NCBI GenBank assembly: GCA_964606385.1 | Contig: CAZSFZ010000009.1 | Coordinates: forward strand, 5,762 to 69,761 | Reading direction: 5' to 3' | From: an uncultured bacterium | Lineage (GTDB): Bacteria > Omnitrophota > Omnitrophia > Omnitrophales > Aquincolibacteriaceae | Length of the DNA: 64,000 nt | Part shown: in pieces, positions 1 through 64,000 of the stretch | How positions within the stretch are numbered: the stretch's first letter is position 1 | How the letters are laid out: each line of letters opens with the position of its first letter | The notes under the pieces: model-generated | Seen by the model: only the letters and a program-made list of their open reading frames with translations | The model's database searches: none | What the model was told of the DNA's origin: nothing | Translations under genes and position numbers: made by a program

Positions 1-93
1 TAAAGGAGGTGGCCCATCGAGAAAAAAAAGCGTGATCAGCGGTATGCGGTCCATAATGTAAAAAAAGAATATCAACCAAAGGAGAAAACGATC

Positions 94-588
94 ATGTCAA
101 ATGACAAGTACAGATCCATCGTAAAACTCGACTTCCAGTACGCGCACAGATTTATGAATTATCCTGGAGAGGCAAGCTATCTTCATGGACATTCGGGGTT
201 ACTAACGATTGAAATTGAAGGGGAGTTAAATAAACATAATTATGCCCACCCAGTTAAAGAGGCGCAAAAATTAGCATGGGCAGTAGCCGACAACTTCATG
301 CATGCAACGATTTTTCAAGAAGGTGATCCCTTGCTTGATCTAGTTTTGCAAGGATATGAGAAAACAGGAATGAAGGGCACAACCAATAGATTTGGGACGC
401 CTGCAAAAGCTCTCAACCACGAGCTGGTAAAATCGTTTCCTGAAAGCAGGGTCGCTGTGAGCAAAGGCCCCTCTACTTGCGAATGGTTCTGCACGGTGTT
501 CTATGAACTATTGAAAGACAAGTTGAATATTAAAAAAGTAGAATTCCGTTCTTCTTCGTTGAACTGCGCATCAAGAGAGTTTAATTAA
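94..588 (+). CDS. 6-pyruvoyl-tetrahydropterin synthase (PTPS/QueD)-like protein; the gene is low-GC (~42%)
   Basis: HGH zinc-binding motif in 'ASYLHGHSG' and overall PTPS-like pattern, but the usual catalytic Cys is replaced. RBS aaaggag precedes the ATG. GC is far below the window average. Confidence 0.45.
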   Translation: MSNDKYRSIVKLDFQYAHRFMNYPGEASYLHGHSGLLTIEIEGELNKHNYAHPVKEAQKLAWAVADNFMHATIFQEGDPLLDLVLQGYEKTGMKGTTNRFGTPAKALNHELVKSFPESRVAVSKGPSTCEWFCTVFYELLKDKLNIKKVEFRSSSLNCASREFN

Positions 589-812
589 AAAAAGATTATT
601 GGTCTGGCAACCTAGAAGAAAAGCCGGGGACAGGCGTCCCGCCTTTGCGGCGGTGGGATGTCTGTCCCTGTTACTTTCCGAAAGCGACGTCGAGGAGCGT
701 CATGAGGGCGAAGCCGAGGATGGTGCCGGTCGTTGAGGGGTCGCTGTTTTCGTTTCGCCGGAATCCCGAGATGACCCTCTCTCTACGGAAAAATTCTCGA
801 TCCCGGCCGGTC

Positions 813-1043
813 TTACAGGTCTAAAGTCCCGCCTTCCCGAAGAAGCGTGTCATTCTTTCCATAGGCTTTTTTAAAGAGGCGGACGCGCGAAAGTCCGATC
901 TTGTGCCTCCGGACGTTCTCCCAAAAAATGTCCGCCCGGCCGAATGCGTCAAACAGGACCCCGCCGACCAGGAACGAAACACCCCAGCGGAGCGTCTTCC
1001 GTTCCCGTTGCGTGGAGCCTTCCGCGATCAGACGGACCTTCAT
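813..1043 (-). CDS. Hypothetical small protein (76 aa), last gene of the minus-strand operon
   Basis: ORF overlaps the stop of the upstream gene by 4 nt (ATGA at 1040-1043). No recognisable motifs. Confidence 0.3.
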   Translation of the reverse strand: MKVRLIAEGSTQRERKTLRWGVSFLVGGVLFDAFGRADIFWENVRRHKIGLSRVRLFKKAYGKNDTLLREGGTLDL

Positions 1044-1384
1044 GGGTTTTCCAGGACCTCGGCGGCTTTACCGACGCATTCGTGACAGGGGAGTTTGCGA
1101 AGGGCCTTGATCTCTTTGCATTTCAGCGATCCCGCCGCGGCCTGAAGCTCTTCCATTCCGGGATCGAGCCGGTGCGGCAGATGTTGCTCCAGGATGCATT
1201 TCGCCGCGTAGAAAGCCCCGCAAAGTCCATCAGGCGCCATTCCGCCCCCGCACGCGCCGAGGATCGCCGCTTTCTTTTCTTCCAGCGGGAATTTACTGCG
1301 GAATGTTTCCGCGACCGACTGCGCGCAGTTCAGACGATACGGTCCTTTTTTCCCCAGGAAGTAGGCTTTTGCGGTTTCTTTCAT
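1040..1384 (-). CDS. C_GCAxxG_C_C family redox protein
   Basis: Motifs 'NCAQSV', 'GACGGGM' and 'GLCGAFYAAKC' are typical of the family. Start is at the internal ATG at 1384, after an AAAGGAAAAA RBS, giving a 4-nt ATGA overlap with the upstream thioesterase stop. The longer ORF-track start at 1624 is rejected. Confidence 0.65.
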   Translation of the reverse strand: MKETAKAYFLGKKGPYRLNCAQSVAETFRSKFPLEEKKAAILGACGGGMAPDGLCGAFYAAKCILEQHLPHRLDPGMEELQAAAGSLKCKEIKALRKLPCHECVGKAAEVLENP

Positions 1385-1845
1385 GATCCGGTTGTTTTTC
1401 CTTTGGTTTTTTGGAAGAATTTTTCGGGTTTTTCCATGAACTTTCCAGAAGCCCTCGCGACGGTCCGGCCGTTCTGGATCAATTCCGACTCCACAAGATA
1501 AAGAGGGGGGTTGATCCTTTTGATCTGCGCCCGAAGAGCGGCCTTCCCCTTGGCTTTTACGGGAAAGAGGAAGCGGACGTTGAGAGAGGCGGTCACGGCG
1601 GTTTTCCAGTGGGCAAAAAGGCAATTGGTCATGGCTCCGTCCAGCATGGCCGCGATCACACCCCCGTGGAGGAATCCATGATAACCCTGCAGCGCCGGGG
1701 CGCAGGAGAAACGCGCCTTCACGGAACCGTCCTTACAAAACAGGAAAGGGAGCTTCATGCCCCCGGAATGCTGCCTGCCGCAAATAATGCAGGAAGAATG
1801 AAAACGATCCCGGAAAAGTCTTAATTTTTGATGACCCTGTTTCAT
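1381..1845 (-). CDS. PaaI/4HBT-type hotdog-fold thioesterase
   Basis: Signature 'GFLHGGVIAAMLD'. 154 aa. Confidence 0.65.
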   Translation of the reverse strand: MKQGHQKLRLFRDRFHSSCIICGRQHSGGMKLPFLFCKDGSVKARFSCAPALQGYHGFLHGGVIAAMLDGAMTNCLFAHWKTAVTASLNVRFLFPVKAKGKAALRAQIKRINPPLYLVESELIQNGRTVARASGKFMEKPEKFFQKTKGKTTGS

Positions 1846-1878
1846 GAGCCGGAGACCTTGGATTTGGGATCACGGTCC

Positions 1879-2244
1879 TTAATGGCAACCATGCTGGGAG
1901 CAGGCGTTATGGGCTGTTAATTCCTCAAGCCCCCCTTTTAAGAATTGTTGCGCGATCGCCTCGACGGTCCCGGGGATGGCGCGGTAAGCTTTGATCCCTC
2001 CCTCGTTCAATTTTTGGACGGCCCGGGCTCCCATACCGCCGGTCACGACCGCATCGATCTCTTTCCCCGTGAGGGAGGCCATCGGATGGCACATGCCGTG
2101 GCTGTGATGCTGGTTCGAATTGTCGATGATCTCGATCGCGTCTTTTTCCGTGTCATACACCGTAAAAAATGGGGCGCTACCGAAATGTTCATGCACACGG
2201 GCGGATTTTCCGTCCCGGGTCGTGGTAGGGATGCAGATCTTCAT
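1879..2244 (-). CDS. NifX/NifB-like dinitrogenase FeMo-cofactor biosynthesis domain protein
   Basis: 'KICIPTT..HFGSAPFFTVYD...IDAVVTGGMGARA' pattern. 4-nt overlap with the upstream DUF134 gene. Confidence 0.7.
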   Translation of the reverse strand: MKICIPTTTRDGKSARVHEHFGSAPFFTVYDTEKDAIEIIDNSNQHHSHGMCHPMASLTGKEIDAVVTGGMGARAVQKLNEGGIKAYRAIPGTVEAIAQQFLKGGLEELTAHNACSQHGCH

Positions 2245-2549
2245 GAAGGTTTCCTCTTCTTGTGAATGGGTTGATTTTTTGAGATCTTGAGAGCTTTGCC
2301 GTTAACGATCGCGTCCGCGACTTTTTTTCTGGCGTCAGCGATGATGTTGCCAAAAGTCTGCCTCGAAACGTTCATTTTTTTCGCGGCTTTTTCCTGATAA
2401 AGCCCCTCCAGGTCCGCGAGCCGTACGGCTTCAAATTCGTCGATCGTGAGCCCGATCTCCTGCAGGTCCGAAAGGGGAATGCCTCGGGGCTTGAAATAAT
2501 CGGCGCTCGGCATTCCGAAAACGCGCCTGCATTTAAAAGGCCGGGGCAT
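2241..2549 (-). CDS. DUF134 (UPF0251) family protein, predicted DNA-binding
   Basis: N-terminus 'MPRPFKCRRV' is diagnostic. It commonly pairs with NifX-like domain proteins in anaerobes. Confidence 0.65.
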   Translation of the reverse strand: MPRPFKCRRVFGMPSADYFKPRGIPLSDLQEIGLTIDEFEAVRLADLEGLYQEKAAKKMNVSRQTFGNIIADARKKVADAIVNGKALKISKNQPIHKKRKPS

Positions 2550-2631
2550 GGAATCGTTCCAAAGTTATTAGCATATGCCAATAATAGACCGCATCGCACT
2601 ACCTGTCAAGGGGAGGGGGCATTAAGAAAAA

Positions 2632-2661
2632 GAGGCGGTCCCGCCATGGCAGGACCGCCTC
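2632..2661 (-). terminator. Rho-independent terminator of the arsR-CoAPR-peroxiredoxin operon
   Basis: Perfect 10-bp stem gaggcggtcc/ggaccgcctc with a 10-nt loop, followed on the minus strand by a T-run (AAAAA at 2626-2630 on +). Confidence 0.55.
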
Positions 2662-2685
2662 TCCAACGAACGCGAAAGGAACCGC

Positions 2686-3468
2686 TTAGGGTTTTTTCGC
2701 TAAAGCGGCATCGACCTCTTCTTTGGGAAGTTTTTTGAAGCACATAAACCAGTCTTTGCAGTCCATGTCTTTGTCCGGATGCGTCATGCGCTCTTTTGCG
2801 ACGCCGCAGGAGCCGGCCGGCGGTACGATCACGTCATCTCCCGGGCGCCAGTCGGCGGGCGTCGCGACCTTGAACGCGTCGGAGGTCTGCATGGCTATGA
2901 GGAGGCGCTTGATCTCGTCAAAGTTACGGCCGTTCGACAGCGGGTAATAAAGGACCGCCCGGATCTTGCCCGCGGGATCGATGAAGAAAACCGCGCGTAC
3001 GGCCTGGGTATCGCTGGCCGTGGGCTGGAGCATGCCGTATTTTTTGGCCACTTCCATCTTGAGGTCTTCGATCAGGGGAAAGGTGACCTCGACATCTTTC
3101 ATGCCTTTGTATTCGATCTTTTCCTTGATCGTGCGCAGCCACGCGATATGGCTGTAGCCGCTGTCGATCGACAGACCGACGAGCTGGGTATTGAGCTTTT
3201 CAAATTCCGGCTGCAGGGTCGCGAACGTCATGAATTCGGTCGTGCAGACCGGCGTGAAATCCGCGGGATGGCTGAACAGAATGATCCATTTTCCTTTATA
3301 GTCCTCCGGAAAATTGATCATTCCTTGTGTTGTTTTGGCCGTAAAGGCGGGCGCGGCCTCTCCGATGAGCGGTAAATGCGACGCGGCCTTGACTTCTTCC
3401 GCGAAAGCGGGAACGACGGGTCCCAACAGCATGCATGCCGCCAGCAAAATCGATGTGAATGCTTTCAT
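2686..3468 (-). CDS. Secreted 1-Cys-type peroxiredoxin (Prx6-like) with a Cys-rich C-terminal extension
   Basis: 'FTPVCTTE' peroxidatic motif. Signal peptide MKAFTSILLAACMLLGPVVPAFA. ATG at 3468 is preceded by AAGGAGG. C-terminal tail 'CGVAKERMTHPDKDMDCKDWFMCF'. Confidence 0.75.
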   Translation of the reverse strand: MKAFTSILLAACMLLGPVVPAFAEEVKAASHLPLIGEAAPAFTAKTTQGMINFPEDYKGKWIILFSHPADFTPVCTTEFMTFATLQPEFEKLNTQLVGLSIDSGYSHIAWLRTIKEKIEYKGMKDVEVTFPLIEDLKMEVAKKYGMLQPTASDTQAVRAVFFIDPAGKIRAVLYYPLSNGRNFDEIKRLLIAMQTSDAFKVATPADWRPGDDVIVPPAGSCGVAKERMTHPDKDMDCKDWFMCFKKLPKEEVDAALAKKP

Positions 3469-3502
3469 GTAAACCTCCTTCGAGGTGGGTTGAAAAGTTG
3501 TT

Positions 3503-5956
3503 TTAAATGAAAAGATTGACGTTGCCGTTCTCCGCGCGGTCAAGGTACATCGCGACGCCGCCTGTTTCCACGCCGTCGATCAATTCCTCGAGCTTGATCC
3601 CCATGAGGTCCATGGACATCGAGCAGGCGACCAGCTTCGCGCCCGCGGCCTTCGCGCTCATGATCAATTCCGTGAGCGAGGCCACGTTCTTTTTCTTCAT
3701 GATGCCTTTGATCATCTGAAGGCCCATCCCGCCCATGTTCATCTTGGAAAGGGCGAGCTTCTCGGGGCCTTTCGGCATCATGAATCCAAACATGCGCTCG
3801 ACGAGATTTTTTTTCACCGGCCCGGATTTGGGTTTTCTGAGGACGTTTAGGCCCCAGAAGGTAAAGAACATCGTGACTTCGCTGCCCATGGCGAGGGCGC
3901 CGTTGGCGATCACAAAGGCGGCCATTACTTTGTCGAAATCGGAACTGAACACAACGATCGTTTTTTTCTTCGGGTCCCCGGAGGGGGCGTTCGCGGCCAT
4001 GGGATTCTCCTTTTTCCGGATCGTCGCCTGGTATTTCCCGGCGGCGGGTTTTAGTTCGATCAGTTCATTTCCCGTGCTTTGGCACCAGGAGCGGATATCG
4101 CTCACAAATCCCGGGTCCGTCGCGGAGATCCGGAGCGCCTCTCCGTCCCGGAGCTTTTCGATCTCGTTTTTGACGCGGAGGATCGGGCCGGGGCACTGCA
4201 GGCCGCACGCGTCGACTTCTTTGGAAAGCATCACAGGCCCTGACGCGTCCGCGGGGACGTTGTCGCGGGCGCCCGTATCGTCTTTCATTTCCGCGGACAC
4301 GGGTTTTTGGGGAAGAAGTCCGAGGCTGGCCTGGTAGGTGTCGTAGCCGCCGGTCAGGTTCCTGCATTTGAAACCGTTCTGGGACAGGATGCGGCAGGCG
4401 AGATAACCCCGCAGGCCCACTTTACAATACGCGAGATATTCTTTTTCCTTCGAGAGTTCGCCGAGCCGCCCCCGGAGTTCGTGAAGCGGGATATGGAGCG
4501 CCCCCGGGATCATCCCCGAAGTCACTTCCTCGGCGGTGCGTATGTCCAGCACCTGCTGATCTTTTTTCGGATGCGTGGCGTCCTCGGGATGGCAAACAAG
4601 GACATCCTTGCGGAGGACGTTCGCCGCGGCAAAACCGGCGTAATTAACAGGGTCCTTGGCGGAACCATAGGGAGGAGCATAGGAAAGCTCCATATCTTCC
4701 AGATTGTAGACCGTGAGCCCCGCGCGAAGGGCCGTCGCGATCACATCGATACGCTTGTCCACACCGTCCGCCCCAACCGCCTGCGCGCCCAGGATCTTGC
4801 CGCTTTGCGGGTCAAAGATAAGTTTGAGGTTGATGGGAGAAGCACCGGGGTAATAACTCGCGTGCGAAGCGGCATGTACATAGATCTTTTCGTAAGGGAT
4901 CTTGAGCCGTTTCAAAGTCTTTTCGCTTGCCCCGGTCATGCCGATCGAAAGGCCGAAGACCTTGCAGATCGCAGTGCCCTGTGTGTTCTTGTAAGACGAG
5001 AGCCTTCCGAAAATATTGTCCGCAGCGATACGGCCCTGCCGGTTCGCCGGCCCCGCGAGGGGGATCAGGGCTGATTCGGCCGTGACGAGATCCTTCACTT
5101 CGACCGCGTCGCCGACAGCAAAAATAGAGGGATCGCTGGTCCGCATATATTCATCCACCAGGATGCCGCCGCGCGTTCCGGTCTTAAGTCCGGCTTCTTT
5201 TGCGAGTTTGATTTCGGGTTTGACGCCGATCGCGAGGACCGCGAAACTGCAAGCCAGGGATTCTCCCGTGCTGAGTTCCGCTCGGAGCCCGGAATGTTCT
5301 TCACGGAATGCCTTTACGGAAGTTCCGAGGCGCAGGTCGACCCCGTGGAGCGTGAGTTCCTGATGAAGAGGTGCGGCCATTTCGGGGTCCGCGGGCCCCA
5401 TGACCTGTCTGGTCAGCTCGACCAAAGTGACGGGGACCTGTTTTTCTCTCAAGGCCTCCGCCATTTCAAGGCCGATATAACCGCCTCCCACGATCAGGAC
5501 CGGACCGTTTGCGCGTGAAGCGATCTCCTTTTTGATCGCGTCCATATCGGGAATACTGCGCAAGGTGAGGACCTTTTTGGAGTCTATGCCCGGGATCGGG
5601 GGGCGAACAGGTTCCGCGCCGGGGCTTAATATAAGGAAGTCGTAGGGTTCCTTGCGCTCGATCCCGGTCGTGAGTTCCCGCGCGACGACCTGTTTTTGAG
5701 CCGGATCGATCCGCAGGACTTCCGTCCGGACGCGGACGTCGATATTGAAATTCTTCCGCATGCTTTCCGGGCTTTGGACGATGAGACGTTCGCGGTCGGG
5801 GATTACGCCGCCGATGTGGTAGGGAAGTCCGCAATTCGCGAACGAGATATGCTCGCCGCGCTCAAACAGGATGATATCGGCTTTTTCCGAAAGACGGCGC
5901 GCGCGGGCCGCCGCCGAGGCCCCTCCGGCCACGCCTCCTACGATCAAAATACGCAT
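3503..5956 (-). CDS. CoA-disulfide/CoA-persulfide reductase fused to rhodanese, TusA and DsrE domains (CoAPR plus CstA-like module)
   Basis: N-terminal FAD/NAD(P) disulfide oxidoreductase ('MRILIVGGVAGGASAA', 'CGLPY'), then rhodanese 'AYCKVGLRGY', then TusA 'CGLQCPGPIL', then DsrE-like 'IVVFSSDFDKVMAAFVIANGA...TMFFTFWG'. 817 aa. Confidence 0.8.
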   Translation of the reverse strand: MRILIVGGVAGGASAAARARRLSEKADIILFERGEHISFANCGLPYHIGGVIPDRERLIVQSPESMRKNFNIDVRVRTEVLRIDPAQKQVVARELTTGIERKEPYDFLILSPGAEPVRPPIPGIDSKKVLTLRSIPDMDAIKKEIASRANGPVLIVGGGYIGLEMAEALREKQVPVTLVELTRQVMGPADPEMAAPLHQELTLHGVDLRLGTSVKAFREEHSGLRAELSTGESLACSFAVLAIGVKPEIKLAKEAGLKTGTRGGILVDEYMRTSDPSIFAVGDAVEVKDLVTAESALIPLAGPANRQGRIAADNIFGRLSSYKNTQGTAICKVFGLSIGMTGASEKTLKRLKIPYEKIYVHAASHASYYPGASPINLKLIFDPQSGKILGAQAVGADGVDKRIDVIATALRAGLTVYNLEDMELSYAPPYGSAKDPVNYAGFAAANVLRKDVLVCHPEDATHPKKDQQVLDIRTAEEVTSGMIPGALHIPLHELRGRLGELSKEKEYLAYCKVGLRGYLACRILSQNGFKCRNLTGGYDTYQASLGLLPQKPVSAEMKDDTGARDNVPADASGPVMLSKEVDACGLQCPGPILRVKNEIEKLRDGEALRISATDPGFVSDIRSWCQSTGNELIELKPAAGKYQATIRKKENPMAANAPSGDPKKKTIVVFSSDFDKVMAAFVIANGALAMGSEVTMFFTFWGLNVLRKPKSGPVKKNLVERMFGFMMPKGPEKLALSKMNMGGMGLQMIKGIMKKKNVASLTELIMSAKAAGAKLVACSMSMDLMGIKLEELIDGVETGGVAMYLDRAENGNVNLFI

Positions 5957-5957
5957 G

Positions 5958-6260
5958 TTAATCCTCCTCCGAACAACTTTTCTTGATGCAGTTCAAAACA
6001 TTCAGGACTTGCGGGCGGGCCAGAGAATAATAACGGAAATTGCAATCGGCCTCGCTCGCGAGGATGCCGGCCTTCTTTAAAAGGGCGAGGTGTTTTGAGA
6101 TCACGGCCTGGGGCAGGTCGAGCCGAGTAGCCAGTTCACCAACGGCGGAACGCCGGGAACGGAGCATTTCCACGATCCGCAGGCGGTCCGGGTGCGCCAG
6201 GACCCGCAGTTTTTTCGCGGCCCGTGCAAGCGTCTTGGGGTCGATCGGGATCTTTTTCAT
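5958..6260 (-). CDS. ArsR/SmtB-family transcriptional regulator with C-terminal cysteines
   Basis: 'LAHPDRLRIVEMLRS..VGELA..L.LPQAVISKHLALLKKAGIL' wHTH. Cys residues lie in 'ADCNF' and 'LNCIKKSCSEED'. Its stop abuts the CoAPR start (5956/5958). Confidence 0.7.
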   Translation of the reverse strand: MKKIPIDPKTLARAAKKLRVLAHPDRLRIVEMLRSRRSAVGELATRLDLPQAVISKHLALLKKAGILASEADCNFRYYSLARPQVLNVLNCIKKSCSEED

Positions 6261-6363
6261 GTTGACAATATACTAATTTTGGAATATATAAGTCAAGGAA
6301 TATTTAACCGAGACGTTCGGCGCGGCTTCGGCCGGTGATCCTTACTGATAAAACAGGTTTTCA

Positions 6364-7791
6364 ATGACGAAGAAACTCTTTAAGATAGAGGCCATGATCC
6401 AGAAGATCCTTTCCCTTGTCCTGCCGGTCATGCTTTTGGCCGTGCAACCGGTGTTCGCTGAAACGCCCGTCACGACGGATCAGACATGCATCGAAAAGCT
6501 GACCTTCCTTGATTTTTACCAAAAAGTTCTCGCGCATTATCCTGCACTAAAAAAACAGTACGAGAAGATCGCGCAGGCGAAGGCCCAGCGCAATCTCGCG
6601 ATATCCGACCTTTTTCCGCACGTCCAGGGCGTGTTCTCCACCGTGACGACCGATGACCCGGTCGGCGTTTTCGGGGACCTTTTGCGCCAGCAAAAATTCA
6701 CCCAGAATGATTTTTCGCTGGAGTCGCTCAACCGGCCCGATGCCCGCACGAATTACCACGTGGGGATCGAAGGGGAGATGCTGCTTTTTGATTCTTTTAA
6801 TACGATCTCAAAGATCCGCTCGGCCCGCCGGATGGTCAAGTCCGCCGACCTTGAAGCGGATTTCACGGAAATGGAGGCGGGGATCGTGGCGCTTGAAAGT
6901 TACCTCGGGCTCCTTCTCGCGCAGGAGAACTTCGATATCGTCTCGGGCGTCAAATCCGAAAGCGATCAGGATATCCGGCAGGCCGAAGACCTGAAGGAAA
7001 AAGGGATGATCCTCGGGGCGGATTATTACGCGGCCCGCGTGATCGCGGCTTCGATCGAACGCGAATACCACCGTTCGGAGGCCCTCCTCAAAAGCTCCCG
7101 CATGCTCATGAATATCCTGATGGGCGCGGACCCGGGCCTCGCGTGGGACCCCGTGGGAAAACTTCCCGAGATCAAACGGGAAGCGGTCGACCTCCGGGTC
7201 TGGCTCGCGCAGTCCTACCAGCAACGGAAAGACCTTGCCGCGATGGACCAAATGGTGGACGCGGCGCGCATCGAATCGTTCCGCCAGAAAACATCCTTTC
7301 TCCCAAAATTCTACGGTTTCGGAAGTCTTAATGAAGACGCGAACACCTGGCGCTCGGGCGGCGAGAATTTCACGGTGGGGTTCAAGGGGACCATGGATTT
7401 TCTTGATCCCGCGCTCCCGGGAAGGATCCAGAAGGCCAAGCATCAATATGAAGAGCTCAAGGCCGACCGGCAGGCGCTCCGGGACGCGATCGTCAAGGAC
7501 CTGGTGCTGGAATTGGCCCGGTATGAATCCGCGACCGCCGACCAGCCCGTCCTGAAACAGGCCGCGCAGGACGCGCAGCAGGCGAGCGAACAGACGGCCA
7601 AGCTTTATCAGGAGGGACGGAAATCCATCGCGGACCTTCTGGAGATCCGCCGCCTGCATCTGGACACCACTTCCGGTTTCCGGAGCCTCCTTATGGCGCT
7701 GGAGCTGGAGTACGCCAAATTATTATTCCTTTCCGGCCAGCTTGATGAAAACGGGCTTCGACAAGTCAACGAACGATTCAATAACCAGTAA
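6364..7791 (+). CDS. TolC-family outer membrane efflux protein (OMF)
   Basis: 475 aa with signal peptide; two repeat halves of coiled-coil/beta-barrel type. Upstream divergent promoter contains TTGACA. Confidence 0.75.
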   Translation: MTKKLFKIEAMIQKILSLVLPVMLLAVQPVFAETPVTTDQTCIEKLTFLDFYQKVLAHYPALKKQYEKIAQAKAQRNLAISDLFPHVQGVFSTVTTDDPVGVFGDLLRQQKFTQNDFSLESLNRPDARTNYHVGIEGEMLLFDSFNTISKIRSARRMVKSADLEADFTEMEAGIVALESYLGLLLAQENFDIVSGVKSESDQDIRQAEDLKEKGMILGADYYAARVIAASIEREYHRSEALLKSSRMLMNILMGADPGLAWDPVGKLPEIKREAVDLRVWLAQSYQQRKDLAAMDQMVDAARIESFRQKTSFLPKFYGFGSLNEDANTWRSGGENFTVGFKGTMDFLDPALPGRIQKAKHQYEELKADRQALRDAIVKDLVLELARYESATADQPVLKQAAQDAQQASEQTAKLYQEGRKSIADLLEIRRLHLDTTSGFRSLLMALELEYAKLLFLSGQLDENGLRQVNERFNNQ

Positions 7792-7829
7792 CACCTACGA
7801 GGTGTAGAGACACCACACCTCGTAGGTGT
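7791..7829. repeat. Perfect 15-bp-stem inverted repeat between the OMF stop and the RND RBS
   Basis: acacctacgaggtgt-agagacacc-acacctcgtaggtgt. No T-run follows, and an RBS (gagaagg) plus ATG at 7848 come next. Confidence 0.5.
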
Positions 7830-7847
7830 GAGAAGGTAACGGTTCCT

Positions 7848-10800
7848 ATGTCCCAACATCATCATTCCGATATCATCAGCGGGATCGTCAGTTATTTCGC
7901 CAAATCCAAGATCACGCCGCTCATTATCGCGGTGTCGATCGTGCTCGGCGTTTTCGCGGTCATGAACCTGCCGCGGGAGGAAGAACCGCAGATCTCGGTG
8001 CCGATGTTCGATATTTTCGTGTCCTATCCCGGCGCGGATTCCAAAGAAGTCGAGCAACGGATCGTCACACTTGGAGAGAGAAAGCTCTGGGAGATCCCCG
8101 GCGTGGAATACGTGTACTCCACGATCGAGCCGGAAGGCGCGCTTATCATCGTGCGGTTCAAGGTCGGCGAAGACCCCGAAAAGAGCCTGATCAAGCTCTA
8201 TACCAAAGTTTATTCCAATCTCGATTTCCTGCCTCAGGGCGCGACCCAGCCTTTCATTAAAGTCCGTTCGATCGACGATGTGCCGATCCTGACGCTGACC
8301 TTCCATTCCAAGGACAAGGATCCGGTGACGCTGCGGCGCACGGTCGCCAATATCCAGAACGTCGTGAATGCCATTCCGGATGTGTCCGAGACCCACATCA
8401 CGGGCGGGCGCAAACGCCAGTTCCAGGTCTTTTTCGACGAAGAAAAGCTCAGGGCCCGTCTTTTGAACCCTCTCGAGATCGCGCAGATCATCCGTTCGGC
8501 GAACGTGAAACAGGCCGCCGGTCATCTGGAAAGATCGCCGGAACTTGAATCGGTGGAAGCGAATTCGTTTTTCCGAACGAAGTCCGACCTTGAAAACCTC
8601 GTGGTCGGCGTCAGCGCCGGAAGCGTTGTGACCCTGAAAGACATCGCGAAGGTCGTTGACGGGCCGGACGAGGAAGAGCGGGCGGCCGGGATCTTCTTCG
8701 GACCTGCGTCGAAGGCCGCGGACAAAGGACCTTTTCAGGCGGTAACACTCTCGATCTCAAAACGCAAGGGCGCCAATGCCGCGCATCTTTCGGAAGTGAT
8801 CCTGCATGCCATCAAGGAATTGCCGGAATCAACGCTTCCAAAGGATATCGAAATGACCGTGACGCGGGACTACGGCGAGACCGCCAAAGAAAAATCCGAC
8901 GAACTGCTTTTTCATATGGCGATTGCGGTCTTCGGCGTGAGCCTTTTGATCGCCTGGTCGCTCGGGCTCCGGGAATCGGGGGTCGTGGCGATTGCGATCC
9001 CGATGACGCTCGCCTTGACGCTCGCCACCTTTTATTTTCTCGGGTTCACGCTGAACCGCATCACGCTTTTCGCGCTGATCTTTTCGATCGGTATCCTGGT
9101 CGATGACCCGATCGTGGATGTCGAGAATATCGTGCGCCACCTCCGGCTTCCCAATAACAAAGGGAAATCCATCCTGGATATTACGATCGAGGCCGTGAAT
9201 GAGGTCCGCAGCCCCTTGATCCTCGCGACGCTTACGGTGATCGCGGCGATCCTGCCGATGGCTTTTGTGAGCGGGCTCATGGGGCCTTACATGCGGCCGA
9301 TCCCGATCGGGGCGAGCGCGGCGATGATGTTCTCGATGTTCGTGGCTTTTGTCGCGACCCCCTGGGCCGCGTATCAGATCCTGGGGAAAGCCTTCGCGCA
9401 AGGGAAACTCAAGGCACACCATGAAGGGGAAAAGGAAGATTTTCTTACGCGTCTTTACCGCTCGTACATGAACCCGCTGATCTTTAATCCCAAGGTCCGT
9501 AAATTTTTTCTGATCGGACTGGGCGGCGCCTTGATCCTCGCGATGGCCCTCGTGCCGCTCAAATTGGTCCGGATGAAGATGCTGCCCTTTGATAACAAGA
9601 ACGAGTTCCAGGTTATCCTCAATATGCCGGACGGCGCTTCGCTTGAAGCGACGCAAAAAGCGATCACCGAGATCGCGGATTATCTCGTGACGGTCCCCGA
9701 GGTGAAGGATATCGAGATGTATGTGGGGTCTGCCGCGCCTTACAACTTTAACGGGCTGGTTCGGCATTATTTCCTCCGTTCGAAGCCGCATCAGGCCGAC
9801 CTTCAGGTGAATCTTGCCGGGAAACATGACCGCAAACGGCAAAGCCACGACATTGCTAAAGCGGTGCGTCCGAAGATCCATGAGATCGTGGAAAAATACA
9901 AAGGTCATGTCCAGGTGGCGGAGGTCCCGCCAGGTCCGCCGGTCCTTTCAACCCTCGTGCTTGAGATCTACGGCCCCACGCTCGCCGGACAGCAAGAGCT
10001 TGCCAAGCAGATCGAAGGCCTGCTGGCCTCGGCGGAAGGCGTGACCGATATCGATACCTATGTCCGGGAGCCCGAGAAACTCGCGCGGCTGAGGGTCAAT
10101 ACGGAAAAGGCGTCGCTGAACGGCATTCCCGTGGATCAGATCGCCACGGCCATCACGGCCGCCGTAGGCGGGAAGACCGTGGACCTCGCGCACTTGTCGG
10201 AGGAATACGAACCCGTGGAGATCCTCCTGAGGCTGCCGAAAGAAAAACGCGCCGGGCTTGATAGTGTGCTCAATATGACGCTTCTGTCGCGTTACGGTAA
10301 TCCGATCCCGGTCCGCGAACTGGTCCATGTCGAGAAGGACCGGAAGGACCTTGCGATCTATCACAAGAACCTGATGCGCGTTTCCTATGTGATCGCGGAC
10401 GTGGCGGGGAAATACGAAAGCCCGGCGTACGCGATCCTGAAACTGAAAAAAGAGATCGCGCAGATCCCGGCGCCGGAAAATCATGAAGGACAAAGAACGG
10501 TCGACCAGATCTTTAACGGCCAGCCCAAAACGGCGGACCGCTGGACCTTGAAATGGGACGGGGAATGGCAGATCACGTACGAAGTGTTCCGGGACCTCGG
10601 GATCGCGTTCGCGTTCGTCCTGCTCCTGATCTACGCGCTCGTGGTCGGCTGGTTCCAGTCGTTCAAGACGCCCTGGATCATCATGCTGCCGATCCCGCTC
10701 ACGTTGATCGGGATCCTGCCGGCCCATTGGCTCGGCGGTGTTTTCTTCACGGCGACTTCCATGATCGGCATGATCGCCGGCGCGGGGATCGTGGTGCGGA

Positions 10801-11087
10801 ATTCGATCATCCTGGTGGATTTTATCGAACTGCGTCGCGCCGAGGGCATGCCCCTCGAGGAAGCCGTGATCGACGCGGGCGCGAAGCGTTTCAGGCCGAT
10901 GCTTCTGACGGCCGCGGCGGTCGTGGTCGGGGCTTCGGTGATCCTCTTCGATCCGATCTTTCAGGGATTGGCCGTGGCGCTGATGGCGGGCGAGATCGCT
11001 TCGACGATCCTGTCGCGCACGGCAGTGCCGGTTTTCTATTACATGATGGCTAAAAAAGAAAAAATCTCGGGGAACGTGGAACGTTGA
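7848..11087 (+). CDS. RND-superfamily efflux permease (AcrB/CzcA-type)
   Basis: 1079 aa with 12-TM/2-loop architecture. 'GILVDDPIVDVENIVRH' motif. The C-terminal 6 aa (SGNVER) are encoded by a GGAACG heptamer repeat. Confidence 0.85.
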   Translation: MSQHHHSDIISGIVSYFAKSKITPLIIAVSIVLGVFAVMNLPREEEPQISVPMFDIFVSYPGADSKEVEQRIVTLGERKLWEIPGVEYVYSTIEPEGALIIVRFKVGEDPEKSLIKLYTKVYSNLDFLPQGATQPFIKVRSIDDVPILTLTFHSKDKDPVTLRRTVANIQNVVNAIPDVSETHITGGRKRQFQVFFDEEKLRARLLNPLEIAQIIRSANVKQAAGHLERSPELESVEANSFFRTKSDLENLVVGVSAGSVVTLKDIAKVVDGPDEEERAAGIFFGPASKAADKGPFQAVTLSISKRKGANAAHLSEVILHAIKELPESTLPKDIEMTVTRDYGETAKEKSDELLFHMAIAVFGVSLLIAWSLGLRESGVVAIAIPMTLALTLATFYFLGFTLNRITLFALIFSIGILVDDPIVDVENIVRHLRLPNNKGKSILDITIEAVNEVRSPLILATLTVIAAILPMAFVSGLMGPYMRPIPIGASAAMMFSMFVAFVATPWAAYQILGKAFAQGKLKAHHEGEKEDFLTRLYRSYMNPLIFNPKVRKFFLIGLGGALILAMALVPLKLVRMKMLPFDNKNEFQVILNMPDGASLEATQKAITEIADYLVTVPEVKDIEMYVGSAAPYNFNGLVRHYFLRSKPHQADLQVNLAGKHDRKRQSHDIAKAVRPKIHEIVEKYKGHVQVAEVPPGPPVLSTLVLEIYGPTLAGQQELAKQIEGLLASAEGVTDIDTYVREPEKLARLRVNTEKASLNGIPVDQIATAITAAVGGKTVDLAHLSEEYEPVEILLRLPKEKRAGLDSVLNMTLLSRYGNPIPVRELVHVEKDRKDLAIYHKNLMRVSYVIADVAGKYESPAYAILKLKKEIAQIPAPENHEGQRTVDQIFNGQPKTADRWTLKWDGEWQITYEVFRDLGIAFAFVLLLIYALVVGWFQSFKTPWIIMLPIPLTLIGILPAHWLGGVFFTATSMIGMIAGAGIVVRNSIILVDFIELRRAEGMPLEEAVIDAGAKRFRPMLLTAAAVVVGASVILFDPIFQGLAVALMAGEIASTILSRTAVPVFYYMMAKKEKISGNVER

Positions 11088-11131
11088 ACGAAAAAGCATT
11101 TACGTTCACCGTTTCCCGTTAGCCGTTCTCC
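11069..11131. repeat. GGAACGN/NCGTTCC heptamer-array palindromic element (copy A)
   Basis: ggggaacgtggaacgttgaacg ... cgttcaccgtttcccgttagccgttctcc. Overlaps the RND stop codon. Confidence 0.6.
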
Positions 11132-11153
11132 GAGTTCTCAAAGGAGAGCTTCT

Positions 11154-11363
11154 ATGACCATAGAAAAATCGATCCCTATCATGGCCGGGTCTTTTATCCT
11201 GATCAGCCTTGCGTTGGCGGTCTGGGTGAACAAGTGGTGGCTTCTCTGGACGGCCTTTGTCGGCGTGAACCTGGTCCAGTCCGCGATCACGGGGTGGTGC
11301 CCCGCGGAAGGCCTTCTTAAAAAACTCGGCATGAAAAACTGTTGCCCCAGCCCTGAGAAATAA
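11154..11363 (+). CDS. DUF2892 (YgaP-like) small membrane protein
   Basis: 69 aa, 2 TM, conserved 'GWCPAEGLLKKLG' (GxCP motif). Confidence 0.6.
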   Translation: MTIEKSIPIMAGSFILISLALAVWVNKWWLLWTAFVGVNLVQSAITGWCPAEGLLKKLGMKNCCPSPEK

Positions 11364-11393
11364 TCGCATCACGCCATTTCCTAGGAGGTGTTT

Positions 11394-12041
11394 ATGAAAA
11401 TGATCCGTTCCTTTGCGTGTTTGGTGGTTTCTTTCATGATCATGGCCGCGTGCGTGATGGCTCCTGCGGTTTTGGCGGCGACGAGTACGGAAGGAAAGAA
11501 AAGCCTTCTCGCGCTCGGCAGCGAAGCGCCTGATTTCGCACTGCCGGATGTGGTGACCGGGGAGCTTGTGAGCCGGGACGATTTCAAGGACGCGGACGCG
11601 CTCCTCGTCGTGATCCTTTGCCGGCATTGCCCGTACGTGAAACACATCCGTCCCGATCTTGTGAAGTTCGGCAAGGATTACGCGGGCAAGAGCCTCGCGA
11701 TCGTCGGGATCAGCGCGAACGATCCGGTCGCTTACCCGGAGGACGGCCCGGAAAGCCTCAAGGAAATGGCCGTAAGCGAAGGTTTCACATTTCCCATCCT
11801 TTTTGACGGGACCCAGGAGGTCGCGAAGGCCTACACGGCGGTCGCTACGCCGGATTTTCTTCTCTTTGACAAGGACCGAAAACTTGTTTACCGGGGCCAG
11901 TATGATGACGCCCGGCCGGGGAGCAAGACACCCGTCACCGGCAAGGACCTTCGCGCTGCGGTGGACGCGGTGCTTGCGGGGGAGCCCGTCCCTGCAGACC
12001 AGCAACACGCGATCGGCTGTTCCGTTAAATGGAAAAAATAG
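11394..12041 (+). CDS. Periplasmic thioredoxin-like thiol:disulfide oxidoreductase (TlpA/redoxin family)
   Basis: Signal peptide. 'CRHCPYVKH' has a CxxC-like spacing. AGGAGG RBS lies 6 nt before the ATG at 11394. Confidence 0.65.
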   Translation: MKMIRSFACLVVSFMIMAACVMAPAVLAATSTEGKKSLLALGSEAPDFALPDVVTGELVSRDDFKDADALLVVILCRHCPYVKHIRPDLVKFGKDYAGKSLAIVGISANDPVAYPEDGPESLKEMAVSEGFTFPILFDGTQEVAKAYTAVATPDFLLFDKDRKLVYRGQYDDARPGSKTPVTGKDLRAAVDAVLAGEPVPADQQHAIGCSVKWKK

Positions 12042-12895
12042 AAAAACTGGGCCGAGAACACAAGGCGCACCTTCACGCGCGCCTCAAGCGCGTCGGTTCC
12101 GCGCTTTCCGAATACAGTTTTGCCAACCTTTATCTTTTCCGCGATACCCATGATTATCATGTGGTCAACGTTCCGGAGGGGGTCTTTATCCGGGGCAAGG
12201 CCTATGACGGCAGCTCTTTTCTCATGCCAACGGAAGAGATCAAAAAAGAAAACGCCCCTTCGATTCTTAAGCTCCTGAAGAACTCAGAATATCTTTTTCC
12301 GGTCCCGGAAGCCTGGCTTCCCGCGTTCGAGGGGCAGAATGTTTCGGCGGAGTTCTCGGAAGACGATTCGGATTACGTTTACACAGCCGAAAAACTTTCG
12401 ACTTACAAAGGACAAAAACTTCATGGGCAGAAAAATCTCCTGAACCAGTTCCTCGCGCGCTACGTGCCCGAGGCCAAGCCGCTGACGCGGGATCGGATGG
12501 ACGACGCGCGGGAGGTCCTTGAGACGTGGCAGACGGATGTGGGGGAGGAAAAGGCGGCGACGGATTATTTTCCGTGCCGGGAAGCCTTGGATCTCTATGA
12601 TGAACTCATCCTTTGCGGCGGCATTTATTACGTCGAAGGGGAGCCGGGCGGGTTCGTGATCGGCGAGGAGGTCCGCCCCGACATGTTCGCGCTTCATTTC
12701 GCGAAGGGCAAACGGAAATTCAAAGGGCTTTACCAGTACATGTATAATCACTTCGCGAAGATCCTCCCGAAACAGTACGCCTTTCTCAATTTCGAGCAGG
12801 ATCTGGGCAAGCTCGCCCTCCGGATCGCGAAATCCTCCTACGACCCCGACCGGAGCCTCAAAAAATACCGCGTCCGTCCTGGCATCCTTGTCTAA
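12029..12895 (+). CDS. DUF2156-like protein (MprF C-terminal GNAT-like fold), candidate
   Basis: 288 aa cytoplasmic protein. The pattern is reminiscent of the standalone DUF2156 family, but the assignment is from memory only. Confidence 0.35.
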   Translation: MEKIEKLGREHKAHLHARLKRVGSALSEYSFANLYLFRDTHDYHVVNVPEGVFIRGKAYDGSSFLMPTEEIKKENAPSILKLLKNSEYLFPVPEAWLPAFEGQNVSAEFSEDDSDYVYTAEKLSTYKGQKLHGQKNLLNQFLARYVPEAKPLTRDRMDDAREVLETWQTDVGEEKAATDYFPCREALDLYDELILCGGIYYVEGEPGGFVIGEEVRPDMFALHFAKGKRKFKGLYQYMYNHFAKILPKQYAFLNFEQDLGKLALRIAKSSYDPDRSLKKYRVRPGILV

Positions 12896-13017
12896 GATCT
12901 CTGGGCGGTAGACAAGGACGGCCCCAATTTCAGGAAATCTGAAATTAATAGGTATTGGGACCGTTTGACACCCTCTTCACATTCGGGCAGAATGTCCCCT
13001 CAACCCAGAGGGATTTC

Positions 13018-13302
13018 ATGGAATTCAATATTGATAAGGTCGCGGAACTTGCGCGGCTGAACCTCAAGACAGAAGAAAAATCCAAACTCGGGAAAGACCT
13101 CGGAGCGATCCTCGATTACGTCAAGAAGCTCGAGAAACTGGAAACCCGGAATATCGAGCCGACGAGCCATGTCCTGGACCTCGAGAACGTCTACCGGAAA
13201 GACGAGGTCAAACCCTCGGATGCAGCCGACAAGGCCCTGGCGCACGCCCCGCACGCCGACGGCCGTTTCTTCAAAGTTCCCAAGATCGTGCAGAGGGACT
13301 GA
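13018..13302 (+). CDS. gatC: Glu-tRNA(Gln)/Asp-tRNA(Asn) amidotransferase subunit C
   Basis: 'MEFNIDKVAELARLNL...EEK' matches the GatC N-terminus. The ORF-track 5' extension is rejected. Confidence 0.8.
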   Translation: MEFNIDKVAELARLNLKTEEKSKLGKDLGAILDYVKKLEKLETRNIEPTSHVLDLENVYRKDEVKPSDAADKALAHAPHADGRFFKVPKIVQRD

Positions 13303-13303
13303 T

Positions 13304-14752
13304 ATGGCCGATCTTTGCTCCCTGACTCTCAAAGAAGCGATTGACGTCGCGAAAAAAGACGGTGCGCAGCCGATCCTGGATGCTTTCGCGAAGCGCGCCG
13401 AGGCGCTTAATCCGACGATAAACGCGTTCCTTCGTTTTGAGCAACCCATCCGACCCCGGGGGTCGGATAAATCCGACCCCGGGGGTCGGATGGGGGAGGG
13501 GGCGCTTCACGGGGTGCCCATTTCGATCAAGGATAATATCTGCATGGAAGGCAAGGAAGTGACATGCGCGTCGAAGATCCTGGCCAAGCACGTGCCGCCG
13601 TATAACGCGACGGTCATCACCAAATTGAAAGATGCGGGCGCGACGCTTTTCGGCCAGTGCAACATGGACGAATTCGCGTTCGGTTCCTCGTGCGAAACCT
13701 CGGCCTTCGGGCCGTGTAAAAATCCCTGGGACCTGACGCGCGTGCCCGGCGGCTCTTCCGGCGGCTCCGCGGCCTCGGTTGCGGCGGACATGACACTTGC
13801 CGCGCTCGGGAGCGATACCGGCGGCTCCATCCGTCAGCCCGCCGCGCTTTGCGGCGTGGTCGGCGTGAAACCCACTTACGGACGCGTGTCGCGCTACGGC
13901 CTTATCGCGTTCGGTTCGAGTTTTGACCAGATCGGCCCCATCACAAAGACCGTAGAAGACGCGGCGATCCTGATGAATGTGCTGAGCGGCCATGACCCGA
14001 AAGATTCTACCTCCGCGCCGCAGAATGTCCCTGATTTCACGCAAGCGCTCAAGCGGGACGTCAAAGGCCTGAAGATCGGTCTGCCGAAGGAATATTTTAT
14101 CGAAGGCATCGACCCCGAGATCGAAAAAAGCGTGCGCGCGGCAGCGGACCTTTATAGGAAACTCGGCGCGGAGATCAAGACGATCTCTCTGCCTCATACC
14201 GAATACTCCGTCGCGGTCTACTATATTGTCGCCGTCGCGGAGGCAAGCTCGAACCTCGGCCGGTTCGACGGCGTAGAGTACGGCCTGCGTGTACCCACCA
14301 AAGATCTTCGCGAGATGTATTTTGAGACACGCGACCAGGGGTTCGGACAGGAGGCCAAGCGCCGCATCCTGCTCGGCACTTTTGTGCTTTCCGCGGGTTA
14401 TTATGAAGCTTACTACTTAAAGGGGCAGAAGGTCCGCACGCTCATCCGCCAGGATTTCGAGAAGGTGTTTAAAGAAGTGGATGTGATCCTTTCGCCGACC
14501 TCGCCTACACCAGCCTTCAAGATCGGCGAAAAGGCCGCGGACCCGATCGCCATGTACTTATCTGATATTTTTACAATCCCGGCGAACCTTGCAGGGATCC
14601 CCGCGATGTCCGTGCCGTGCGGTTTTACCTCAGGCGGTCTGCCCATCGGCATGCAGCTCATGGCCCGCCCGTTCGACGAGGCGACCATGCTCCGTGCTGC
14701 TTATGCGTTTGAACAAGAGGCTGGAATCCACAAAAAGAAACCGGTTCTTTAG
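13304..14752 (+). CDS. gatA: Glu-tRNA(Gln) amidotransferase subunit A
   Basis: Amidase signature 'GGSSGGSAASVAA', 'HGVPISIKDNI'. ATG at 13304 is 1 nt after the gatC stop. Confidence 0.9.
   Translation: MADLCSLTLKEAIDVAKKDGAQPILDAFAKRAEALNPTINAFLRFEQPIRPRGSDKSDPGGRMGEGALHGVPISIKDNICMEGKEVTCASKILAKHVPPYNATVITKLKDAGATLFGQCNMDEFAFGSSCETSAFGPCKNPWDLTRVPGGSSGGSAASVAADMTLAALGSDTGGSIRQPAALCGVVGVKPTYGRVSRYGLIAFGSSFDQIGPITKTVEDAAILMNVLSGHDPKDSTSAPQNVPDFTQALKRDVKGLKIGLPKEYFIEGIDPEIEKSVRAAADLYRKLGAEIKTISLPHTEYSVAVYYIVAVAEASSNLGRFDGVEYGLRVPTKDLREMYFETRDQGFGQEAKRRILLGTFVLSAGYYEAYYLKGQKVRTLIRQDFEKVFKEVDVILSPTSPTPAFKIGEKAADPIAMYLSDIFTIPANLAGIPAMSVPCGFTSGGLPIGMQLMARPFDEATMLRAAYAFEQEAGIHKKKPVL
13448..13491. 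repeat. Tandem copy of a 21-nt perfect palindrome inside the gatA coding region
   Basis: atccgaccccgggggtcggat-aa-atccgaccccgggggtcggat. It is read in-frame as 'IRPRGSDKSDPGGRM'. Confidence 0.6.
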
Positions 14753-14761
14753 GAGGTTGTT

Positions 14762-14992
14762 ATGGCGAAGACGAAGATGCCGTTCGTGATGGACATGCAG
14801 CCAGGGGAATATTACTGGTGTTCCTGCGGGGAATCCGCGAAGCAGCCGTTCTGCGACGGGTCGCATAAGACGAAGGCGCCCGGCATGCAGCCCATGAAGA
14901 CAGTGATCGATGCGTCGAAAAAGATCGCGTGGTGCGGCTGCAAAGCTTCGGGGAAGAAACCCTTTTGCGACGGGACGCATACAAAACTTTAA
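14762..14992 (+). CDS. CDGSH iron-sulfur domain protein (two CDGSH motifs)
   Basis: 'CSCGESAKQPFCDGSH' and 'CGCKASGKKPFCDGTH'. Confidence 0.8.
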   Translation: MAKTKMPFVMDMQPGEYYWCSCGESAKQPFCDGSHKTKAPGMQPMKTVIDASKKIAWCGCKASGKKPFCDGTHTKL

Positions 14993-15034
14993 ATGGTGAC
15001 GGTTATCTGTTTTTTATAGTACAGCAATAGGAGC

Positions 15035-15544
15035 ATGCGAGTGAGCCGATTTACGTCGAAAAGCATAAGGGCTCTTTTTGAAGCAAATAAAAAACAAGCT
15101 CAAAGGAAACTGAGGAGCCTTAAAGTTTGCTGCACCGACGAGCCCGATTTCGCGGGGCTCAATGGGTGGGTATTCGAACAGACGATTCAGTATTGTATTC
15201 GACAAGAACTCTTGTCCCAAGGGGTTCGTCCCAGGATTGAAGAGCAGTTTAACTTGGGCGGTCGAGCAAGAGCAGATTTGAAGATTGGTGGAAACATCGC
15301 TATCGAGATCAAAGTGGCTGGTCTTTTCAGCGAAGACGATATCTTAAAATATAAAAAATACCGTCAAATGGCAGAGCAACAAGGCTTTCGCTATCTGTTT
15401 TTGTCATGGGAGGAAAGTCATCTTCCCTTCCGGAAGGGGATTGCACGAGTTTTGGATGCAGCCAATGTCTTTTATCTTGATCGTTCACAAGACTGGAAAA
15501 GATTCATCAATGGATTGGTTGAGTTTCTCAAGAAAACCGCGTAG
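15035..15544 (+). CDS. Hypothetical protein with a PD-(D/E)xK-like nuclease motif; low-GC (~45%) insertion between gatA and gatB
   Basis: 'RADLKIGGNIAIEIKV' fits the D...(E/Q)xK core. GC is well below the neighbours. No homologous context in the conserved gatCAB operon. Confidence 0.4.
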   Translation: MRVSRFTSKSIRALFEANKKQAQRKLRSLKVCCTDEPDFAGLNGWVFEQTIQYCIRQELLSQGVRPRIEEQFNLGGRARADLKIGGNIAIEIKVAGLFSEDDILKYKKYRQMAEQQGFRYLFLSWEESHLPFRKGIARVLDAANVFYLDRSQDWKRFINGLVEFLKKTA

Positions 15545-15588
15545 AAATCGGATGATACCGTTCGGAGAAGGAATGAGAAAGAATAATT

Positions 15589-17040
15589 ATGAAATTTGAA
15601 CCAGTCATCGGACTAGAAGTCCACGTGCAATTAAAAACAAAGTCAAAACTGTTCTGCTCGTGCTCGACGGAATTTGGGGCGGAGGGGAATAGCCACACAT
15701 GTCCCGTGTGCCTCGGCTGGCCGGGGTCGCTTCCGGTGGTGAATGAGACGGCGCTGAAGCTCGGGATCAAGGCTGGGCTCGCGCTCAACTGTAAAGTGGC
15801 GGAGCGCCTCAAGTTCGACCGGAAGAATTATTTCTATCCGGACCTTCCCAAGGCTTATCAGATCTCCCAGTACGATATGCCGGTGAATGGGAAGGGGTTT
15901 GTTGATGTTGAAACGAAAAGCGGGGAACGTGGAACGGGGAACGTGGAACGAAAGCGAATCGGGATCACGCGCGCACATTTGGAAGAAGATGCGGGAAAAC
16001 TTCTGCATGAAGGGATCTCGGACGGAAGCTTGGTCGATTACAACCGTGGCGGCGTGCCGCTCCTTGAGATCGTTTCTGAACCGGATATCCGCTCGCCCCA
16101 GGAAGCGTACGATTACCTTAGCGCGCTCAAAGCGATCTTGCAATACGTAGAAGTGAGCGACTGTGATATGGAAAAGGGAAGCCTCCGCTGCGACGCGAAC
16201 GTATCCGTACGGCCGGTCGGTCAGGAGAAATTCGGGACGAAAGTTGAGATCAAGAACCTGAACTCGTTCAAGATGGTGCAGAAAGCCATTCAGTACGAGA
16301 TCGAACGCCAGACGCGGGCGCTCGAGGACGGTGAAACGATCGTTCAGGAAACGCGGCTCTGGAATGACGCCAAGGGCACGACGTTCTCCATGCGTTCCAA
16401 AGAGGAAGCCCACGATTACCGTTATTTTCCGGACCCGGACCTTGTAGCGTTCACGCTTTCCAGAGAACTCGTGGACGGGATCAGGAAGACCCTGCCGGAA
16501 TTGCCGCTCGAGCGCGCGAAGCGGTTCATGAAAGATTACGGCCTTTCCGAATACGACGCTTATGTGCTGGTGCAGGAAAAGAAACTCGCGGAATATTTCG
16601 AGTCCTGCGTGCGCGAGGGCGCCGCGGCAAAGCTCGCGAGCAACTGGATCCAGAATGAACTTCTCGCGTTATTAAATGAGAAGAATATCGCGATCGAAAC
16701 ATGCCTTGTTTCTCCCCATGCGCTGGCCGGGTTGATCCGTCTTGTCGAGCAGGGGACGGTGAGCGGCAAGACTGCCAAGGATGTGCTTCAGGAAATGGCG
16801 GCCACGGGCAAAGCGGCCGACGTGATCGTCAAAGAAAAAGGTCTGACGCAAGTTTCGGATACCGGTCTGATCGAGAAAACGGTTGAGAAAGCGATCGCGG
16901 CGAATCCCACGGCGGTCGCGGAATTCAAAGCTGGGAAACAAAAAGCCTTGGGTGCGCTTGTAGGTTTCGTCATGAAAGAGACCGGAGGCAAGGCGAATCC
17001 GAAGCTTGTGAATGAAATACTCATTCAAAAGCTCGGCTAA
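15589..17040 (+). CDS. gatB: Glu-tRNA(Gln)/Asp-tRNA(Asn) amidotransferase subunit B
   Basis: 'MKFEPVIGLEVHVQL', 'KRIGITRAHLEEDAGK'. Contains an in-frame heptamer-repeat insertion at 15922-15950. Confidence 0.9.
   Translation: MKFEPVIGLEVHVQLKTKSKLFCSCSTEFGAEGNSHTCPVCLGWPGSLPVVNETALKLGIKAGLALNCKVAERLKFDRKNYFYPDLPKAYQISQYDMPVNGKGFVDVETKSGERGTGNVERKRIGITRAHLEEDAGKLLHEGISDGSLVDYNRGGVPLLEIVSEPDIRSPQEAYDYLSALKAILQYVEVSDCDMEKGSLRCDANVSVRPVGQEKFGTKVEIKNLNSFKMVQKAIQYEIERQTRALEDGETIVQETRLWNDAKGTTFSMRSKEEAHDYRYFPDPDLVAFTLSRELVDGIRKTLPELPLERAKRFMKDYGLSEYDAYVLVQEKKLAEYFESCVREGAAAKLASNWIQNELLALLNEKNIAIETCLVSPHALAGLIRLVEQGTVSGKTAKDVLQEMAATGKAADVIVKEKGLTQVSDTGLIEKTVEKAIAANPTAVAEFKAGKQKALGALVGFVMKETGGKANPKLVNEILIQKLG
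15922..15950. repeat. GGAACG heptamer array (4 units) embedded in-frame in gatB
   Basis: ggggaacgtggaacggggaacgtggaacg, read as 'GERGTGNVER'. Its 15-mer ggggaacgtggaacg is identical to copy A at the RND 3' end. Confidence 0.65.
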
Positions 17041-17125
17041 CGTGGAACGGCAAACGATGAACGCAAAAAAGAAAAATAATAAGCGTTTTCGTTCCCCGTT
17101 CCCCGTTCCCCGTTCCCCGTTTTTT
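17038..17125. repeat. GGAACGN/NCGTTCC heptamer-array palindromic element (copy C) with (CGTTCCC)x4 and a terminal T-run
   Basis: cgtggaacggcaaacgatgaacgc-A-rich loop-cgttttcgttccccgttccccgttccccgttccccgtttttt. Overlaps the gatB stop and the tsaD 5' end. Confidence 0.6.
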
Positions 17126-18124
17126 ACCCTCGGCATAGAAACATCGTGTGATGAAACCTCCTGTTCCGTTCTTAAGGATAAAGACACGATCCTTTCCAAT
17201 GTTGTTTCCTCGAGCCTTTTCCGGCACAAAAAATTCGGCGGTGTGGTGCCCGAGATCGCCTCGCGGCATTGCATGGAACAGATCCAGTGTGTTTTTGAGG
17301 AAGCACTTCGACAGGCTCAGTGCAAGGCGCGGGATTTGGATTTAATAGCGGTGACGCAGGGGCCGGGGCTCATCGGTTCGCTCCTCGTCGGCGTGTCGTT
17401 TGCCAAGGCGCTGGCTTATCAACTAGGCATCCCAATTGTTGGCGTCAATCATATGGAAGCGCACCTCGTGGCGAACTTCTTTGGCCAGCCGGAACCCAAG
17501 CGATATATCGGCCTGCTCGTGTCGGGCGGTCACACCATGCTGACGTTCTGTGAAAAAGGGAAGATCCATATTTTTGGCGAAACCGTGGATGACGCAGTTG
17601 GCGAGGCCTATGACAAAGTCGCTAAGATCATGGGCCTCAGTTATCCCGGAGGCCCCATCATCGACAAGTTCGCGAAGGAAGGAAATTCGCGGGCGTTCCA
17701 ATTCACAAAGCCGAAGCAGGACGACCGGTTCAGTTTCAGCTTCAGCGGCGTCAAGACCGCGGTGCTGTACCAATTCCACGACCCTAAAACGGGAAAGCCG
17801 AATCCCCAGGCGCCTTCTGTGAAAGATATGGCGGCGAGTTTTCAGCACGCGGTGATCGGGTGGCTTGTCGAAAAAGCGCTTGATGCCTGTGAATTTAAAC
17901 ACGCGGCTGATATCGTGGTCGGCGGCGGCGTCAGCGCAAATTCTTATTTGCGGGAAAAACTCACGCGCGAAGCGGCGGCGCAGGGGATCAAGGTCTGGTT
18001 CCCGCCGTTCGTCTTAAGCACGGACAACGCGGCGATGATCGCGCGGCGGGGATTTGAGCTTTACCAACAGGGAAAACGGTCGAAACTTAATATGACCGGA
18101 GATCCGGCACTACAAATAAAATAA
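17057..18124 (+). CDS. tsaD: tRNA N6-adenosine threonylcarbamoyltransferase
   Basis: 'LGIETSCDETSCSV', 'HMEAHL'. The only in-frame ATG (17057) puts 22 repeat-encoded residues (RFRSPFPVPRSPFF) before the conserved core, so the start is uncertain. Confidence 0.75.
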   Translation: MNAKKKNNKRFRSPFPVPRSPFFTLGIETSCDETSCSVLKDKDTILSNVVSSSLFRHKKFGGVVPEIASRHCMEQIQCVFEEALRQAQCKARDLDLIAVTQGPGLIGSLLVGVSFAKALAYQLGIPIVGVNHMEAHLVANFFGQPEPKRYIGLLVSGGHTMLTFCEKGKIHIFGETVDDAVGEAYDKVAKIMGLSYPGGPIIDKFAKEGNSRAFQFTKPKQDDRFSFSFSGVKTAVLYQFHDPKTGKPNPQAPSVKDMAASFQHAVIGWLVEKALDACEFKHAADIVVGGGVSANSYLREKLTREAAAQGIKVWFPPFVLSTDNAAMIARRGFELYQQGKRSKLNMTGDPALQIK

Positions 18125-18214
18125 GTATCAGCATGTCAGAGTATCAAAGTGTCACAACACAGAGCCTGATACTCTGACACCTTGACACTGTGACACGCAT
18201 TTAGGGGAGGTCTT

Positions 18215-18685
18215 ATGTGTTCTTTTATGGGATTGACGCTGCATGACATCGACAGCGTTACACGGCTTCTTGTTGCGACGGGGCTCGGCGCTCTGATCGG
18301 TTTGGAACGGGAATATAACGGCAAAGAGGCCGGTTTTAAGACCTACACGCTGGTTTGCCTGGGGTCCGCGCTCATGATGATCGTTTCGGCGGATATTTTC
18401 CTGATCTATAAGGGCCTTGCCGCGGTCGATCCTTCGCGCATCGCGGCCCAGGCGGTAACGGGCATCGGCTTTTTGGGCGCCGGTGCGATCATCCGTGACC
18501 AGCAGAAGGTCCGCGGGCTCACGACGGCGGCCGGCATCTGGGCTGTGTGCGGTGTCGGGTTGGCGTGCGGGATCGGACTTTATAAACCCGCGATCGCCGC
18601 GACGCTCCTGATCCTTGTTGTGCTGGTCCTTTTTCAGAAGTTTGAGAAAAAGATCCTTCCCAAAAAAGACCAGCATCCGCGCTAG
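18215..18685 (+). CDS. mgtC: MgtC/SapB-family membrane protein
   Basis: 'LGALIGLEREYNGKEAGFKTYTLVCLGSAL', 156 aa, ~5 TM. AGGGGAGG RBS. Confidence 0.75.
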   Translation: MCSFMGLTLHDIDSVTRLLVATGLGALIGLEREYNGKEAGFKTYTLVCLGSALMMIVSADIFLIYKGLAAVDPSRIAAQAVTGIGFLGAGAIIRDQQKVRGLTTAAGIWAVCGVGLACGIGLYKPAIAATLLILVVLVLFQKFEKKILPKKDQHPR

Positions 18686-18740
18686 AGCGGGGCATTCCAG
18701 GATTGACACCCTGAGGGCAACAAGCTAGAATCCGCTCCCT

Positions 18741-19613
18741 ATGAATAAGCTCAAGATCGCACTCCCTAAAGGCAGTTTGGAAGAAGCCACCTGTAATCTT
18801 TTTAAACGCGCCGGTTTCAAGATCAACGTAAGTTCGCGTTCCTACATCCCTTCCATCGATGACGCCGAGATCGAAGTGGTGCTTTTCCGCCCTCAGGAGA
18901 TGTCCCGCTACGTGGAAGACGGGATCGTGGATTGCGGTCTGACCGGGCATGACTGGGTCACGGAAAACAATTCTGATGTCGCCGAGCTCTGTGAACTCCA
19001 GTATTCCAAACGCACATCCAATCCCGTCCGATGGGTGCTGGCTGTGCACGAGTCCTCGCCCTTCAAGAGCGTCAAAGACCTGGACGGGAAAAAGGTCGTG
19101 ACCGAGCTCGTGGAGGTCACCAAGCGCTACCTCAAGAAGAACAAAGTGGACGCGGAAGTGGAATTTTCGTGGGGCGCCACGGAAGCCAAGCCGCCCCGTC
19201 TCGCGGACGCCATTGTCGAAGCGACGGAGACCGGTTCCAGCCTCCGCGCGAACAAGCTCAAGATCATCGATACCGTGATCGTTTCCATTCCGAAATTCAT
19301 CGCGAATAAGAAAAGTCTGAAAGATCCCTGGAAGAAGCAAAAAATGGAAACGCTCGTGATGCTCCTGGAAGGCGCGATGCGCGCTCAGGAAAAGGTCGGC
19401 CTCAAAATGAACGTTGAGAAGAAGAACCTCGAGAAAGTCCTGGCGCTTCTTCCGGCGATGAAAAAACCGACGATCGCGAATTTGACGGACAAGAACTGGC
19501 TCGATGTCGAAACGATCATCGACGAATCCGTGGTCCGCGAACTGATCCCAGCCCTCAAAAAAGCCGGCGCGTCGGGCATTATCGAATACCCGCTCAATAA
19601 AGTTATTCCCTAA
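18741..19613 (+). CDS. hisG: ATP phosphoribosyltransferase (long form)
   Basis: 'MNKLKIALPKGSL' start. 290 aa with C-terminal regulatory domain. Sigma-70-like promoter TTGACA-17-TAGAAT upstream. Confidence 0.85.
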   Translation: MNKLKIALPKGSLEEATCNLFKRAGFKINVSSRSYIPSIDDAEIEVVLFRPQEMSRYVEDGIVDCGLTGHDWVTENNSDVAELCELQYSKRTSNPVRWVLAVHESSPFKSVKDLDGKKVVTELVEVTKRYLKKNKVDAEVEFSWGATEAKPPRLADAIVEATETGSSLRANKLKIIDTVIVSIPKFIANKKSLKDPWKKQKMETLVMLLEGAMRAQEKVGLKMNVEKKNLEKVLALLPAMKKPTIANLTDKNWLDVETIIDESVVRELIPALKKAGASGIIEYPLNKVIP

Positions 19614-19637
19614 ACCAAGATCAAAGGAGTTCCATTC

Positions 19638-19736
19638 ATGCCTTGGGCTCGTAAACAGCGCAAGAAGAAGATGAACAAGCATAAGCGCAAGAAAAAACTG
19701 CGCCGGAACCGTCACAAGAAAAAAGACTGGTCCTAG
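19638..19736 (+). CDS. bS22-like (AURKAIP1/COX24-domain) small basic ribosomal protein, 32 aa
   Basis: MPWARKQRKKKMNKHKRKKKLRRNRHKKKDWS matches the 'KRRKRMxKKKHRKLLRRTR' pattern of bS22. AAAGGAG RBS 8 nt upstream. A terminator follows immediately. Confidence 0.5.
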   Translation: MPWARKQRKKKMNKHKRKKKLRRNRHKKKDWS

Positions 19737-19737
19737 C

Positions 19738-19761
19738 AAAATGCCGCTTTCGCGGCATTTT
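19738..19761 (+). terminator. Rho-independent terminator after the bS22-like ORF
   Basis: aaaatgccgc-tttc-gcggcatttt: perfect 10-bp stem (6 G/C base pairs plus A/T flanks) and a T-run. Confidence 0.6.
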
Positions 19762-19763
19762 GC

Positions 19764-19831
19764 GTGAAACGGGGAACGGTAAGCGGGAAACGCAATGTTT
19801 GGCGTTCCCCGTTGATCGTTTCCCGTTTTTT
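19764..19831. repeat. GGAACGN/NCGTTCC heptamer-array palindromic element (copy D)
   Basis: gtgaaacggggaacggtaagcgggaaacgc-aatgtttgg-cgttccccgttgatcgtttcccgtttttt. Confidence 0.55.
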
Positions 19832-19871
19832 GCTTATAAAAAGGTCCTAACGGTCTTTCCGTGAAGGCATT

Positions 19872-20747
19872 ATGAAAGAAATCGTTCTTCAGAGTCCTGC
19901 CAAGCTGAACCTGCACCTGCGCATCCTCGGGAAGCGCCCGGACGGGTACCATGAGCTCCTGACGCTTTTTCACCGCATTTCGCTCGTGGACACGATCGTG
20001 ATCCGTAGGCGTCCCGCGGGTTTCAATCTCGCCACGAATCTTCCTTCCCTGGAAACGGGAGAGGGGAATCTCATTACCAAGGCCTATCGCCTGCTTCAGG
20101 CTAAATTCCCAAGTTTGGGCGGGGTCTCCGTGAGGCTAACCAAGCGTATTCCCCTGGGCGGCGGGCTCGGCGGGGGGTCCAGCAACGCGGCGCATTTCCT
20201 GCTGGGGATGAAGAAACTTTTTGGCCTTAAGATCTCCCCAAAAGAGCTTTTAGCTATGGGGAAGAAGCTGGGCGCGGATGTTCCTTTTTTCCTTCTGGAG
20301 GCCCGGCAGGCCATGGCGTGGGGGATCGGGGAGAAGCTCCGCAAGGTGCCCTGCAAGCGCCGGCTCGGGTTCCTGTTGCTTGTGACCCATCAAGGACTTA
20401 ACACGAAAAAAGTGTACCAAAAACTCGCCTGGAAGGGCCGGCCCCTTTCCTTGACAAAGGAGATGCGTATTGCTAAAATTCTGCGCTTTTCTCTTGAAAG
20501 CAAGAGGATCCGGGAAGCGGCATCCTGCGCGCGGAATGACCTGGAAAGACCGGCGTTTTGCATGATGCCGGCCGTTCCGAAAGCCATCAAGGCCCTCAGG
20601 GGCTTGGGCGCGCCTTTCGTTCTGATGAGCGGGAGCGGGGCCACGGTCTTCGCAGCGTTCTCCAGCCGGAAAGAAGCATTCGACCTATCGAAGAGATTGA
20701 AAGCAGTTCCCTTTCCTTTTCGCAAGGTGATTTGTCACTCATACTAG
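19872..20747 (+). CDS. ispE: 4-diphosphocytidyl-2-C-methyl-D-erythritol kinase
   Basis: 'PAKLNLHLRI..KRPDGYHEL', 'PLGGGLGGGSSNAA' GHMP-kinase motifs. Confidence 0.85.
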   Translation: MKEIVLQSPAKLNLHLRILGKRPDGYHELLTLFHRISLVDTIVIRRRPAGFNLATNLPSLETGEGNLITKAYRLLQAKFPSLGGVSVRLTKRIPLGGGLGGGSSNAAHFLLGMKKLFGLKISPKELLAMGKKLGADVPFFLLEARQAMAWGIGEKLRKVPCKRRLGFLLLVTHQGLNTKKVYQKLAWKGRPLSLTKEMRIAKILRFSLESKRIREAASCARNDLERPAFCMMPAVPKAIKALRGLGAPFVLMSGSGATVFAAFSSRKEAFDLSKRLKAVPFPFRKVICHSY

Positions 20748-20773
20748 TGGTACATAAGATTTGAGGTCGGGAA

Positions 20774-21082
20774 GTGAAGATCACGGAAATTCGCGTTTTT
20801 CCCCAAGCGAATAAAGAAAACAAATTGTGTGCCTTCGCCAATATCACGTTCGACGATTGTTTCGTGGTGCGCGGGCTTAAGGTGCTCGAGGGGTCGAAAG
20901 GCCTGTTCGTGGTGATGCCGTCGCGCAAGGTCAAGGGCGACGATTACCGGGACATCGCGCATCCCATTACGGCGGAGTTCAAGGATTACATCCAGGCAGA
21001 GGTCCTGAAGGCTTACGAGCTGTTCATCGAACATCAGCCCCAGGCGCATGCTCTTAGCGATGATGATCCTTACGAGCGCTGA
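20774..21082 (+). CDS. spoVG: Septation protein SpoVG
   Basis: 'MKITEIRVFP...KLCAFANITFDDCFVVRGLKVLEGSKGLFVVMPSRK' is almost invariant in SpoVG. Confidence 0.85.
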   Translation: MKITEIRVFPQANKENKLCAFANITFDDCFVVRGLKVLEGSKGLFVVMPSRKVKGDDYRDIAHPITAEFKDYIQAEVLKAYELFIEHQPQAHALSDDDPYER

Positions 21083-21103
21083 TTTTTGCAGTAGATAGAT
21101 TAT

Positions 21104-21174
21104 TGCCCCGTGGTGAAATGGTATCACACTGCCCTTTGGAGGCAAGGTTCCTGGTTCGAGCCCAGGCGGGGCAG
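21104..21174 (+). tRNA. tRNA-Gln (anticodon UUG)
   Basis: Hand-folded cloverleaf. 7-bp acceptor tgccccg/cggggca with U1:A72 and discriminator G73 (GlnRS identity elements). D-stem gtga/tcac. Anticodon loop ctTTGga. T-arm cctgg-ttcgagc-ccagg. CCA is not encoded. Confidence 0.7.
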
Positions 21175-21200
21175 AATTAAAATTCGGGATAAATAAAAAT

Positions 21201-22112
21201 ATGCTGAACGGACTCAAAGACAAAACGAAGGAAACGATCGCGGCGTACGGGTTCCTTTTGCCGAACCTGCTCGGGTTCCTTCTTTTTACGTCGATCCCGG
21301 TGCTCGCGTCGCTCGGCCTGAGTTTCGTGAAATGGGATCTTTTGTCCGACGGCCCGCAATTCGCGGGGCTCGCGAACTTTACGGAGCTTCTCAAAGATCC
21401 GTTTTTCGGGAAATATTGCTGGAACACGCTGGTGCTGATGGCGGCGATCCCGATCAGCATGGCGGGTTCGCTCTTGCTGGCGATCGCGCTCAACCAGAAG
21501 CTCAAGGGCACGGTCATTTTCAGGACGGTCTATTTTCTCCCCACGATCTGTTCGGGGGTCGCGATCTTCATGCTCTGGCGCCTGATCTATAATCCCAATT
21601 TTGGCCTCCTGAATTCCATGATCGCCGAATTCGGGAATATGCTGGGCTTGCACCTCGTGGGGCCGAACTGGCTCACGGACGAGGCGTGGGCGAAGCCGGC
21701 TTTTATCATTATGAGCGTGTGGCAATCGATCGGCGGGTACAACATGATCCTTTATCTCGCGGCGCTGCAGGGCGTTCCGCGCGATCTTTATGACGCCGCC
21801 GAAGTGGACGGTGCCAACAACTGGCAGAAGTTCTGGAACGTGACGTGGCCGCAAATTTCGCCGACGACTTTTTTTATCGCGACCATGAGCCTGATCGGCG
21901 GGTTCCAGGCCGGGTTCGATCAGGCCTACATCATGACGGGCGGCGGGCCGAACGGTTCGACGACAACGATCATTTACTACATTTTCAATAACGCGTTCGA
22001 ATGGTACCGCATGGGATACGCCGCGGCGATCTCGTGGGTGCTCTTCCTGATCATCTTCGCGGTGACGGTCGTGAAGTGGCGTTTCTTCGGAAAAGCCGTT
22101 CACTACACTTAA
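21201..22112 (+). CDS. Sugar ABC transporter permease (MalF/UgpA-like, CUT1)
   Basis: 6-TM permease with EAA-type loop 'AAEVDGANNWQKFWNVTWPQ'. Confidence 0.8.
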   Translation: MLNGLKDKTKETIAAYGFLLPNLLGFLLFTSIPVLASLGLSFVKWDLLSDGPQFAGLANFTELLKDPFFGKYCWNTLVLMAAIPISMAGSLLLAIALNQKLKGTVIFRTVYFLPTICSGVAIFMLWRLIYNPNFGLLNSMIAEFGNMLGLHLVGPNWLTDEAWAKPAFIIMSVWQSIGGYNMILYLAALQGVPRDLYDAAEVDGANNWQKFWNVTWPQISPTTFFIATMSLIGGFQAGFDQAYIMTGGGPNGSTTTIIYYIFNNAFEWYRMGYAAAISWVLFLIIFAVTVVKWRFFGKAVHYT

Positions 22113-22121
22113 GAGAGACCT

Positions 22122-23084
22122 ATGGGCACGCATATTGATCAGATGATCCAGGAGGAGATGAAGCAGGAGATCGCGGCTTCCGTTTCCCGGTCGAAATCGA
22201 AAAAGAAAAAACCTGTCAAGGTCGTGACCGAGCTCAAGGAAAAATCGCCCCTGAAAAGGAAAATGCAGCGCGGGCTGCTCTTTCTCGCGCTTTGTGTAGG
22301 CGCGGTCAGCATGGCGGCACCGTTCCTCTGGATGGTCTCGACCTCGCTTTCCGAAGCGGGGCAGGTTTTCTCGGAGAACCGTCCGTGGTGGCAGGAATGG
22401 CTGCCGGCGAGTTTCGTGTGGCAGAATTATGTGAAGGTGTGGTCGGTCGTTCCGTTCGCGAAGTTCTATCTGAATTCCATCTTTGTGAGCCTTTGTATCA
22501 CGTTCGGGCAGGTCGCCACGAGCGCGATGGCGGCCTACGCGTTCGCGCGCCTGAATTTTCCCGGACGCGACAGGATCTTTTTCGGTTATCTTGCGACCAT
22601 GATGATTCCGGGAGCGGTCACGATGATCCCGGTGTTCATCCTGCTCCGGCATTTCGGGTGGATCGATTCGTACAAGGCCCTGATCCTTCCGGGGATCTTT
22701 ACGGCGTACGGGACGTTCATGCTCCGGCAGTTCTTTCTCACGCTGCCGAAGGACCTGGAGGATGCGGCGAAGATCGACGGGTGTTCGTACGTCCGGATCT
22801 TCTGGCACATCATCCTGCCGCTTTCAAAGCCGGCGCTTGCGACGCTTACGACTTTTACGTTCATGGGGTCCTGGATGAACCTGATGTGGCCTCTGATCGT
22901 GGTGAACACACACACGAAATACACGCTGCCGGTCGGCTTGGCTTATTTTCAGGGCGTGCACGGGACGGATTGGACGCTCCTCATGGCGGCATCGATGATG
23001 ATGATCCTGCCGATCCTGATCGTGTTCCTGTTCAATCAGCGTTTCTTCGTCGAAGGTATCAAACTGACCGGGATCAAAGGATAA
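22122..23084 (+). CDS. Sugar ABC transporter permease (MalG/UgpE-like, CUT1)
   Basis: 'DAAKIDGCSYVRIFWHIILPLSKPAL' EAA loop. The Lys-rich N-terminal ~45 aa may be an over-extension. Confidence 0.8.
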   Translation: MGTHIDQMIQEEMKQEIAASVSRSKSKKKKPVKVVTELKEKSPLKRKMQRGLLFLALCVGAVSMAAPFLWMVSTSLSEAGQVFSENRPWWQEWLPASFVWQNYVKVWSVVPFAKFYLNSIFVSLCITFGQVATSAMAAYAFARLNFPGRDRIFFGYLATMMIPGAVTMIPVFILLRHFGWIDSYKALILPGIFTAYGTFMLRQFFLTLPKDLEDAAKIDGCSYVRIFWHIILPLSKPALATLTTFTFMGSWMNLMWPLIVVNTHTKYTLPVGLAYFQGVHGTDWTLLMAASMMMILPILIVFLFNQRFFVEGIKLTGIKG

Positions 23085-23088
23085 GATC

Positions 23089-24342
23089 ATGGAAGCGATC
23101 GTACTTGCAGCGGGAAAAGGAACGCGGATGGTTTCGGAGCTCCCGAAAGTCCTGCATCCCGTGTTCGGAAAACCGGTGCTTGGTTATGTTTTAGAAGCTT
23201 TGGCGGGAGCCGGTATCAAAGCGCCTTATGTGGTGGTCGGTTACAAAGCCGCGGAAGTCAGCTTTTTTTTGAAACCCTATGGCGCGACGCCCGTGCTTCA
23301 GCGCGAACAAAAGGGGACTGGGCACGCGGTCATGATGGCCAAGGCGGCGCTTAAGAACACCCAGGGCCCGATCCTGATCTGGCCGGGTGATATGCCGCTT
23401 GTAAAACCCGAAACGCTCGAAAAGTTTGTTGCGGCGCATAAAAAATCGCGGGCACATGTCAGCGTTCTGTCCTGCGAACAGCAGGATCCTTTTGGGTACG
23501 GAAGGATCGTGCGGGACGAAGGCCGTTTCGCGGCGATCCGCGAAGAACTGGACGCGACACCGGAAGAGCGAGCGATCCGGGAAGTGAATACCGGCATCTA
23601 TCTTTTTGATAAGAAGGCTTTGTTCGAGGCGCTTGAAAAGATCGGGCAGGATAACCGGAAAGGCGAATATTACCTGACGGACACGGTCGAGATCCTGCGG
23701 CGCGAAGGTTATTGTGTCGAGGCGTTCCCGCTGGCGAGCGCGGAAGAAGGGCAAGGGATCAATTCCAAGAAAGATCTGGCGACCGTGACCCAAAAGATCA
23801 ACGAGCGGGAGATCGCGAAGCATCAGGACAAAGGCGTGACCTTTATGGCGCCGGAGCAGACGTTCGTGGCGCCGGGCGTGAAGATCGGCAAAGGCACGAT
23901 GATCTATCCCTGGTGTTTCATCAAAACCGATGTGGTGATCGGAGAAAATTGCGAGATCGGGCCTTTCGCGAAAATACGCCGCGGCACCGTGATCGGGGAC
24001 GGATCCGTCATCGGGAGTTTTGTGGAAGTGAACCGCAGCCATATCGGCAAAAAGGTTTCCGCCAAGCACTTGGCGTATTTGGGGGACGCGGTGATCGGGG
24101 ACGGTTCGAATATCGGAGCCGGGACGATTACGGCCAATTTTGACGGCAAGAAAAAGCATCAGACGGTCATCGGCAAAGATGTCAGAGTGGGTTCGAATAC
24201 GGTCTTTGTGGCGCCTGTCCGGGTCCCGGACGGAGCGAGGACCGGCGCGGGGTCGGTGGTGATCCCGAAAACGATCATAAAAAAAGGCGATGTGGTCGTC
24301 GGCGTTCCCGCCCGGCCCGTCGCGAAAAAGAAGAAAAGGTAA
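23089..24342 (+). CDS. glmU: Bifunctional UDP-GlcNAc pyrophosphorylase / GlcN-1-P N-acetyltransferase
   Basis: 'MEAIVLAAGKGTRM' NTP-transferase N-terminus plus C-terminal left-handed beta-helix hexapeptide repeats. Confidence 0.85.
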   Translation: MEAIVLAAGKGTRMVSELPKVLHPVFGKPVLGYVLEALAGAGIKAPYVVVGYKAAEVSFFLKPYGATPVLQREQKGTGHAVMMAKAALKNTQGPILIWPGDMPLVKPETLEKFVAAHKKSRAHVSVLSCEQQDPFGYGRIVRDEGRFAAIREELDATPEERAIREVNTGIYLFDKKALFEALEKIGQDNRKGEYYLTDTVEILRREGYCVEAFPLASAEEGQGINSKKDLATVTQKINEREIAKHQDKGVTFMAPEQTFVAPGVKIGKGTMIYPWCFIKTDVVIGENCEIGPFAKIRRGTVIGDGSVIGSFVEVNRSHIGKKVSAKHLAYLGDAVIGDGSNIGAGTITANFDGKKKHQTVIGKDVRVGSNTVFVAPVRVPDGARTGAGSVVIPKTIIKKGDVVVGVPARPVAKKKKR

Positions 24343-24351
24343 GGTGTCCTT

Positions 24352-25341
24352 ATGGTGAAGATCGCGAAGTCCCAGATCAAAAAATTGAACGGGGATATGG
24401 TCCTCCTGACGGGAAGCTCCAACCCGGTGCTGGCCCAGGAGATCGCCCAGCAGCTCAATATCCCGCTCGGGGATATCCTGCTCGGCCGTTTTCCCGAAGG
24501 GGAGATCCAGCTGCAGATCCGCGACAACATACGCGGGAAGGACGTTTTTATCATTCAGCCGACCTGCACGCCGCCGAACGAGAGTTTGATGGAGCTTTTG
24601 ATCCTGATCGACGCCGCGCGCCGCGCCTCGGCCAAACGGATCACGGCCGTCCTGCCTTTCTTCGGTTACGCCCGCCAGGACCGCAAAGACCGGCCGCGCG
24701 TGCCGATCACGGCCAAACTTGTGGCGAATCTGATCGTGAGCGCCGGCGCGAACCGGGTCCTCACCATGGACCTTCACGCGGGGCAGATCCAGGGATTTTT
24801 CGATATCCCGGTGGACCACCTCTATTCGATCAACGTGATGGGGGCCTATTTCAAGAAAAAGAAGATCAAGGACCTTGTGGTCGTTTCCCCGGACGTGGGC
24901 GGGATCAAGATGGCGCGCGGGTACGCGAAACTGTTCAATTGCGATTTCGCGATCGTGGACAAACGCCGCGAGAGCGCTTCCCAGACGCATGTCATGCACA
25001 TCATCGGTTCCGTGAAAGGGAAGAACGTGGTCATTATCGATGATATGATCTCGACGGGCGGTTCCCTCGTAGAAGCGGCCCGGGCGCTCAAACAGGCCGG
25101 GGCATTGGACATCTATGCTAACATTGTGCACCCGGTCCTCGCGGGAAGCGCCGTGGAGAGGATCCAAGGTTCCGTCATCAAGGAACTGATCGTGACGAAC
25201 AGTATCCCGCTCCCGAAAGAAAAACGGATCAAAAAGATCACGCAGCTTTCGATCGCCTCGCTTCTGGCCGACGCGATCTGCCGTATCCATTACAATGTTT
25301 CGATCAGCACTCTTTTTTCAGGATCAGGAGTCGAAGCGTAA
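24352..25341 (+). CDS. prs: Ribose-phosphate pyrophosphokinase
   Basis: 'FPEGEIQLQIRDNIRGKDVFIIQPTC', 'DLHAGQIQGFFDIPVDHL', 'IIDDMISTGGS'. Confidence 0.9.
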   Translation: MVKIAKSQIKKLNGDMVLLTGSSNPVLAQEIAQQLNIPLGDILLGRFPEGEIQLQIRDNIRGKDVFIIQPTCTPPNESLMELLILIDAARRASAKRITAVLPFFGYARQDRKDRPRVPITAKLVANLIVSAGANRVLTMDLHAGQIQGFFDIPVDHLYSINVMGAYFKKKKIKDLVVVSPDVGGIKMARGYAKLFNCDFAIVDKRRESASQTHVMHIIGSVKGKNVVIIDDMISTGGSLVEAARALKQAGALDIYANIVHPVLAGSAVERIQGSVIKELIVTNSIPLPKEKRIKKITQLSIASLLADAICRIHYNVSISTLFSGSGVEA

Positions 25342-25413
25342 CCAAGGATCGTAGTGAACCGAACAAGAGGGAAGTTGCTTCCGTCTTAATCAATACAACA
25401 GGAGGAATTTTCA

Positions 25414-26142
25414 ATGCAAACATTCGAACTGCAAGCCAAACAGCGCACGATCGGCGGGACCCGTAAAGCCCGGGCCGTCCGCCGTAATGAAATGTTCCCG
25501 GCCGTGGTCTACGGTCACGGGATGGAACCGCTCGCGATCGAAGTGCCGGACAAGGCGTTCCTCAAGGCCATTCACACCAAGGCCGGCGCGAACGTGCTGA
25601 TCAGCCTTCAGGTCGAAGGCGTGAAGATGAAAGAATCGACCTGCCGGATTAAGGCGATCCAGCATAACCCTGTCACGGATAAGATCGACCACATCGATTT
25701 TATGGTCATTTCGCTCACAGAAAAGATCACGGTCAAAGTGCCGATCGTCCTGCTCCACATCGAGGACGCGCCTGGTATCAAGGAAGGCGGATCGCTGGAC
25801 CTCGTGCACCGCGAGATCGAAGTCGAATGTTTGCCGACCCAGATCCCGGAAAAGATCGAGATCGAGACCAAGGCCATGAAGATCAACGATTCGGTCCACG
25901 CCAAGGACCTGACGCTTCCTCAAGGGGTTCAATGCATGCTGCCTCAAGACGAGGTGGTGGTCGCGATCCATCCTCCTCGCGCGGAAGAAGTGAAACCCGC
26001 TGAAGAAGGGGCCGCGGAACCGGAAGTGATCGAGAAGGGCAAGAAGGAGAAGGAAGGCGAAGAAGGAGCGGCACCGAAAGCCGCGCCTGCCGCGGGAGCC
26101 AAACCCGCCGCGCCTGCTGCTCCGCCGAAAGACGGGAAATAA
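25414..26142 (+). CDS. rplY: Ribosomal protein bL25 (Ctc form) with a low-complexity Ala/Pro/Lys C-terminal tail
   Basis: 'MQTFELQAKQRTIGGTRKARAVRRNEMFPAVVYGHG' and the rest of the 242-aa protein match the L25/Ctc pattern. Confidence 0.85.
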   Translation: MQTFELQAKQRTIGGTRKARAVRRNEMFPAVVYGHGMEPLAIEVPDKAFLKAIHTKAGANVLISLQVEGVKMKESTCRIKAIQHNPVTDKIDHIDFMVISLTEKITVKVPIVLLHIEDAPGIKEGGSLDLVHREIEVECLPTQIPEKIEIETKAMKINDSVHAKDLTLPQGVQCMLPQDEVVVAIHPPRAEEVKPAEEGAAEPEVIEKGKKEKEGEEGAAPKAAPAAGAKPAAPAAPPKDGK

Positions 26143-26197
26143 CGAACGATCTTCCGGGTGTCGGGACGGTTGGACCCGGGATCTGTGGAGAGCTCTG

Positions 26198-26806
26198 ATG
26201 AAGCTCATTGTGGGGCTTGGGAATCCCGGAGAGGAATACGCCCGGACGCGTCACAACATCGGCCGCCGGTTGGTGGAACACATTGTTTTCCAGGAGAACG
26301 TCAAGTTCGCCTCCAAGAAGTCCCAGAAATCGGCCTTGTCCTCGGTCTGGTGGGAGGGGGAGGTCATCCAGCTGGCGCACCCGCTGACCTACATGAATCT
26401 TTCCGGCGAGGCGGTCGCGTTGCTTGTGAAATATTGGAAGGTCGCCCCGGCCAAGGACCTTTTGATCGTCGTGGATGATGTCGCGCTGCCTTTCGGAAAA
26501 TTCCGGTTGCGGGGCGAAGGAAGTCCGGGCGGGCACAACGGCCTGGTTTCGATCGAGGATCATCTCGGGACCCGTGAGTATCCGAGGCTCCGGATCGGGA
26601 TCGGTCCCGAAGGAAGTCCCGGGGAAGGTCCGGCGTGGGACGAAGGTGCCTTAAAAGATTTTGTGCTTTCTTCGTTTAGCACCGCGGAAGAGAAGAAAAT
26701 ACCGGGGCTTCTCGCGAAGGGCATGGAAGCGTGCCGCGCCTGGGCCCTGGAGCCTTTGGTCAAGGCCATGAACCGGTTCAACGCCTCGGATCCGGAACGG
26801 CCCTAG
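26198..26806 (+). CDS. pth: Peptidyl-tRNA hydrolase
   Basis: 'MKLIVGLGNPGEEYARTRHNIG'. Confidence 0.9.
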   Translation: MKLIVGLGNPGEEYARTRHNIGRRLVEHIVFQENVKFASKKSQKSALSSVWWEGEVIQLAHPLTYMNLSGEAVALLVKYWKVAPAKDLLIVVDDVALPFGKFRLRGEGSPGGHNGLVSIEDHLGTREYPRLRIGIGPEGSPGEGPAWDEGALKDFVLSSFSTAEEKKIPGLLAKGMEACRAWALEPLVKAMNRFNASDPERP

Positions 26807-26829
26807 AGGCGTTTTATTTATTGAGAATC

Positions 26830-27045
26830 AGAGTTGCCCAAGAGAGGCATTTGTGTTACATTGTGTCCTCTTTTAGCCTTTTCGAAGGTCTCAAAACTTC
26901 ATAACTGCTTCTGTAGCTTCTGTTTATGAAACTTACGGGAAAAGTTATCATTTAAATCCAGCACTGCGTTTTTTAAAATTCGAAGGATTCGCAGTGCAGT
27001 ACCGTTAGCCATGAATAAAAAATAAATGGAGAACGGTGCCAGCCG
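26830..27045 (+). promoter_or_regulatory. AT-rich structured leader upstream of rpsF; candidate ribosomal-protein leader or small ncRNA
   Basis: ~215 nt at ~38% GC in a 60% GC genome. Hairpin ccagcactgcg...cgcagtgcag. Sits in front of the rpsF-ssb-rpsR-rplI operon. Confidence 0.3.
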
Positions 27046-27060
27046 TTGAGGGAGTGTGTG

Positions 27061-27402
27061 ATGAAAAAATACGAAGGGTTGTTCATTTTTTCGCCGGAGA
27101 TCACGGGGGAGAGTCAGAAAGACCCTGCCGCCGAAGTCACGAAATGGATCGAGAAGTTCCAGGGCAAGGTGGTCCAGAAGACCGATCTCGGGAAAAAATC
27201 GCTCGGGCATATGATCGGCAAATATAAAGAAGGCCGGACGCTCGTGTTCGATTTTGAAATGGACCCCTCCCGGACCCAGGAATTCCGCAAGGAACTGGAG
27301 CTTCAGGAGAATCTTTTGAAATACATGGTGAGCATTCCCGCGAAGAAGCCGGCCCTGCCGCCTCTTCCGGCCGCTCCCGCCGCAGCAACGCCGAAAGCAT
27401 AA
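27061..27402 (+). CDS. rpsF: Ribosomal protein bS6
   Basis: 'MKKYEGLFIFSPEI'. Start is at the internal ATG with a GAGGGAG RBS. Confidence 0.85.
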   Translation: MKKYEGLFIFSPEITGESQKDPAAEVTKWIEKFQGKVVQKTDLGKKSLGHMIGKYKEGRTLVFDFEMDPSRTQEFRKELELQENLLKYMVSIPAKKPALPPLPAAPAAATPKA

Positions 27403-27434
27403 TCAACCCAGCACACAACCATATCGGGTGACCT

Positions 27435-27920
27435 ATGGCCGTCAGTTTAAATAAAGTGATGTTGATCGGGAACCTCACCCGTGATCCGGAACTCCGCTAC
27501 ATCCCTTCAGGGCAGGCCGTGACGACTTTCACGATCGCGGTCAACCGCACGTTCAATTCCAAGGCCGGCGAAAAGAAAGAAGAAGTCTGCTTCATCCGGA
27601 TCGTGGTCTGGGCGCGCCTCGCGGAGATCTGCAACGAATACCTTAAAAAAGGCCGTTCCGTTTTTGTGGAAGGAAGGATCCAGACGCGGAGCTGGGACGG
27701 TCCGGACGGGAACAAGCGTTATTCCACCGAAGTGGTCGCCGACAACGTGCAGTTCCTCGGCGCGAAATCGGGCGGCGGCAAAGGCGACGCGGGCGATGTG
27801 CCGACCATGGATGTAGACGACAGTATTTTTGAAGCTCCGGAAGGCAGCGCGCCTTCCAAAAAGGGTTCCGTCTCCGTTTCTAAGGATGAGCTGAAACCCG
27901 ACGAAGAAATTCCGTTCTAG
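27435..27920 (+). CDS. ssb: Single-stranded DNA-binding protein
   Basis: 'LNKVMLIGNLTRDPELRY...G' OB fold and acidic C-terminal 'DEEIPF'. Confidence 0.9.
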   Translation: MAVSLNKVMLIGNLTRDPELRYIPSGQAVTTFTIAVNRTFNSKAGEKKEEVCFIRIVVWARLAEICNEYLKKGRSVFVEGRIQTRSWDGPDGNKRYSTEVVADNVQFLGAKSGGGKGDAGDVPTMDVDDSIFEAPEGSAPSKKGSVSVSKDELKPDEEIPF

Positions 27921-28017
27921 GACTGCGTTACGATCCGTTTTACGGGTTTGCCGTATGGTACCGTTAACCCGTAAAAATAAATAAATAGCGGTACTCATCA
28001 ACCAGGTGTAAAAGAAC

Positions 28018-28338
28018 ATGAAACCGAGATCCTCTTCAAGATTTGGAAAAGACGAAAAGAAAAAACCTTTCGATAAGAATGCCCGCGGTCCCAAAAAAGG
28101 CGAAAAGGGTTACGGCTCCCCGAGCCGCGCTCCTTCCCGGCCGCAGCGCAAACGCATGCGCCGTGTCCTGCCGCACATGGATTACAAAGATGTGGAAGCG
28201 CTCGGCAAGTACATCACGGAGAAGGGCAAGATCCTTCCGCGCCGCATCACGAGGCTGAGCTCGAAAGACCAGAGGACGCTCACGCGGCTTATCAAGAAAT
28301 CACGGCATGCGGGGCTTTTGCCGTTCCAGGCGAACTGA
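28018..28338 (+). CDS. rpsR: Ribosomal protein bS18 with a ~45-aa basic N-terminal extension
   Basis: '[50 protein letters not shown]'. Confidence 0.8.
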
Positions 28339-28380
28339 TCGCCCGCTCATTTTAATTCAATAGAAAAGGGGAATTGATCC

Positions 28381-28836
28381 ATGGAATTATTGCTTTTGAA
28401 GAACGTGCCGGATGTCGGCAAAAAAGGTGATGTCGTGCGCGTGCGCGACGGATTCGCCCGGAATTTCCTGATCCCGCAGGATCTCGCGATCCCGGCGACG
28501 CGCGCCAACAAGGAATTTTTCGCGGAAAAACGCGCCCGCAGCGCCGCGCGCAAGCTGAAGGAAAAAGAAGCGGCCGAAAAACGCGCCAAGGACATGAAGG
28601 ACCTGAAGATCTCGCTCACGGTCCGCGCGGGAGAAGGGGACAAGCTTTACGGGTCCGTGACGGCCGAAGACCTCCGCGTCGAACTTGAAAAGCAGGGTTA
28701 CAGCTTCGAGAAAAAACAGGTCCGCATCAAGGACCCTTTGAAGACCCTGGGCACGCATCAGGTGGATCTGGAGATCTACCCGCAGGTCAAGACGCGCCTG
28801 ACGGTCGAGCTCGTCCGCAGCGCCGAGTCCCATTAA
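28381..28836 (+). CDS. rplI: Ribosomal protein bL9
   Basis: 'MELLLLKNVPDVGKKGDVVRVRDGFARNFLIPQ'. Confidence 0.85.
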   Translation: MELLLLKNVPDVGKKGDVVRVRDGFARNFLIPQDLAIPATRANKEFFAEKRARSAARKLKEKEAAEKRAKDMKDLKISLTVRAGEGDKLYGSVTAEDLRVELEKQGYSFEKKQVRIKDPLKTLGTHQVDLEIYPQVKTRLTVELVRSAESH

Positions 28837-28911
28837 TCCGTAGTCCCGTCGCCGTTCGGAGCATGATGTCCTGGTTCCGGCGGCCGTTTTAAACCTCTTT
28901 AGAGGTCTTTT

Positions 28912-30276
28912 GTGGCTGAATTAAAGACAACGGTCAATTCGTACGAGAAACTTCCGCCCCAGAACCGCGAAGCCGAAATGAGCGTTCTGGGCGCGATGTT
29001 TTTTGACGAGATCGCCCTCGCGAAGGCCATCGAGACCCTCACCCCGGATTTTTTCTACGACCAGCGTCATCAGAACATTTTCACCGCGATGACGGAACTT
29101 TTTTCCAAGAACCACCCCGTGGACCTCATCACCGTCTCCGAAGAGCTCAAGAAGCGCAAGCAGCTTGACGAAGTGGGCGGGATCAGCTACCTGACGCAGC
29201 TTACCACGATCGTTCCGACCGCCGCCAACATCGAACATTACGCCCGCATCGTCAAAGACAAGGCGCTCCTGCGCAAGCTCATCCAGTCCGGCACGCAGAT
29301 CGTGCAGGCGAGCCTTGAAGCGGACGGAAATGCCCGGGAAATGATCGACAGCGCGGAAAAAATGATCTTTGATATCGGTCAGTCCCAGATCGAGAACAAG
29401 ACCGTGCAGATCAAGGATATCATCCATGAGAGCATGGAAACGATCGACCAGCTCTTCCAGCGCAAGGAACACATCACGGGGGTCGCGACCGGCTTTCATG
29501 AATTTGATATGAAGACCGCCGGGCTGCAGCCTTCGGACCTTGTGATCGTGGCGGGACGCCCCTCCATGGGAAAATCCGCGTTCGCGACCGCGATCTGCGA
29601 ACACGCCGGCATCAACCTGAAAAAACCGGTCGTGATCTTCTCGCTTGAAATGAGCAAGGAACAGCTTGTGCAGAGGATGCTCTGTTCGCATGCCCGCGTG
29701 GACGCGCAAAAGGTCCGCACCGGATACCTTTCGCACCAGGACTGGCCGAAATTGACGAGTGCCGCGGGAAAACTTTCGGAAGCGCCGATCTTCATCGATG
29801 ATACGCCCGGACAGACCGTGCTCGAGATCCGCGCGAAGGCGCGCCGCCTCAAAATGAAACACGATATCTCCCTCGTCGTGATCGATTATTTGCAGCTCAT
29901 GCAGGCCGCCAAGCCCACCGAGAACAGGCAACAGGAAATTTCGGAGATCTCCCGCTCGCTCAAGGCGCTCGCGCGCGAACTCAGGGTCCCCGTGATCGCG
30001 GTGAGCCAGCTGTCGCGCGCCGTGGAGTCGCGGACCGGCAACCGTCCCCAGCTTTCCGACCTCCGGGAGTCCGGCGCGATCGAACAGGATGCGGACGTTG
30101 TTGTATTTTTGTTCCGGGAGGAGTATTATCAGCCATCCGAAGAGAACAAAAACAAGGCCGAGGCGATCATCGCCAAGCAGCGTAACGGCCCGACGGGCGC
30201 GATCCCGCTCGTGTTCTTGAAGGAATGGACGCGTTTCGATAATCCGGAATTTTTCAGGTCAGAGGAGTCTGCATGA
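28912..30276 (+). CDS. dnaB: Replicative DNA helicase
   Basis: Walker A 'GRPSMGKSAFA', 'VIDYLQLM'. 454 aa. Confidence 0.9.
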   Translation: MAELKTTVNSYEKLPPQNREAEMSVLGAMFFDEIALAKAIETLTPDFFYDQRHQNIFTAMTELFSKNHPVDLITVSEELKKRKQLDEVGGISYLTQLTTIVPTAANIEHYARIVKDKALLRKLIQSGTQIVQASLEADGNAREMIDSAEKMIFDIGQSQIENKTVQIKDIIHESMETIDQLFQRKEHITGVATGFHEFDMKTAGLQPSDLVIVAGRPSMGKSAFATAICEHAGINLKKPVVIFSLEMSKEQLVQRMLCSHARVDAQKVRTGYLSHQDWPKLTSAAGKLSEAPIFIDDTPGQTVLEIRAKARRLKMKHDISLVVIDYLQLMQAAKPTENRQQEISEISRSLKALARELRVPVIAVSQLSRAVESRTGNRPQLSDLRESGAIEQDADVVVFLFREEYYQPSEENKNKAEAIIAKQRNGPTGAIPLVFLKEWTRFDNPEFFRSEESA

Positions 30277-32738
30277 GGCGTTGGGTCATTCTGTTTTTGA
30301 TGGTGCTTCTATGCGGGCCCTTTTCTTCGCAGGTTTTCGCGGAAGATACGGCCGCTACGACCGAGGCCGCACCGGCCGCGGCCGAACAACCCGTCCCTGC
30401 CGCTGCTTCCAATCAGCCCGAGGAGGCGGTTCCGGCGGCTCCCGCTCCGGAGACCCCGGTCCAAGCCCCCGCGGCCGAACCCGTAGTAGCTCCTGCTGAA
30501 GCACCTGCCGCATCCGTCCCGCAACCCCCTCAAAAAACCGTCGTGTCGGTGGACGTGCGCGGGAACCGCATCGTCAGCACGAACACGATCCTGAGCAAGA
30601 TCCAGACCAAGCAGGGATTGACCCTCAAACAGCAGACCGTGAATGAGGATATCAAGCGTCTTTATGGCACCGGTTTTTTTGAGGACGTAAAGCTGGAAGT
30701 CGAAGAGCTTCCTGAAGGCTTTAAATTAATCGTGGTGGTGGAGGAAAAACCCATCATCAAGCAGATCGTGATCGAAGGGGCCACCTCCTTTAAAGAAGAC
30801 AAGCTTCGTAAAACCTTGGGCGTGATGGAAGGCCAGATCCTTGACCGCAAGGCCGTCAAAAAAGGCGAGGAAGAGATCCGCAAACTTTACGCGGACAAAG
30901 GATACCGGTTCGTGGACCTTCAGGCGGAAGTGAACGTCGATCCGCAAACCAAAGAAGCTGTGGTCACGATCAAAGTCTTTGAAGGAAAAAAATTCAAGAT
31001 CACCAAGATCTCTTTTGAGGGGAATCAGTCCTTCAAGACCAAAGAGCTTCAAAAGCTCATGAAGACGAAAGAAAAGAAATGGTTCCTGTTCGGCACCTTC
31101 AAGGAAGGTGATTTCGAAAAAGACCTTGAGAAGATTGCTTTCTTTTATCAAAAGGAAGGTTATCTGGATGTGAAAGTGGTGCCGGCCTTCGATTACAATA
31201 AAGATCAGAACACCATCCAGATCCTCATCAAGATCGACGAGGGACAGCACTACGTGACTGGCGAGGTCCGTTTCAAAGGCAACACGATCTTCCCGGAATC
31301 CGAGCTTTGGCAGCAGCTTGAGATGCTCCCCGGTTTGACCTATTCCCAGTATTACGTGTCGCAGGACATGGAGAAGATCCGCCAGTTCTACGCGAACGAA
31401 GGTTATATAGAAGCCCGTGTGGTGCCGGACGTAAAGCTCAACCGTGATACGGGGAAGGTGGATGTTGTTTATGAGATCCAGGAAGGGGACCTCTATTTTG
31501 TGGAGAAGGTCCAGATCCGTGGGAACACCAAGACCCGCGACAAGGTGATCCGCCGCGAACTCCGCATCCGTCCGGGAGAACGCTTCGATGGTAAAAAGAT
31601 CGAGAAGTCTAAGGAACGCCTTCAAAACCTTAATTATTTTGAAGAGATCACCTATGATACCGAGCCGACCGATGCCGGTGCGAACCGTAAGGATCTCATC
31701 TTCCGGGTGAAAGAAAAGCGCACCGGGGAACTTTCTTTCGGCGGCGGCATTAGCTCGATCGATACGTTCATGGGGTTTGCCGAGATCTCGCAGCGCAATT
31801 TTGATATTCTCAATTGGCCTCGCTTCACGGGCGGCGGTCAATCCCTTTCGATCCGCGGGCAGATCGGCACGATCCATCAGGAGTACGATGTCAGCTTTGT
31901 GGAACCCTATCTTTTCAACAAACCTATCTCCTGGGGGACCAACCTTTTCCTCACTTCGCAGGACAATAAGAACACCCTTTTCGGAGAAAGACGGATGGGG
32001 GCCTCTACGACCTTGTCCCGTCTTTTTAAGGATGTTCTCCGAGTGGGCGGCGGCTACACGCTTGAACGCGTCGAACTCAGGGATATTGCGAGCAATGCGC
32101 CGACCTCCGTTACGGATTTTGACGGACCGGACTGGCTTTCCCGGCTTCGCGCTTTCACGACCTTTGATAACCGCGACAACGTCTTCAGCCCGACCAAGGG
32201 CCGCGTGGTCAATTTTGGCGGTGATCTGATCGGCAGTATCCTGGGCGGCGATCAGGAGTACTACATCCTGCGCGGCGGATATACGGAATACCTCACGTTC
32301 CACAAAAAACACCAGGTTGAATTCCAGGCACATTTGGCCACCTCCCAGTCTTTCGGGAAAACATCCACCACCCCTGCGTATGACCGGTTCTTTGCCGGCG
32401 GTCTCGGAACCGTTCGCGGTTTCAATTACCGCCGCGTGGGTCCCCAGGAGGACGGGGAGGCCGTGGGCGGTCAGACCATGGCGATCTTCAACCTGGACTA
32501 TTCGTTCCCGCTGCCATGGCTTGACGCCTTCCGCGGCGTGGTGTTCATTGATGCGGGTAATGTTAGCAGCGATTCCTATAATATCGATTTCGGCAAGTTT
32601 TCACTGAGCACCGGCCCTGGGATCAAGGTCAAAACCCCGATCGGTCCTTTGGCCTTCTACTACGGAATTCCGATCGCGAACCGGGACACCAAGGACCGGA
32701 ACGGCCGTTTCGAGTTCAGCCTGAGCCGCAGCTTCTAA
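30273..32738 (+). CDS. bamA: Outer membrane protein assembly factor BamA with an ~80-aa Ala/Pro-rich N-terminal linker
   Basis: POTRA repeats then a 16-strand barrel ending '...FEFSLSRSF'. Low-complexity AP-rich segment after the signal peptide. Confidence 0.85.
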   Translation: MRRWVILFLMVLLCGPFSSQVFAEDTAATTEAAPAAAEQPVPAAASNQPEEAVPAAPAPETPVQAPAAEPVVAPAEAPAASVPQPPQKTVVSVDVRGNRIVSTNTILSKIQTKQGLTLKQQTVNEDIKRLYGTGFFEDVKLEVEELPEGFKLIVVVEEKPIIKQIVIEGATSFKEDKLRKTLGVMEGQILDRKAVKKGEEEIRKLYADKGYRFVDLQAEVNVDPQTKEAVVTIKVFEGKKFKITKISFEGNQSFKTKELQKLMKTKEKKWFLFGTFKEGDFEKDLEKIAFFYQKEGYLDVKVVPAFDYNKDQNTIQILIKIDEGQHYVTGEVRFKGNTIFPESELWQQLEMLPGLTYSQYYVSQDMEKIRQFYANEGYIEARVVPDVKLNRDTGKVDVVYEIQEGDLYFVEKVQIRGNTKTRDKVIRRELRIRPGERFDGKKIEKSKERLQNLNYFEEITYDTEPTDAGANRKDLIFRVKEKRTGELSFGGGISSIDTFMGFAEISQRNFDILNWPRFTGGGQSLSIRGQIGTIHQEYDVSFVEPYLFNKPISWGTNLFLTSQDNKNTLFGERRMGASTTLSRLFKDVLRVGGGYTLERVELRDIASNAPTSVTDFDGPDWLSRLRAFTTFDNRDNVFSPTKGRVVNFGGDLIGSILGGDQEYYILRGGYTEYLTFHKKHQVEFQAHLATSQSFGKTSTTPAYDRFFAGGLGTVRGFNYRRVGPQEDGEAVGGQTMAIFNLDYSFPLPWLDAFRGVVFIDAGNVSSDSYNIDFGKFSLSTGPGIKVKTPIGPLAFYYGIPIANRDTKDRNGRFEFSLSRSF

Positions 32739-32781
32739 GATCTTTCAACTATCGTTCCAGATAAAAAAAAGGAGAAACACC

Positions 32782-33294
32782 ATGAACCGTAAAATGACAG
32801 CAGGTTTTTTAGCGATCCTGATGATGTTGGGCATGAGCCTTCCGGCGTTCGCGGTCGAAATGAAAGTCGCGTATGTCGATGTGGGTGAGGTTTTTGACAA
32901 TTACCAGAAGACCAAGGACCAGGACCTGGTGCTCAAAACCGCGGGAGAAGCCAAAGAAAAAGAACGTAATGACATGATGGCCAAGATCCGCTCGATGGAA
33001 GACGAATTGGCCCTTTTGGCCGCCGACGCCCGCGCCACCAAACAGGAACAGCTGATCGAAAAGAAGCGCCAGCTCGAGGATTTTGACCGCAACGTCCGCC
33101 AGCAGCTCGCGGAACAGCGCGACAAGGTGGTGCGCGAGATCTTCCAGGAGATCGATGTGATCGTTCAGGACCTTTCGACCAAGGGCGGTTACGACATGAT
33201 CTTCAATAAGCGCGTGCTGCTCGCCCAGAAGAAGACATTCGATATCACGGCCCAGGTCTCCGCGGAGCTCGCGAAGAAATACAAGAAGGCCTGA
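32782..33294 (+). CDS. skp: Periplasmic chaperone Skp (OmpH family)
   Basis: Signal peptide plus coiled-coil-rich 170 aa. Conserved position after bamA. Confidence 0.75.
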   Translation: MNRKMTAGFLAILMMLGMSLPAFAVEMKVAYVDVGEVFDNYQKTKDQDLVLKTAGEAKEKERNDMMAKIRSMEDELALLAADARATKQEQLIEKKRQLEDFDRNVRQQLAEQRDKVVREIFQEIDVIVQDLSTKGGYDMIFNKRVLLAQKKTFDITAQVSAELAKKYKKA

Positions 33295-33305
33295 ACCGGA
33301 AAGTA

Positions 33306-34586
33306 ATGAAACAAAAGACTCTCAAAAACCGGGTTGTTTTTGAAGGTACGGGGCTCCATACCGGCCGTAAGGTGACGGTTTGCGTGCGCCCCGCCGCTGA
33401 GAACACCGGGATCCTTTTTTGCCGCGTCGATCTTGCCCCCGAGCTCAAGGTACGGGCCTCCATCGAGAACGTCTGTTCCGATGAAGCGCGCCAGACCGCG
33501 ATCAAGGTCGGCGAAGGCCGTGTCCGCACGATCGAGCACCTCATGGCCTCGTTCCACGGCCTGGGGGTCGATAACGCCCTGGTCGAGATCGACGGGGAAG
33601 AAGTCCCCGGGATGGACGGTAGCGCCCTCGAATTCACTAACGGCCTCATGACCGCCGGCCTCGAGGAGCAACATGCCGAGCGGCAGTTCCTGACGGTCCA
33701 GACGCCTGTCTATGTCGATCAGGGGGACCAATCGATCGTGATCCTGCCCGCGGAATCCTTCTCGGTCTCCTACATGCTCAATTACCGGGACGCGGACCTG
33801 CGGGACCAGTATCTGTCCCTGCCGATCCTTCCGGAGATCTTCGAGCGCGAGCTCGCGCCGGCCCGCACGTTCTGCCTCAAAAAAGAAGCCGAACTCCTTC
33901 TTTCGATGGGGTTCGGCAAAGGCGCGAATCCTTCCAACACGCTTATTTTTGAAAAGAACCAGCCGCTCCAGAATACGCTGCGGTTTGAGAACGAAGCCTG
34001 CCGCCACAAGATGATGGATATCCTGGGCGATCTTTTTCTGTGCGGCAAATTCATCCGTGGGCACGTGATCGCCTCCCGGAGCGGTCACGCCCTTAACGTC
34101 GAACTTGTGAGGAAATTAACGATGAGCACACCCGCCGAAACGAAACCCTTCTCCAAAACCCTGACCGTTGAAGATATCCAGAAGGTCATCCCGCACCGTT
34201 ATCCGTTCCTTTTTGTGGACCGGATCGAGAATTTTGAGCCGGGGACCCGGGCGACGGGTTTCAAGCAGGTCACCATGAATGATTATTTCTTCCAGGGGCA
34301 TTTCCCCGGACATCCCGTGATGCCGGGGGTCCTGATCGTGGAGGCCATGGCGCAGGTCGGCGGCGTGATCATGCTCGGAGAGCCCGAGAACCGCGGGAAG
34401 ATCGCTTATTTCATGAGCGTGGATCAGGTCAAGTGGCGCAGTCCCGTGCTTCCGGGAGACACGCTCCGGATGGAAGTTGAAGTCCTGAAGAAACGCGCGA
34501 AATTCGGCCAGTGTGCCGGCAAGGCTTATGTGGGAGATAAACTTGTATGCGAAGCGGATGTGAAGTTCGCCGTGGTGGATGCGTGA
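33306..34586 (+). CDS. lpxC/fabZ: Bifunctional UDP-3-O-acyl-GlcNAc deacetylase / beta-hydroxyacyl-ACP dehydratase (LpxC-FabZ fusion)
   Basis: N-terminal ~280 aa is LpxC ('GTGLHTGRKV', 'HLMASFHGLGVDN'). C-terminal ~145 aa is FabZ ('HRYPFLFVDRI', 'GHFPGHPVMPGVL'). Confidence 0.85.
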   Translation: MKQKTLKNRVVFEGTGLHTGRKVTVCVRPAAENTGILFCRVDLAPELKVRASIENVCSDEARQTAIKVGEGRVRTIEHLMASFHGLGVDNALVEIDGEEVPGMDGSALEFTNGLMTAGLEEQHAERQFLTVQTPVYVDQGDQSIVILPAESFSVSYMLNYRDADLRDQYLSLPILPEIFERELAPARTFCLKKEAELLLSMGFGKGANPSNTLIFEKNQPLQNTLRFENEACRHKMMDILGDLFLCGKFIRGHVIASRSGHALNVELVRKLTMSTPAETKPFSKTLTVEDIQKVIPHRYPFLFVDRIENFEPGTRATGFKQVTMNDYFFQGHFPGHPVMPGVLIVEAMAQVGGVIMLGEPENRGKIAYFMSVDQVKWRSPVLPGDTLRMEVEVLKKRAKFGQCAGKAYVGDKLVCEADVKFAVVDA

Positions 34587-35350
34587 TCCATCCGACGGCG
34601 ATCGTCCACCCGGACGCCGTTCTTGGTGAAGGCGTTGAGATCGGCCCCTGGTCGATCATTGAGGGGACGGTCAAGATCGGAGCGAGGACCAAGGTCGGTC
34701 CCCGCGTCACGATCGAAGGCCATACCACGATCGGGGAAGATAACGTCATCTTCACGGGTGCCATCGTCGGCAGTCTGACCCAGGACAAAAAAGCCGATGG
34801 GGGCGTGAGCTACCTCCGGATCGGCGACCGCAACACGATCCGCGAATACGCGACCCTGAACCCCGGCACGCTGAACGGCACCGAGACCGTGATCGGGAAC
34901 GATAACCTCCTGATGGCGTACGCGCATGTCGCGCATGACTGCATCATCCATAACGGGGCAACGCTTGCCAATAACGCGACGCTTGCGGGCCATGTGATCG
35001 TGGAGGACAAGGCGATCATCGGAGGCCTTTCCGCGGTCCATCAGTTCGTGCGGATCGGGAGCCTTTCGATCACGGGAGGCTGTTCCAAAGTCGTGCAGGA
35101 CATCCCTCCTTATATGATGGTGGACGGTCATCCGGCTACGGCGTTCGGGATCAATTCCGTCGGCCTGGACCGGGCGGGGTTCTCCAAAGAAGAAAAATCC
35201 GCCATCAAAAAAGCTTTCAAGATCATCTTCCGGTCCGGTCTGATCCTGAAGAACGTCATCAAACAGATCCAGCAAGACATTCCCCTCACTCCTTCCATCC
35301 AAACGATCCTGACATTCCTGGAAAAGTCCGAACGGGGCATTTGCGGCTAG
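34583..35350 (+). CDS. lpxA: Acyl-ACP--UDP-GlcNAc O-acyltransferase
   Basis: GTG start overlaps the fabZ stop (GTGA). 'IHPTAIVHPDAVLGEGVEIGP' hexapeptide repeats. Confidence 0.85.
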   Translation: MIHPTAIVHPDAVLGEGVEIGPWSIIEGTVKIGARTKVGPRVTIEGHTTIGEDNVIFTGAIVGSLTQDKKADGGVSYLRIGDRNTIREYATLNPGTLNGTETVIGNDNLLMAYAHVAHDCIIHNGATLANNATLAGHVIVEDKAIIGGLSAVHQFVRIGSLSITGGCSKVVQDIPPYMMVDGHPATAFGINSVGLDRAGFSKEEKSAIKKAFKIIFRSGLILKNVIKQIQQDIPLTPSIQTILTFLEKSERGICG

Positions 35351-35451
35351 GGCTTGCCCCGCGCCCGCGTGCCGCGGGACTGTTTCCGGCCGTCTAGCGC
35401 AAGGGATGAAGACGGTGCCCCTTTCTGGTATAATCCTGGCGAGGTGACTTT

Positions 35452-36267
35452 ATGAAGACCATGGGCATTATCGCGGGGAACGGCCGTTTTCCCATCCTGG
35501 TGGCCGAAGAGGCCAAAAAGACCGGGTACCGGGTCGTGACCTGCGGCATCGAGCAGGAAGCGGAACCCGTTCTGGAAAAGCTCTCGGACGCTTTTCTTTG
35601 GGTCAAGGTCGGCGAACTCAAGAAACTTTCAAAATTCCTGAAAGAGGAGGGCGCGCACGAGGCCATCATGGCCGGGAAGATCGAGAAGGTCCGTTTCTTT
35701 AAAGAGAACGTGCGGCTGGACCTCGACATGATGTCGGTCCTTGTGAAGCTGAAGGACCACAAGGACGACTCGCTCCTGGGCGGTATCGCGGACTATCTTT
35801 TCAAGAAGGGGATCGTCCTGCAGGACTCCACCTGTTTATTGAAAGACATGATGCCGGGGCCGGGGCTTCTCGGGAAACGGAAACCCTCCAAGGCCGTTAT
35901 GGATAATATCGATTTTGGTTTCGAAATGGCGCAGAAGGTCGCGGGCGCCGATATCGGGCAGACCGTGGTCGTGAAGAAAAAGGCAGTGCTCGCGGTCGAA
36001 GCGATCGAAGGGACCGACGAGGCCATCCGCCGCGGCGCGGCCCTCGGGAACGGCAAGATCGTGGTCGTGAAGATCGCCAAGCCGAACCAGGACATGCGCT
36101 TCGATGTGCCCGCGGTGGGGCTCAAGACCCTGGAAGGCCTCATCGCCGCCAAAGCCGAGGCCTTCGCCTTTGAGGCCCATAAGACCCTTTTCATCGGAAA
36201 GGATATTTTTGTCGAGAAGGCCAACCGAGCCGGCATCGTTCTCTACGGAGTCAGCGATCGCCCCTGA
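35452..36267 (+). CDS. lpxI: UDP-2,3-diacylglucosamine hydrolase LpxI (DUF1009)
   Basis: 271 aa. '[11 protein letters not shown]' start typical of LpxI. TATAAT -10 element upstream. Confidence 0.7.
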
Positions 36268-36278
36268 TCCCCGGACCT

Positions 36279-37862
36279 ATGAGCACCGAAAGATCAAAAC
36301 CCACCACAGGTCTTAAACGCGAGATCCAGGAACTCAGCGTCCTCTATGAGATTACGCGCCACATGACGGCGCCGTTCCCGATCGAGGAGAGGATGAGGAA
36401 AGCGCTCGACGTGCTCCATGAGAAGATGGACATGCACCGCGGCACCTTGACGCTTTTGGATCCCGACGGCGAGAGTCTGACGATCGAGATCGCCCACGGC
36501 CTTGATGATCAGGCCAAAAAAAAAGGGCGCTACAAGATCGGCGAGGGCATCACTGGGAAAGTCGTGGAAGCGGGGGAGCCGATCGCGGTACCGAACATCG
36601 GGGAAGAGCCGCTTTTCCTTAACCGGACCGGCGCGCGCAAGGACCTCCGGCGCAACCGGGTCGCTTTCATCTGCGTTCCCGTGAAAATCGACCAGGAGAC
36701 CATCGGCGCGCTCAGCGTGGACCGCCTTTTTGAAGGGGACGTTTCTTTGGAGGAGGACCTGAGGCTCCTCACCATCATCAGTTCGATCCTCGCGCAGACC
36801 GTCGCGAGTTACCGCCTTCGTGAAAAAGAGAAAGCGAAACTCCAGTTCGAGAATGTGGAGCTGAAGCGCGAACTCGCCAAAAAATTCCATCCGGCCAACA
36901 TCATCGGCAAGAGCAAGCGCATGGAAGAGGTCTACGAGGCGATCGACACCGTCAGCCGCACCCGTTCGACCGTGCTTTTGCGGGGCGAGACGGGGACCGG
37001 CAAGGAACTGGTGGCGCACGCAATCCACTATAATAGTCACCGGGCGAAAGGCCCGTTCATCAAAGTCTCCTGCGCCGCTTTGCCGGAAACGCTTCTTGAG
37101 AGCGAGCTTTTCGGGTACGAAAAGGGGGCGTTCACGGGGGCCGCGGCCAGAAAACTCGGGCGTTTTGAGATGGCCGACGGCGGCACGCTTTTCCTCGATG
37201 AGATCGGGGATATTTCCGCTTCGACCCAGATCAAGCTTCTGCGCGCGCTCCAGGAGCGTGAATTCGAACGGGTGGGCGGGACGGAGACGATCCGCATCGA
37301 CGTGCGCGTGATCGCGGCCACGAACCGGGACCTTGAAAAGGCGATCCAGGAAAAACAATTCCGGGAAGATCTCTATTACCGTCTGAACGTCGTGCCGATC
37401 CTTTTGCCGTCTCTGCGGGAAAGGCGGGAAGACATTCCTCTTTTGGTCTCTCATTTCCTCAAAAAAGCCGGGCTCGAGAACGGCAAGAAAGTAAAGTATG
37501 TCTCCGACGCGGCCATGGAATACCTGATGAACTACAACTGGCCGGGGAATATCCGCGAGCTTGAGAACGCCGTGGAGCGGGCCGTGATCCATTGCAAGAC
37601 GGACACGCTCGAGGCCGATCTTTTCCCGATCCCGGGGCCCAAAGGGCATCCGGTCACGATCCAGCTCCAGGGGGCGCAGACCTTCCAAGGCATGCCTGAA
37701 GAGATCTCCGGAGACCTTCCAAGCGCGGTCGAAGAGCTTGAAAAGAAAATGATCCGGGAGGCTTTTCAGCGGACAGGCGGGAACCAGCGCAAAGCGGCCA
37801 GGATCCTCGGGGTGACCGAACGAATCCTCGGCTATAAGGCCAAGCTCTACAAACTTAAATAA
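36279..37862 (+). CDS. GAF-domain sigma-54-dependent transcriptional activator (NifA-like enhancer-binding protein)
   Basis: N-terminal GAF domain. AAA+ domain with 'GESGTGKE'-type Walker A ('[11 protein letters not shown]') and 'GAFTGA' motif. C-terminal Fis-type HTH. Confidence 0.85.
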
Positions 37863-37913
37863 GTCTACAATTTTGTAGACTTTAATTACCTTCTTGTATA
37901 CAAATTTGTATAC
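37863..37913. promoter_or_regulatory. Two palindromic upstream activator sequences (candidate EBP binding sites)
   Basis: GTCTACAATTTTGTAGAC (perfect 8-2-8) and TTGTATACAA-ATTTGTATAC, 50-100 bp upstream of the sigma-54 promoter. Confidence 0.4.
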
Positions 37914-37963
37914 TCGAGACACCTGTCAGCGTATAATCCCTCAGTAACCTTTAATTTTCGAGT

Positions 37964-37979
37964 TGGCACGGAACTTGCA
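37964..37979 (+). promoter_or_regulatory. Sigma-54 (-24/-12) promoter of glnN
   Basis: TGGCAC-ggaac-TTGCA, an exact match to TGGCAC-N5-TTGCW, ~30 nt before the ATG. Confidence 0.65.
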
Positions 37980-38009
37980 TTTTCTATGTAAAACAAAGGG
38001 GAGGTTCGT

Positions 38010-40124
38010 ATGCACAAGCAGATCGATGTTACGGAAATCTTTGGAAGTAATGTTTTTAATGACCGGGTGATGAAGGAAAGGCTCCCGAAGGATACCTATA
38101 AAGCCCTGAAGAAAACGATCCAGGAAGGATTGCCGCTTTCTTTAGAGGTCGCTAATGTGGTCGCGAGCGCCATGAAGGACTGGGCGATCGAGAAGGGCGC
38201 GACGCATTACACGCACTGGTTCCAGCCTTTGACCGGCCGGACTGCGGAAAAACATGATTCTTTTATCGCGCCGACCGAAGACGGAAGCGTCATTATGGAG
38301 TTCTCCGGGAAGCAGTTGACTCAGGGGGAGCCGGACGCGTCCTCCTTCCCGAGCGGCGGCCTGCGTTCCACGTTCGAAGCGCGCGGCTATACGGCCTGGG
38401 ATTGTACTTCGCCGGCATTTCTCAAAACGGATGCCTCGAGTAACGTGACGCTTTGTATCCCGACGGCCTTCTGCTCCTATACGAGCGAAGCCCTGGATAA
38501 GAAGACGCCGCTTCTCCGTTCTATGGAAGCCGTCTCAAAACAGGCGGTCCGCGTGCTGAGGGCCTTGGGTAACAAGACCGTGAAACGGGTGACCTCCACC
38601 GTGGGGCCCGAACAGGAATACTTTCTGATCGACAAATCGTGCTACGAGAAGCGTCTCGACCTCATCGTTTCCGGTCGGGCCCTTTTTGGTGCGCCGGCTC
38701 CCAAAGGACAGGAGTTGGAGGACCAATATTTTGGCGCGATCAAGGACCGTATTGCTGATTTCATGCGGGACCTTGATATCGAGCTTTGGAAGATGGGGAT
38801 CTCATCCAAAACGAAACACAACGAAGTGGCTCCCGCGCAGTATGAAATGGCGCCGATCTTTTCGACGACCAACATCGCGGCGGACCATAACCAGCTGGTG
38901 ATGGAGACCATGCAGAAAGTGGCGCTGCGCCACAATCTCGTGTGCCTGCTCCATGAAAAACCGTTCGCGGGAGTGAACGGTTCCGGCAAGCATAACAACT
39001 GGTCGCTTTCGACCGACGACGGGCAGAACCTGCTCGAGCCGGGGAGAACGCCCTCCGAGAACGAGCAGTTCCTGATCTTCGTGAGCGCGATGATCATGGC
39101 GGTGGACCGCCACGCGGCGAAACTGCGCGCGAGCTGCGGCAATCCCGGGAACGACCTCCGCCTCGGCGCGAACGAAGCGCCGCCGGCCATCATCTCGATC
39201 TTCATGGGGGATGAGTTCACGGAGATCCTGCAGGGGATCGCGAGCGGCAAGAAGGTCGCGAGCCGCGGCCAGCATTTCCTCCAGATCGGCGTGGATTCGC
39301 TGCCGCAGCTTCCGAAGGACAACACGGACCGGAACCGGACCTCACCGTTCGCGTTTACCGGCAACAAGTTCGAATTCCGCATGGTCGGGTCCTCGGCGTC
39401 CATTTCGGGGCCTAACATCGTGATCAACGTGATCGCGGCGGAAGCCCTGGATGAGATCGCGACGCGTCTCGAAAAGGCCGGGAAGGCCAACCTGCACAAG
39501 GAAGCGCAGGCGATCGTGCGCGACGCGATGAAAAAGCACGGCCGGGTTATTTTTAACGGCAATAACTATTCCGACGAGTGGGTCGCTGAAGCCAAGAAAC
39601 GCGGCCTGCCGAACGTCAGGACGGGCGTTGAAGCGCTCGCCTCGATGGCGTCTCCGGAAGCGGTCAAGCTTTTCGAAAAGTACAAAGTGCTTTCCAAGGA
39701 AGAACTGCACGCCCGCTACGAGATCTACCTCGAGATCTACGTCAAGCACGTGAATATCGAGGCTCAGGCGGCGGTCCAGATGGTGAAGCGGCAGTACCTC
39801 CCCGCGGTGATCAAGTTCACGAAAGACCTCGCCAAGACCGTCTCGGAGCTCAAAGCGGCCGGGGCGCCTTTCAAGGTCCAGAAGGAACTCCTCACGAAGG
39901 TCAGCGCCCTTTTGGAATCGGCGAATGAAAAGCTGGAAGTTCTCGAGTCTTCCATCGAGAAGGCGCACGCCGTGGCGGATATCGCCAAGCGCGCCGAAGC
40001 GTTTCGCGATAAAGTATTCGTCGCCATGAGCGCTTTGCGTAAGGACATCGACGCGTTGGAAGGCCTTGTCTCGGCGAATCTCTGGCCGGTCCCGACCTAC
40101 GCCGAAATGCTCTTCAAGCTTTAA
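38010..40124 (+). CDS. glnN: Glutamine synthetase type III
   Basis: 704 aa. '[35 protein letters not shown]' matches the GSIII N-terminus. Confidence 0.85.
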
Positions 40125-40263
40125 GGCGCGATTTATAGCGCACTTATCCTGAGCAAGCCCGAAGGGCGCGTCGAAGGATATACTTCGACTCCTTCGCCAA
40201 AGGCTTAGTCGCTCAGGATGATTAGGATTGGCAATGGCCAATCCTAAACAATCAGGGCAAGGC

Positions 40264-40305
40264 AGGCGGGTTCTCTCATCTCCTGGGAGACCCGCCTTTT
40301 TATTT
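40264..40305 (+). terminator. Rho-independent terminator downstream of glnN
   Basis: ggcgggttctc / gagacccgcc stem with a T-run (ttttatttttc). Confidence 0.5.
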
Positions 40306-40375
40306 TTCAGGCAGCGAAGTTCCCCCGCAATTCCCCACAAAATATTTTTAATTAATTTTTTCATTCCTTTGAAGT

Positions 40376-40391
40376 TGGCACGCGTCTTGCA
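40376..40391 (+). promoter_or_regulatory. Sigma-54 (-24/-12) promoter of amtB-glnK
   Basis: TGGCAC-gcgtc-TTGCA, ~95 nt upstream of the amtB ATG. Confidence 0.6.
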
Positions 40392-40488
40392 CATCCCATG
40401 GGTGTAGAACAAAACAGTGTTTGATAAGTTTCGTGATGACAAAAGTGTCGGACAAATTTGTAAGTGGATCAAAAAGGAGGATCGCACA

Positions 40489-41817
40489 ATGAGAAAAGCA
40501 ACAAAGTGGTTTTTGGGAAGCGCGGGGTTTTTAATGCTCATGGGGATCTCGGGGTTGGCGCTGGCCGCGGACGCGGCCGCTCCGGTCATTAATGCCGGGG
40601 ATACGGCCTGGGTCCTTATTTCGGCGGGGCTGGTCTTTTTAATGACGCCGGGGCTTGCGTTCTTTTATGGAGGCCTGGTCCGTAAAAAGAACATGCTCTC
40701 GATCCTCATGCAATGTTTCATGCTGATGTGCATCATGACGCTTCAATGGGTCGTGATCGGGTACAGCCTTTCGTTCGGTCCGGACATCAAGGGGATGATC
40801 GGGAGTCTGAGCTGGGCGGGCCTCCACGGCGTAGGTCTGGAGCCTTTCGCGGATTATTCGGCGACGATCCCGCATCAGGCGTTCATGATCTTTCAGGCGA
40901 TGTTCGCCATCATCACGCCGGGCCTCATCCTGGGAGCTTTCGCGGAGCGCATGAAATTCTCGGCGTTCGTGGTCTTCTCGCTCCTTTGGGCTACGCTGGT
41001 CTATGATCCGGTCTGCCATTGGGTGTGGGCTGTGGGCGGTTTTCTCCGTAACTCGGGTGCGTTGGACTTCGCGGGCGGCACGGTGGTGCATATCAATGCC
41101 GGTATCGCGGCGCTCGTTTGCGCGATCGTCCTGGGAAAAAGGAAAGGGTATCCCAAGCACATGTCGCCCCCGCACAATCTTCCTTTTGCTGTGCTCGGGG
41201 CCGGGCTTCTCTGGTTCGGATGGTTCGGGTTTAACGGCGGGAGCGCCCTTGCGGCTAACGGCCTTGGCGTGAGCGCTTTTGTGGTGACGCATATCGCCGC
41301 GGCGGCGGCCGGACTGACCTGGTCGCTCATTGAATGGAAGATCAACTCCAAACCGACGATGCTCGGGATGATCACGGGCGCGGTGGGTGGCTTGGTCGCG
41401 ATCACGCCGGCGGCGGGATTCGTGGGGCCCATCGACGCGATATGGATCGGCGTCGGGGTTTCCGTGATCTGCTATTTCTTTGTGGCGATCGTAAAGAACA
41501 AATTCGGCTATGACGATTCGCTGGACGCGTTCGGCGTGCACGGGATCGGCGGCATCTGGGGCGCGCTGGCGACGGGTCTCTGGGCCTCCAAGGCGGTGAA
41601 TCCGGCCGGCAATGACGGCCTCTTTTACGGCAATCCGGGGCTTCTCTGGATCCAGCTGAAGGCCGTGATCGTTACGATCGTTTATTCGTTCATCGTTTCT
41701 TTCGTGCTTCTCAAGATCGTCGACGCCTTGATGGGGCTTCGCGTGACCGAGGATGAAGAGCGCATCGGGCTTGACCTGACGCAGCACCGCGAGTCCGCTT
41801 ACACCATCATTGACTAA
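40489..41817 (+). CDS. amtB: Ammonium transporter
   Basis: Signal peptide plus 11 TM. AAGGAGG RBS before the ATG at 40489. The ORF-track GTG extension at 40417 is rejected. Confidence 0.85.
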   Translation: MRKATKWFLGSAGFLMLMGISGLALAADAAAPVINAGDTAWVLISAGLVFLMTPGLAFFYGGLVRKKNMLSILMQCFMLMCIMTLQWVVIGYSLSFGPDIKGMIGSLSWAGLHGVGLEPFADYSATIPHQAFMIFQAMFAIITPGLILGAFAERMKFSAFVVFSLLWATLVYDPVCHWVWAVGGFLRNSGALDFAGGTVVHINAGIAALVCAIVLGKRKGYPKHMSPPHNLPFAVLGAGLLWFGWFGFNGGSALAANGLGVSAFVVTHIAAAAAGLTWSLIEWKINSKPTMLGMITGAVGGLVAITPAAGFVGPIDAIWIGVGVSVICYFFVAIVKNKFGYDDSLDAFGVHGIGGIWGALATGLWASKAVNPAGNDGLFYGNPGLLWIQLKAVIVTIVYSFIVSFVLLKIVDALMGLRVTEDEERIGLDLTQHRESAYTIID

Positions 41818-41839
41818 TAAAACTCAAAGGAGGTAGGTC

Positions 41840-42181
41840 ATGAAATACGTTATCGCAGTGATCCAGCCGGACCGGGTGGATGAGGTCCTCCGGATCCTTG
41901 AAGAAAAAGAGATCCATCTCGTGACGGTCACGAACGTGATGGGCCGCGGGCGGCAGAAGGGGATCTCGGAGGTCTACCGCGGGCATAAGGAGGCGGGACG
42001 GCTTCTCCGGAAGGTGAAGCTCGAGATCGCCGTGAACGAAGCGTTCGTGAAAGCGACCGTCGACGCGATCAAGGAAGGCGCCCGGACCGGCCATGTCGGA
42101 GACGGGAAGATCTTCGTGGTCGATCTTAAAGAATGTTATCGCATCCGTACCGGTGAGATCGGCGAAGTGGCGATCGGATGA
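41840..42181 (+). CDS. glnK: Nitrogen regulatory protein P-II
   Basis: T-loop 'GRGRQKGISEVYRGHKEAG' with Tyr51 (Y in VYRG). 'GDGKIFV'. Confidence 0.85.
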   Translation: MKYVIAVIQPDRVDEVLRILEEKEIHLVTVTNVMGRGRQKGISEVYRGHKEAGRLLRKVKLEIAVNEAFVKATVDAIKEGARTGHVGDGKIFVVDLKECYRIRTGEIGEVAIG

Positions 42182-42221
42182 TCGCCCTTTACCGGAAAAT
42201 CAAGCGACAAAGGAGAAAAAC

Positions 42222-43562
42222 ATGGACAGGATCTTGAGGAACGTTTGGATTTTAAGCCTGATCGGAATGTGTCTGACGCCGGGAGCGGCTTTTGCGGCAG
42301 ACGATAGCGGGGAAGTGGCGGCGCTCAAGGCGCAGATCGACGCGCTGAGCCGCAAGCTCGAGGCCATGGACAGCAAAATGATGACCATGGAAAAGCCGGC
42401 GCCGGGAGCCCAGACGACTTATATTCCTCCCGCCGAGGAGTCCAAGGGGGGATTTCTCCGTACCGCCATGTCGGACATCCAAATGGGCGGTTATGTGGAA
42501 GCCCAGTTCAACAATAAGGTCGATCAACCCCAGCAGAACGGGAACGTGGGCCGTTCGCTGAGCGATAAATCCGCGGATACTTTCTCCCTGCCGGGAGCCA
42601 AGCTCTGGTTCGAGAAGCTCGCGAATCCCGAAGGCGGCGCCGGGTTCCGCATCGACATGATGATGGGAAGCGACACACGCTATTTCTTCAACAATTTCCA
42701 GAACGATAATCTGGGGACTTCGAATGGCGGAAGCAGCGGAAACACCGCTTTCGCGTTCGAACAAGCCTATGTGCAACTTGTCGCCCCGCTGGGTTTCTGG
42801 TCCAGCAGCGAGGTTCTCCCGCACACTATGGACATCAAGGCGGGCCGTATGACCACGCTTGCGGGGAATGAAGTGATCGAGGGGCCGTTCAACTGGAACA
42901 TCAGCCGTTCGGCGTCCTTCGGTTACGCGCTTCCGTTCACGCATACCGGCGTGCGGGCGAGCTACGCGCTTTTCAATAACTACCTGACCATGTATCACGG
43001 TATCAATAACGGTTGGGACAACGATATCGACAACAATTCGTACAAGACCTTCGAAAACGCGTTCAGCTTCAGTCCGTTCAAGAACACCAAATGGACCACG
43101 GCGACCTATTTCGGGCCCGAGAACAACAACGCGAGTGGCGGAAAGCGTTTTCTTGTCACGAACGTCGCCAGTTGGGACGCCACTTCGAAGCTCTCGTTCG
43201 TCGGGGAATTCGATATGGGCAACCAGCCCCGCGTGGATATCGCCATGGACGACAATTTCCACACGGCGCAGTGGTTCGACTACGCGGCGTATGCCAAGTA
43301 CAAATTCACGGACAAATGGGCCGCGGCGTACCGTTTCGAATACTTCGATGACAGCCAACGTTACCGCAATTGGACGGGGGCCGGCACGGCCGGAGCCCAG
43401 AGGGATCTGGCGAATACCCTGACGCTTGAGTACAAGCCGTGGGAGAACGTGATCGCCCGGGCGGAGTATCGGATCGATTACGCGCACGCCGGCGACGGGA
43501 ACGTTTTCGGCGGCAAAAATCAGCAGAATACTTTTGGAGCTCAGCTCAGCTACCTTTTTTAA
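42222..43562 (+). CDS. Outer-membrane porin-like protein with an N-terminal coiled coil
   Basis: Signal peptide. 'AALKAQIDALSRKLEAM' coiled coil. Alternating amphipathic beta strands. C-terminal '...AQLSYLF' aromatic end. Confidence 0.5.
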   Translation: MDRILRNVWILSLIGMCLTPGAAFAADDSGEVAALKAQIDALSRKLEAMDSKMMTMEKPAPGAQTTYIPPAEESKGGFLRTAMSDIQMGGYVEAQFNNKVDQPQQNGNVGRSLSDKSADTFSLPGAKLWFEKLANPEGGAGFRIDMMMGSDTRYFFNNFQNDNLGTSNGGSSGNTAFAFEQAYVQLVAPLGFWSSSEVLPHTMDIKAGRMTTLAGNEVIEGPFNWNISRSASFGYALPFTHTGVRASYALFNNYLTMYHGINNGWDNDIDNNSYKTFENAFSFSPFKNTKWTTATYFGPENNNASGGKRFLVTNVASWDATSKLSFVGEFDMGNQPRVDIAMDDNFHTAQWFDYAAYAKYKFTDKWAAAYRFEYFDDSQRYRNWTGAGTAGAQRDLANTLTLEYKPWENVIARAEYRIDYAHAGDGNVFGGKNQQNTFGAQLSYLF

Positions 43563-43657
43563 GACGGGTATCTCTGAGAGGCCGGGAGGCGTTAAGTGCC
43601 CGGTCTCTCAGGAGTTACGTATCTCCATCCCGGCCCAGATCGCCTCCCCTGGTGATT

Positions 43658-43713
43658 GCCCCGGCCCCTCCCTTATCGTTAAGGGAAGCCGGGGCGGGGC
43701 CGGGACTTTTTTT
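43658..43713 (+). terminator. Imperfect GC-rich hairpin plus T-run after the porin gene
   Basis: gccccggcccctccctt...aagggaagccggggcggggc, then ttttttt. Confidence 0.4.
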
Positions 43714-43787
43714 CAATTTCGGAGCTCCGGGGGCCTTCCGATCGTGCATATCCATTGCTGGACAGTTCTCAAAAGGTGAAGTATTCT

Positions 43788-44978
43788 ATGCGCCAACGTA
43801 AAGGCTGTTTGGCCGGTTATCAAAGCCCACTGATTGACTTACCCCCAGTAGAAATCGTGAAAAAAGCGATACTAGCGCTCGAGGATGGTGTGTGGTTCGA
43901 AGGCGAAGGTTTTGGCGCCGACGGTGAAGCATTCGGGGAAGTCGTCTTCAATACGGGGTTGAGCGGGTACCAGGAGATCTTGACCGATCCTTCCTACAAA
44001 GGCCAGATGGTCTGCATGACCTACCCTCATATCGGCAATTACGGCATTAACGCCGCGGATGTCGAATCTTCCAGGCCCTGGGTCGAAGGATTTATCGTCA
44101 AAGAGGTCAGCCCGATCGTGAGCAATTACCGCTCCGAGATGACGCTCGACCAATACCTCAAACAATATAATATCCTCGGCATCCAGGGGATCGATACCCG
44201 CAAACTTGTGAAGCACCTCCGGACCGTGGGCGCGAAGAAAGCCGTCATTTCCACGCTGGAACAGGATCCCCAAAAACTTGTCCAAAAGGCCAAAAGGTCC
44301 CCGAGCATTGTCGGCGTGGACCTCGTCAAGGAAGTGACCTGCCCGAAGCCGTACGTTTTCGAAGAAACGATGCCGTCGGAGTTCGCGTGGGGCGCCGCCC
44401 AGAAAAGAAGGTTCAAGGTCGTCGCGGTGGATAGCGGTGTCAAATACAACATCCTGCGCAAGCTCAACCAGCACGGTTTCAACGTCCAGGTCGTTCCGGC
44501 CAGCGCGACCGCGGAAGAGATCCTGGCCTATAAACCGGACGGCGTTTTCCTCGCGAACGGTCCCGGCGATCCCGCGGCGGTGCAGTACCTTGTCACCGCG
44601 GTCCGCAAACTGATCGGCAAAGTCCCGATGTTCGGGATCTGTCTCGGTCACCAGATGATCGGACAGGCCCTTGGCGGCAAGACCTCCAAACTCAAGTTCG
44701 GCCACCACGGCAACAACCATCCGGTGATGGACCTGAAGACGCGAAAGATCGAGATCACCTCGCAGAACCACAACTTTGTCGTGAATATCGACACGCTTCC
44801 GAAAGGGGATGTCGAGATCACGCATGTCAATTTGAACGATAAAACGCTCGAAGGCCTGCAGCACAAGAAACACCCGCTTTTCAGCGTCCAGTACCACCCG
44901 GAAAACGCTCCCGGGCCGCATGACAGTGATTATCTTTTTACCCGTTTTTATGAACTGATCAGTCAACACGTAAGTTAA
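43788..44978 (+). CDS. carA: Carbamoyl-phosphate synthase small (glutaminase) subunit
   Basis: 'GICLGHQ' GATase motif. 396 aa from the ATG at 43788. Confidence 0.85.
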
Positions 44979-44997
44979 ACAAGGGGACGTGTGATCT

Positions 44998-47900
44998 ATG
45001 CCAAAACGCAACGACATTAATAAGATCCTGATCATCGGATCGGGGCCGATCATTATCGGCCAGGCCTGCGAGTTCGATTATTCCGGGACCCAGGCTTGTA
45101 AAGCGCTCCGCAAAGAAGGGTACGAGATCGTGCTCGTCAATTCCAATCCCGCGACGATCATGACGGATCCGGAAATGGCGGACCAGACCTATATCGAACC
45201 ATTGACCCTGGAGAGCCTTGAGAAGATCATTGCCAAGGAACGGCCGGACGCGCTTCTTCCCAATCTGGGCGGTCAGACGGGGCTCAATCTCTCTTCTGCG
45301 CTTTATAAAAACGGCATTCTCGAAAAATACGGCGTTCAGATCATCGGGGTGAAGGCGGACGCCATCGAACGGGGTGAGGACCGTGAGGTTTTCAAGGCCA
45401 CCATGGCCCAGCTCGGGATCCCGGTGCCTCAATCGGCGACGGCCAATACCGTCGAAGAATGCGAAGCGATCGCCCAGAAGATCGGTTACCCGGTCGTGAT
45501 CCGTCCCGCGTATACAATGGGCGGAACGGGCGGCGGGATCGCCTATAACGTGGAAGACCTGCGGGTGATCGCGCTCCGGGGGCTTACGGTGAGTATTGCC
45601 CGCCAGGTGCTGATCGAAGAAGCAGTGATCGGATGGGAAGAGCTGGAACTCGAGGTCGTCCGCGACGCGAAGAACCAGAAGATCACGGTATGTTTTATCG
45701 AGAACGTGGACGCGATGGGCGTGCACACCGGGGACAGTTTTTGCGTGGCGCCGATGCTCACGGTCGCGCCCGAGCTCCAGAAAAAGCTCCAGGAATATTC
45801 TTATAAGATCGTCGACGCGATCGGTGTGGTCGGAGGCACGAACATCCAGTTCGCGCACAATAAAAAAGACGGCCGCGTGGTGGTGATCGAGATCAATCCG
45901 CGCACGTCCCGTTCGTCCGCGCTCGCTTCGAAAGCGACGGGGTTTCCGATCGCGATGGTGTCAACGCGTCTTGCGGCCGGTCTCACGATGGATGAGATCC
46001 CTTACTGGCGGGATGGGTCGCTTGAGAAATACACGCCGAGCGGGGAGTACGTGGTCGTGAAATTCGCCCGTTGGGCGTTTGAAAAGTTCCCCAAGGCCCA
46101 GGATGTTTTGGGAACGCAGATGAAAGCTGTCGGCGAGGTCATGTCCATCGGCAAGAATTTCAAGGAGGCTTTTCAGAAGGCCATCCGGTCTCTCGAGATC
46201 GGCCGCTACGGCCTCGGTGGGGCCAAAGATTTCAAGCAGCTGACCGTCGAACAGCTCCGGGGTCGCCTGGCGCATGCTTCCAGCGAACGGATCTTCCTCA
46301 TGTATGAAGCCCTTCGGAAGGGTTTCTCCGTCGAAGAGCTTTACCGCATGACCCACATCGGGCTGTGGTTCATCCAGGAAATGAAGGACCTCGTGACGTT
46401 CGAGGAAGAGATTATCCAGAATCCTTGGGACAAATTCACGGACAAGGACCTCGTGAAGGCCAAGGAATGGGGTTTTTCGGACCGGTACCTTGCGGGGCTT
46501 TTCGGGGTTTCGGAGACGGCGGTGCGTGAACGCCGCATCCGCCTCGGCAAGATCGCCCGGTATGAGGCCGTTCCTGTGAGCGGCGTGGAAAACGCGGCGT
46601 ATTATTACTCCACCTATCACGTGGGTAAGGAAGATGTGGCGGTTTCCAGGAATAAAAAGATCCTGATCCTGGGCGGCGGGCCGAACCGGATCGGGCAGGG
46701 GATTGAATTCGATTACACCTGCGTGCACGCGGTGATGGCGCTCCGCGCGGCCGGTTATGAATCGATCATGATCAACTGTAACCCCGAAACGGTATCGACC
46801 GACTACGATACGGCGAACAAGCTTTATTTTGAGCCCCTGACGGTGGAGGACGTTCTGACGATCTATGAAAAAGAAAAACCGGACGGCGTGATCGTCCAGT
46901 TCGGCGGACAAACGCCTCTCAATATCGCCAGGCAGCTTAAAGACGCGGGTGTGAAGATCCTGGGGACCACCCCGGAAAGCATCGCGTTCGCGGAAGACCG
47001 CGAACTTTTCCGCGAAAAAATGATCGAGCTCGGCATCCCGCAGCCCGAAAGCGGCATCGCGCGTTCGTTGGAAGAGGCGCTTGGGATCGCGGAGCGGATC
47101 GGCTATCCCCTCATGGTCCGTCCTTCTTTCGTGCTCGGCGGCCGCGGCATGGAGATCATTTACGATGAGGCCATGCTGAGAAAATACGCGGTGGAAGCCA
47201 TCAAGGTGAGCCCGGAGCATCCGATGCTGATCGACCGGTTCCTGGATAAGGCGCTTGAATGCGAAGTGGACGCCCTTTCCGACGGGACCGACGCTTTTGT
47301 CACGACGGTCATGGAACACATTGAATGGGCCGGGGTGCATTCGGGGGATTCGGCCTGCTCCATCCCGAGCCGGACGATCTCCAAAGAGCATCTGAAGCAG
47401 ATCGAGGACTACACGGCCAAGATCGCCAAGGCGCTCAGCGTCGTGGGCCTCATCAATGTCCAATACGCGATCTGCGACGGTAAGGTCTATATCCTGGAAG
47501 CGAACCCCCGCGCCTCGCGCACGGTGCCGATCGTTTCCAAAGTGACGGGAGTTCCGATCGCGCGCATCGCGACCGAAATGATGCTCGGCAAAAAGATCGG
47601 TGATTTCCCGCAGCTCAAGAATGTCAAAGCGCGGTTTTTCGGCGTGAAAGAAGCCGTGTTCCCCTTCAACATGTTCCCCGAAGTCGATCCGATCCTGGGT
47701 CCCGAAATGCGGGCGACGGGAGAAGTGATGGGGGTGGGGGATAATTTCGGCGCGGCGTTCTACAAGGCGCAGGAAGCCACGGGCGCGAAGCTTCCGCTGG
47801 AAGGGAATGCTCTTTTAACGGTGGCGGGTAAGGACAAGGAGATGCTGCCGCCTATCGCGAAAAAACTGATCTCGCTCGGTTTCAAGATCTTCGCGACGGA

Positions 47901-48219
47901 GAAGACCAGCGCGTTCCTGACGGCGCAAAAGATCGAGAACACCTTCATTAAAAAGATCCATGAAGGGCAGCCGAATATCGCGGACGCGATCAAGAACGGC
48001 GAACTGCAGCTGATCATCAACACGCCGGAAGGACGCGGCAGCCAGGTGGACGACAGCTACATCCGCATGATGGCGATCCAGCGCAAGCTGCCGTACGTGA
48101 CCTCCATCGCGGCGGCGGAAGCGACCGTGGAAGGCATCACCGCGGCGAAAAAAGACAAGATCACGCCCAAATCCCTTCAGGATTATTACGGCGTCAAGAA
48201 ACAGATGGTGGCGGTTTAA
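44998..48219 (+). CDS. carB: Carbamoyl-phosphate synthase large subunit, copy 1
   Basis: Two ATP-grasp halves ('[21 protein letters not shown]' / '[24 protein letters not shown]') plus MGS-like C-terminus. 1073 aa. Confidence 0.9.
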   Translation: MPKRNDINKILIIGSGPIIIGQACEFDYSGTQACKALRKEGYEIVLVNSNPATIMTDPEMADQTYIEPLTLESLEKIIAKERPDALLPNLGGQTGLNLSSALYKNGILEKYGVQIIGVKADAIERGEDREVFKATMAQLGIPVPQSATANTVEECEAIAQKIGYPVVIRPAYTMGGTGGGIAYNVEDLRVIALRGLTVSIARQVLIEEAVIGWEELELEVVRDAKNQKITVCFIENVDAMGVHTGDSFCVAPMLTVAPELQKKLQEYSYKIVDAIGVVGGTNIQFAHNKKDGRVVVIEINPRTSRSSALASKATGFPIAMVSTRLAAGLTMDEIPYWRDGSLEKYTPSGEYVVVKFARWAFEKFPKAQDVLGTQMKAVGEVMSIGKNFKEAFQKAIRSLEIGRYGLGGAKDFKQLTVEQLRGRLAHASSERIFLMYEALRKGFSVEELYRMTHIGLWFIQEMKDLVTFEEEIIQNPWDKFTDKDLVKAKEWGFSDRYLAGLFGVSETAVRERRIRLGKIARYEAVPVSGVENAAYYYSTYHVGKEDVAVSRNKKILILGGGPNRIGQGIEFDYTCVHAVMALRAAGYESIMINCNPETVSTDYDTANKLYFEPLTVEDVLTIYEKEKPDGVIVQFGGQTPLNIARQLKDAGVKILGTTPESIAFAEDRELFREKMIELGIPQPESGIARSLEEALGIAERIGYPLMVRPSFVLGGRGMEIIYDEAMLRKYAVEAIKVSPEHPMLIDRFLDKALECEVDALSDGTDAFVTTVMEHIEWAGVHSGDSACSIPSRTISKEHLKQIEDYTAKIAKALSVVGLINVQYAICDGKVYILEANPRASRTVPIVSKVTGVPIARIATEMMLGKKIGDFPQLKNVKARFFGVKEAVFPFNMFPEVDPILGPEMRATGEVMGVGDNFGAAFYKAQEATGAKLPLEGNALLTVAGKDKEMLPPIAKKLISLGFKIFATEKTSAFLTAQKIENTFIKKIHEGQPNIADAIKNGELQLIINTPEGRGSQVDDSYIRMMAIQRKLPYVTSIAAAEATVEGITAAKKDKITPKSLQDYYGVKKQMVAV

Positions 48220-48252
48220 AAGTTTTTAAAGCGGCAGAAGGCAAACACTCAA

Positions 48253-51200
48253 ATGGCGAAACGAACGGACATCAAGAAGATCCTTATCATCGGTTCCGGC
48301 CCGATCATCATCGGTCAGGCCTGCGAATTCGATTATTCCGGCGCCCAGGCTGTGAAAGCCCTGAAAGAGGAGGGCTATAAGGTCGTCCTGATCAATTCCA
48401 ACCCCGCGACGATCATGACCGATCCGGAGCTCGCGGACGCGACCTATATCGAGCCGCTGACCGTGGAATTCCTCGAGAAGGTCATCATGAAGGAAAAGCC
48501 CGACGCGGTCCTGCCGACCATGGGTGGACAAACGGGGCTGAACCTCGCGGTCGAGGCCTTTGAGGCAGGTGTGTTCAAACGTCATAACGTTGAGATGATC
48601 GGCGCGAAATACGAAGCGATCAAAAAAGCCGAGAACCGGGAAGAATTCAAGCGCGCGATGCAGAAGATCGGCCTGGACCTTCCCAAAAGCGATTTCGCGT
48701 ATTCGCTGGAGGAGGCCGAAAAGGTCGCCGAAAAGATCGGTTATCCGGTGATCGTCCGCGCGAGTTTCACGCTCGGCGGTTCCGGAAGCGGTGTTTGCCA
48801 TAATGTCGAGGAGCTCCGGGCTACGGCCCGTACAGGACTCGACTACAGCCGGGTCCACGAGATCCTGATCGAGGAATCGATCGTCGGGTGGAAGGAATAC
48901 GAGCTCGAGGTCATGCGGGACAAGAATGATAATTTCGTTGTGATCTGCTCGATCGAGAACCTGGACCCGATGGGGATCCATACGGGTGATTCCATTACCG
49001 TGGCGCCCGCACAGACCCTGACGGACCGGGAATACCAGCGGATGCGCGACGCCGCCCGCAAGGTTATGTCCGAGATCGGGATCGAGACCGGCGGTTCGAA
49101 CGTCCAGTTCGCGGTCGATCCCAAAAACGGGCGCATGGTCATCATTGAAATGAACCCGCGCGTTTCCCGGTCTTCGGCCCTGGCATCCAAAGCCACGGGA
49201 TTTCCCATCGCGAAATTCGCGGCCAAACTCGCGGTCGGCCTCACGCTTGATGAGATCCCGAACGATATCACGAAGTACACGCCCGCCTCCTTCGAACCCT
49301 CGATCGACTATTGCGTGGTCAAGATCCCGCGTTTTGCTTTTGAGAAATTCGAAGGGGTGGATGACCGTCTGACCACCCAGATGAAATCCGTGGGGGAGGT
49401 GATGTCGATCGGCCGCACTTTTAAGGAATCTTTCCAGAAAGGCCTGCGTTCGCTCGAGACCAAGCGGTTCGGTTTCGGCGGGGACGGCAAAGATAAGGTT
49501 TTCGACCTTGAGCTTAAGACTCGCGCGGCGTACGTGAAATTCCTGCATCAGGCCCCGAATGATGGGGAGCTCCGCAAAAAGATCTTCGAACATGTCAAGA
49601 TCCCGCGCGACGGACGGGTCTTCTATCTGAAATACGCGTTCCTCGCGGGGTTCACCCTGGAGGAGATCTACAAACAGACAGGCGTTGATCCCTGGTTTCT
49701 CGCCCAGCTCAAGCAGATCATCGATCTCGAAAAAGAGCTTCTGGACGCGCGGGGGGACGAAAAGGAGCGGAAGTCCCTGCTCCGCAAGGCCAAGCAGTAC
49801 GGATTTTCGGATGTCCAGCTCGCCTTCTTCTGGGGCATGCGACAGCCCGAGGTAAGAAAGCTCCGGAAAAAAATCGGGATCAAACCGGTTTACAAACTGG
49901 TGGATACCTGCGCCGCCGAATTCAAGGCCTATACCCCTTATTTTTATTCGACCTATGAGGATGAAGACGAAGCGAACCCCAGCCGCAAAAAGAAGGTCAT
50001 GATCCTGGGCGGCGGGCCGAACCGGATCGGACAGGGGATCGAGTTCGATTACTGCTGCGTGCACGCGGTGTTCGCGCTCAAAAAAATGGGTTATGAGACC
50101 ATCATGGTCAACTCGAACCCCGAAACGGTCTCAACCGATTACGACACGTCCGACAAGCTTTTCTTCGAGCCGCTCACGCTGGAAGACGTGCTCAATATCT
50201 ATGAGAATGAAAAACCGGTCGGAGTGATCCTGCAGTTGGGCGGGCAGACCCCTCTTAACCTTGCGAAATCCCTTCTGGCGAACGGCGTCAGGATCCTCGG
50301 CACTTCTGTGGACGCGATCGATCGCGCGGAAGACCGGGACCGGTTCAAGAAGCTCCTTAAAAAGATCGGTCTCCGTCAGCCCGCGAATGGGATCGCGACC
50401 AGCCTCGAAGAAGCCCAGCAGATCGCTAAAGAGATCGGCTATCCCGTGGTGATCCGGCCGTCCTACGTGCTCGGCGGGCGCGCGATGGAGATCGTCTATG
50501 ACCAGACCTCGCTCAAGAAATACATGAAGACCGCTGTCGAGGCGAGCGATGACCAGCCTATTCTGATCGATAAATTCCTTGAGGATGCGACCGAAATGGA
50601 CGTGGACCTTATTTCGGACGGGAAGACAGCCGTTGTGGGCTCGGTGATGGAACATATTGAAGAGGCCGGCATCCATTCGGGCGACAGCGCGTCCGTGATC
50701 CCTCCCTTTTCTGTTTCTCGTGAGATCGTCGAAGAGATCGTCCAAAAGACCAAACAGATCGCCAAGGAACTGCATGTCGTGGGCCTCATGAACGTCCAGT
50801 ACGCGATCCAGAAGGACCAGGTCTATTGCCTGGAGGTGAATCCGCGCGCTTCCCGGACCGTGCCTTTCGTGAGCAAAACGATCGGGGTGCCGCTCGCGAA
50901 GCTCGCGGCCCAGCTCATGGTCGGGAAAACCTTAAAAGATCTCAAATTCACCGAAGAGATCATCCCGAAACACGTCGCGGTGAAAGAATCCGTGTTCCCG
51001 TTCGTGAAATTTCCGGGCGTGGACATCATCCTGTCCCCCGAAATGAAATCCACCGGGGAAGTGATGGGGATCGATAAGGATTTCGGGAAGGCTTTCTATA
51101 AATCGCAGGATGCGGCGATGTCCCATATCCCGCGCAAAGGCACGGTTTTTATCAGCGTCAAGGATACCGACAAACCGAAGATCGCCGAGGTCGCGAGGGA

Positions 51201-51543
51201 TTTCCACCGGCTTGGTTTCAAGGTCGTTTCGACCAAAGGCACCGCGCAGGTCCTGAGGGATTACCGGGTTCCCGTCCAGGAGATCCTGAAGATCACCGAG
51301 GGAAGCCCCCACATCGGGGACTGGGTCAAAACCAAGAAGATGGATCTCATTATCAACACGCCGAGCGGCAAGGGCCCCATGCTGGACGAGGGCAAGATCC
51401 GTTCACTCGCGGTCTCTTTCAATATTCCCTGCATCACGACCTTGAGCGCCGCGCGCGCCGCGATCCGGGGACTTCAGGCTGTCAAGGACGATGACCTGGA
51501 TGTGCGGTCGATCCAGGATTATCAGGGGATGAATAGCAAATAA
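48253..51543 (+). CDS. carB: Carbamoyl-phosphate synthase large subunit, copy 2 (diverged paralog)
   Basis: Full length, 1096 aa. Both ATP-grasp halves and the MGS domain are intact. Roughly 60% identity to copy 1 by eye. Confidence 0.9.
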
Positions 51544-51579
51544 TTTGCTGCGGTTGTATCAACATAAAAGGAAAGTACT

Positions 51580-54156
51580 TTGATCAGTTCAGGAGTGAGA
51601 GGTCTCGATAAGGTCACGACGGGGCTCCGCCTCGGCGATAACGTCGTCTGGCAGGTCGATGCCATCCATCATTACGTGGAATTCGTCACGCCTTTCGTGC
51701 AAAAAGCCCTCGAAGAAAAACGCCGGCTTGTCTACATCCGCTTCGCCAATCACGAACCTCTTCTTAAAGAGAATCCCAATATCAAGGTCTACAAGCTCGA
51801 CCCGCATATCGGATTCGAACCTTTTTCCGCGGAGATCCACAGCATCGCGAAAAAAGAAGGCGAAGGCGTTTTTTATGTGTTCGACTGCCTCTCCGACCTT
51901 CTCTCGGCCTGGGCCAATGACCTCATGATCGGGAATTTCTTCAAGATCACCTGCCCGTACCTTTATGAACTCAACACGATCGCCTATTTCGCGCTCTTGC
52001 GGAGCCGGCATTCGTTCAAGACCGTCGCGCGCATCCGCGACACGACCCAGCTTTTGATCGATCTCTATTACTATCACGGCGATTGTTACGTCCATTTCCT
52101 CAAGGTCTGGAACCGGTATTCCCCGACGATGTTCCTGCCGCATGTCCGTCAGAAGGACAAATTCGTTCCCATCGCCAACAGCGCCGACACGGCGAAGGTT
52201 TTTTCGGAGATCTTCAAGAAAGGCGCCAAGAGCGCCAAACGAAACCTGGATTACTGGGACCAGCTTTTCATGAAGGCCGAAGACCTGGCGGGGCAGAAGA
52301 AGGCCTCCCGCGAGGTTAAGGAACAGATGATGGACCAGCTATGCCGGATTGTCCTGGCCCGCGATGAAAAAATGCTGGGGTTGGCCAAGGCAAACCTTGA
52401 GCTGGATGACCTGCTCACGATCAAATCAAGGATGATCGGGACCGGGTTCATCGGCGGCAAATCGGTCGGGATGCTGATCGCCCGGAGCATTTTATCAAAG
52501 GAGAAATCCCTCGAGGCCGAAAAACTTTTTGAACCGCACGATTCCTTTTATATCGGGTCTGATGTTTTTTACACGTATATCGTGGAGAACGGCCTGTGGA
52601 AAGACCATATGGCCCAGCGGACCCCTGAAGGTTATTTTGATGTCGCCGGAAAACTCCACGATGAGCTGGCGCGCGGCGTGTTCCCGGAAGAGATCAAGGA
52701 CCAGTTCCAGCAGATGATCGAATATTTCGGGCAATCGCCGATCATCGTCCGTTCGAGCAGCCTTCTCGAGGATAGTTACGGGAACGCGTTCGCGGGAAAG
52801 TATGAAAGTGTTTTTCTTGTGAATCAGGGCACGCCCGACGAGCGGTTCGTGAAGTTCGTTGAGGCGGTGAGAAGGATCTACGCGTCTACCATGAACCCGG
52901 ATGCCCTGGCCTACCGCCGGCAGCGCGGCCTCGACCAGATGGACGAGCAGATGGCGCTTCTGGTGCAGCGCGTTTCGGGCGCCTATCACCAGGATTATTT
53001 TTTTCCGGACGCGGCCGGCGTCGGGATCTCGCAGAATGTTTTCGTCTGGAAAAATGGTTTGGACCCCAAGGCGGGCATGTTGCGCCTTGTGTTGGGGCTT
53101 GGCACCCGCGCGGTGAACCGCGTGGAAGGGGATTACCCGCGTGTTGTGGCGCTGGATGAACCGCTTCTCAAGGCTTACGCCGGGATGGCGGCGACCCAGC
53201 GGTTCTCCCAGCATGAAGTCGACGTGCTCAACATCAAAGAAAACGCGCTGCAGACGGTCTCTTTCAGGAAGCTGCTGAAGGAAAAAATGGAAATGCCGCT
53301 GGAGCTTTTGGCGATCAAGGACCATGAGGTCGCGGAAAAGTTAAAAGAAATGGGTTCGGAGGAGGAACCCTGGATCATCACGTTCGACGAGCTTCTCTCA
53401 AAGACGGAATTTTCCGGGATCATGCAGAAGATCCTGAAATCGCTGGAAACGGCCTACGGGTATCCCGTGGATATCGAGTTCACGGTGAATTTCAAGAAGA
53501 ACGGCGCTTTCCAGGTGAACCTGCTCCAGTGCCGTCCGATGCAGACCAAGGGCCTGGGCCATCGCGTGAAGATCCCTAAAACGATCGCGAAGGACAAGAT
53601 CCTTTTCCAGGCGAAAGGGAATTTTCTGGGCGGGAACATCCTGCAGGCGATCGACAAGATCATCTACGTGGATCCCCAAGCCTATTGCGCGCTCGAGACG
53701 CAATCCGACCGGTATGATGTCGCGCGCGCGGTGGGAGAGCTCAACCGCATGATCGGAAGCCGGGACCGCATGGCCGTGATGCTCCTCGGGCCCGGCCGGT
53801 GGGGGACGACGACCCCGTCGCTTGGGGTGCCGGTTTCATTCGCCGAGATCAACCATATCACTATCCTGGGGGAGATCGCGTTTGTGTCGGAGAATGCGTC
53901 CCCCGAGATCTCTTTCGGGACGCACTTTTTCCAGGACCTCGTGGAGACGGGGATCTTTTACGTGGCGCTTTTCCCCGATGACGCCGGGACTTTCATGAAT
54001 CAGAAATTTTTTGACGCGGCCCCCAAAACGCTCCGGAAACTCGCGCCGGAATACAAGAAGTACAAGCACGTGATCAAGGTCTGCGACGTCAAAAAAGAGC
54101 ATCTCAAGATCGCGGCGGACATCCTCTCCCAAAAAGTCGTCTGTTACTTCGAATAA
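51580..54156 (+). CDS. Multidomain protein: degenerate RecA/KaiC-like N-terminus fused to a PEP-utilising (PPDK_N ATP-grasp) domain
   Basis: N-terminus 'SGVRGLDKVTTGLRLGDNVVWQVD' resembles the KaiC/RadA GLD..GG..G lead-in but has no Walker A. The C-terminal half has 'GGKSVGM', 'IIVRSSSLLEDSYGNAFAGKYESVFLVN', 'MALLVQRVSG', 'VDIEFTVN...LLQCRPM', all typical of PEP synthase/PPDK N domains. Confidence 0.65.
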   Translation: MISSGVRGLDKVTTGLRLGDNVVWQVDAIHHYVEFVTPFVQKALEEKRRLVYIRFANHEPLLKENPNIKVYKLDPHIGFEPFSAEIHSIAKKEGEGVFYVFDCLSDLLSAWANDLMIGNFFKITCPYLYELNTIAYFALLRSRHSFKTVARIRDTTQLLIDLYYYHGDCYVHFLKVWNRYSPTMFLPHVRQKDKFVPIANSADTAKVFSEIFKKGAKSAKRNLDYWDQLFMKAEDLAGQKKASREVKEQMMDQLCRIVLARDEKMLGLAKANLELDDLLTIKSRMIGTGFIGGKSVGMLIARSILSKEKSLEAEKLFEPHDSFYIGSDVFYTYIVENGLWKDHMAQRTPEGYFDVAGKLHDELARGVFPEEIKDQFQQMIEYFGQSPIIVRSSSLLEDSYGNAFAGKYESVFLVNQGTPDERFVKFVEAVRRIYASTMNPDALAYRRQRGLDQMDEQMALLVQRVSGAYHQDYFFPDAAGVGISQNVFVWKNGLDPKAGMLRLVLGLGTRAVNRVEGDYPRVVALDEPLLKAYAGMAATQRFSQHEVDVLNIKENALQTVSFRKLLKEKMEMPLELLAIKDHEVAEKLKEMGSEEEPWIITFDELLSKTEFSGIMQKILKSLETAYGYPVDIEFTVNFKKNGAFQVNLLQCRPMQTKGLGHRVKIPKTIAKDKILFQAKGNFLGGNILQAIDKIIYVDPQAYCALETQSDRYDVARAVGELNRMIGSRDRMAVMLLGPGRWGTTTPSLGVPVSFAEINHITILGEIAFVSENASPEISFGTHFFQDLVETGIFYVALFPDDAGTFMNQKFFDAAPKTLRKLAPEYKKYKHVIKVCDVKKEHLKIAADILSQKVVCYFE

Positions 54157-54381
54157 TTCCCTCTCCTCGTTCCGGCCGCTTCTTTCGCCGCGTTCATTTG
54201 CCAATCCGGATCTGGCGTGTTAGTTTTTAAATAAGGGCAAAACCTGAGAGATCAGGTGACGTCCGCCGCATGGCGCGGCGGACCCGCGGAAATGTCCCGC
54301 GGGCAAAACCACAATCCCGAACGCTTGAGCCTGTGAGAATCTTCAAGCGAGGGAAGTTGGGTTGCCGGGAGGTAGGCTCTC

Positions 54382-54867
54382 GTGACGGATGCTGTGAGAA
54401 GGTTTCTTGCCGCTTTCATCTTCATGACCCTGCCGTTCGTGTACGCGCAGCCCGTTTCTTTTTCCCAGGATCTCGCGTTGAGTCCCGGGACCTCTCCGTC
54501 GGCTTTCTCACTGTTTTCAACGGCAGGGGATGTGATGGTTCCCGGGGCCGTTTTTTACGGGACCGCGTCCTGGTACAGCCGGTCCGATCGCGGCGTCAAA
54601 AAGAGAACAGCGAGCGGCGCTGTTTTTGATCACTCGAAAAAGACCTGCGCCGCGTGGGGATTGCCGTTCGGGACCCGGGTCCGGGTGACCAATCTGGAGA
54701 ACGGGCGTTCCGTGATCTGCACCGTGAATGACCGCGGGCCTTCGAAAAAACTCAAACGCCTGGTGGACCTGACTAAAAGCTCTTTCAAGGAGATCGCGAA
54801 CCCCCGGCACGGCCTTATCCGGGTTAGCGTGGTCCCTCTTGAGGCCGACTCAAAAGGATCCCTCTGA
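54382..54867 (+). CDS. rlpA: RlpA-like (DPBB) septal-ring lytic transglycosylase family protein
   Basis: GTG start with GGGAGG RBS. Signal peptide. 'GTASWYS...GVKKRTASGAVFD...AAWGLPFGTRVRVTNLENGRSVICTVNDRGP'. Confidence 0.7.
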   Translation: MTDAVRRFLAAFIFMTLPFVYAQPVSFSQDLALSPGTSPSAFSLFSTAGDVMVPGAVFYGTASWYSRSDRGVKKRTASGAVFDHSKKTCAAWGLPFGTRVRVTNLENGRSVICTVNDRGPSKKLKRLVDLTKSSFKEIANPRHGLIRVSVVPLEADSKGSL

Positions 54868-54913
54868 ATTTGCGCTGGTCATCCCCCGGGTTCGATGCTA
54901 GATTATCCCCGCC

Positions 54914-55291
54914 ATGCAGAGAATCGCTAAGATATTCACCACTTTTTTTGTTTTGTTCGCCTTCGTTTGTCCTTTGATGGCCGGGGAGGTGGCACCGGAA
55001 GCGGACATTCAAAATAACGGGACGTTTATGCGTAAAGCCCAGCGCGGGTTCCTCAATATCGCGCTCTCTCCTTTTGAGATCTCCAACGAACTTGCCAAAG
55101 AGGTCCGGAAAGACACCCTGCCGCCGAGTTGGATCGCCGGAGCGGGCCGCGGCGCTTTCTACATGGTGGGACGTGCTTTGGTGGGCGTGTATGAGCTGGT
55201 GACTTTTCCGATCCCTTATCCCGCGAATTATCAGCCGATCCTTAAGCCCGAATTTCCCTGGGAACTCGCCGAGAATAAACCGAATTTCTAA
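54914..55291 (+). CDS. Small secreted protein, TIGR04073-like (exosortase-system-associated family)
   Basis: Signal peptide. 'RGFLNIALSPFEI...GAGRGAFYMVGRALVGVYELVTFPIPYPANYQPILKPEF' resembles the family's R.GxxN...E....G...G..R..VGVYE.VTFP.P motif (from memory). Confidence 0.4.
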   Translation: MQRIAKIFTTFFVLFAFVCPLMAGEVAPEADIQNNGTFMRKAQRGFLNIALSPFEISNELAKEVRKDTLPPSWIAGAGRGAFYMVGRALVGVYELVTFPIPYPANYQPILKPEFPWELAENKPNF

Positions 55292-56421
55292 CGAGTAAGA
55301 AAAGCGAGCACTTCTTTCGCGGCGCGCGTGCTCGCGCCTTTTTCCCCGAGTTTTTCCCGCACTTGACGGAACTCTTCTTTCATTTTCTTCTGTAATTCCG
55401 GGCTTTGGAGGAACACTTTCGCTTCGTGGGCGAGCGTTTCGGAATGGGCGTCCTGCTGGATGAACTCCGGGATCACGCGGGTATCGGCAAGAAGGTTCAC
55501 AAGCCCGAGGTAGGGAACTTTGATCAGGCGTTTTCCGAGGAAGTACGTCGACCAGCTTGCTTTATAGAGCAGAAAGAACGGCGTTCCGAGGAGCGCCGTC
55601 TCAAGCGTGGCGGTGCCGGAAGCCACATACGCGAAATCCATCGATTTGACGAGTTCGTAGAAGGGAACCGAAGGACATTGAACTTCAAGGTCTGATCCGT
55701 GGAGTAGTGCGTCATAGACTTCCGGCCGGACGTTCAGCGACCTGGAAATAAAAAAAGACGCTTCCGGAATATCTTTTTTCAGCAAAGCGGCCGCCTGGAG
55801 CATGACGGGGAGGATCCTTTTCACCTCTTTTTCTCTCGAGCCTGAAAAAAGGCCGATCGCTTTTTGCCCCGGGGCGATGCCGATCCTGGCGCGTAGCACT
55901 GCCGCTTCCGGAAGGACCGGGATCGCATCCAGCAGGGGATGCCCCACAAATTTGACGGCCACACCCTCCTTTTCATAAAAATCTTTCTCGAAGGGAAGGA
56001 TCACAAGCATCTCACGGATATGTTTCTTCACAATATGGATCCGGCGCTTGCCCCAGGCCCAGAGTTGCGGCGAGATGTAATAAAGCACCGGAGCATTTGC
56101 GGGGAGCTTTTTGGCAAGCCGGAGATTGAAAGCCGGAGAATCGATCAGGACCACGGCATCCGGCTTCTCATCCCGGATATTCGCAAGCGTTTCGTTGAAG
56201 ATCTTCAGGTACTTGAAATAGTTCCGGAGGACATCCCCCAGGCCGAGCGCGGAGATCTTTGTCATGTCGTTAAAGACCTGCATGCCTGCCGCCTGCATTT
56301 TTGCGCCGCCCACGCCGCAAAAAACCGTATCCGGCACGAGCTTTTGGATCTCCGAGATCAGATGAGCGCCGTGGAGATCGCCCGAGGCTTCACAAGCGAC
56401 GAGGAATATCTTTTTAGACAT
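55288..56421 (-). CDS. lpxB: Lipid-A-disaccharide synthase
   Basis: 'MSKKIFLVACEASGDLHGAHLI' GT-B N-terminus. 377 aa. Confidence 0.85.
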   Translation of the reverse strand: MSKKIFLVACEASGDLHGAHLISEIQKLVPDTVFCGVGGAKMQAAGMQVFNDMTKISALGLGDVLRNYFKYLKIFNETLANIRDEKPDAVVLIDSPAFNLRLAKKLPANAPVLYYISPQLWAWGKRRIHIVKKHIREMLVILPFEKDFYEKEGVAVKFVGHPLLDAIPVLPEAAVLRARIGIAPGQKAIGLFSGSREKEVKRILPVMLQAAALLKKDIPEASFFISRSLNVRPEVYDALLHGSDLEVQCPSVPFYELVKSMDFAYVASGTATLETALLGTPFFLLYKASWSTYFLGKRLIKVPYLGLVNLLADTRVIPEFIQQDAHSETLAHEAKVFLQSPELQKKMKEEFRQVREKLGEKGASTRAAKEVLAFLTR

Positions 56422-56440
56422 AGAATTCGGCGGTTGTATT

Positions 56441-56566
56441 TAAATTCGAAATACGAAGCGCGAAATCCGAAACAAAATTTAAACCCGAATTTCTTAATGT
56501 CTCAAGCGTTTTAAATTTTGGTAATTCGAATTTGTTTCGAGTTTCGGATTTAGGATTTCGGATTTT
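56441..56566. repeat. AT-rich ~125-bp quasi-palindromic element built of CGAAAT/ATTTCG heptamer-like units
   Basis: Left arm ttcgaaatacgaagcgcgaaatccgaaacaaaattt. Right arm aaattcgaatttgtttcgagtttcggatttaggatttcggatttt. Lies between lpxB start and the upstream gene end. Confidence 0.5.
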
Positions 56567-56625
56567 GGCCATAGAGGTTATGAATTCATCAAAAGCCGTT
56601 TAGGAAAGCCAGGTTCGATCTCATT

Positions 56626-57567
56626 TTAATGAGAATCGCTCGGTTTGGGGTGTTCGGCCTGGATCTTGCGCGCGATCTCGAGAGCGATCGCGAGGGCATC
56701 CCGGGCTGCCGTATCGGGCTTTCCGATGCTTTTTCCGGTGCTGATCCCGTTCAAGAAGAATCGCAACTCTTCTTTCAGAGGTTCGGCCTTTTCGATGGAG
56801 ACTTCCTCCTGATGGACCTCGTTCCCGGTCTTGCGGATGATCTTGCCGGTCTGGGCGCCGTAATCGAGTGAGATGTAGGCGTCTTCCTGGAAGATGCGGA
56901 TCTTTCGCTGTTTTTCGAAGGTCAGGCGTGAGGCGGTAATGTTGGCGACGGCGCCGTTCTTGAACTTGAGGCGTACATTTGCGATGTCCTCGAAAGGCGT
57001 GAGGACATTCACACCGAGCGCATCGAAGCCTGCGACAGGGGAATCGACCAGCCCCATCACGATATCCAAGTCATGGATCATGAGGTCCAGCACCACGCCG
57101 CAATCGTTGATCCGTCCCGTGAAAGGCCCGAGGCGGTGGATCTCGAGAAAACGGATGTTTTTCGCGATCTCACGGACGCGTTTGAAACCGGGATTGTGCC
57201 GCTCAATATGTCCGACCTGAAGGGATAAATTCTTTTGTCGGGCAAGTTCGAGAAGTTCGTCTGCTTCTTTCAGGTTCAGCGTGATCGGTTTTTCGATCAG
57301 GGTGTGGATGCCGGCCTTGAGGAACTCTTTGGCGACGGCGTAATGGGTCGAGGTCGGGGTGGCGATACTGACGGCTTCCACTTTACCGATCAGGTCCTTG
57401 GGGTCGGCATAATAGGCAGTCCCGAGTTCCTTGGCTTTATCCGCCTTGGCGGGGTCCTGGTCCGAGATCCCGACCAGTTCGGCCTCGGGGAGGTCACGAT
57501 AGATCCGGGCATGTTCTTTGCCGAGGTGACCCACGCCGACGACGCCGACTTTCAGGGGTTTTTGCAT
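56626..57567 (-). CDS. Gfo/Idh/MocA-family NAD(P)-dependent oxidoreductase (possible GnnA-type UDP-GlcNAc 3-dehydrogenase)
   Basis: 'LKVGVVGVGHLGKEHARIY' Rossmann N-terminus, 'EKP' motif. Position beside lpxB suggests a lipid-A role, but there is no adjacent aminotransferase. Confidence 0.7.
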   Translation of the reverse strand: MQKPLKVGVVGVGHLGKEHARIYRDLPEAELVGISDQDPAKADKAKELGTAYYADPKDLIGKVEAVSIATPTSTHYAVAKEFLKAGIHTLIEKPITLNLKEADELLELARQKNLSLQVGHIERHNPGFKRVREIAKNIRFLEIHRLGPFTGRINDCGVVLDLMIHDLDIVMGLVDSPVAGFDALGVNVLTPFEDIANVRLKFKNGAVANITASRLTFEKQRKIRIFQEDAYISLDYGAQTGKIIRKTGNEVHQEEVSIEKAEPLKEELRFFLNGISTGKSIGKPDTAARDALAIALEIARKIQAEHPKPSDSH

Positions 57568-57688
57568 CCGAAATCCTTCATATCACAATAGTTATCGGGA
57601 AGAAAAATAACGCTCAAGGAGCTTAAATCATAACCTTGAGCAGTGTCAACGGATATGTTACAGTGTGGGCCCTTGCTTTCCAAGGGCC

Positions 57689-57745
57689 CGGGAAACGGAG
57701 AACGTCGAACGTCATCGTTTCCCGTTCCCCATTTACTGTTCCCCG
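57689..57745. repeat. GGAACGN/NCGTTCC heptamer-array palindromic element (copy E)
   Basis: ggaaacggagaacgtcgaacg-tcat-cgtttcccgttccccatttactgttcccc. Preceded by the hairpin gggccctt-gctttcc-aagggccc. Confidence 0.55.
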
Positions 57746-57758
57746 ATCCGGGAGGATT

Positions 57759-59522
57759 ATGGACATCTATAAACGACTACTGGGTTATGTGAAACCGTAC
57801 CGCTGGCGCCTTGCCGTCGCCTTCCTGTGCATGCTCGCTTTTTCAATGGCGAACGCGCTGGTCTCGGTCGCGCTCTACGTCATCACCAAAGGGTTCTTTC
57901 AAAAGAACCAGGTGGTTGTGGACAATGTTCCTTACATCTCCAAATATTTTCCGCAGCTGACCTCGGTCGCGTTGCCCATGATCTGGATCCCGGGCATTCT
58001 GATCGGGGTTTTTGCCTTGCGCGGTTTTTTCGATTACATTTCAAACTATAACATGGCCAACGTGGGGATCCTTGCGATCCGCCAGGTCCGGGACGATCTC
58101 TACCGTCATCTGGTCTATCTCTCTCATGATTTTTACTCGAAGGGCCGCACGGGAGATTTTTTAAGCCGTATCACCAACGACGTGAGCCAGATCCAGGGCG
58201 CGATCACGGATGTGATCACGGACCTCATCAAACAACCGCTCGTCATTCTCTTCAACATCCCGTTTATTTTTATCTGGGGCGGGAAATTCGCGATCATCGC
58301 GATATTCGTCTTTCCGCTCGTGGCCATCCCGATCGTGCTTTTGGGGAAACAGCTCCGGAAATTGACAAAAAAGATGCAGGCGCGGGTCGGCGACATCACC
58401 TCCTTTATCGGGGAGACCTTGTCCGGGGCCCATATCGTCAAGGCCTTTACCAGCGAAGAACGCGAGATCCGGCGTTTTGAAGAGATCAATTTCGCCGTGT
58501 TCAATTACTTCAGAAAAACGATCAAGGTCACGATCATCCAGCGCCCCTTGATCGAGTTGATCGGCGCGGTCGGCGCGGGGTTTGCCGTGTGGTACGGGAT
58601 GCAGTACCTTTCGCCGGAGCGTTTTGCCGCTTTTTTTATCTCTCTCTACATTTGTTATGAGCCTCTCAAAAAGCTGAGTAAAGTGAATAGCACGATCCAG
58701 CAGTCGATCGCTTCGGGGCAGCGTATTTTCGAGATCCTGGACGCCAAACCCACGATCCATAACAAACCGGATGCCCTTGTTTATCACGAACCGGTCCGCG
58801 AGATCAGCTTTGAGCACGTGGGGTTCTATTATGAACTTGATAAATGGGTGCTCAGAAATATCGAGATCAAGGCCAAGCACAATGAGGTGGTCGCCTTCGT
58901 GGGAGCCAGCGGCTCGGGAAAAACGACGCTCGTGAGCCTGCTCCTCCGGTTTTATGACCCCGTGGAAGGTGTGATCAAGATCAACGGCAAGGATATCCGG
59001 GATCTCACGCTGCACTCCCTCAGAAGCCTGATCGGGATCGTTTCCCAGGAGACCGTGCTGTTTAACAGCACGATCCGGGAGAACATCGCTTATGGCCGTC
59101 CGGAGGCAAGCCTCGATGACATCAAGCGTGCCGCCGAGATCGCCTATGCCTCTCATTTTATCGAAGCCCTGCCGCAAGGCTATGAAACGCCGCTCGGGGA
59201 CCGGGGACTCAAGCTTTCGGGCGGCGAGCGCCAGCGTATCGCGATCGCCCGCGCGCTTTTAAAGGACCCGCCGATCCTGATCCTTGATGAGGCGACCTCG
59301 CATCTGGATACCCAAAGCGAAAAAGAGGTCCAGAACGCCTTGGAGAACCTTATGAAGGAGCGTACGGTTTTCGTGATCGCTCACCGTCTTTCTACCATCC
59401 AAAAAGCCGACCGCATCCTTGTGATGGACAAAGGCAAGATCGTCCAGCAGGGAACGAACGAGTTCCTCCTGCGCCTCGGCGGCATGTATAAAAAACTCTA
59501 CGACCTGCAGTTTAATCTTTGA
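57759..59522 (+). CDS. msbA: ABC transporter permease/ATPase, MsbA-like lipid A flippase
   Basis: 6 TM plus NBD with 'GASGSGKTT', 'LSGGERQRIAIARAL', 'ILILDEATS'. ATG at 57759 with GGGAGGA RBS. Upstream ORF-track extension rejected. Confidence 0.8.
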   Translation: MDIYKRLLGYVKPYRWRLAVAFLCMLAFSMANALVSVALYVITKGFFQKNQVVVDNVPYISKYFPQLTSVALPMIWIPGILIGVFALRGFFDYISNYNMANVGILAIRQVRDDLYRHLVYLSHDFYSKGRTGDFLSRITNDVSQIQGAITDVITDLIKQPLVILFNIPFIFIWGGKFAIIAIFVFPLVAIPIVLLGKQLRKLTKKMQARVGDITSFIGETLSGAHIVKAFTSEEREIRRFEEINFAVFNYFRKTIKVTIIQRPLIELIGAVGAGFAVWYGMQYLSPERFAAFFISLYICYEPLKKLSKVNSTIQQSIASGQRIFEILDAKPTIHNKPDALVYHEPVREISFEHVGFYYELDKWVLRNIEIKAKHNEVVAFVGASGSGKTTLVSLLLRFYDPVEGVIKINGKDIRDLTLHSLRSLIGIVSQETVLFNSTIRENIAYGRPEASLDDIKRAAEIAYASHFIEALPQGYETPLGDRGLKLSGGERQRIAIARALLKDPPILILDEATSHLDTQSEKEVQNALENLMKERTVFVIAHRLSTIQKADRILVMDKGKIVQQGTNEFLLRLGGMYKKLYDLQFNL

Positions 59523-59543
59523 CCTTTTCGCAAAGGGTTTGGG

Positions 59544-59798
59544 ATGAACCTTAAAAAGGTTATGACGCGGGAAGTTCTCCTGCTGTGCGGATTTTTCGTC
59601 ACGGCCCTTTTACTCTTCATCTTTTTGGAAAGCAAATTCCCGGACCTGACGCGATACCACCTCAAGATCTCACTTGCGGTTTTCATTGTCCTGTACATTG
59701 GCCGTTGGATCCTCCGCATTTTTAAAGGTCTTTTGTTGATCCTTTTTATTGCTGCCATCGCAGGCGTTCTCTGGATCCTGTTCAGGCTTCCGGCCTAG
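59544..59798 (+). CDS. Hypothetical small membrane protein (2 TM, 84 aa)
   Basis: Two hydrophobic helices; no motifs. Confidence 0.4.
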   Translation: MNLKKVMTREVLLLCGFFVTALLLFIFLESKFPDLTRYHLKISLAVFIVLYIGRWILRIFKGLLLILFIAAIAGVLWILFRLPA

Positions 59799-59878
59799 CA
59801 TTTATTTTGAGAGGCTTTATCGAAAATCCCCGCGGCCTTCGGGGCTTACGCGCAACCTTTACATAAAGAAAAAATTTT

Positions 59879-60748
59879 ATGCCTATCGTAGCTCCTGTGA
59901 TACGGCCGCCGTCGGAAGCGGAGAGTTTCCTCCTTCAGGTCACCCTCGGATGTTCGGCGGATCACTGCACCTTTTGCGGCGCGTATAAGACCAAACCCTT
60001 CCGCGCAAAAGATCCCCAAGAAGTTTTTGCGGACATGGACCGGTTCGCCAAACGGTATCCCCAGACCCGGCGCGTATTCCTGATGGATGGCGACGCGCTG
60101 GTCCTCGCGAATGAAAAACTGGTCCCGATCCTTAAAAAGCTCCAACAGGCTTTTCCGAAATTGTCCCGCGTCTCCGCATACGCGAATGGTTCCAATTTCA
60201 AGCGGAAATCCGATGAAGATCTCGCGGAACTATACCGCCATAAACTGAGCCTGATCTATATGGGGCTTGAGAGCGGGAGCCAGAAGGTCCTTGACCATTG
60301 CGGCAAAACTTCCAGCGTGGAAGATATGGTAGAAGCCGTGCGTCGCGCGGAAAAGGCCGGCATCCGGTCCTCCGTCATTGTCCTTTTGGGTTTAGGAGGA
60401 AAAAAAGATTCGGGGGAACATGTGCGGGGGACGATCGAAGCTTTGAACCGGATGAAGCCGCGTTATCTTTCGTTTCTGTCGCTCATGGTCATTCCGGGGA
60501 CGCCGCTGGCAGAGGAAGTGGGCCGAGGGGAATTTGTGGAACTCAACAGTCAGGAGCTGTTACAAGAAGCCCACGATATCCTGCAAGGGCTTGAGCTGGA
60601 ACATACTATTTTCCGGTCAAACCACGCTTCGAATTACCTGCCGCTTGAAGGAACGCTCCCGAAAGACAAACCGGAGCTTTTGAAGGTGCTCAAGGCCGGT
60701 CTCGAAGGGAAGCTCTGGCTGAGGCCCGAAGGCTGGAGGGGATTATAA
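59879..60748 (+). CDS. Radical SAM domain protein with non-canonical CX4CX2C cluster motif
   Basis: 'LGCSADHCTFCGAY' (Cys spacing 4/2 rather than 3/2). Glycine-rich SAM-binding region 'LMDGDA'. 289 aa, no SPASM domain. Confidence 0.65.
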   Translation: MPIVAPVIRPPSEAESFLLQVTLGCSADHCTFCGAYKTKPFRAKDPQEVFADMDRFAKRYPQTRRVFLMDGDALVLANEKLVPILKKLQQAFPKLSRVSAYANGSNFKRKSDEDLAELYRHKLSLIYMGLESGSQKVLDHCGKTSSVEDMVEAVRRAEKAGIRSSVIVLLGLGGKKDSGEHVRGTIEALNRMKPRYLSFLSLMVIPGTPLAEEVGRGEFVELNSQELLQEAHDILQGLELEHTIFRSNHASNYLPLEGTLPKDKPELLKVLKAGLEGKLWLRPEGWRGL

Positions 60749-60752
60749 AAAA

Positions 60753-60782
60753 AGCCGGACATCCCAGGAATGTCCGGCTTTT
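60753..60782. terminator. Bidirectional Rho-independent terminator
   Basis: agccggacat-cccagga-atgtccggct flanked by an A-run and a T-run. Sits between convergent genes. Confidence 0.6.
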
Positions 60783-60796
60783 ATGAAAAAAATTTA

Positions 60797-61225
60797 TTAA
60801 AACTTGAAGAGTTTGATCTTGGCGGCGTCGCCGGACTTGTCTTCGGCCTGTTCGATCTCGTAGTCGTCATTCTTGGCGTAACCGAGGGAGGCGACCTTCT
60901 TAACGCCTTTGATCGTGTTGTCGACGACTTTTTCTCCGGCCTGCTGCGTTCCGTCCAAGGTCCCGACCACCGGTTTTTCGCTTACGGTGCCGTGCCCGGT
61001 ATCGGCCAAGGTGTCGCGGACATTGTCATAGGTCATTTCCTTGACGCCCGTCGCGAAATTCTTCGCGGGTTGATGTTTTTCCTGGGCCTGGGCTTCTTTT
61101 TCCATGGCTCTTTGGGCATTTTCTTGCGCGCGCGCGTCTTGATCGTACTGGTCCGGTTTGCGGGCCATTCCGAGATTGGCGACGGCAGCGACGAGGACAA
61201 GGGAGAGGAGAATTTTTATTTTCAT
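60797..61225 (-). CDS. Hypothetical secreted/periplasmic charged protein (142 aa)
   Basis: Signal peptide MKIKILLSLVLVAAVANLGMA. Gln/Glu/Lys-rich. Start is at the internal ATG 61225. Confidence 0.5.
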   Translation of the reverse strand: MKIKILLSLVLVAAVANLGMARKPDQYDQDARAQENAQRAMEKEAQAQEKHQPAKNFATGVKEMTYDNVRDTLADTGHGTVSEKPVVGTLDGTQQAGEKVVDNTIKGVKKVASLGYAKNDDYEIEQAEDKSGDAAKIKLFKF

Positions 61226-61347
61226 TTCGAAGCCCCTTTTTTGAATGATGTAGGAGAGCAAGCGGGAATAGTATACATAAACCGGACTTAAAGTAAACCT
61301 CATTGGAAATGCAAAATACCATTTCCCGCTGAGCGGAGAAGGTCAAG

Positions 61348-61395
61348 CGGGGAACGATTCGTTTGCCGTTTTCCATGACCCGTTCCCCGGTTTTT
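61348..61395. repeat. GGAACGN/NCGTTCC heptamer-array palindromic element (copy F, short left arm)
   Basis: cggggaacg-att-cgtttgccgttttccatgacccgttcccc-ggttttt. Confidence 0.5.
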
Positions 61396-61495
61396 CAAGC
61401 AAGGGCTGTTTGATTTTCCTTGATTGGTAAGTTATACTACGCGAACTTACTTAAGGTTTTGTCATCACTGAACTTAGGACATTTACGGACGAAAA

Positions 61496-62791
61496 ATGAA
61501 AAAGATAAGGATCGGACTTCTCGGATTGGGACAGATCGGCACCGGGCTCTATGAGATTCTGGCGGCCAAGAAGGCTCTTTTTGCCCGTCAATTAGGGGTG
61601 ACTTTCGAGCTCGCTCGCATCGCGGAAAAATATCCCGAGCGGAATAAAAAGGTCCGCCCGCCCAAGAGTATCCTGACCAAGGACGCTTTCGCCGTCGTGC
61701 GAGATCCATCCATCGATGTGGTCGTGGAACTCATCGGAGGAACAACGGTCGCCCGTCAGCTCATCAAAGAAGCCCTGAAGAACGGTAAGCATGTCGTGAC
61801 GGCGAACAAGGCGCTTTTGGCCGAGCACGGCGACGAGATATTCGAACTCGCGCACAAGATGAAACGGTGGCTCTGTTTTGAGGCGAGCGTGGGCGGCGGG
61901 ATCCCGTGCATCAAGGCGCTCCGGGAAGGCCTTGCTGCCAATCGCATCGACTCGATCCACGCCATCATCAACGGCACGACGAACTACATCCTGACCCAGA
62001 TGACGGCTAGGGGCATGAATTTCGCGGAGGCACTGGCCGGCGCGCAAAAGTTGGGGTTTGCCGAGGCGAACCCGTTCCTCGACGTGAGCGGGCATGACGC
62101 CGCGCACAAGCTCGCCATCCTCGCGCGCTTCGCGTTCGGCGGCAAAGTGAAGTTCAAGGACATCTATTGCGAAGGGATCACCGAGATCTCCAGCGACGAT
62201 ATCGCTTTCGCCAAGGAATTCGGATACACGATCAAACTGCTCGCGATCGCCAAGCGGTCCGGCGAAGGGATGGAGGCGCGCGTTCAGCCGACACTCCTGC
62301 CGAATTCGCATATCCTCGCGAACGTGAACGGATCGTTCAACGCGATCCTGATGCGCGGCGATGAGGTGGGCGACGTGCTCTTTTACGGCCGCGGCGCGGG
62401 GCCGCATCCGACCGCGAGCGCCGTCGTGGCGGACCTGGTGGATATCGCCAAATCGCCGTCCTTCGGGCCGGTGGAGGATAAGTTCGTGGTGCGTGCGCTC
62501 GGGAAGACGATCCCCGTGAAAAGCATTTTTTCGATCCTTTCGCGCTATTACCTGCGTTTTTACGTGATCGACCGGCCGAGTGTGCTCGCGGCGATCTCGA
62601 AAGTGCTCGGGAAATATAAGATCAGTATTTCGGATGTCATGCAGCGCGAACGCAGCGCCGGCCGCGTGGTGCCTCTCATCCTTCTCACGCACGACACGCA
62701 TGAAAAAGACCTGAGGGCCGCGATCCGTGAGATCGATCGTATGTCCTGCATCAAGAAGAAGACCCAGGTCATCCGGATCGAGGGGGCGTAA
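61496..62791 (+). CDS. hom: Homoserine dehydrogenase with C-terminal ACT domain
   Basis: '[15 protein letters not shown]' Rossmann. '[10 protein letters not shown]' active-site region. 431 aa. Confidence 0.9.
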
Positions 62792-62795
62792 TCCT

Positions 62796-63866
62796 ATGGG
62801 CAAATACGCGGTCAAAAAGATCGGGATCATTGAGCGTTACCAGGAATACCTTCCGGTCACGGACAAAACGCCGATCGTTTCGCTGAACGAGGGCAACACG
62901 CCGCTCATCCTTGCGGAAGCGCTGCCCGCCGAGCTTGGGCTGAAGAATGTCCGCATCTACTACAAGTTCGAAGGCCTGAACCCGACCGGTTCTTTCAAGG
63001 ACCGCGGCATGACCATGGCAATCTCCAAAGCCGTGGAAGCGGGTTCGAAGGCGGTGATGTGCGCCTCGACCGGCAACACCTCCGCTTCCGCCGCGGCGTA
63101 CGCGTGCCGGTGCGGTTTAAAATGCTACGTGCTTATCCCGGAAGGGAAGATCGCGAAAGGGAAACTTTTGCAGGCGTACCGCTACGGCGCGAAAGTGATC
63201 ATGATCGAAGGGAATTTTGACAAGGCGCTTGAGCTTGTGAAGGAGATCACGGCGGAGGGCAAGATCACGCTCGTGAATTCCATCAACCCGTACCGCATCG
63301 AAGGACAGAAGACCGCGGCGTTCGAGATCGTGGATGACCTCGGGGACGCACCGGAATACCACGCGATCCCGGTCGGGAACGCCGGCAATATCACGGCGTA
63401 CTGGAAAGGCTACAAGGAATATAAAAAAGCGGGGAAATCCGAAACGCTTCCCAAGATGCTCGGTTTCCAGGCCGCGGGTTCGGCGCCGATCGTGCTGGGC
63501 CACCCGGTGGAAAAACCGGAGACGATCGCGACCGCGATCCGCATCGGGAACCCGGCGAGCTGGCAGGGCGCCGTGGCCGCGCGTGACGAATCGGGCGGTT
63601 TGATCGACATGGTGACGGACGAGGAGATCACGAAGGCTTACCGTTTCATCGCGGAGCGTGAAGGCGTGTTCGCCGAACCGGCCTGTGCCGCGCCGGTGGC
63701 CGGTGTGATCAAACTTGCGCAAAAAGGATTTTTCAAGGAAGGGTCCCGCGTCGTGATCACGCTGACGGGAGCCGGGTTGAAGGACCCCGATTTCGCGCTT
63801 AGTTTTGATGATCCCGTGTATAAGGTCAAATCCACGTTGAATGCCGTCAAGGAGGTGATCCGATGA
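62796..63866 (+). CDS. thrC: Threonine synthase
   Basis: '[12 protein letters not shown]' PLP-lysine motif. ATG at 62796; the ORF-track 5' extension is rejected. Confidence 0.9.
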
Positions 63867-64000
63867 AGTCGATCGTTGTGGTGCTCGCGGGCGCAGCGGA
63901 TCATCCGACCGAAGAACTCGGCGGGAAAACCCCCTTGGAAGCGGCCAAGGTGCCGAACCTGAATTTTTTCGCGAAGAACGGCAAAGTAGGCATGGCGAAG
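63863..64000 (+). CDS. Cofactor-independent phosphoglycerate-mutase homolog (apgM-like; proposed alternative homoserine kinase), 5' fragment
   Basis: '[40 protein letters not shown]' is the typical N-terminus of the apgM/TIGR02535 family. Runs off the window end. Confidence 0.55.

Follow-up and report, generated by a model that had tools for sequence, protein, structure and literature searches.

A minus-strand ArsR-reductase-peroxiredoxin locus of an uncultured Omnitrophota bacterium with a putative role in sulfane-sulfur removal

The window analyzed here, a 64-kb stretch of DNA from an uncultured anaerobe of the Omnitrophota, contains three minus-strand open reading frames where the original prediction had placed them: arsR (6260..5958, 100 aa), the gene for an 817-aa four-domain flavoprotein in which an Npsr/CoADR-RHD-type reductase is joined to TusA and DsrE domains (5956..3503), and a peroxiredoxin (Prx) gene (3468..2686, 260 aa) with AhpC-TSA and 1-cysPrx_C domains. 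Domain E values of 1e-12 to 1e-62 indicate that these gene and domain assignments are not due to chance. A single base separates the TAA stop of arsR (5960-5958) from the start codon of the 817-aa gene (ATG, 5956), so that the two abut translationally, as predicted, and GGAGGAGGA lies immediately 5' of that ATG. The Prx gene begins 34 nt downstream of the 817-aa gene, with no hairpin in the intervening sequence. The predicted clean terminator was found just beyond the coordinates originally given, at 2664..2629 on the minus strand, and consists of a 16-bp stem with 10 G-C pairs, a 4-nt loop, and a T-run. With gene gaps of 1 and 34 nt and only one promoter and one terminator, the three genes form an operon. 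A separate promoter match for the DUF134 gene, TTGACA-17-TATTAT at 2609..2581, lies beyond the terminator.

The 103-bp intergenic region (6261-6363) contains a promoter match on the minus strand, TTGACT-18-TATATT at 6296..6267 (10 of 12 positions), on which two overlapping operator-like palindromes are superimposed (6267..6304): O1 (6283-6304) is centered on the -35 element TTGACT (6296-6291), and O2 (6267-6288) spans the spacer and the -10 element TATATT (6272-6267). Their consensus is AATATTCC-N6-GGAATATT, and the palindrome block is the sole conserved stretch 5' of arsR in five Omnitrophota loci. When the 64 kb were searched with the pattern, two matches with three mismatches each were obtained, against 0.22 expected, and both lie at the arsR promoter. 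In one orthologous locus (L004), one copy is perfect and the other carries a single mismatch; the degeneracy of the window's own copies, at three mismatches per copy, counts against the interpretation that we favor below. We infer that ArsR would bind these palindromes. The arsR ATG lies 5 to 6 nt past the -10 element and is preceded by no Shine-Dalgarno sequence, a spacing that is kept in all five loci, and the arsR mRNA is probably leaderless. A divergent gene pair encoding a TolC-like outer-membrane efflux protein (OEP) and an RND transporter of the multidrug (HAE) rather than the CusA/CzcA type shares the intergenic region with arsR, and a secreted ResA/TlpA-like redoxin is also encoded in the window.

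Within the 817-aa protein, Pfam annotation returned Pyr_redox_2, Rhodanese, TusA, and DrsE_2 in the predicted order. A FAD/NADH pyridine-nucleotide-disulfide oxidoreductase (PNDOR) module occupies residues 1-444 (4625..5956; Pyr_redox_2 at 1-290, 2.9e-62, and Pyr_redox_dim at 329-431) and has a single redox cysteine, Cys42, in the motif SFANCGLPYH; it is followed on the same minus-strand frame by a rhodanese domain at residues 465-543 (4328..4564; 1.6e-12) with active-site Cys511 in the loop CKVGLRG, a TusA domain at residues 579-648 (4013..4222; 2.4e-21, profile positions 1-70 of 70) with Cys588 in a CPGP motif, and a DsrE-like (DrsE_2) domain at residues 663-816 (3509..3970; 1.4e-60) with Cys778. 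These four cysteines, one per domain, are each invariant in 194 of 194 homologs, among which the remaining seven cysteines of the protein vary. Glu180, which closes the second Rossmann strand, is also invariant and suggests a preference for NADH. In the AF2 model, the TusA region shows beta-alpha-beta-alpha-beta-beta elements, and the linker ahead of it (residues 550-573) has low pLDDT and is predicted to be disordered; residues 662-817 match PDB entry 3PNX, a "putative sulfurtransferase DsrE," at 1.5e-31. The protein scores below the cutoffs of TIGR03385 CoADR (487.6 versus 578.8) and NCBIfam DsrE2 (79 versus 210 bits). Taken on its sequence, it probably reduces sulfane sulfur to sulfide in an NADH-dependent manner through a four-cysteine relay; the literature searched contained no experimental test of any four-domain family member.

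Residues 1-545 share the PNDOR plus C-terminal rhodanese architecture of Npsr from Shewanella loihica PV-4 (3NTA), with a phmmer E value of 1.5e-189 over residues 2-543 and a Foldseek TM score of 0.93 (rmsd, 1.8 Å; 54% identity). Identities to Bacillus anthracis CoADR-RHD (3ICR) and Enterococcus faecalis CoAPR (8A56) are 51% and 45%, and TM scores to the Npsr, CoADR-RHD, and CoAPR structures range from 0.93 to 0.96. The motif around Npsr Cys43 is identical to that around Cys42, and the loop of Npsr Cys531, CQVGLRG, aligns with that of Cys511, giving a common C-x-VGLRG motif. Characterized Npsr/CoADR-RHD enzymes reduce persulfides and polysulfide but not disulfides such as CoA disulfide and GSSG (PMC7969121). 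In comparison with these enzymes and CoAPR, the 817-aa protein carries some 270 additional C-terminal residues, comprising TusA and DsrE, and no solved structure spanning the reductase plus both domains was found (best query-normalized TM score, 0.65). Whereas the E. faecalis CoAPR gene is controlled by a CsoR-type CstR, an ArsR gene adjoins the reductase gene here, in support of the replacement of the one regulator by the other that had been proposed. Staphylococcus aureus CstA (Rhod-TusA-DsrE) has matching sulfur-carrier domains of all three types, likewise ordered and each bearing a cysteine, and the presence of CstA-type domains with a catalytic cysteine in each supports the predicted sulfur-relay logic. 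The suggestion that the protein merges CoADR-RHD with CstA holds for CoADR-RHD plus TusA-DsrE; there is one rhodanese domain rather than two, so that a whole CstA is not included. In contrast to CstA, the rhodanese belongs to the reductase, and the relay would thus be covalently joined to an NADH-driven sink; a persulfide dioxygenase or SQR partner is absent here, as befits an anaerobe.

The fusion had been described as unusual and set against a two-protein arrangement in Firmicutes, and neither view can be maintained. Each of the best 120 among at least 8,000 database matches combines these four domains and is about 815 to 830 aa long. A narrow pattern scan found relatives in 119 species genomes, and the 80 loci kept include Omnitrophota, Verrucomicrobiota/Kiritimatiellia, Lentisphaerota, Planctomycetota, Melainabacteria, Thermotogota, Bacteroidales, Fusobacteriota, Spirochaetota, and roughly 35 to 40 Bacillota, for example, Proteiniclasticum, Vallitalea, and Erysipelotrichaceae. 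Pcar_0429 of Pelobacter carbinolicus, described in 2012, has the same four domains, adjoins genes for periplasmic thioredoxin-fold and outer-membrane proteins, and has been put forward as the enzyme of terminal S0 reduction in that organism; it was reported among the genes most upregulated during growth with S0, a set to which an outer-membrane protein and a pair of periplasmic thioredoxins also belong (PMC3543383). In 2021, Vigneron et al. flagged a "DsrE-Npsr-TusA fusion" as a "novel gene" in metagenomes and suggested intracellular S0 reduction (PMC7887784). Both are likened to the present protein by published domain description, S0 respiration or reduction is proposed in the papers on them, and a regulator is described in neither paper (PMC3543383, PMC7887784). 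The fused enzyme is therefore a widespread and previously noticed family of thousands of proteins in many phyla and not a rarity. Its sole widely conserved neighbor among 81 loci is the ArsR gene, which directly adjoins it in at least 42, distributed over several phyla; in roughly half of the loci no ArsR gene adjoins it, and PadR, MarR, or Crp takes its place in some of these. In the Omnitrophota clade, the ArsR and fusion genes share contigs throughout. The Prx gene is linked to the fusion gene in 4 of the 81 loci, all in the Omnitrophota clade (at least nine shared contigs), and its predicted membership in the operon holds here but not generally.

By sequence, the arsR product is a 100-aa winged-helix repressor of the ArsR/SmtB family (Pfam HTH_5/HTH_20; NCBIfam HTH_metalloreg, 75.7 bits against a cutoff of 55). 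Its AF2 model has a pLDDT of 91.7 and places alpha5 at residues 85-95, and its solved-structure matches are Rv0081 (4e-12), SqrR in second place (5.5e-11), HlyU, and BigR (6e-7). The resemblance to the BigR/SqrR persulfide sensors that had been put forward fails on alignment in its alpha2 half. Within the ArsR clade of 38 proteins, C91 is conserved in 38 and C96 in 36, forming a C91-x4-C96 pair within or at the end of alpha5, whereas C73 at the wing tip is variable. The position of the alpha2 cysteine (SqrR C41) is occupied by Glu31, a residue nearly invariant across the clade, which rules out an SqrR-style polysulfide bridge between alpha2 and alpha5 of one protomer. With the BigR model the protein reaches 45 of the 155 bits required; it falls below the TsoR cutoff too, and is assigned by NCBIfam solely to a generic metalloregulator subfamily; identity as a BigR/SqrR-type sensor was rejected on the basis of Glu31 and the BigR score. 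In a gap-free extension of the alignment, the C-terminal alpha5 cysteine falls within about one residue of SqrR C107; the second cysteine, unlike the alpha2 cysteine of SqrR and BigR, is C91, which precedes it by five residues on that helix. This conserved pair keeps thiol-based sensing plausible, but it could equally suit metal or metalloid binding or peroxide sensing. SqrR, BigR, and HlyU (ArsR SSN cluster 4) share the ArsR fold and a comparable setting, known persulfide-sensing ArsRs adjoining sulfurtransferase and persulfide-reducing genes (PMC10054925). No experimental test of any ArsR of this clade was found in the literature searched.

A mechanical open reading frame list had begun the Prx gene at TTG 3543. 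This start was rejected in favor of ATG 3468, which has the ribosome-binding site GAAGGAGG and matches a gene call made independently on the same contig in the public record (likewise 260 aa); the Prx and 817-aa genes are thus free of overlap. The product scores 331 bits against the PRK13189 cutoff of 211 in NCBIfam and is, from its motifs, a Prx6-type (1-Cys-class) protein: the peroxidatic cysteine lies in PADFTPVCTTE, and PVCTTE, the 1-cysPrx_C domain, and a C-terminal cysteine pair (C-x6-C) are shared with the Prx6 proteins 5OVQ and those of Aeropyrum pernix and Pyrococcus horikoshii. It is set apart from these by a Sec-type signal peptide (residues 1-23, nucleotides 3468-3400; MKAFTSILLAACMLLGPVVPAFA, with predicted cleavage before EE), an N-terminal extension relative to the solved cytoplasmic Prx6 proteins; the 5OVQ alignment begins at residue 31. 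A comparable hydrophobic extension is present in 98 of the 120 closest Prx homologs. The signal peptide points to export, in support of the predicted exported Prx closing the operon.

We suggest, with a probability of roughly 0.55, that the locus is an autorepressed, thiol-sensed operon for reductive removal of sulfane sulfur (persulfide and polysulfide) coupled with periplasmic peroxide defense. The enzyme part of this interpretation derives from the domain matches, the similarity to Npsr, the invariant cysteines, and the disordered linkers, and the regulator part derives from ArsR adjacency, the conservation of C91 and C96, the unique conserved palindromes, the SqrR match, and the gene neighborhoods of known persulfide-sensing ArsRs. 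The reported upregulation of Pcar_0429 on S0 is in keeping with induction by sulfur. Glu31, the scores below the BigR and TsoR cutoffs, and the many loci in which ArsR adjacency is missing speak against this interpretation. A resting ArsR dimer on both palindromes would block transcription of arsR, the reductase gene, and prx; accumulating persulfides, polysulfides, or another thiol oxidant would modify C91 and C96, probably by linking them through a disulfide or polysulfide where the protomers of the dimer meet, and the modified repressor would leave the DNA. The 817-aa enzyme would then act as Npsr, CoADR-RHD, or CoAPR do, with electrons passing from NADH through FAD to Cys42, probably kept in mixed-disulfide linkage to bound CoA, and this center would reduce the persulfide on rhodanese Cys511 with release of H2S. 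The flexibly linked TusA (Cys588) and DsrE (Cys778) domains may form a CstA-like relay within the reductase itself, gathering the sulfane sulfur of polysulfide, thiosulfonates, or low-molecular-weight persulfides and handing it over to Cys511, although sulfur flow through TusA/DsrE in the reverse order was proposed by Aklujkar et al. (PMC3543383).

The same chemistry might instead be catabolic, with the protein acting as a cytoplasmic S0 or polysulfide reductase, an NADH-reoxidizing electron sink or terminal reductase that would serve sulfur respiration or sulfur-facilitated fermentation and not detoxification, and with the exported thioredoxin-fold protein and nearby outer-membrane and efflux proteins handling periplasmic polysulfide. 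The S0-induced Pcar_0429, the intracellular S0 reduction suggested by Vigneron et al., the origin of the closest solved relative, Npsr, in a sulfur-respiring Shewanella, and the concentration of the four-domain family in fermentative anaerobes are in keeping with such a role, as is the company kept in the window, where a periplasmic thioredoxin-fold Prx, the divergent OEP-RND pair, and the ResA/TlpA-like redoxin are all encoded. We nevertheless regard it as a possible but rather unlikely explanation: three genes under tight autorepression, one of them for a stress-type thiol peroxidase, resemble a stress regulon, the four-domain gene has no conserved neighbor in the 81 loci that could act as a membrane-bound or energy-conserving partner, and the OEP-RND neighborhood is not kept in sister loci, in which ArsR-fusion adjacency persists.

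This persistence also bears on the proposal that ArsR senses a metal or metalloid through its alpha5 site, sulfur-enzyme adjacency being incidental or the divergent OEP-RND efflux genes being the chief target. The generic metalloregulator assignment, the shared intergenic region, and the use of alpha5, the classical metal site of the family, by the cysteines of atypical As(III) sensors (PMC10054925) are compatible with it, but As(III) sites use three cysteines and only two are conserved, the RND protein is of the multidrug type, and no ars or metal-transport genes are present here; we consider it very improbable. An oxidative- or disulfide-stress operon, in which ArsR would sense peroxide or another oxidant by RexT-like logic, Prx would be the main effector, and the flavoprotein would use NADH to regenerate reduced CoA or protein thiols, is also doubtful, if less so. 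The predicted cotranscription of Prx, an OsmC gene beside the ArsR-fusion pair in one other lineage, a thioredoxin gene upstream in locus L037, and the reported proximity of peroxide-sensing ArsR clusters to NADH oxidoreductases (PMC10054925) speak for it. However, peroxide defense has no use for the three added sulfur-carrier domains and their invariant cysteines, the characterized relatives are inactive on CoA disulfide and GSSG, the alpha3 cysteine pair of RexT is missing from ArsR, and Prx, whose link is limited to one clade, would be exported while the flavoprotein is cytoplasmic, leaving no direct redox partnership.

Against the sulfane-sulfur removal interpretation, Prx in the operon and OsmC beside ArsR elsewhere point towards oxidant stress rather than sulfide. 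In the detoxifying role proposed for the operon, the exported Prx would remove periplasmic peroxides, which are formed side by side with sulfane sulfur where sulfidic anoxic habitats meet oxygen.

The locus is a three-gene operon on the minus strand closed by a terminator, and the coordinates originally proposed for it proved accurate apart from the start of the peroxiredoxin (Prx) gene. The 100-aa regulator gene arsR (6260..5958) ends in a TAA stop codon and is separated by one base from the ATG at 5956 of the 817-aa gene (5956..3503), the ribosome-binding site of which, GGAGGAGGA, lies within the 3' end of arsR. The prx gene is present as predicted, and its start required correction: TTG 3543, taken from a mechanical ORF list and overlapping the 817-aa gene, was ruled out in favor of ATG 3468 because this codon is directly preceded by a strong ribosome-binding site (GAAGGAGG), because the identical contig in the public record carries an independently called gene for the same 260-aa product, and because that product begins with a canonical signal peptide. 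The real gap between the two genes is therefore 34 nt, and it is free of hairpins. The terminator is a hairpin with a G+C-rich stem of 16 bp followed by a T-run (2664..2629, minus strand), and a separate strong promoter match at 2609..2581 serves the next gene set, which encodes a DUF134 protein and a NifX-like protein.

The 817-aa product is a fusion of four domains, with Pfam E values between 1e-12 and 1e-62: a pyridine nucleotide-disulfide oxidoreductase (PNDOR) region (residues 1-431; Pyr_redox_2, 2.9e-62; Pyr_redox, 1.1e-17; Pyr_redox_dim, 3.2e-14), a rhodanese domain (465-543), a TusA domain matched over the whole length of the profile (579-648), and a DrsE_2 domain (663-816). A sequence search of solved structures paired residues 2-543 with Shewanella loihica Npsr (E = 1.5e-189), followed by the Bacillus anthracis CoADR-RHD and the Enterococcus faecalis CoA-persulfide reductase (CoAPR), and residues 662-817 with the DsrE-like protein 3PNX (1.5e-31). 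The AlphaFold2 model, built with 51 homologues, has a mean pLDDT of 82 and four well-defined domains joined by low-confidence linkers at 550-573 and 653-661; it contains the secondary-structure elements expected of the TusA and DsrE folds, which together with the strong sequence homology supports the presence of both. Foldseek superimposed the first ~560 residues on Npsr (3NTA) with a TM score of 0.93, an rmsd of 1.8 A, and 54% identity, the corresponding identities being 51% for CoADR-RHD and 45% for CoAPR; in the same search, no PDB entry matched the whole four-domain architecture.

As judged from these comparisons, the protein has the architecture and predicted catalytic motifs of the Npsr/CoADR-RHD class, that is, of class I PNDORs with a C-terminal rhodanese. 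Characterized members of this class bind CoA tightly and carry out NADH-dependent reduction of persulfide or polysulfide rather than disulfide (PMC7969121). Residue-level alignment showed that the motifs at both Npsr catalytic cysteines are shared, SFANCGLPYH being identical and the second conforming to C-(K/Q)-VGLRG: C42 occupies the position of Npsr Cys43, and C511, in CKVGLRG, aligns with the Npsr Cys531 loop CQVGLRG. Across an alignment of 194 full-length homologues, each domain has one invariant cysteine, 4 of the 11 in all: C42 (194/194), C511, C588 in a CPGP motif, and C778. This pattern is characteristic of a cysteine persulfide relay, here one that would end at the flavin-linked reductase, and the sulfur-relay enzyme of the original prediction is real and conserved in its domains and its four cysteines. 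CstA (Rhod-TusA-DsrE) has the same domain order and a conserved cysteine in each domain, a likeness drawn from domain composition. Two names were rejected. The score against the CoA-disulfide reductase equivalog TIGR03385 (487.6 bits) falls below the cutoff of 578.8, so that "persulfide reductase type" is the safer designation, and the score against the DsrE2 equivalog NF047629 (79.4 bits; cutoff, 210) makes the last domain DsrE-like (DrsE_2) and not DsrE2 proper.

The fusion had been called unusual, a view that did not survive comparison; it is very common and neither rare nor new. The best 120 of at least 8,000 scored protein matches all have this set of Pfam domains and measure ~808 to 870 aa, save two shorter and apparently partial entries, and the closest relatives among the matches listed are from Omnitrophota (77 to 81% identity). 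A narrow scan by DNA pattern, run on a single genome for each species, confirmed 119 relatives, of which 80 loci were kept; these represent Omnitrophota, Planctomycetota, Verrucomicrobiota/Kiritimatiellia, Lentisphaerota, Fibrobacterota, Melainabacteria, Thermotogota, Bacteroidales, Fusobacteriota, Spirochaetota, Endomicrobia, and ~35 to 40 Bacillota. Given the last figure, the statement that Firmicutes divide the function between two proteins is not generally true. The architecture has also been published: Aklujkar et al. [quoted passage not shown] (2021; PMC7887784) provide a second genome-level mention. Literature searches for experiments on the fusion, which covered CoADR-RHD/TusA/DsrE, CoAPR, Npsr fusions, and Pcar_0429, yielded only these two genome-level mentions, and fusions of this sort are not discussed in the E. 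faecalis CoAPR paper or the SqrR preprint.

ArsR-family control of the fusion gene, by contrast with its supposed rarity, gained support from the survey of neighboring genes, in which ORFs were called in 81 loci and clustered. A gene for an ArsR-type protein of ~100 aa is the sole widely shared neighbor and directly adjoins the fusion gene in at least 42 of the 81 loci, upstream and codirectional in 28 and divergent in 12. Contigs found by exact protein look-up added more cases of the pairing and other loci that have no regulator. Alternatives in the regulator position are PadR (Thermotogota), a MarR-like protein (Bacteroidales), and Crp (Acetivibrionales); the adjacent genes that were inspected in other lineages included neither CsoR nor CstR. 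The Prx gene, predicted as an operon member, keeps that status in Omnitrophota, where ArsR, fusion, and Prx homologues lie on the same longest contigs of at least nine assemblies, and loses it elsewhere: it is linked to the fusion gene in 4 of the 81 loci, all in the Omnitrophota clade, and is a lineage-specific addition to the module.

Several other genes recur near the fusion gene. An order OsmC-ArsR (HTH_5)-four-domain gene occupies 4062-7472 of comparison loci L084/L085, from a 3.8-Mb genome, and is a second case in which a thiol peroxidase, here cytoplasmic, is joined to the ArsR-reductase pair. A PTPS/QueD-like gene lies in the window at 94-588 on the plus strand (Pfam PTPS, 3e-13; QueD model under its cutoff), ~2.1 kb past prx and on the opposite strand; homologues with 46% identity lie 21 to 27 nt downstream of the four-domain gene and codirectional with it in seven Melainabacteria/Gastranaerophilales loci (L055, L062, L071, and L073-L076), and L063 is an eighth case, at the 3' end of the fusion gene and overlapping it in the ORF call, so that the association recurs across phyla. 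Small Nitro_FeMo-Co (NifX-like) proteins are encoded near the four-domain gene in seven loci (the window, L003, L004, L058, L061, L063, and L072). In the window the NifX-like gene and the DUF134 DNA-binding protein gene (1879-2549, minus strand) form a pair with its own promoter, and in L058 and L061 the gene immediately preceding the fusion gene encodes a NifX-like domain joined to an N-terminal extension. Downstream of the window's NifX-like gene, three ORFs overlap end to end (1040-1845, minus strand) and encode a hotdog-fold thioesterase (4HBT), a putative C_GCAxxG_C_C redox protein, and a 76-aa product; the proximity of a CoA thioesterase to a CoA-dependent persulfide reductase could be significant or coincidental. 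Immediately after the fusion gene, Pontiella loci encode a DUF302 protein (L007, 5031-5489, by Pfam match; L006, 2877-3485, by a close homologue), and a Leptotrichiaceae locus encodes an extra single-domain rhodanese (L029, 5741-6079).

The regulator is a bona fide member of the ArsR/SmtB family (HTH_metalloreg, 75.7 bits; cutoff, 55), and its AlphaFold2 model (pLDDT, 91.7) has the fold a1-a2-a3-a4-b1-b2-a5, with a1 at residues 8-21, a2 at 24-32, a3 at 40-47, a4 at 51-63, the wing at 67-80, and a5 at 85-95. Among solved structures SqrR was the second-best match, followed by HlyU and BigR. In the persulfide-sensing ArsR cluster, cysteines of alpha2 and alpha5 form an intraprotomer polysulfide bridge (PMC10054925). 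The alpha2 alignment (SqrR LMIMCYL and HlyU LQILCML versus LRIVEML) places Glu31 at the position of the first of these (SqrR C41/BigR C42), and among the 38 members of this ArsR's clade Glu31 is nearly invariant. The model puts C96 at the end of alpha5, and gapless extension of an alignment that reaches only residue 94, and is thus uncertain in register, puts it within ~1 residue of the position of SqrR C107 (BigR C108). Scores against the BigR equivalog (45.3 bits; cutoff, 155) and TsoR (49.8 bits; cutoff, 115) are low. Because of Glu31 and these scores, we place the protein outside the SqrR/BigR/HlyU persulfide-sensor class (SSN cluster 4), and the suggested resemblance to BigR and SqrR does not extend to the sensing residues. 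Nothing relevant was found in the literature on TsoR, the second-closest specific ArsR model in NCBIfam.

The clade has cysteines of its own: C91 is conserved in 38/38 members and C96 in 36/38, within the motif L-N-C-I-K-K-S-C at the end of alpha5, and C73 at the tip of the wing is variable. The same C-x4-C motif occurs in fusion-adjacent ArsRs of two Phycisphaerae/Sedimentisphaerales loci. A comparison of partner regulators that took in loci L023, L026, L042-L056, and L062-L076 showed that those of Firmicutes and Melainabacteria conserve other cysteines, at the equivalents of positions 38 and 46 plus 28 (Firmicutes) or 44 (Melainabacteria), and that the verrucomicrobial set differs again. The partner ArsRs are thus all cysteine rich in lineage-specific ways, a pattern that fits thiol-based sensing having arisen more than once and that does not in itself fix the inducer. 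More tentatively, and we lean somewhat against the full proposal, these regulators could be independently evolved sulfane-sulfur sensors that lack the SqrR/BigR alpha2-alpha5 dithiol, with an alpha5 C-x4-C pair possibly cross-linking the dimer interface in Omnitrophota and Phycisphaerae and an alpha3 pair in Firmicutes and Melainabacteria, and could form with the enzyme the main anaerobic, reductive counterpart of the aerobic SQR/PDO modules for sulfide detoxification, a pairing that would then operate in thousands of fermentative anaerobes, including Melainabacteria and Erysipelotrichaceae of the gut.

The intergenic region of 103 bp that precedes arsR contains a promoter match, TTGACT-18-TATATT (6296..6267). 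Alignment of the window with four orthologous loci revealed a single conserved block, AATATTCC-TTGACT-GG-AATATTCC-N6-GGTATATT, with the ATG 5 to 6 nt later; sequence further upstream is divergent in the five loci. The block consists of two overlapping 8-6-8 palindromes of the form AATATTCC-N6-GGAATATT, one centered on the -35 element (6283-6304) and the other over the spacer and -10 element (6267-6288). The L004 block has one perfect copy and one with a single mismatch; in the window each copy has three mismatches, and the two are the sole matches in 64 kb, with 0.22 expected. These operator-like palindromes emerged from the comparison of the five orthologous promoters and from pattern searches; an inverted-repeat search with a seed of 6 over 6240-6380 found none. 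Occupancy of these sites by a repressor would shut out RNA polymerase, and autoregulation by ArsR, whose binding we infer, is the natural reading of the putative operator. In all five Omnitrophota loci the arsR ATG lies 5 to 6 nt past the -10 hexamer with no Shine-Dalgarno sequence (window 6260-6272, minus strand); since the ATG stands at the expected transcription start, the arsR message is probably leaderless in each. On the opposite strand, TTGACA-17-TATATA (6262-6290, plus strand) overlaps the palindromes as a possible face-to-face divergent promoter toward the outer membrane efflux protein (OEP) gene at 6364; it was seen by eye, fails the -10 rule of the scan, and has no conserved counterpart in the sister loci, where the divergent OEP gene is missing.

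The product of prx is a Prx6-type protein (PRK13189, 331 bits; cutoff, 211) with a 1-cysPrx_C domain and, by alignment to 5OVQ, a PVCTTE peroxidatic motif and a C-terminal cysteine pair. Its first ~23 residues (MK, a hydrophobic core, and AFA|EE) are additional to the solved cytoplasmic homologues. A hydrophobic N-terminal extension, scored by a simple length-and-hydropathy criterion, is present in 98 of the 120 closest database relatives (P0159-P0278), so exported Prx6 proteins appear to be a common and large subfamily across uncultured anaerobe phyla. Anchoring as a lipoprotein (LAAC, residues 9-12) was rejected, since the cysteine is not conserved in orthologues and the AFA|EE cleavage context is. 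Given its predicted export, the Prx would not exchange electrons directly with the cytoplasmic flavoprotein. At 11154-12041 (plus strand) the window encodes a 69-aa YgaP-like transmembrane protein and then, at 11388-12041, a secreted ResA/TlpA-like thioredoxin-fold protein, which might reduce the Prx in the periplasm or handle polysulfide. YgaP-like domains are usually attached to a rhodanese.

We consider an autorepressed sulfane-sulfur reductase operon to be the best-supported model, with a probability of roughly 0.55. Its main rival assigns the same chemistry to catabolism, with S0 or polysulfide reduction serving as an electron sink. As summarized in PMC3543383, Pcar_0429 was among the genes most upregulated on S0, alongside two periplasmic thioredoxins and an outer membrane protein, and periplasmic thioredoxin-fold and outer membrane proteins are likewise encoded near the present operon; even so, we regard the catabolic reading as rather unlikely. 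Weaker still is an oxidant-stress operon, which we judge improbable. That ArsR senses a metal is the weakest proposal, and we give it very little credence: the divergent genes at 6364-11087 (plus strand) encode a TolC-like OEP (475 aa) followed directly by a 1,079-aa RND permease of the multidrug type, which led us to reject control of heavy-metal efflux, and sister loci do not keep this pair at the corresponding position. No membrane fusion (adaptor) gene lies between or beside the two.

The original interpretation thus holds for the relay enzyme and for ArsR control and fails for the rarity of the fusion, the BigR/SqrR sensing residues, and a general linkage to Prx. The locus holds a predicted persulfide reductase module under a thiol-repressor candidate of an unstudied ArsR sensor type; the enzyme fusion is itself unstudied, though previously noticed. 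Reactive sulfur species are now regarded as important signals and stressors, and the characterized sensor and detoxification modules (CstR-cst, SqrR/BigR, and FisR) are mainly those of aerobes and pathogens and employ oxidative enzymes; for strict anaerobes the route must be reductive. The four-domain Npsr-TusA-DsrE protein abounds in these organisms, and its recurrent pairing with a cysteine-bearing ArsR constitutes a directly testable sensor-effector pair, of which this locus, with its defined putative operator, two-cysteine sensor candidate, and predicted four-cysteine relay, is a clean example. The gain would be incremental, extending known chemistry and known regulator families without introducing a new principle.

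Follow-up and report, generated by a model that had tools for sequence, protein, structure and literature searches.

The question raised by this locus is what a tandem pair of perfect palindromes represents in the reading frame of gatA, and how it came to lie there. The window, that is, the whole 64-kb stretch of DNA analysed here, contains the 21-mer ATCCGACCCCGGGGGTCGGAT twice, with a 2-nt AA spacer and hence a period of 23 nt, and both copies are in frame in the gatA gene of a Candidatus Omnitrophota MAG, the encoded peptide being PIRPRGSDKSDPGGRMG (Table 1). The preliminary description of a palindrome repeated in tandem within gatA is thereby confirmed in coordinates, period and frame. TRF reports 1.9 copies for the doublet, with a 100% match and a score of 88; shuffled windows contain on average 0.03 chance matches to the 21-mer, and a count of four was reached in none of 100 shuffles. 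The centre base is G in both copies, which makes the window copies direct repeats in the strict sense. The minus strand matches the 21-mer with one mismatch, at the centre base, and this base is the sole difference of the now identical units from an inverted form.

Table 1. Features of the window and homologous units in the GatA loop of relatives (positions are those of the window)
Feature	Position	Strand	Description
Diverged intergenic doublet of the same family	7791–7829	+	ACACCTACGAGGTGT, 9 nt, ACACCTCGTAGGTGT; the two hairpins are reverse complements of each other; between OEP/TolC-like and AcrB-like efflux genes
gatC	13018–13302	+	94 aa, immediately upstream of gatA, same operon; coordinates transferred from Logan gene calls on L084
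gatA	13304–14752	+	482 aa, Amidase PF01425; intact; catalytic columns invariant
Upstream quasi-copy	13409–13422		AATCCGACGATAAA
GatA hypervariable loop	13439–13504	+	residues ~46–67, EQPIRPRGSDKSDPGGRMGEGA; flanked by conserved NAFLRF and LHGVPISIKDNI
Whole doublet with flanking CCC/GGG	13445–13494	+	24-nt arms, 96% complementary, 2 nt between; predicted long hairpin
Palindrome copy 1	13448–13468	+	ATCCGACCCC-G-GGGGTCGGAT, 10+1+10; gatA frame gives I-R-P-R-G-S-D
Palindrome copy 2	13471–13491	+	identical direct repeat, offset 23 nt; other codon phase, (K)-S-D-P-G-G-R-(M)
zf-CDGSH gene	14762–14992		between gatA and gatB
Gene without Pfam match	15041–15544 (Logan, L084) or 15035–15544 (L085)		167 aa or 169 aa, respectively; between gatA and gatB
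gatB	15589–17040	+	483 aa
Doublet of L086–L089			ATCCAACCTCGCAGGTTGGAT-AA-ATCCAACCTGCGAGGTTGGA
Doublet of L090/L091			ATCCCACCTACGAGGTGGGAT-AC-ATCCCACCTCGTAGGTGGGA
Doublet of L092			CACACACCCGGTGTGTG...CACACCGGGTGTGTG
Unit of L005			single decayed copy, same position

Palindromes and short tandem repeats are a known difficulty for assemblers, and a hairpin-induced duplication had been considered as a possible source of the doublet. In Logan assemblies of two separate runs, 6255 nt (SRR15237811) and 4705 nt (SRR15237810) match the window without a single difference, the doublet included, so that the doublet is not an assembly artefact. Three assemblies of the doublet-bearing organism agree base for base, the reading frame is kept, and homologous doublets are found in unrelated projects and in four independent assemblies of a related species. 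An assembly or sequencing artefact is thus already effectively refuted, and its remaining probability is negligible.

The closest solved structures to the gatA product are GatA of GatCAB (3H0L, 2DF4), and the catalytic columns Lys76, Ser151 and Ser175 are invariant in the ortholog alignment. Alignment of GatA orthologs across the segment places the doublet in a hypervariable loop: orthologs that are 85–90% identical overall nevertheless differ completely in both length and sequence from NAFLRF to GVPISIKDNI. In close orthologs the segment bounded by the R of NAFLR and the G preceding VPISIKDNI comprises 14–47 aa. From this variability in length and from the alignment to 2DF4 and 3H0L we infer that the loop is surface-exposed; an AlphaFold2 model based on a 41-sequence alignment had a mean pLDDT of 52 and was unusable.

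Homologous hairpin doublets are present at the same codon position and in the same frame in at least three other lineages, the ATC being the fourth codon after Phe. In L086, L090 and L092 the two units are reverse complements of each other, the arrangement known from REPINs, which yields perfect 20-bp arms. The stems differ between lineages by fully compensatory changes (G-C, A-T or C-G). For 13 units, paired cells constitute 89.7% compared to 73.8% in shuffles, with the observed value reached in none of 500; double-sided changes are seen in five of the nine stem pairs, e.g., pair 5–17 is C-G in seven units, A-U in five and G-C in one. Between lineages the units are 76–86% identical, compared to 51–66% for third-codon positions of gatA. 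The central CCCGGG of the window copies is not kept in relatives, and as the centre is not conserved in the homologous doublets, the reading of it as a SmaI site was rejected; the earlier suggestion of a restriction hotspot is likewise unsupported.

The content of the loop varies widely among the other orthologs. Seven of the 17 close orthologs with DNA available (L006, L008, L010, L011, L013, L094 and L095) have no hairpin in the loop, while other orthologs carry unrelated REP-like palindromes that are also found elsewhere in the examined loci (GTCATTCCCGCG..GCGGGAATCC, GGGACAG..CTGTCCC, CCTCTCCC..GGGAGAGG). In distant orthologs the loop is occupied by perfect tandem arrays of 7/8-nt units that do not fold, and out of 18 perfect 7/8-mer arrays in 1.2 Mb of examined loci, seven fall in the GatA loop. 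In L012 hairpin units have multiplied locally, forming a nested expansion. The closest pair, L090 and L094 (95.6% amino acid identity downstream of the loop), differs by the presence or absence of the doublet. The recombination hotspot proposed in the preliminary description is not shown for the palindrome itself, although L092 and L093 form a recombination mosaic with a peak of divergence at the GatA loop. Repeat types are distributed patchily over a neighbor-joining tree of GatA built with the loop masked, although this tree is not proof of independent insertions, as the mosaic demonstrates that intragenic recombination confounds it. Codon alignment of bearing and non-bearing orthologs defined neither a clean insertion boundary nor a target-site duplication, as the loop resists alignment over its entire length.

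Members of the same hairpin family also occur between genes. The family unit can be approximated as ATCCNACCY-loop-RGGTNGGAT, with A6C7...G15T16 invariant and AACC...GGTT often flanking; stems are 6–10 bp and loops 1–3 nt. In addition to the doublet at the efflux gene junction of the window (Table 1), a single hairpin, ATCCAACCTGCGAGGTTGGAT, is observed at the orthologous OEP/AcrB junction of L086. The A-T stem variant of L086 itself is found there, at position 137, and at a second intergenic site, position 15664 (MgtC/HisG), so that L086 has three family sites in 21 kb; L005 carries a family copy at position 196. With about one observed site per 10–30 kb, the family is far sparser than classical REPs. 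In four gene-annotated relatives (~80 kb), in-gene hairpins with stems of at least 10 bp are found only in the gatA loop.

The exact window variant has no second copy in the 64-kb window or in any Omnitrophota species-representative genome, the search having covered 185,579 species-representative genomes, with the source genome not among them. The preliminary description had treated uniqueness of the 21-mer, combined with orthologs encoding the same peptide without palindromy, as an argument against a mobile origin; within the scope of the window and the Omnitrophota representatives, uniqueness of the exact variant holds. The only matches of the 21-mer among these genomes, in a Shapirobacteria MAG, where it forms the core of a 41-nt intergenic palindrome, and in Stenotrophomonas beteli, were assigned to unrelated families or chance, as ~0.3–0.5 chance matches are expected. 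In viral contigs, neither the 21-mer nor the family doublet pattern was found. Comparison of the six-frame peptides of the doublet with 5.8 billion proteins yielded 60 word-sharing candidates, none with E ≤ 10, a search that is uninformative, as a match of 15 aa is too short to be significant and copies between genes give no protein. The likeness of the element core to a palindromically encodable KPTYGR motif (CCGACCTACGGTCGG in L056) was dismissed as coincidence, since the window encodes the KPTYGR motif non-palindromically.

The features of the family resemble those of REPINs, inverted REP doublets that form hairpins and in which compensatory changes are common (Bertels and Rainey, 2011, PMC3116915). 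The likeness comprises a short G+C-rich palindrome, whose 21-nt unit falls in the ~20–60-nt core range; an inverted doublet able to form one long hairpin in single-stranded DNA or mRNA (in L086, L090 and L092, and with 96% complementary arms in the window); and copies that are dispersed over the few sites observed, with lineage-specific variants and frequent compensatory changes. On the other hand, REPs are extragenic, whereas the gatA copy and its homologs are intragenic and in frame, with only the other family copies being intergenic; the spacer of the gatA doublet is only 2 nt, the copy density is low, a conserved 5' GTAG is absent, and the window units are direct repeats. No Y1_Tnp/RAYT transposase was identified by Pfam in 30 scanned ORFs of the window or in the Pfam-annotated flanks of relatives, which says little, as RAYTs are typically single-copy and less than 5% of the genome was scanned. 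The likeness is claimed for features only, and not for sequence with respect to any described REP family.

In-frame location has a precedent in Rickettsia, where, to judge from the account of Ogata et al. (2000) given in PMC10969869, palindromic elements (RPEs) of ~100–150 bp, encoding a conserved peptide, are found in frame in genes for housekeeping and metabolism, at sites where protein fold and function can accommodate them. As in that account, the insertion in gatA spares the gene, with the frame and catalytic columns intact. It is set apart from RPEs as described there by its size of 44–54 nt, the lack of a conserved peptide and the different phylum, as well as by the occupation of a single loop by several unrelated repeat families. 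Insertions of the MITE, ERIC and BOX types are small non-autonomous repeats occasionally tolerated in ORFs as in-frame fusions (PMC10969869, PMC3184786); however, they are larger and have terminal inverted repeats and target-site duplications, neither of which is seen at the gatA doublet.

Taken with these comparisons, the doublet is probably a REP/REPIN-like element from a small dispersed Omnitrophota hairpin family, inserted in frame into a GatA loop that tolerates almost any sequence. This agrees with the earlier suggestion of a small in-frame insertion element, which is supported by the hypervariability of the loop, the homologous doublets at the same site, the intergenic hairpins of the same family and the many close orthologs without a hairpin. 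As the loop in relatives holds other repeats or none, the doublet is most likely tolerated “junk” rather than a regulatory device. Its DNA may be selfish or neutral, and it would persist because the enzyme, otherwise intact, accommodates the Pro/Gly/Arg/Asp-rich peptide in a permissive loop. The palindromes would be kept perfect by a process acting on single-strand hairpins, and not by a benefit to gatA; candidates are an enzyme that recognises and copies hairpins, such as a RAYT/IS200-type Y1 transposase, or else gene conversion and template switching among the arms and copies. Further insertions or duplications may be drawn to the hairpin itself, as in the nested expansion of L012. Against the REPIN-like reading stand the lack of a second copy of the exact variant in the searches above, the low copy density, the negative transposase scan and the undefinable insertion boundary; in addition, the window copy is a direct, not an inverted, repeat, and the shared position and frame, together with the recombination between L092 and L093, would also fit one ancient insertion.

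The latter possibility leads to a local, non-mobile origin, in which one old insertion or duplication in the loop was passed on by vertical descent and swapped through homologous recombination, without transposition. Quasipalindrome template switching, together with slippage, would keep the arms and copies perfect (concerted evolution), and the intergenic hairpins would be unrelated or converted look-alikes. Intramolecular template switching during replication is an established mechanism that makes the arms of quasipalindromes identical (PMC7202029); it could explain the concerted change of all four arms, and yet it is a mutational process, not an element, and leaves dispersed copies of the same variant unexplained. 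A local origin is consistent with the codon position and frame that the window shares with L086, L090 and L005, with a unit divergence of 14–24% that roughly tracks the 19–21% nucleotide divergence of the gene, with the lack of any other copy of the window variant in the 64-kb window, Omnitrophota species representatives and the protein search, and with the quasi-copy upstream of the doublet. The mosaic indicates that loop alleles move by recombination, and both the multiplied units of L012 and the 7/8-nt arrays of distant orthologs are generated locally in the same loop. However, the L086 variant with A-T at pair 5–17 is present at two further, intergenic sites of L086, at distances of 10 kb and 5.5 kb, which requires dispersal or inter-locus conversion; the closest pair of orthologs differs by presence or absence; and at least four unrelated palindrome families are found in the loop, all of them also elsewhere in the examined loci, so that multiple arrivals are needed in any case. 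We consider a purely local origin unlikely, though the most credible of the alternatives.

The predicted fold bears on whether the structure itself is selected. The preliminary description ascribed a 10-bp hairpin to each copy; the 10+1+10 palindrome stands, but for steric reasons a loop of 1 nt cannot close a 10-bp stem, so that each unit would fold as a stem of ~8–9 bp with a 3–5-nt loop. The predicted minimum-energy fold of 13440–13500 is a single 22-bp hairpin, in which 13445–13468 pairs with 13471–13494, with an energy of –52.5 kcal/mol (z = –7.4) for RNA and –30.7 kcal/mol (z = –7.9) for DNA. Such a hairpin, ~140 nt into gatA, might be under selection for its fold whatever the sequence, acting on mRNA (ribosome pausing for GatC–GatA assembly, an RNase III site, or a stability barrier separating gatC from gatA) or on DNA. 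Its predicted stability, the compensatory changes that preserve pairing in several lineages, the higher conservation of the element compared to synonymous sites, and the recurrence of strong hairpins of unrelated sequence at the same place are in line with this. On the contrary, the loop hairpin is absent in the seven close orthologs listed above, distant orthologs have non-folding tandem 7/8-mers there, and the same family occurs in unrelated intergenic contexts. The 13445–13494 region has no terminator-like site, the hairpin being followed by GGGGGAGG and not by a U tract as in an intrinsic terminator or attenuator, and with Rfam 15 at the gathering threshold the sole match in the window is a tRNA at 21104–21174; below threshold, the hairpin matches generic miRNA- or sRNA-like stems, with scores far under the cut-offs. 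A translational pausing structure, as suggested earlier, or any other conserved structural function is thus unsupported, and we regard it as improbable.

Even less credible is a contingency (phase-variation) locus, in which slippage at non-triplet repeats (23 nt here, 7/8 nt in relatives) would reversibly frameshift gatA and tune Gln/Asn mistranslation. The perfect direct repeats of the window and the concentration of 7/8-mer arrays in the loop recall simple-sequence-repeat contingency loci, such as the heptanucleotide repeats of Haemophilus (PMC8262952), and in mycobacteria adaptive mistranslation increases when GatCAB function is reduced (PMC8406222, PMC7541841). But the known loci of this type are surface or virulence genes or promoters with copy numbers varying between isolates, while gatA is a housekeeping gene with no length variation observed: the frame is intact in every assembly, and 10 contigs from several samples share the P0019-type allele without any difference. 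A repeat of only two copies is poorly suited to slippage, a lost copy would seldom be regained, and gatA is expected to be essential where GlnRS or AsnRS is lacking. A broader version, also very improbable, would make the loop a maintained “repeat cassette” instead of a passive sink, either as a contingency locus in which slippage or hairpin-mediated deletion reversibly lowers GatCAB and raises Gln/Asn mistranslation in a subpopulation, or as a landing site devoted to ssDNA transposases that target hairpins.

With the REP/REPIN-like reading, Omnitrophota, an uncultured phylum, joins the few cases, such as the RPEs of Rickettsia, of short palindromic repeats in frame inside an essential housekeeping gene, and one protein loop acts time and again as a sink for repetitive DNA of several unrelated types. 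Caution is called for, as such loops distort both alignments and trees; at the same time they provide a natural marker of strain-level recombination. If the repeats were mobilised by a hairpin-specific enzyme or varied in length within populations, the locus would be a tractable system for REPIN-like elements outside Proteobacteria or for repeat-driven modulation of translational fidelity. The odd Pro/Gly/Arg-rich peptides in MAG-derived GatA are also explained; those encoded by the doublets differ by lineage (IRPRGSDKSDPGGRM, IQPRRLDKSNLRGW and IPPTRWDTSHLVGG).

The gene carrying the doublet is gatA, since the best solved relatives of its product are GatA subunits of GatCAB (3H0L, E = 7e-163, and 2DF4) and it is flanked by gatC and gatB. 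The closest GatA proteins all come from Candidatus Omnitrophota MAGs, with one entry 100% identical and the next ones 86–89% identical. In an alignment of 41 proteins GatA is almost invariant outside a single loop (residues ~46–67), the columns of the catalytic K76, S151 and S175 being conserved, and the segment from NAFLRF to (L)xGVPISIKDNI is wholly different in sequence among orthologs, ranging from about 14 to 47 residues; a 23-residue stretch of Staphylococcus aureus GatA aligns with it. Such extreme tolerance of length change suggests that the loop is surface-exposed; an AlphaFold model built from a shallow alignment had mean pLDDT of 52 and was unusable. A second insertion-tolerant site is seen between GFT and LPIG (residues ~441–446), where the GatA protein P0035 has a roughly 10-aa insertion (KKVTVTNSDSHQGCE replacing TSGG), and P0037, an insertion of about 13 aa (...GTGPGSESGPVPKP), which, judged from the protein, looks like a translated palindrome of the GGGACAG...CTGTCCC type.

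Both copies of the 21-nt perfect palindrome reported in the preliminary description have been located, each in frame, with a period of 23 nt and AA between them, and the encoded peptide, PIRPRGSDKSDPGGRMG, is as given there. In each unit a central G separates two arms of 10 nt. The mean number of matches in shuffled windows was 0.03, and the observed four strand-matches were reached in 0 of 100 shuffles. Together with the flanking CCC/GGG, the doublet forms 24-nt arms that are 96% complementary, and for 13440–13500 the minimum-energy prediction is one hairpin of 22 bp, interrupted by one internal mismatch (RNA, –52.5 kcal/mol, z = –7.4; DNA, –30.7 kcal/mol, z = –7.9). An assembly artefact, the possibility of which had also been raised, is ruled out, because two Logan assemblies from separate runs match the window base for base, doublet included, along 6.3 and 4.7 kb.

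In relatives, whose DNA was obtained from one metagenome scan and look-ups by exact protein, gatA contains homologous doublets that share codon position and reading frame with that of the window. All three full doublets of relatives are inverted, the first unit being followed by its reverse complement, with perfect 20-bp arms in L086 and L090; the window has a direct copy in second place, the centre base being the sole difference from the inverted arrangement. Over 13 units of the family (approximately ATCCNACCY-loop-RGGTNGGAT) stem pairing is kept through compensatory change, with double-sided changes at 5 of the 9 stem pairs (e.g., pair 5–17 is C-G in seven units, A-U in five, and G-C in one) and A6, C7, G15, and T16 invariant. 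Paired cells amount to 89.7% vs 73.8% in shuffled data (0 of 500 as high), and to about 40% with partners slid.

The A-T stem variant from L086 gatA also occurs as single intergenic hairpins at two places, and AACC...GGTT flanks most family copies, lengthening the stem. The OEP/AcrB junction is variable, with a different palindrome in L090 and none in L006 and L012. Across about 80 kb of four gene-annotated relatives, no in-gene hairpins other than the gatA doublets have a stem of at least 10 bp. No further copy of the exact window variant was found in the 64-kb window, Omnitrophota species-representative genomes, or viral contigs, and six-frame peptides of the doublet had no significant match in the protein database. 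With another centre base, the 21-mer forms the middle of a perfect intergenic palindrome of 41 nt, of which a Candidatus Shapirobacteria MAG has three copies within 16 kb, and a sequence of this type occurs once in Stenotrophomonas beteli; the REP-like family concerned is probably unrelated, and the common arm a coincidence.

What deserves attention is the site rather than the palindrome: time and again, palindromes and tandem arrays with no relation to one another are found in a single loop of an essential enzyme. Loop palindromes unrelated to the window doublet are found in L004, L007, L009, L012, L014, and L093, and their families recur elsewhere (L016, L031, L036, L037, L059, window 627–668). 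In L012 the second hairpin is multiplied locally, adding 60 nt in frame, and 7 of 17 close orthologs with DNA (L006, L008, L010, L011, L013, L094, L095) have no loop hairpin. More distant Omnitrophota orthologs (55–62% identity) carry perfect tandem arrays of three to five 7- or 8-nt units, differing by lineage and having no stable fold: (AACGGGCA)x4, (AACCGGCA)x4, (AACTCGCC)x3, (CTACGAA)x4, (AAACTCC)x3, and (CCGAACA)x5. In 1.2 Mb of locus DNA scanned, 7 of the 18 perfect arrays of this kind fall in the roughly 60-nt gatA loop.

Positions and sequences of the features (L handles, DNA loci or contigs of other genomes)
Locus	Position	Feature	Sequence
Window	627-668	Intergenic palindrome, GGGACAG...CTGTCCC type as in L004 and L007 loop, downstream of PTPS-family gene	GGGGACAGGCGTCCCGCC...GGTGGGATGTCTGTCCC
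Window	7791-7829	Diverged inverted doublet, orthologous OEP/AcrB junction	ACACCTACGAGGTGT, 9 nt, ACACCTCGTAGGTGT
Window	13018-13302	gatC	
Window	13304-14752	gatA, 482 aa, Amidase family	
Window	13409-13422	Quasi-copy	AATCCGACGATAAA
Window	13448-13468, 13471-13491	Doublet units	ATCCGACCCCGGGGGTCGGAT
Window	~14624-14641	GFT/LPIG site of gatA	
Window	14762-15544	gatA-gatB spacer: zf-CDGSH protein, ~167-169-aa protein without Pfam match	
Window	15589-17040	gatB	
Window	17090-17121 (also 17034-17067)	Array immediately 3' of gatB stop	(CGTTCCC)x4.6
L086-L089		gatA doublet	CAT-ATCCAACCTCGCAGGTTGGAT-AA-ATCCAACCTGCGAGGTTGGA-GCGG
L090/L091		gatA doublet	CGT-ATCCCACCTACGAGGTGGGAT-AC-ATCCCACCTCGTAGGTGGGA-GTGG
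L092		gatA doublet	CACACACCCGGTGTGTG-GAATTCC-GCACACCGGGTGTGTG
L005		Single decayed unit, gatA	ATCCCACCTACGAGGTGTGAT
L005	196	Family copy outside gatA	TTCAACCTCGTAGGTTGAA
L086	137	Intergenic hairpin, OEP/AcrB-type efflux genes	
L086	15664	Intergenic hairpin, mgtC/hisG	
L004, L007		Loop palindrome	GGGGACAGACCCT...AGGGTCTGTCCCC
L009, L014, L012		Loop palindromes	GTCATTCCCGCG-NNN-GCGGGAATCC plus GATCCCCGA...TCGGGGATGAC
L093		Loop palindrome	CCTCTCCC-AGG-GGGAGAGG
L036	19674-19736	Inverted REPIN-like doublet	GTCATTCCCGCGAAGGCGGGAATCC
L016	20821-20840	Single copy	GTCATTCCCGCGAAGGCGGGAATCC
L041	6089-6120	Loop array	
L026	10193-10224	Loop array	
L033	7359-7382	Loop array	
L070, L080	10154-10181	Loop array	
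L072	10160-10180	Loop array	
L076	867-901	Loop array	
L064		Loop array (imperfect)	
L092	821-2263	gatA	
L093	202-1632	gatA	
L086	11779-12375	Spacer: T5orf172/MUG113 (GIY-YIG-like) protein	
L094	11485-12983	Spacer: NTP_transf_2/Polbeta gene, adjacent 132-aa gene, 83-aa gene further on	
L090	11476-11497	Spacer hairpin, 10 bp	ATTCATCGGC-NN-GCCGATGAAT
L094	12454-12475	Spacer hairpin, 10 bp	ATTCATCGGC-NN-GCCGATGAAT
L094	14518-14545	Array, orthologous gatB/tsaD junction	(CGTGTCC)x4
L001 (Shapirobacteria)	3371-3413, 4058-4100	41-nt palindrome	AGGTCCGAAGCTATCCGACCCCWGGGGTCGGATAGCTTCGGACCT
L002 (Shapirobacteria)	2901-2943	41-nt palindrome	AGGTCCGAAGCTATCCGACCCCWGGGGTCGGATAGCTTCGGACCT
L003 (S. beteli)	905-925	21-mer type	GGGGATCCGACCCCCGGGGTCGGATCCCC

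The preliminary description had listed a small in-frame insertion element among its candidates, and this is the part that is best supported: the doublet is probably a REP/REPIN-like palindromic repeat carried in frame, with the permissive loop tolerating the encoded peptide. Four traits recall REPINs (REP doublets): the doublet is inverted and forms a long hairpin, copies are dispersed, variants are specific to lineages, and stem changes are compensatory (PMC3116915). The placement within a gene recalls Rickettsia palindromic elements (RPEs; PMC10969869). Unlike REPs and REPINs, the doublet is intragenic, with a 2-nt spacer and low observed copy number, and it is far shorter than RPEs; no RAYT (REP-associated Y1 transposase) turned up in the 30 window ORFs scanned. 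For these reasons it is likened to both families rather than assigned to either. Though unusual in appearance, the palindromes constitute a new family of a known kind, short dispersed repeats occasionally in frame in coding genes; no such family is known to have been described in Omnitrophota, and a literature search yielded nothing specific on such repeats there.

The main rival is that one old insertion, or a duplication on the spot, was moved by recombination and kept perfect by template switching, which is known to perfect quasipalindromes (PMC7202029). This is compatible with the REP/REPIN-like reading and agrees with the shared position and frame of the doublets, the lack of further copies of the exact window variant in the DNA and proteins searched, and the quasi-copy AATCCGACGATAAA upstream; yet the L086 variant with its intergenic copies speaks against it as a complete account, and we consider it rather unlikely. 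The chances of a conserved regulatory hairpin are poor, because many orthologs have no hairpin or non-folding repeats, and neither an Rfam match nor a terminator-like site was found. A contingency locus formed by the loop repeats is very unlikely. Of all outcomes this one would be of most interest, as GatCAB is linked to mistranslation in mycobacteria (PMC8406222, PMC7541841); the 7- or 8-nt unit of the arrays in distant orthologs is not a multiple of three, so that adding or dropping one would shift the gatA frame.

The quasi-copy is situated 25 nt upstream of the doublet, within the conserved codons for LNPxIN, where relatives have AATCCCAAGATCAAC. It corresponds exactly to the palindrome unit ATCCGAC[CCCGGGGGTCG]GATAAA minus the hairpin top. 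Chance or micro-conversion could account for it, or it could be what local template switching has left behind.

Between lineages, hairpin units are 76–86% identical vs only 51–66% for gatA third-codon positions, so the element is conserved beyond neutral sites, for reasons unconnected with what GatA does. Of the pairs in which one member has the doublet and the other lacks it, L090 and L094 are the closest (95.6% amino acid identity downstream of the loop); they differ by 30 nt in the loop, with neither a clean boundary nor a target duplication definable in this comparison. In L092 and L093 the 3' 800 nt of gatA show 100% identity, which drops to 42–57% at the loop, where the palindromes differ. 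This suggests either that recombination within the gene has produced a mosaic or that strains with a common 3' part were co-assembled. If it is a mosaic, loop alleles would pass between strains, and gene trees would be unusable for counting insertions.

Several further repeats were observed. The GTCATTCCCGCGAAGGCGGGAATCC family is that of the gatA loop in L009, L012, and L014, where it is translated as VIPAKAGIQ. The array 3' of gatB appears to lie within an N-terminal extension of the next gene, tsaD (RFRSPFPVPRSPFF preceding the conserved LGIETSCDET), and the gatB/tsaD junction looks like a second site with perfect heptamer arrays differing by lineage. Genes inserted in the gatA–gatB spacer also differ among relatives, the contig encoding GatA protein P0002 having a 335-aa unknown protein there, and the spacers of the related L090 and L094 have a 10-bp hairpin in common.

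Follow-up and report, generated by a model that had tools for sequence, protein, structure and literature searches.

A putative stand-alone PD-(D/E)xK-fold nuclease gene, probably horizontally acquired, at a variable gatA–gatB junction of an Omnitrophota genome

The window analyzed here, a stretch of 64,000 nucleotides from an uncultured Omnitrophota bacterium, harbors on its + strand the genes gatC, gatA, a gene for a 76-aa CDGSH protein, a 169-aa open reading frame (ORF169), gatB, and tsaD, in this order and with short spacers. ORF calls and Pfam matches confirmed the gene order described in an earlier note on this DNA, in which the CDGSH gene and the 169-aa ORF were placed between gatA and gatB. 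The gatC gene (13018..13302; Pfam GatC, 5e-20) has its longest ORF from 12955, and the 94-aa call in an identical contig (L006) corresponds to a start at 13018. The left conserved flank of the junction is provided by gatA (13304..14752; Pfam Amidase, 3e-157) and the right one by gatB (15589..17040; Pfam GatB_N, 1e-123, and GatB_Yqey, 5e-53). The GatA protein is 82-88% identical to the GatA of many Candidatus Omnitrophota MAGs. Between the two flanks lie the gene for the CDGSH iron-sulfur protein (14762..14992, + strand; two stretches matching Pfam zf-CDGSH, 1.3e-20) and a window-specific single-gene cassette of ~571 bp (14993..15563, + strand), which is delimited by the lack of homology in relatives and a drop in GC content and which contains ORF169 (15035..15544, + strand). 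An AGGAG sequence at 15029-15033, located 7 nt ahead of a GTG codon at 15041, forms a well-placed ribosome-binding site for ORF169. On the basis of this placement and of the gene call in contig L006, where the 100% identical protein (P0001) starts from the GTG at 15041, this codon is the likelier start, and the protein is probably 167 rather than 169 residues long. Neither promoter- nor terminator-like sites were detected on the + strand from gatA to gatB; because none was detected beside ORF169, the gene is most likely transcribed together with the gatCAB operon.

The whole window has a GC content of 55.7%, rather than the ~60% stated in the earlier note, which correctly gave 45% for ORF169. 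Compared with the 48 window ORFs of at least 100 aa (mean GC 0.555, sd 0.034; mean GC3 0.675), ORF169 showed a GC of 0.45 and a GC3 of 0.46, placing it ~3 sd below the window ORFs, and sliding windows across the cassette ranged from 0.40 to 0.46. The CDGSH gene, with a GC of 0.56 and a GC3 of 0.77, has a native composition, so the description of a low-GC insertion holds for ORF169 and does not extend to its neighbor. The compositional anomaly is limited to ~14993-15563.

The neighbor itself is a clear member of the CDGSH family, with a score of 73.8 bits against zf-CDGSH (PF09360; cut-off 29.5) in two stretches and two occurrences of CDG[ST]H in the translation. The same gene is present at the same junction in two relatives, following gatA in one (L012) and preceding gatB in the other (L022), with amino acid identities of 70% and 86%, respectively. 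Its nucleotide identity to these two copies is 80-81%, which is about that of the flanking gatA. These comparisons indicate that the CDGSH gene belongs to the resident genes of part of the clade and did not arrive recently; the native composition and the synteny shared with both relatives ruled it out as a component of a foreign insert, in disagreement with the earlier note, which had included it in the insertion. That note had named the presence of the same genes at normal GC in this position in relatives as evidence against its reading, and this is what was found for the CDGSH gene, whereas ORF169 was found at the site in 0 of 79 relatives.

This count comes from a synteny set in which the window proteins were mapped on 80 gatA loci, each species being represented by a single genome, with a scorable junction in 79. 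Nucleotide homology to relatives reaches ~14743, at the end of gatA, and in the two CDGSH carriers it extends as far as the stop of the CDGSH gene (14990-14992). It returns at 15564-15590, ~25 nt upstream of the gatB start, and none of the relatives showed homology between 14992 and ~15564-15590. The cassette thus delimited consists of a 42-nt leader with the ribosome-binding site, the nuclease ORF, and ~19 nt of 3' sequence, and has no mobility gene. Credible direct or inverted repeats were looked for at its termini, and none was found. Outside the same organism, the nearest homolog of ORF169 shares only 61% identity and has unrelated surroundings. The low GC and GC3, the absence from the site in the 79 scored relatives, the sharp homology breakpoints, this distant nearest homolog, and the GC of homologs, which is below that of the host DNA at nearly all loci compared, support a horizontal acquisition of ORF169, as the earlier note had proposed. 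A phage or plasmid origin was considered and set aside, as searches of IMG/VR, the INPHARED phages, and the PLSDB plasmids returned 0 relatives of ORF169.

The gatA|gatB junction is variable well beyond this genome. In most genomes gatA and gatB overlap or abut, and in basal and outgroup lineages the two genes are mostly contiguous, from which we infer that contiguity is probably ancestral and hotspot behavior a feature of the close clade. The close group, with GatA at least 69% identical, comprised 22 species, two of which were left out as no gatB was present within 5-6 kb of gatA. Among the 20 junctions scored in this group, six were 30 bp or shorter, four measured 31-200 bp, and 10 exceeded 200 bp (0.4-2.6 kb). 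The 47 junctions scored in more distant genomes were distributed as 36, 5, and 6 over the same size classes, and cargo longer than 200 bp was therefore enriched in the close group (10/20 versus 6/47; Fisher p = 0.003). The cargo of the close clade differs in nearly every species, sister species included, and is patchily distributed on the GatA+GatB tree. Pfam matches identified a MazE-like antitoxin with Doc in three genomes, and RhuM/Fic together with an AbiJ-N-terminal-domain protein (AbiJ_NTD4). Further cargo of this clade included T5orf172/MUG113, DUF2971, a Bro-N protein, a Rieske-FMN reductase fusion, CDGSH, a recurrent 77-80-aa protein, and several membrane proteins, and the distant genomes carried HigB with an HTH antitoxin, or RelB/RelE. 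With its conserved core flanks and exchangeable content, the gatA|gatB junction is a core-gene-flanked variable (defence) hotspot.

Hotspots of this general kind have been described in Pseudomonas aeruginosa, where conserved genes border the core defence hotspots cDHS1 and cDHS2, with median sizes of 6-26 kb (Johnson et al. 2023, PMC10250203). The gatA|gatB junction resembles these loci in its fixed core flanks and in a highly variable content, much of it defence or toxin-antitoxin genes together with genes of unknown function, that changes between close relatives, but differs in its size of 0.1-2.6 kb, its position inside an essential operon, and its cargo without an integrase.

Traces at the boundaries of the cargo were found in three relatives. 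In one (L016), two cargo genes are set apart by a perfect repeat of the final ~29 nt of gatA, and in another (L021) three further copies of this gatA 3' end lie between the cargo modules; the chance expectation for this motif in the whole set is 0.2. In a third (L014), a short insert is bracketed by two copies of the first 36 nt of gatB. We hypothesize that these boundary repeats are the trace expected if elements integrated in tandem between gatA and gatB in relatives, which could have proceeded through a trans-acting site-specific recombinase or through homology-anchored recombination. Cis-mobilizable integrase-less elements accrete in a similar manner at the 3' end of a protein-coding gene, fda, in Streptococcus thermophilus. 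The repeats of the gatA end between cargo modules and the duplication of the gatB start recall that accretion; however, ORF169 has no flanking repeats, the gatA 3' motif included, and no cognate integrase was identified.

Annotation libraries were largely silent on the protein itself. ORF169 had no match in Pfam at E <= 1, no significant match in NCBIfam, and no family at E <= 1 among the defence HMMs of PADLOC-DB 2.0, although genes beside its homologs do match that library, and the only match in PHROGs was a weak one to phrog_5928 (2.4e-4), a family of unknown function. Searches of PDB sequences with phmmer and with a profile gave nothing meaningful; matches to calsequestrin, at E ~0.1, were taken as chance. 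A word-indexed search of 5.8 billion proteins identified 18 relatives, none of them named. When 1.84 billion cluster representatives were searched exhaustively with a profile, ~181 ORF169-family clusters (50% identity) were found, and a profile re-search of the 5.8-billion-protein database added almost no additional relatives and no named ones. These searches indicate a family that is real but rare, and that is new to annotation libraries although its superfamily is well known.

All of 17 homologs in this family have E48, D81, E91, and K93 unchanged, and across 91 diverse members the positions conserved in at least 90% are E48 (in the GWVFEQTI motif), D81, E91-x-K93, G96, Y120, E127, and W154. 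ORF169 is intact and retains every one of them. The E48 codon lies at 15176..15178 (+ strand), within the sequence GWVFE on the first core helix according to the homolog alignment and the model, and the catalytic-type motif D81-x9-E91-x-K93 spans 15275..15313 (+ strand) on strands beta2 and beta3, as read from the alignment, the model, and the codons in the sequence. An AlphaFold2 model computed on the family alignment (pLDDT 92.5, pTM 0.87) has the topology alpha-alpha-beta-beta-beta-alpha-beta-alpha-beta-alpha, with core elements at residues 40-61 (helix), 68-75, 78-84, and 88-93 (strands), 100-115 (helix), and 119-124 (strand). E48 is located on the second helix of the model (40-61), D81 on the second strand (78-84), and E91 and K93 on the third (88-93). 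Both the core fold and the placement of the motif are therefore those of the PD-(D/E)xK superfamily in the model and the alignment: ORF169 shares the alpha-beta-beta-beta-alpha-beta core, the acidic residue on the helix, the D on beta2, and the ExK on beta3. The restriction-endonuclease fold that the earlier note had read from D...IEIK in the sequence is borne out by the model, the structural matches, and the conservation, with D81...I-E91-I-K93 in canonical position; structure prediction, the check suggested there, likewise placed nuclease-like active-site residues on a PD-(D/E)xK core.

A Foldseek search of the PDB returned, at or near the top, PspGI, BbvCI, BsaWI, the catalytic domain of I-Bth0305I, DdmD, Can2, and AspBHI, all as weak matches, the best being PspGI (3bm3) with an E value of 1.6e-3 and a TMq of 0.51. 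Against viral models (BFVD), the top matches, phage PD-(D/E)XK proteins among them, were annotated as PD-(D/E)XK or endonuclease and were also weak. As judged from the model, the fold class of ORF169 is clear, being a PD-(D/E)xK core, without a close structural relative. The nuclease core is common to type II enzymes of the PspGI, BbvCI, and BsaWI type, but ORF169 is only 10-12% identical to these enzymes with a large rmsd, is ~100 residues shorter, and is without a methyltransferase partner.

Individual Pfam scans of the 91 members gave weak matches to PDDEXK_3 in 20 of them (best 4e-5), and a few members matched PDDEXK_4, DpnII, NERD, CoiA_nuc, and others. By the HMM threshold of PDDEXK_3 (PF13366), ORF169 falls outside that family, and an extra N-terminal helix, the GWVFEQTI helix motif, and a separate cluster of ~181 representatives distinguish the ORF169 family from it. 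The function of PDDEXK_3, the nearest Pfam family, is given as 'Unknown', and the family is noted to have been transferred multiple times among bacterial divisions and archaea (PMC3424549). On these sequence comparisons, we file ORF169 as a superfamily member in a new family beside PDDEXK_3 and outside it.

Homologs of ORF169 occur in both Bacteria and Archaea. We examined ~21 independent homolog loci from metagenomes and MAGs, and found defence or toxin-antitoxin genes within one to two genes of the homolog in nine of these ~21, as a raw count. The closest divergent homolog (L001) adjoins a DrmD/HKD-Snf2-like helicase and a type IIG restriction-modification enzyme, which is the sole DNA methyltransferase met among the homolog loci. 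Another homolog (L093) is located between PDC-S06 and DRT2, and others adjoin PDC-S60 (L095), PDC-S02 (YhcG; L108), a TIR-like effector (L099), a HEPN gene (L117), an integrase and a GmrSD_N/HEC-05 gene (L120), ParE (L100), or an MNT-HEPN pair (L140). Transposases or integrases are present near the homolog at five loci, including L010, L119, L124, and L139. The defence or toxin context suggested in the earlier note is plausible in view of homologs beside DRT2, PDC-S06, PDC-S60, PDC-S02, and the DrmD-like, GmrSD-like, ParE, and MNT-HEPN genes. Guilt by association is only partial, however, since about seven of the ~21 independent loci are plain housekeeping contexts. Homologs occupy the gap between selB and an AIRS-domain gene in the same orientation in two related genomes, one lies downstream of sucC in the same orientation, and another is beside a Y-family polymerase gene. 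On an archaeal contig, a homolog and an MNT-HEPN pair are located between rrp4 and two RNase PH genes in the exosome operon. An all-against-all comparison of neighbors over ~25 loci identified no family common to independent loci, and so no recurrent methyltransferase, antitoxin, or immunity partner. A functional link of ORF169 to tRNA amidation was ruled out, as no other family member was seen near gat genes.

The best reading of these sequence data is that ORF169 represents a horizontally acquired, stand-alone, single-gene nuclease cassette that serves either defence or its own spread. In its full form, which we hold with moderate confidence, the proposal is that an acquired single-gene PD-(D/E)xK cassette encoding a restriction-like defence nuclease occupies a hotspot of the clade. 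The cassette sits behind the stop codon of the resident CDGSH gene and ahead of the gatB ribosome-binding region, co-oriented with gatCAB and equipped with its own ribosome-binding site, at a junction where unrelated small cargo genes, mainly of the toxin-antitoxin, abortive-infection-like, and other conflict types, are gained and lost between conserved core flanks. The encoded protein is most likely a metal-dependent DNA endonuclease acting through E48, D81, E91, and K93, and it probably functions as a homodimer because it is a minimal single domain. In genetic conflicts it would probably work as a restriction-like defence nuclease encoded by one gene; both the nuclease activity and the defence role are suggested by the predicted structure and the settings of the family. 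An active nuclease that has neither a methyltransferase nor an immunity protein as a partner requires a means of self-protection, and none is evident in the sequence. Modified or structurally unusual phage DNA are possible cues for the distinction of self from non-self, and ORF169 is too small for a separate modification-reader domain.

The main rival to a defence cassette is that ORF169 is a free-standing homing-type selfish endonuclease, which would cut an empty site in or near a conserved gene and spread by repair-copying into operon junctions. This would explain the operon-internal, co-oriented, and partner-less placement: a single gene without a mobility gene sits precisely between genes and in the same orientation in gatA|gatB, in rrp4|rrp41, and in the gap between selB and the AIRS-domain gene. 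The GC content is lower than that of the host DNA in 21 of 23 independent homolog loci, with hosts ranging from 34 to 64% GC, and PD-(D/E)xK homing endonucleases exist, the catalytic domain of I-Bth0305I being among the structural matches. The seg and mob genes of T4 are free-standing homing endonuclease genes of phages, and ORF169 is likewise a solitary nuclease gene, co-oriented between conserved genes and compositionally foreign. Unlike them, it belongs to another nuclease family, was not found in viral collections, and shows no sign of recurrent homing to one site. No two divergent lineages were found with the family at one site, the only recurrence being the closely related selB pair; the other occupants of gatA|gatB are unrelated genes; 0 viral or phage homologs were found; and many members are located in defence islands and not in conserved operons. 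We consider homing unlikely on this balance.

A decaying or domesticated orphan restriction endonuclease, left from a lost restriction-modification system or defence island and now inactive or no longer under selection, is quite improbable. Such an origin would be consistent with the absence of a methyltransferase or any other partner beside ORF169, whose flanks are the CDGSH gene and gatB and include no adjacent cognate methyltransferase as in a type II system. It would also fit the frameshift in one family member (P0018) and the type IIG enzyme next to the closest divergent homolog. Against it stand the intact reading frame with all residues conserved in at least 90% of the family and the well-placed ribosome-binding site. 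Because the whole family is solitary everywhere, being solitary is the normal state of these genes and not a sign of decay.

We assign a low probability to a housekeeping or repair role, in which ORF169 would be a structure-specific nuclease for branched or mismatched DNA, comparable to Hjc, RecU, Vsr, or NucS. Resolvases and Vsr are about the size of ORF169, a minimal single-domain PD-(D/E)xK protein; weak matches to NucS_C were found in two of the 91 scanned members and to Phage_endo_I in one, and the homolog beside the Y-family polymerase gene and the several housekeeping contexts point in the same direction. Yet the family is extremely rare and patchy, with ~181 clusters among 1.84 billion proteins, none of the sampled close relatives has it, and its composition is foreign in most hosts, whereas vertical inheritance would be expected of a core repair gene. 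Finally, that ORF169 is the toxin of a toxin-antitoxin or abortive-infection pair, with an unrecognised partner that could be a small RNA or be encoded in an overlapping ORF or at a distance, is very improbable, for although the junction is rich in toxin-antitoxin modules in relatives and some homologs adjoin ParE or MNT-HEPN modules, ORF169 has no adjacent small antitoxin gene of the type II kind, the 42 nt upstream and 44 nt downstream of it hold no ORF and have no room for a partner ORF, a Rfam search of the region gave no match, and no neighbor is conserved in the family.

Returning to the acquired defence cassette, an active stand-alone nuclease of this kind would make the ORF169 family a very compact, so far unannotated single-gene defence system, and genes of this type would extend to poorly studied phyla such as Omnitrophota and groundwater archaea. 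More tentatively, and as a possibility that we regard as rather doubtful in its entirety, the family may represent a new single-gene anti-phage or conflict nuclease of Bacteria and Archaea that travels as a bare one-gene cassette, with gatA|gatB serving as an integrase-free site of cassette exchange inside an essential operon, the repeats of the gatA 3' and gatB 5' ends as attachment-like boundaries, and the cargo expressed by read-through from the host operon. Placement inside essential operons would give such genes guaranteed expression and a position from which they are hard to lose. Core-flanked defence hotspots as such are already known (PMC10250203), and the position within an essential operon and the occurrence of the family inside conserved operons of bacteria and archaea are less ordinary. 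In one clade, an essential and normally overlapping gene pair, gatA and gatB, receives cassettes of toxin-antitoxin and defence genes, which suggests the conserved operons of close relatives as a practical place to seek conflict genes in uncultured lineages.

Members of the ORF169 family, the homologs of the low-GC PD-(D/E)xK-fold ORF that lies between gatA and gatB in the window, were also located within other operons. In an archaeal exosome operon, rrp4 is separated from both RNase PH genes (rrp41/rrp42) by a family member (L140:262-846; L141:3188-3772) and an MNT-HEPN pair, and this locus is a second instance of the family interrupting an operon that is essential and, as a rule, contiguous. 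A member is also located between selB and a gene with AIRS/AIRS_C/CMD domains in two related genomes (L007:5733-6248; L142:2285-2800), with a GC content of 0.48 compared to 0.64-0.67 for the L007 locus and the flanking genes. On an NCBI MAG contig, a 119-aa GIY-YIG protein (L143:195-554) is encoded directly upstream of the family member P0005 in the same orientation.

At the gatA/gatB junction of relatives, additional copies of the 3'-terminal ~29 nt of gatA (GAAACCGGCATCTACAAAAAGAAACCGAA) were found between cargo modules, giving two copies in L016 (7384-7412 and 8372-8400) and four in L021 (4157, 5036, 5194, and 5276). In a further relative, the first 36 nt of the gatB 5' end are present twice (L014:5158-5194 and 5272-5310), on either side of an insert of ~75 nt. 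The number of repeat matches expected by chance was 0.2 over the whole set. The repeats in these three loci look like attachment-site-like cassette boundaries.

The junction also harbors a recurrent protein of 77-80 aa (MTVLEIA(R/K)(V/I)YTDLVK(A/T)EREIPE...), shared by three relatives with 80-84% identity (L013:3070-3312; L016:7660-7893; L022:8632-8865); the L013 copy, the one scanned, showed no Pfam match. A GC-rich non-coding element with many hairpins, such as ATTCATCGGC..GCCGATGAAT and TTGTCGTGCGGGCCCGACAA, is common to the junctions of L017 (7441-7640), L022 (8320-8470), and L013 (3290-3490). This element matched no Rfam family and is not present in the window; it may represent a REP-like element or a terminator.

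Elsewhere in the window, a second clearly low-GC ORF (GC 0.42, GC3 0.44) encodes 164 aa at 94-588 on the forward strand, and inspection by eye suggested putative 6-pyruvoyl-tetrahydropterin-synthase/QueD-like motifs (..YLHGHSG..). Downstream of the junction, the start of the longest tsaD ORF overlaps the end of gatB by 29 nt (window 17012-17040). This ORF includes an extra N-terminal stretch of ~35 residues that is unmatched by most relatives, with tblastn matches beginning at query residues 13-37, and the true tsaD start is probably located further downstream.
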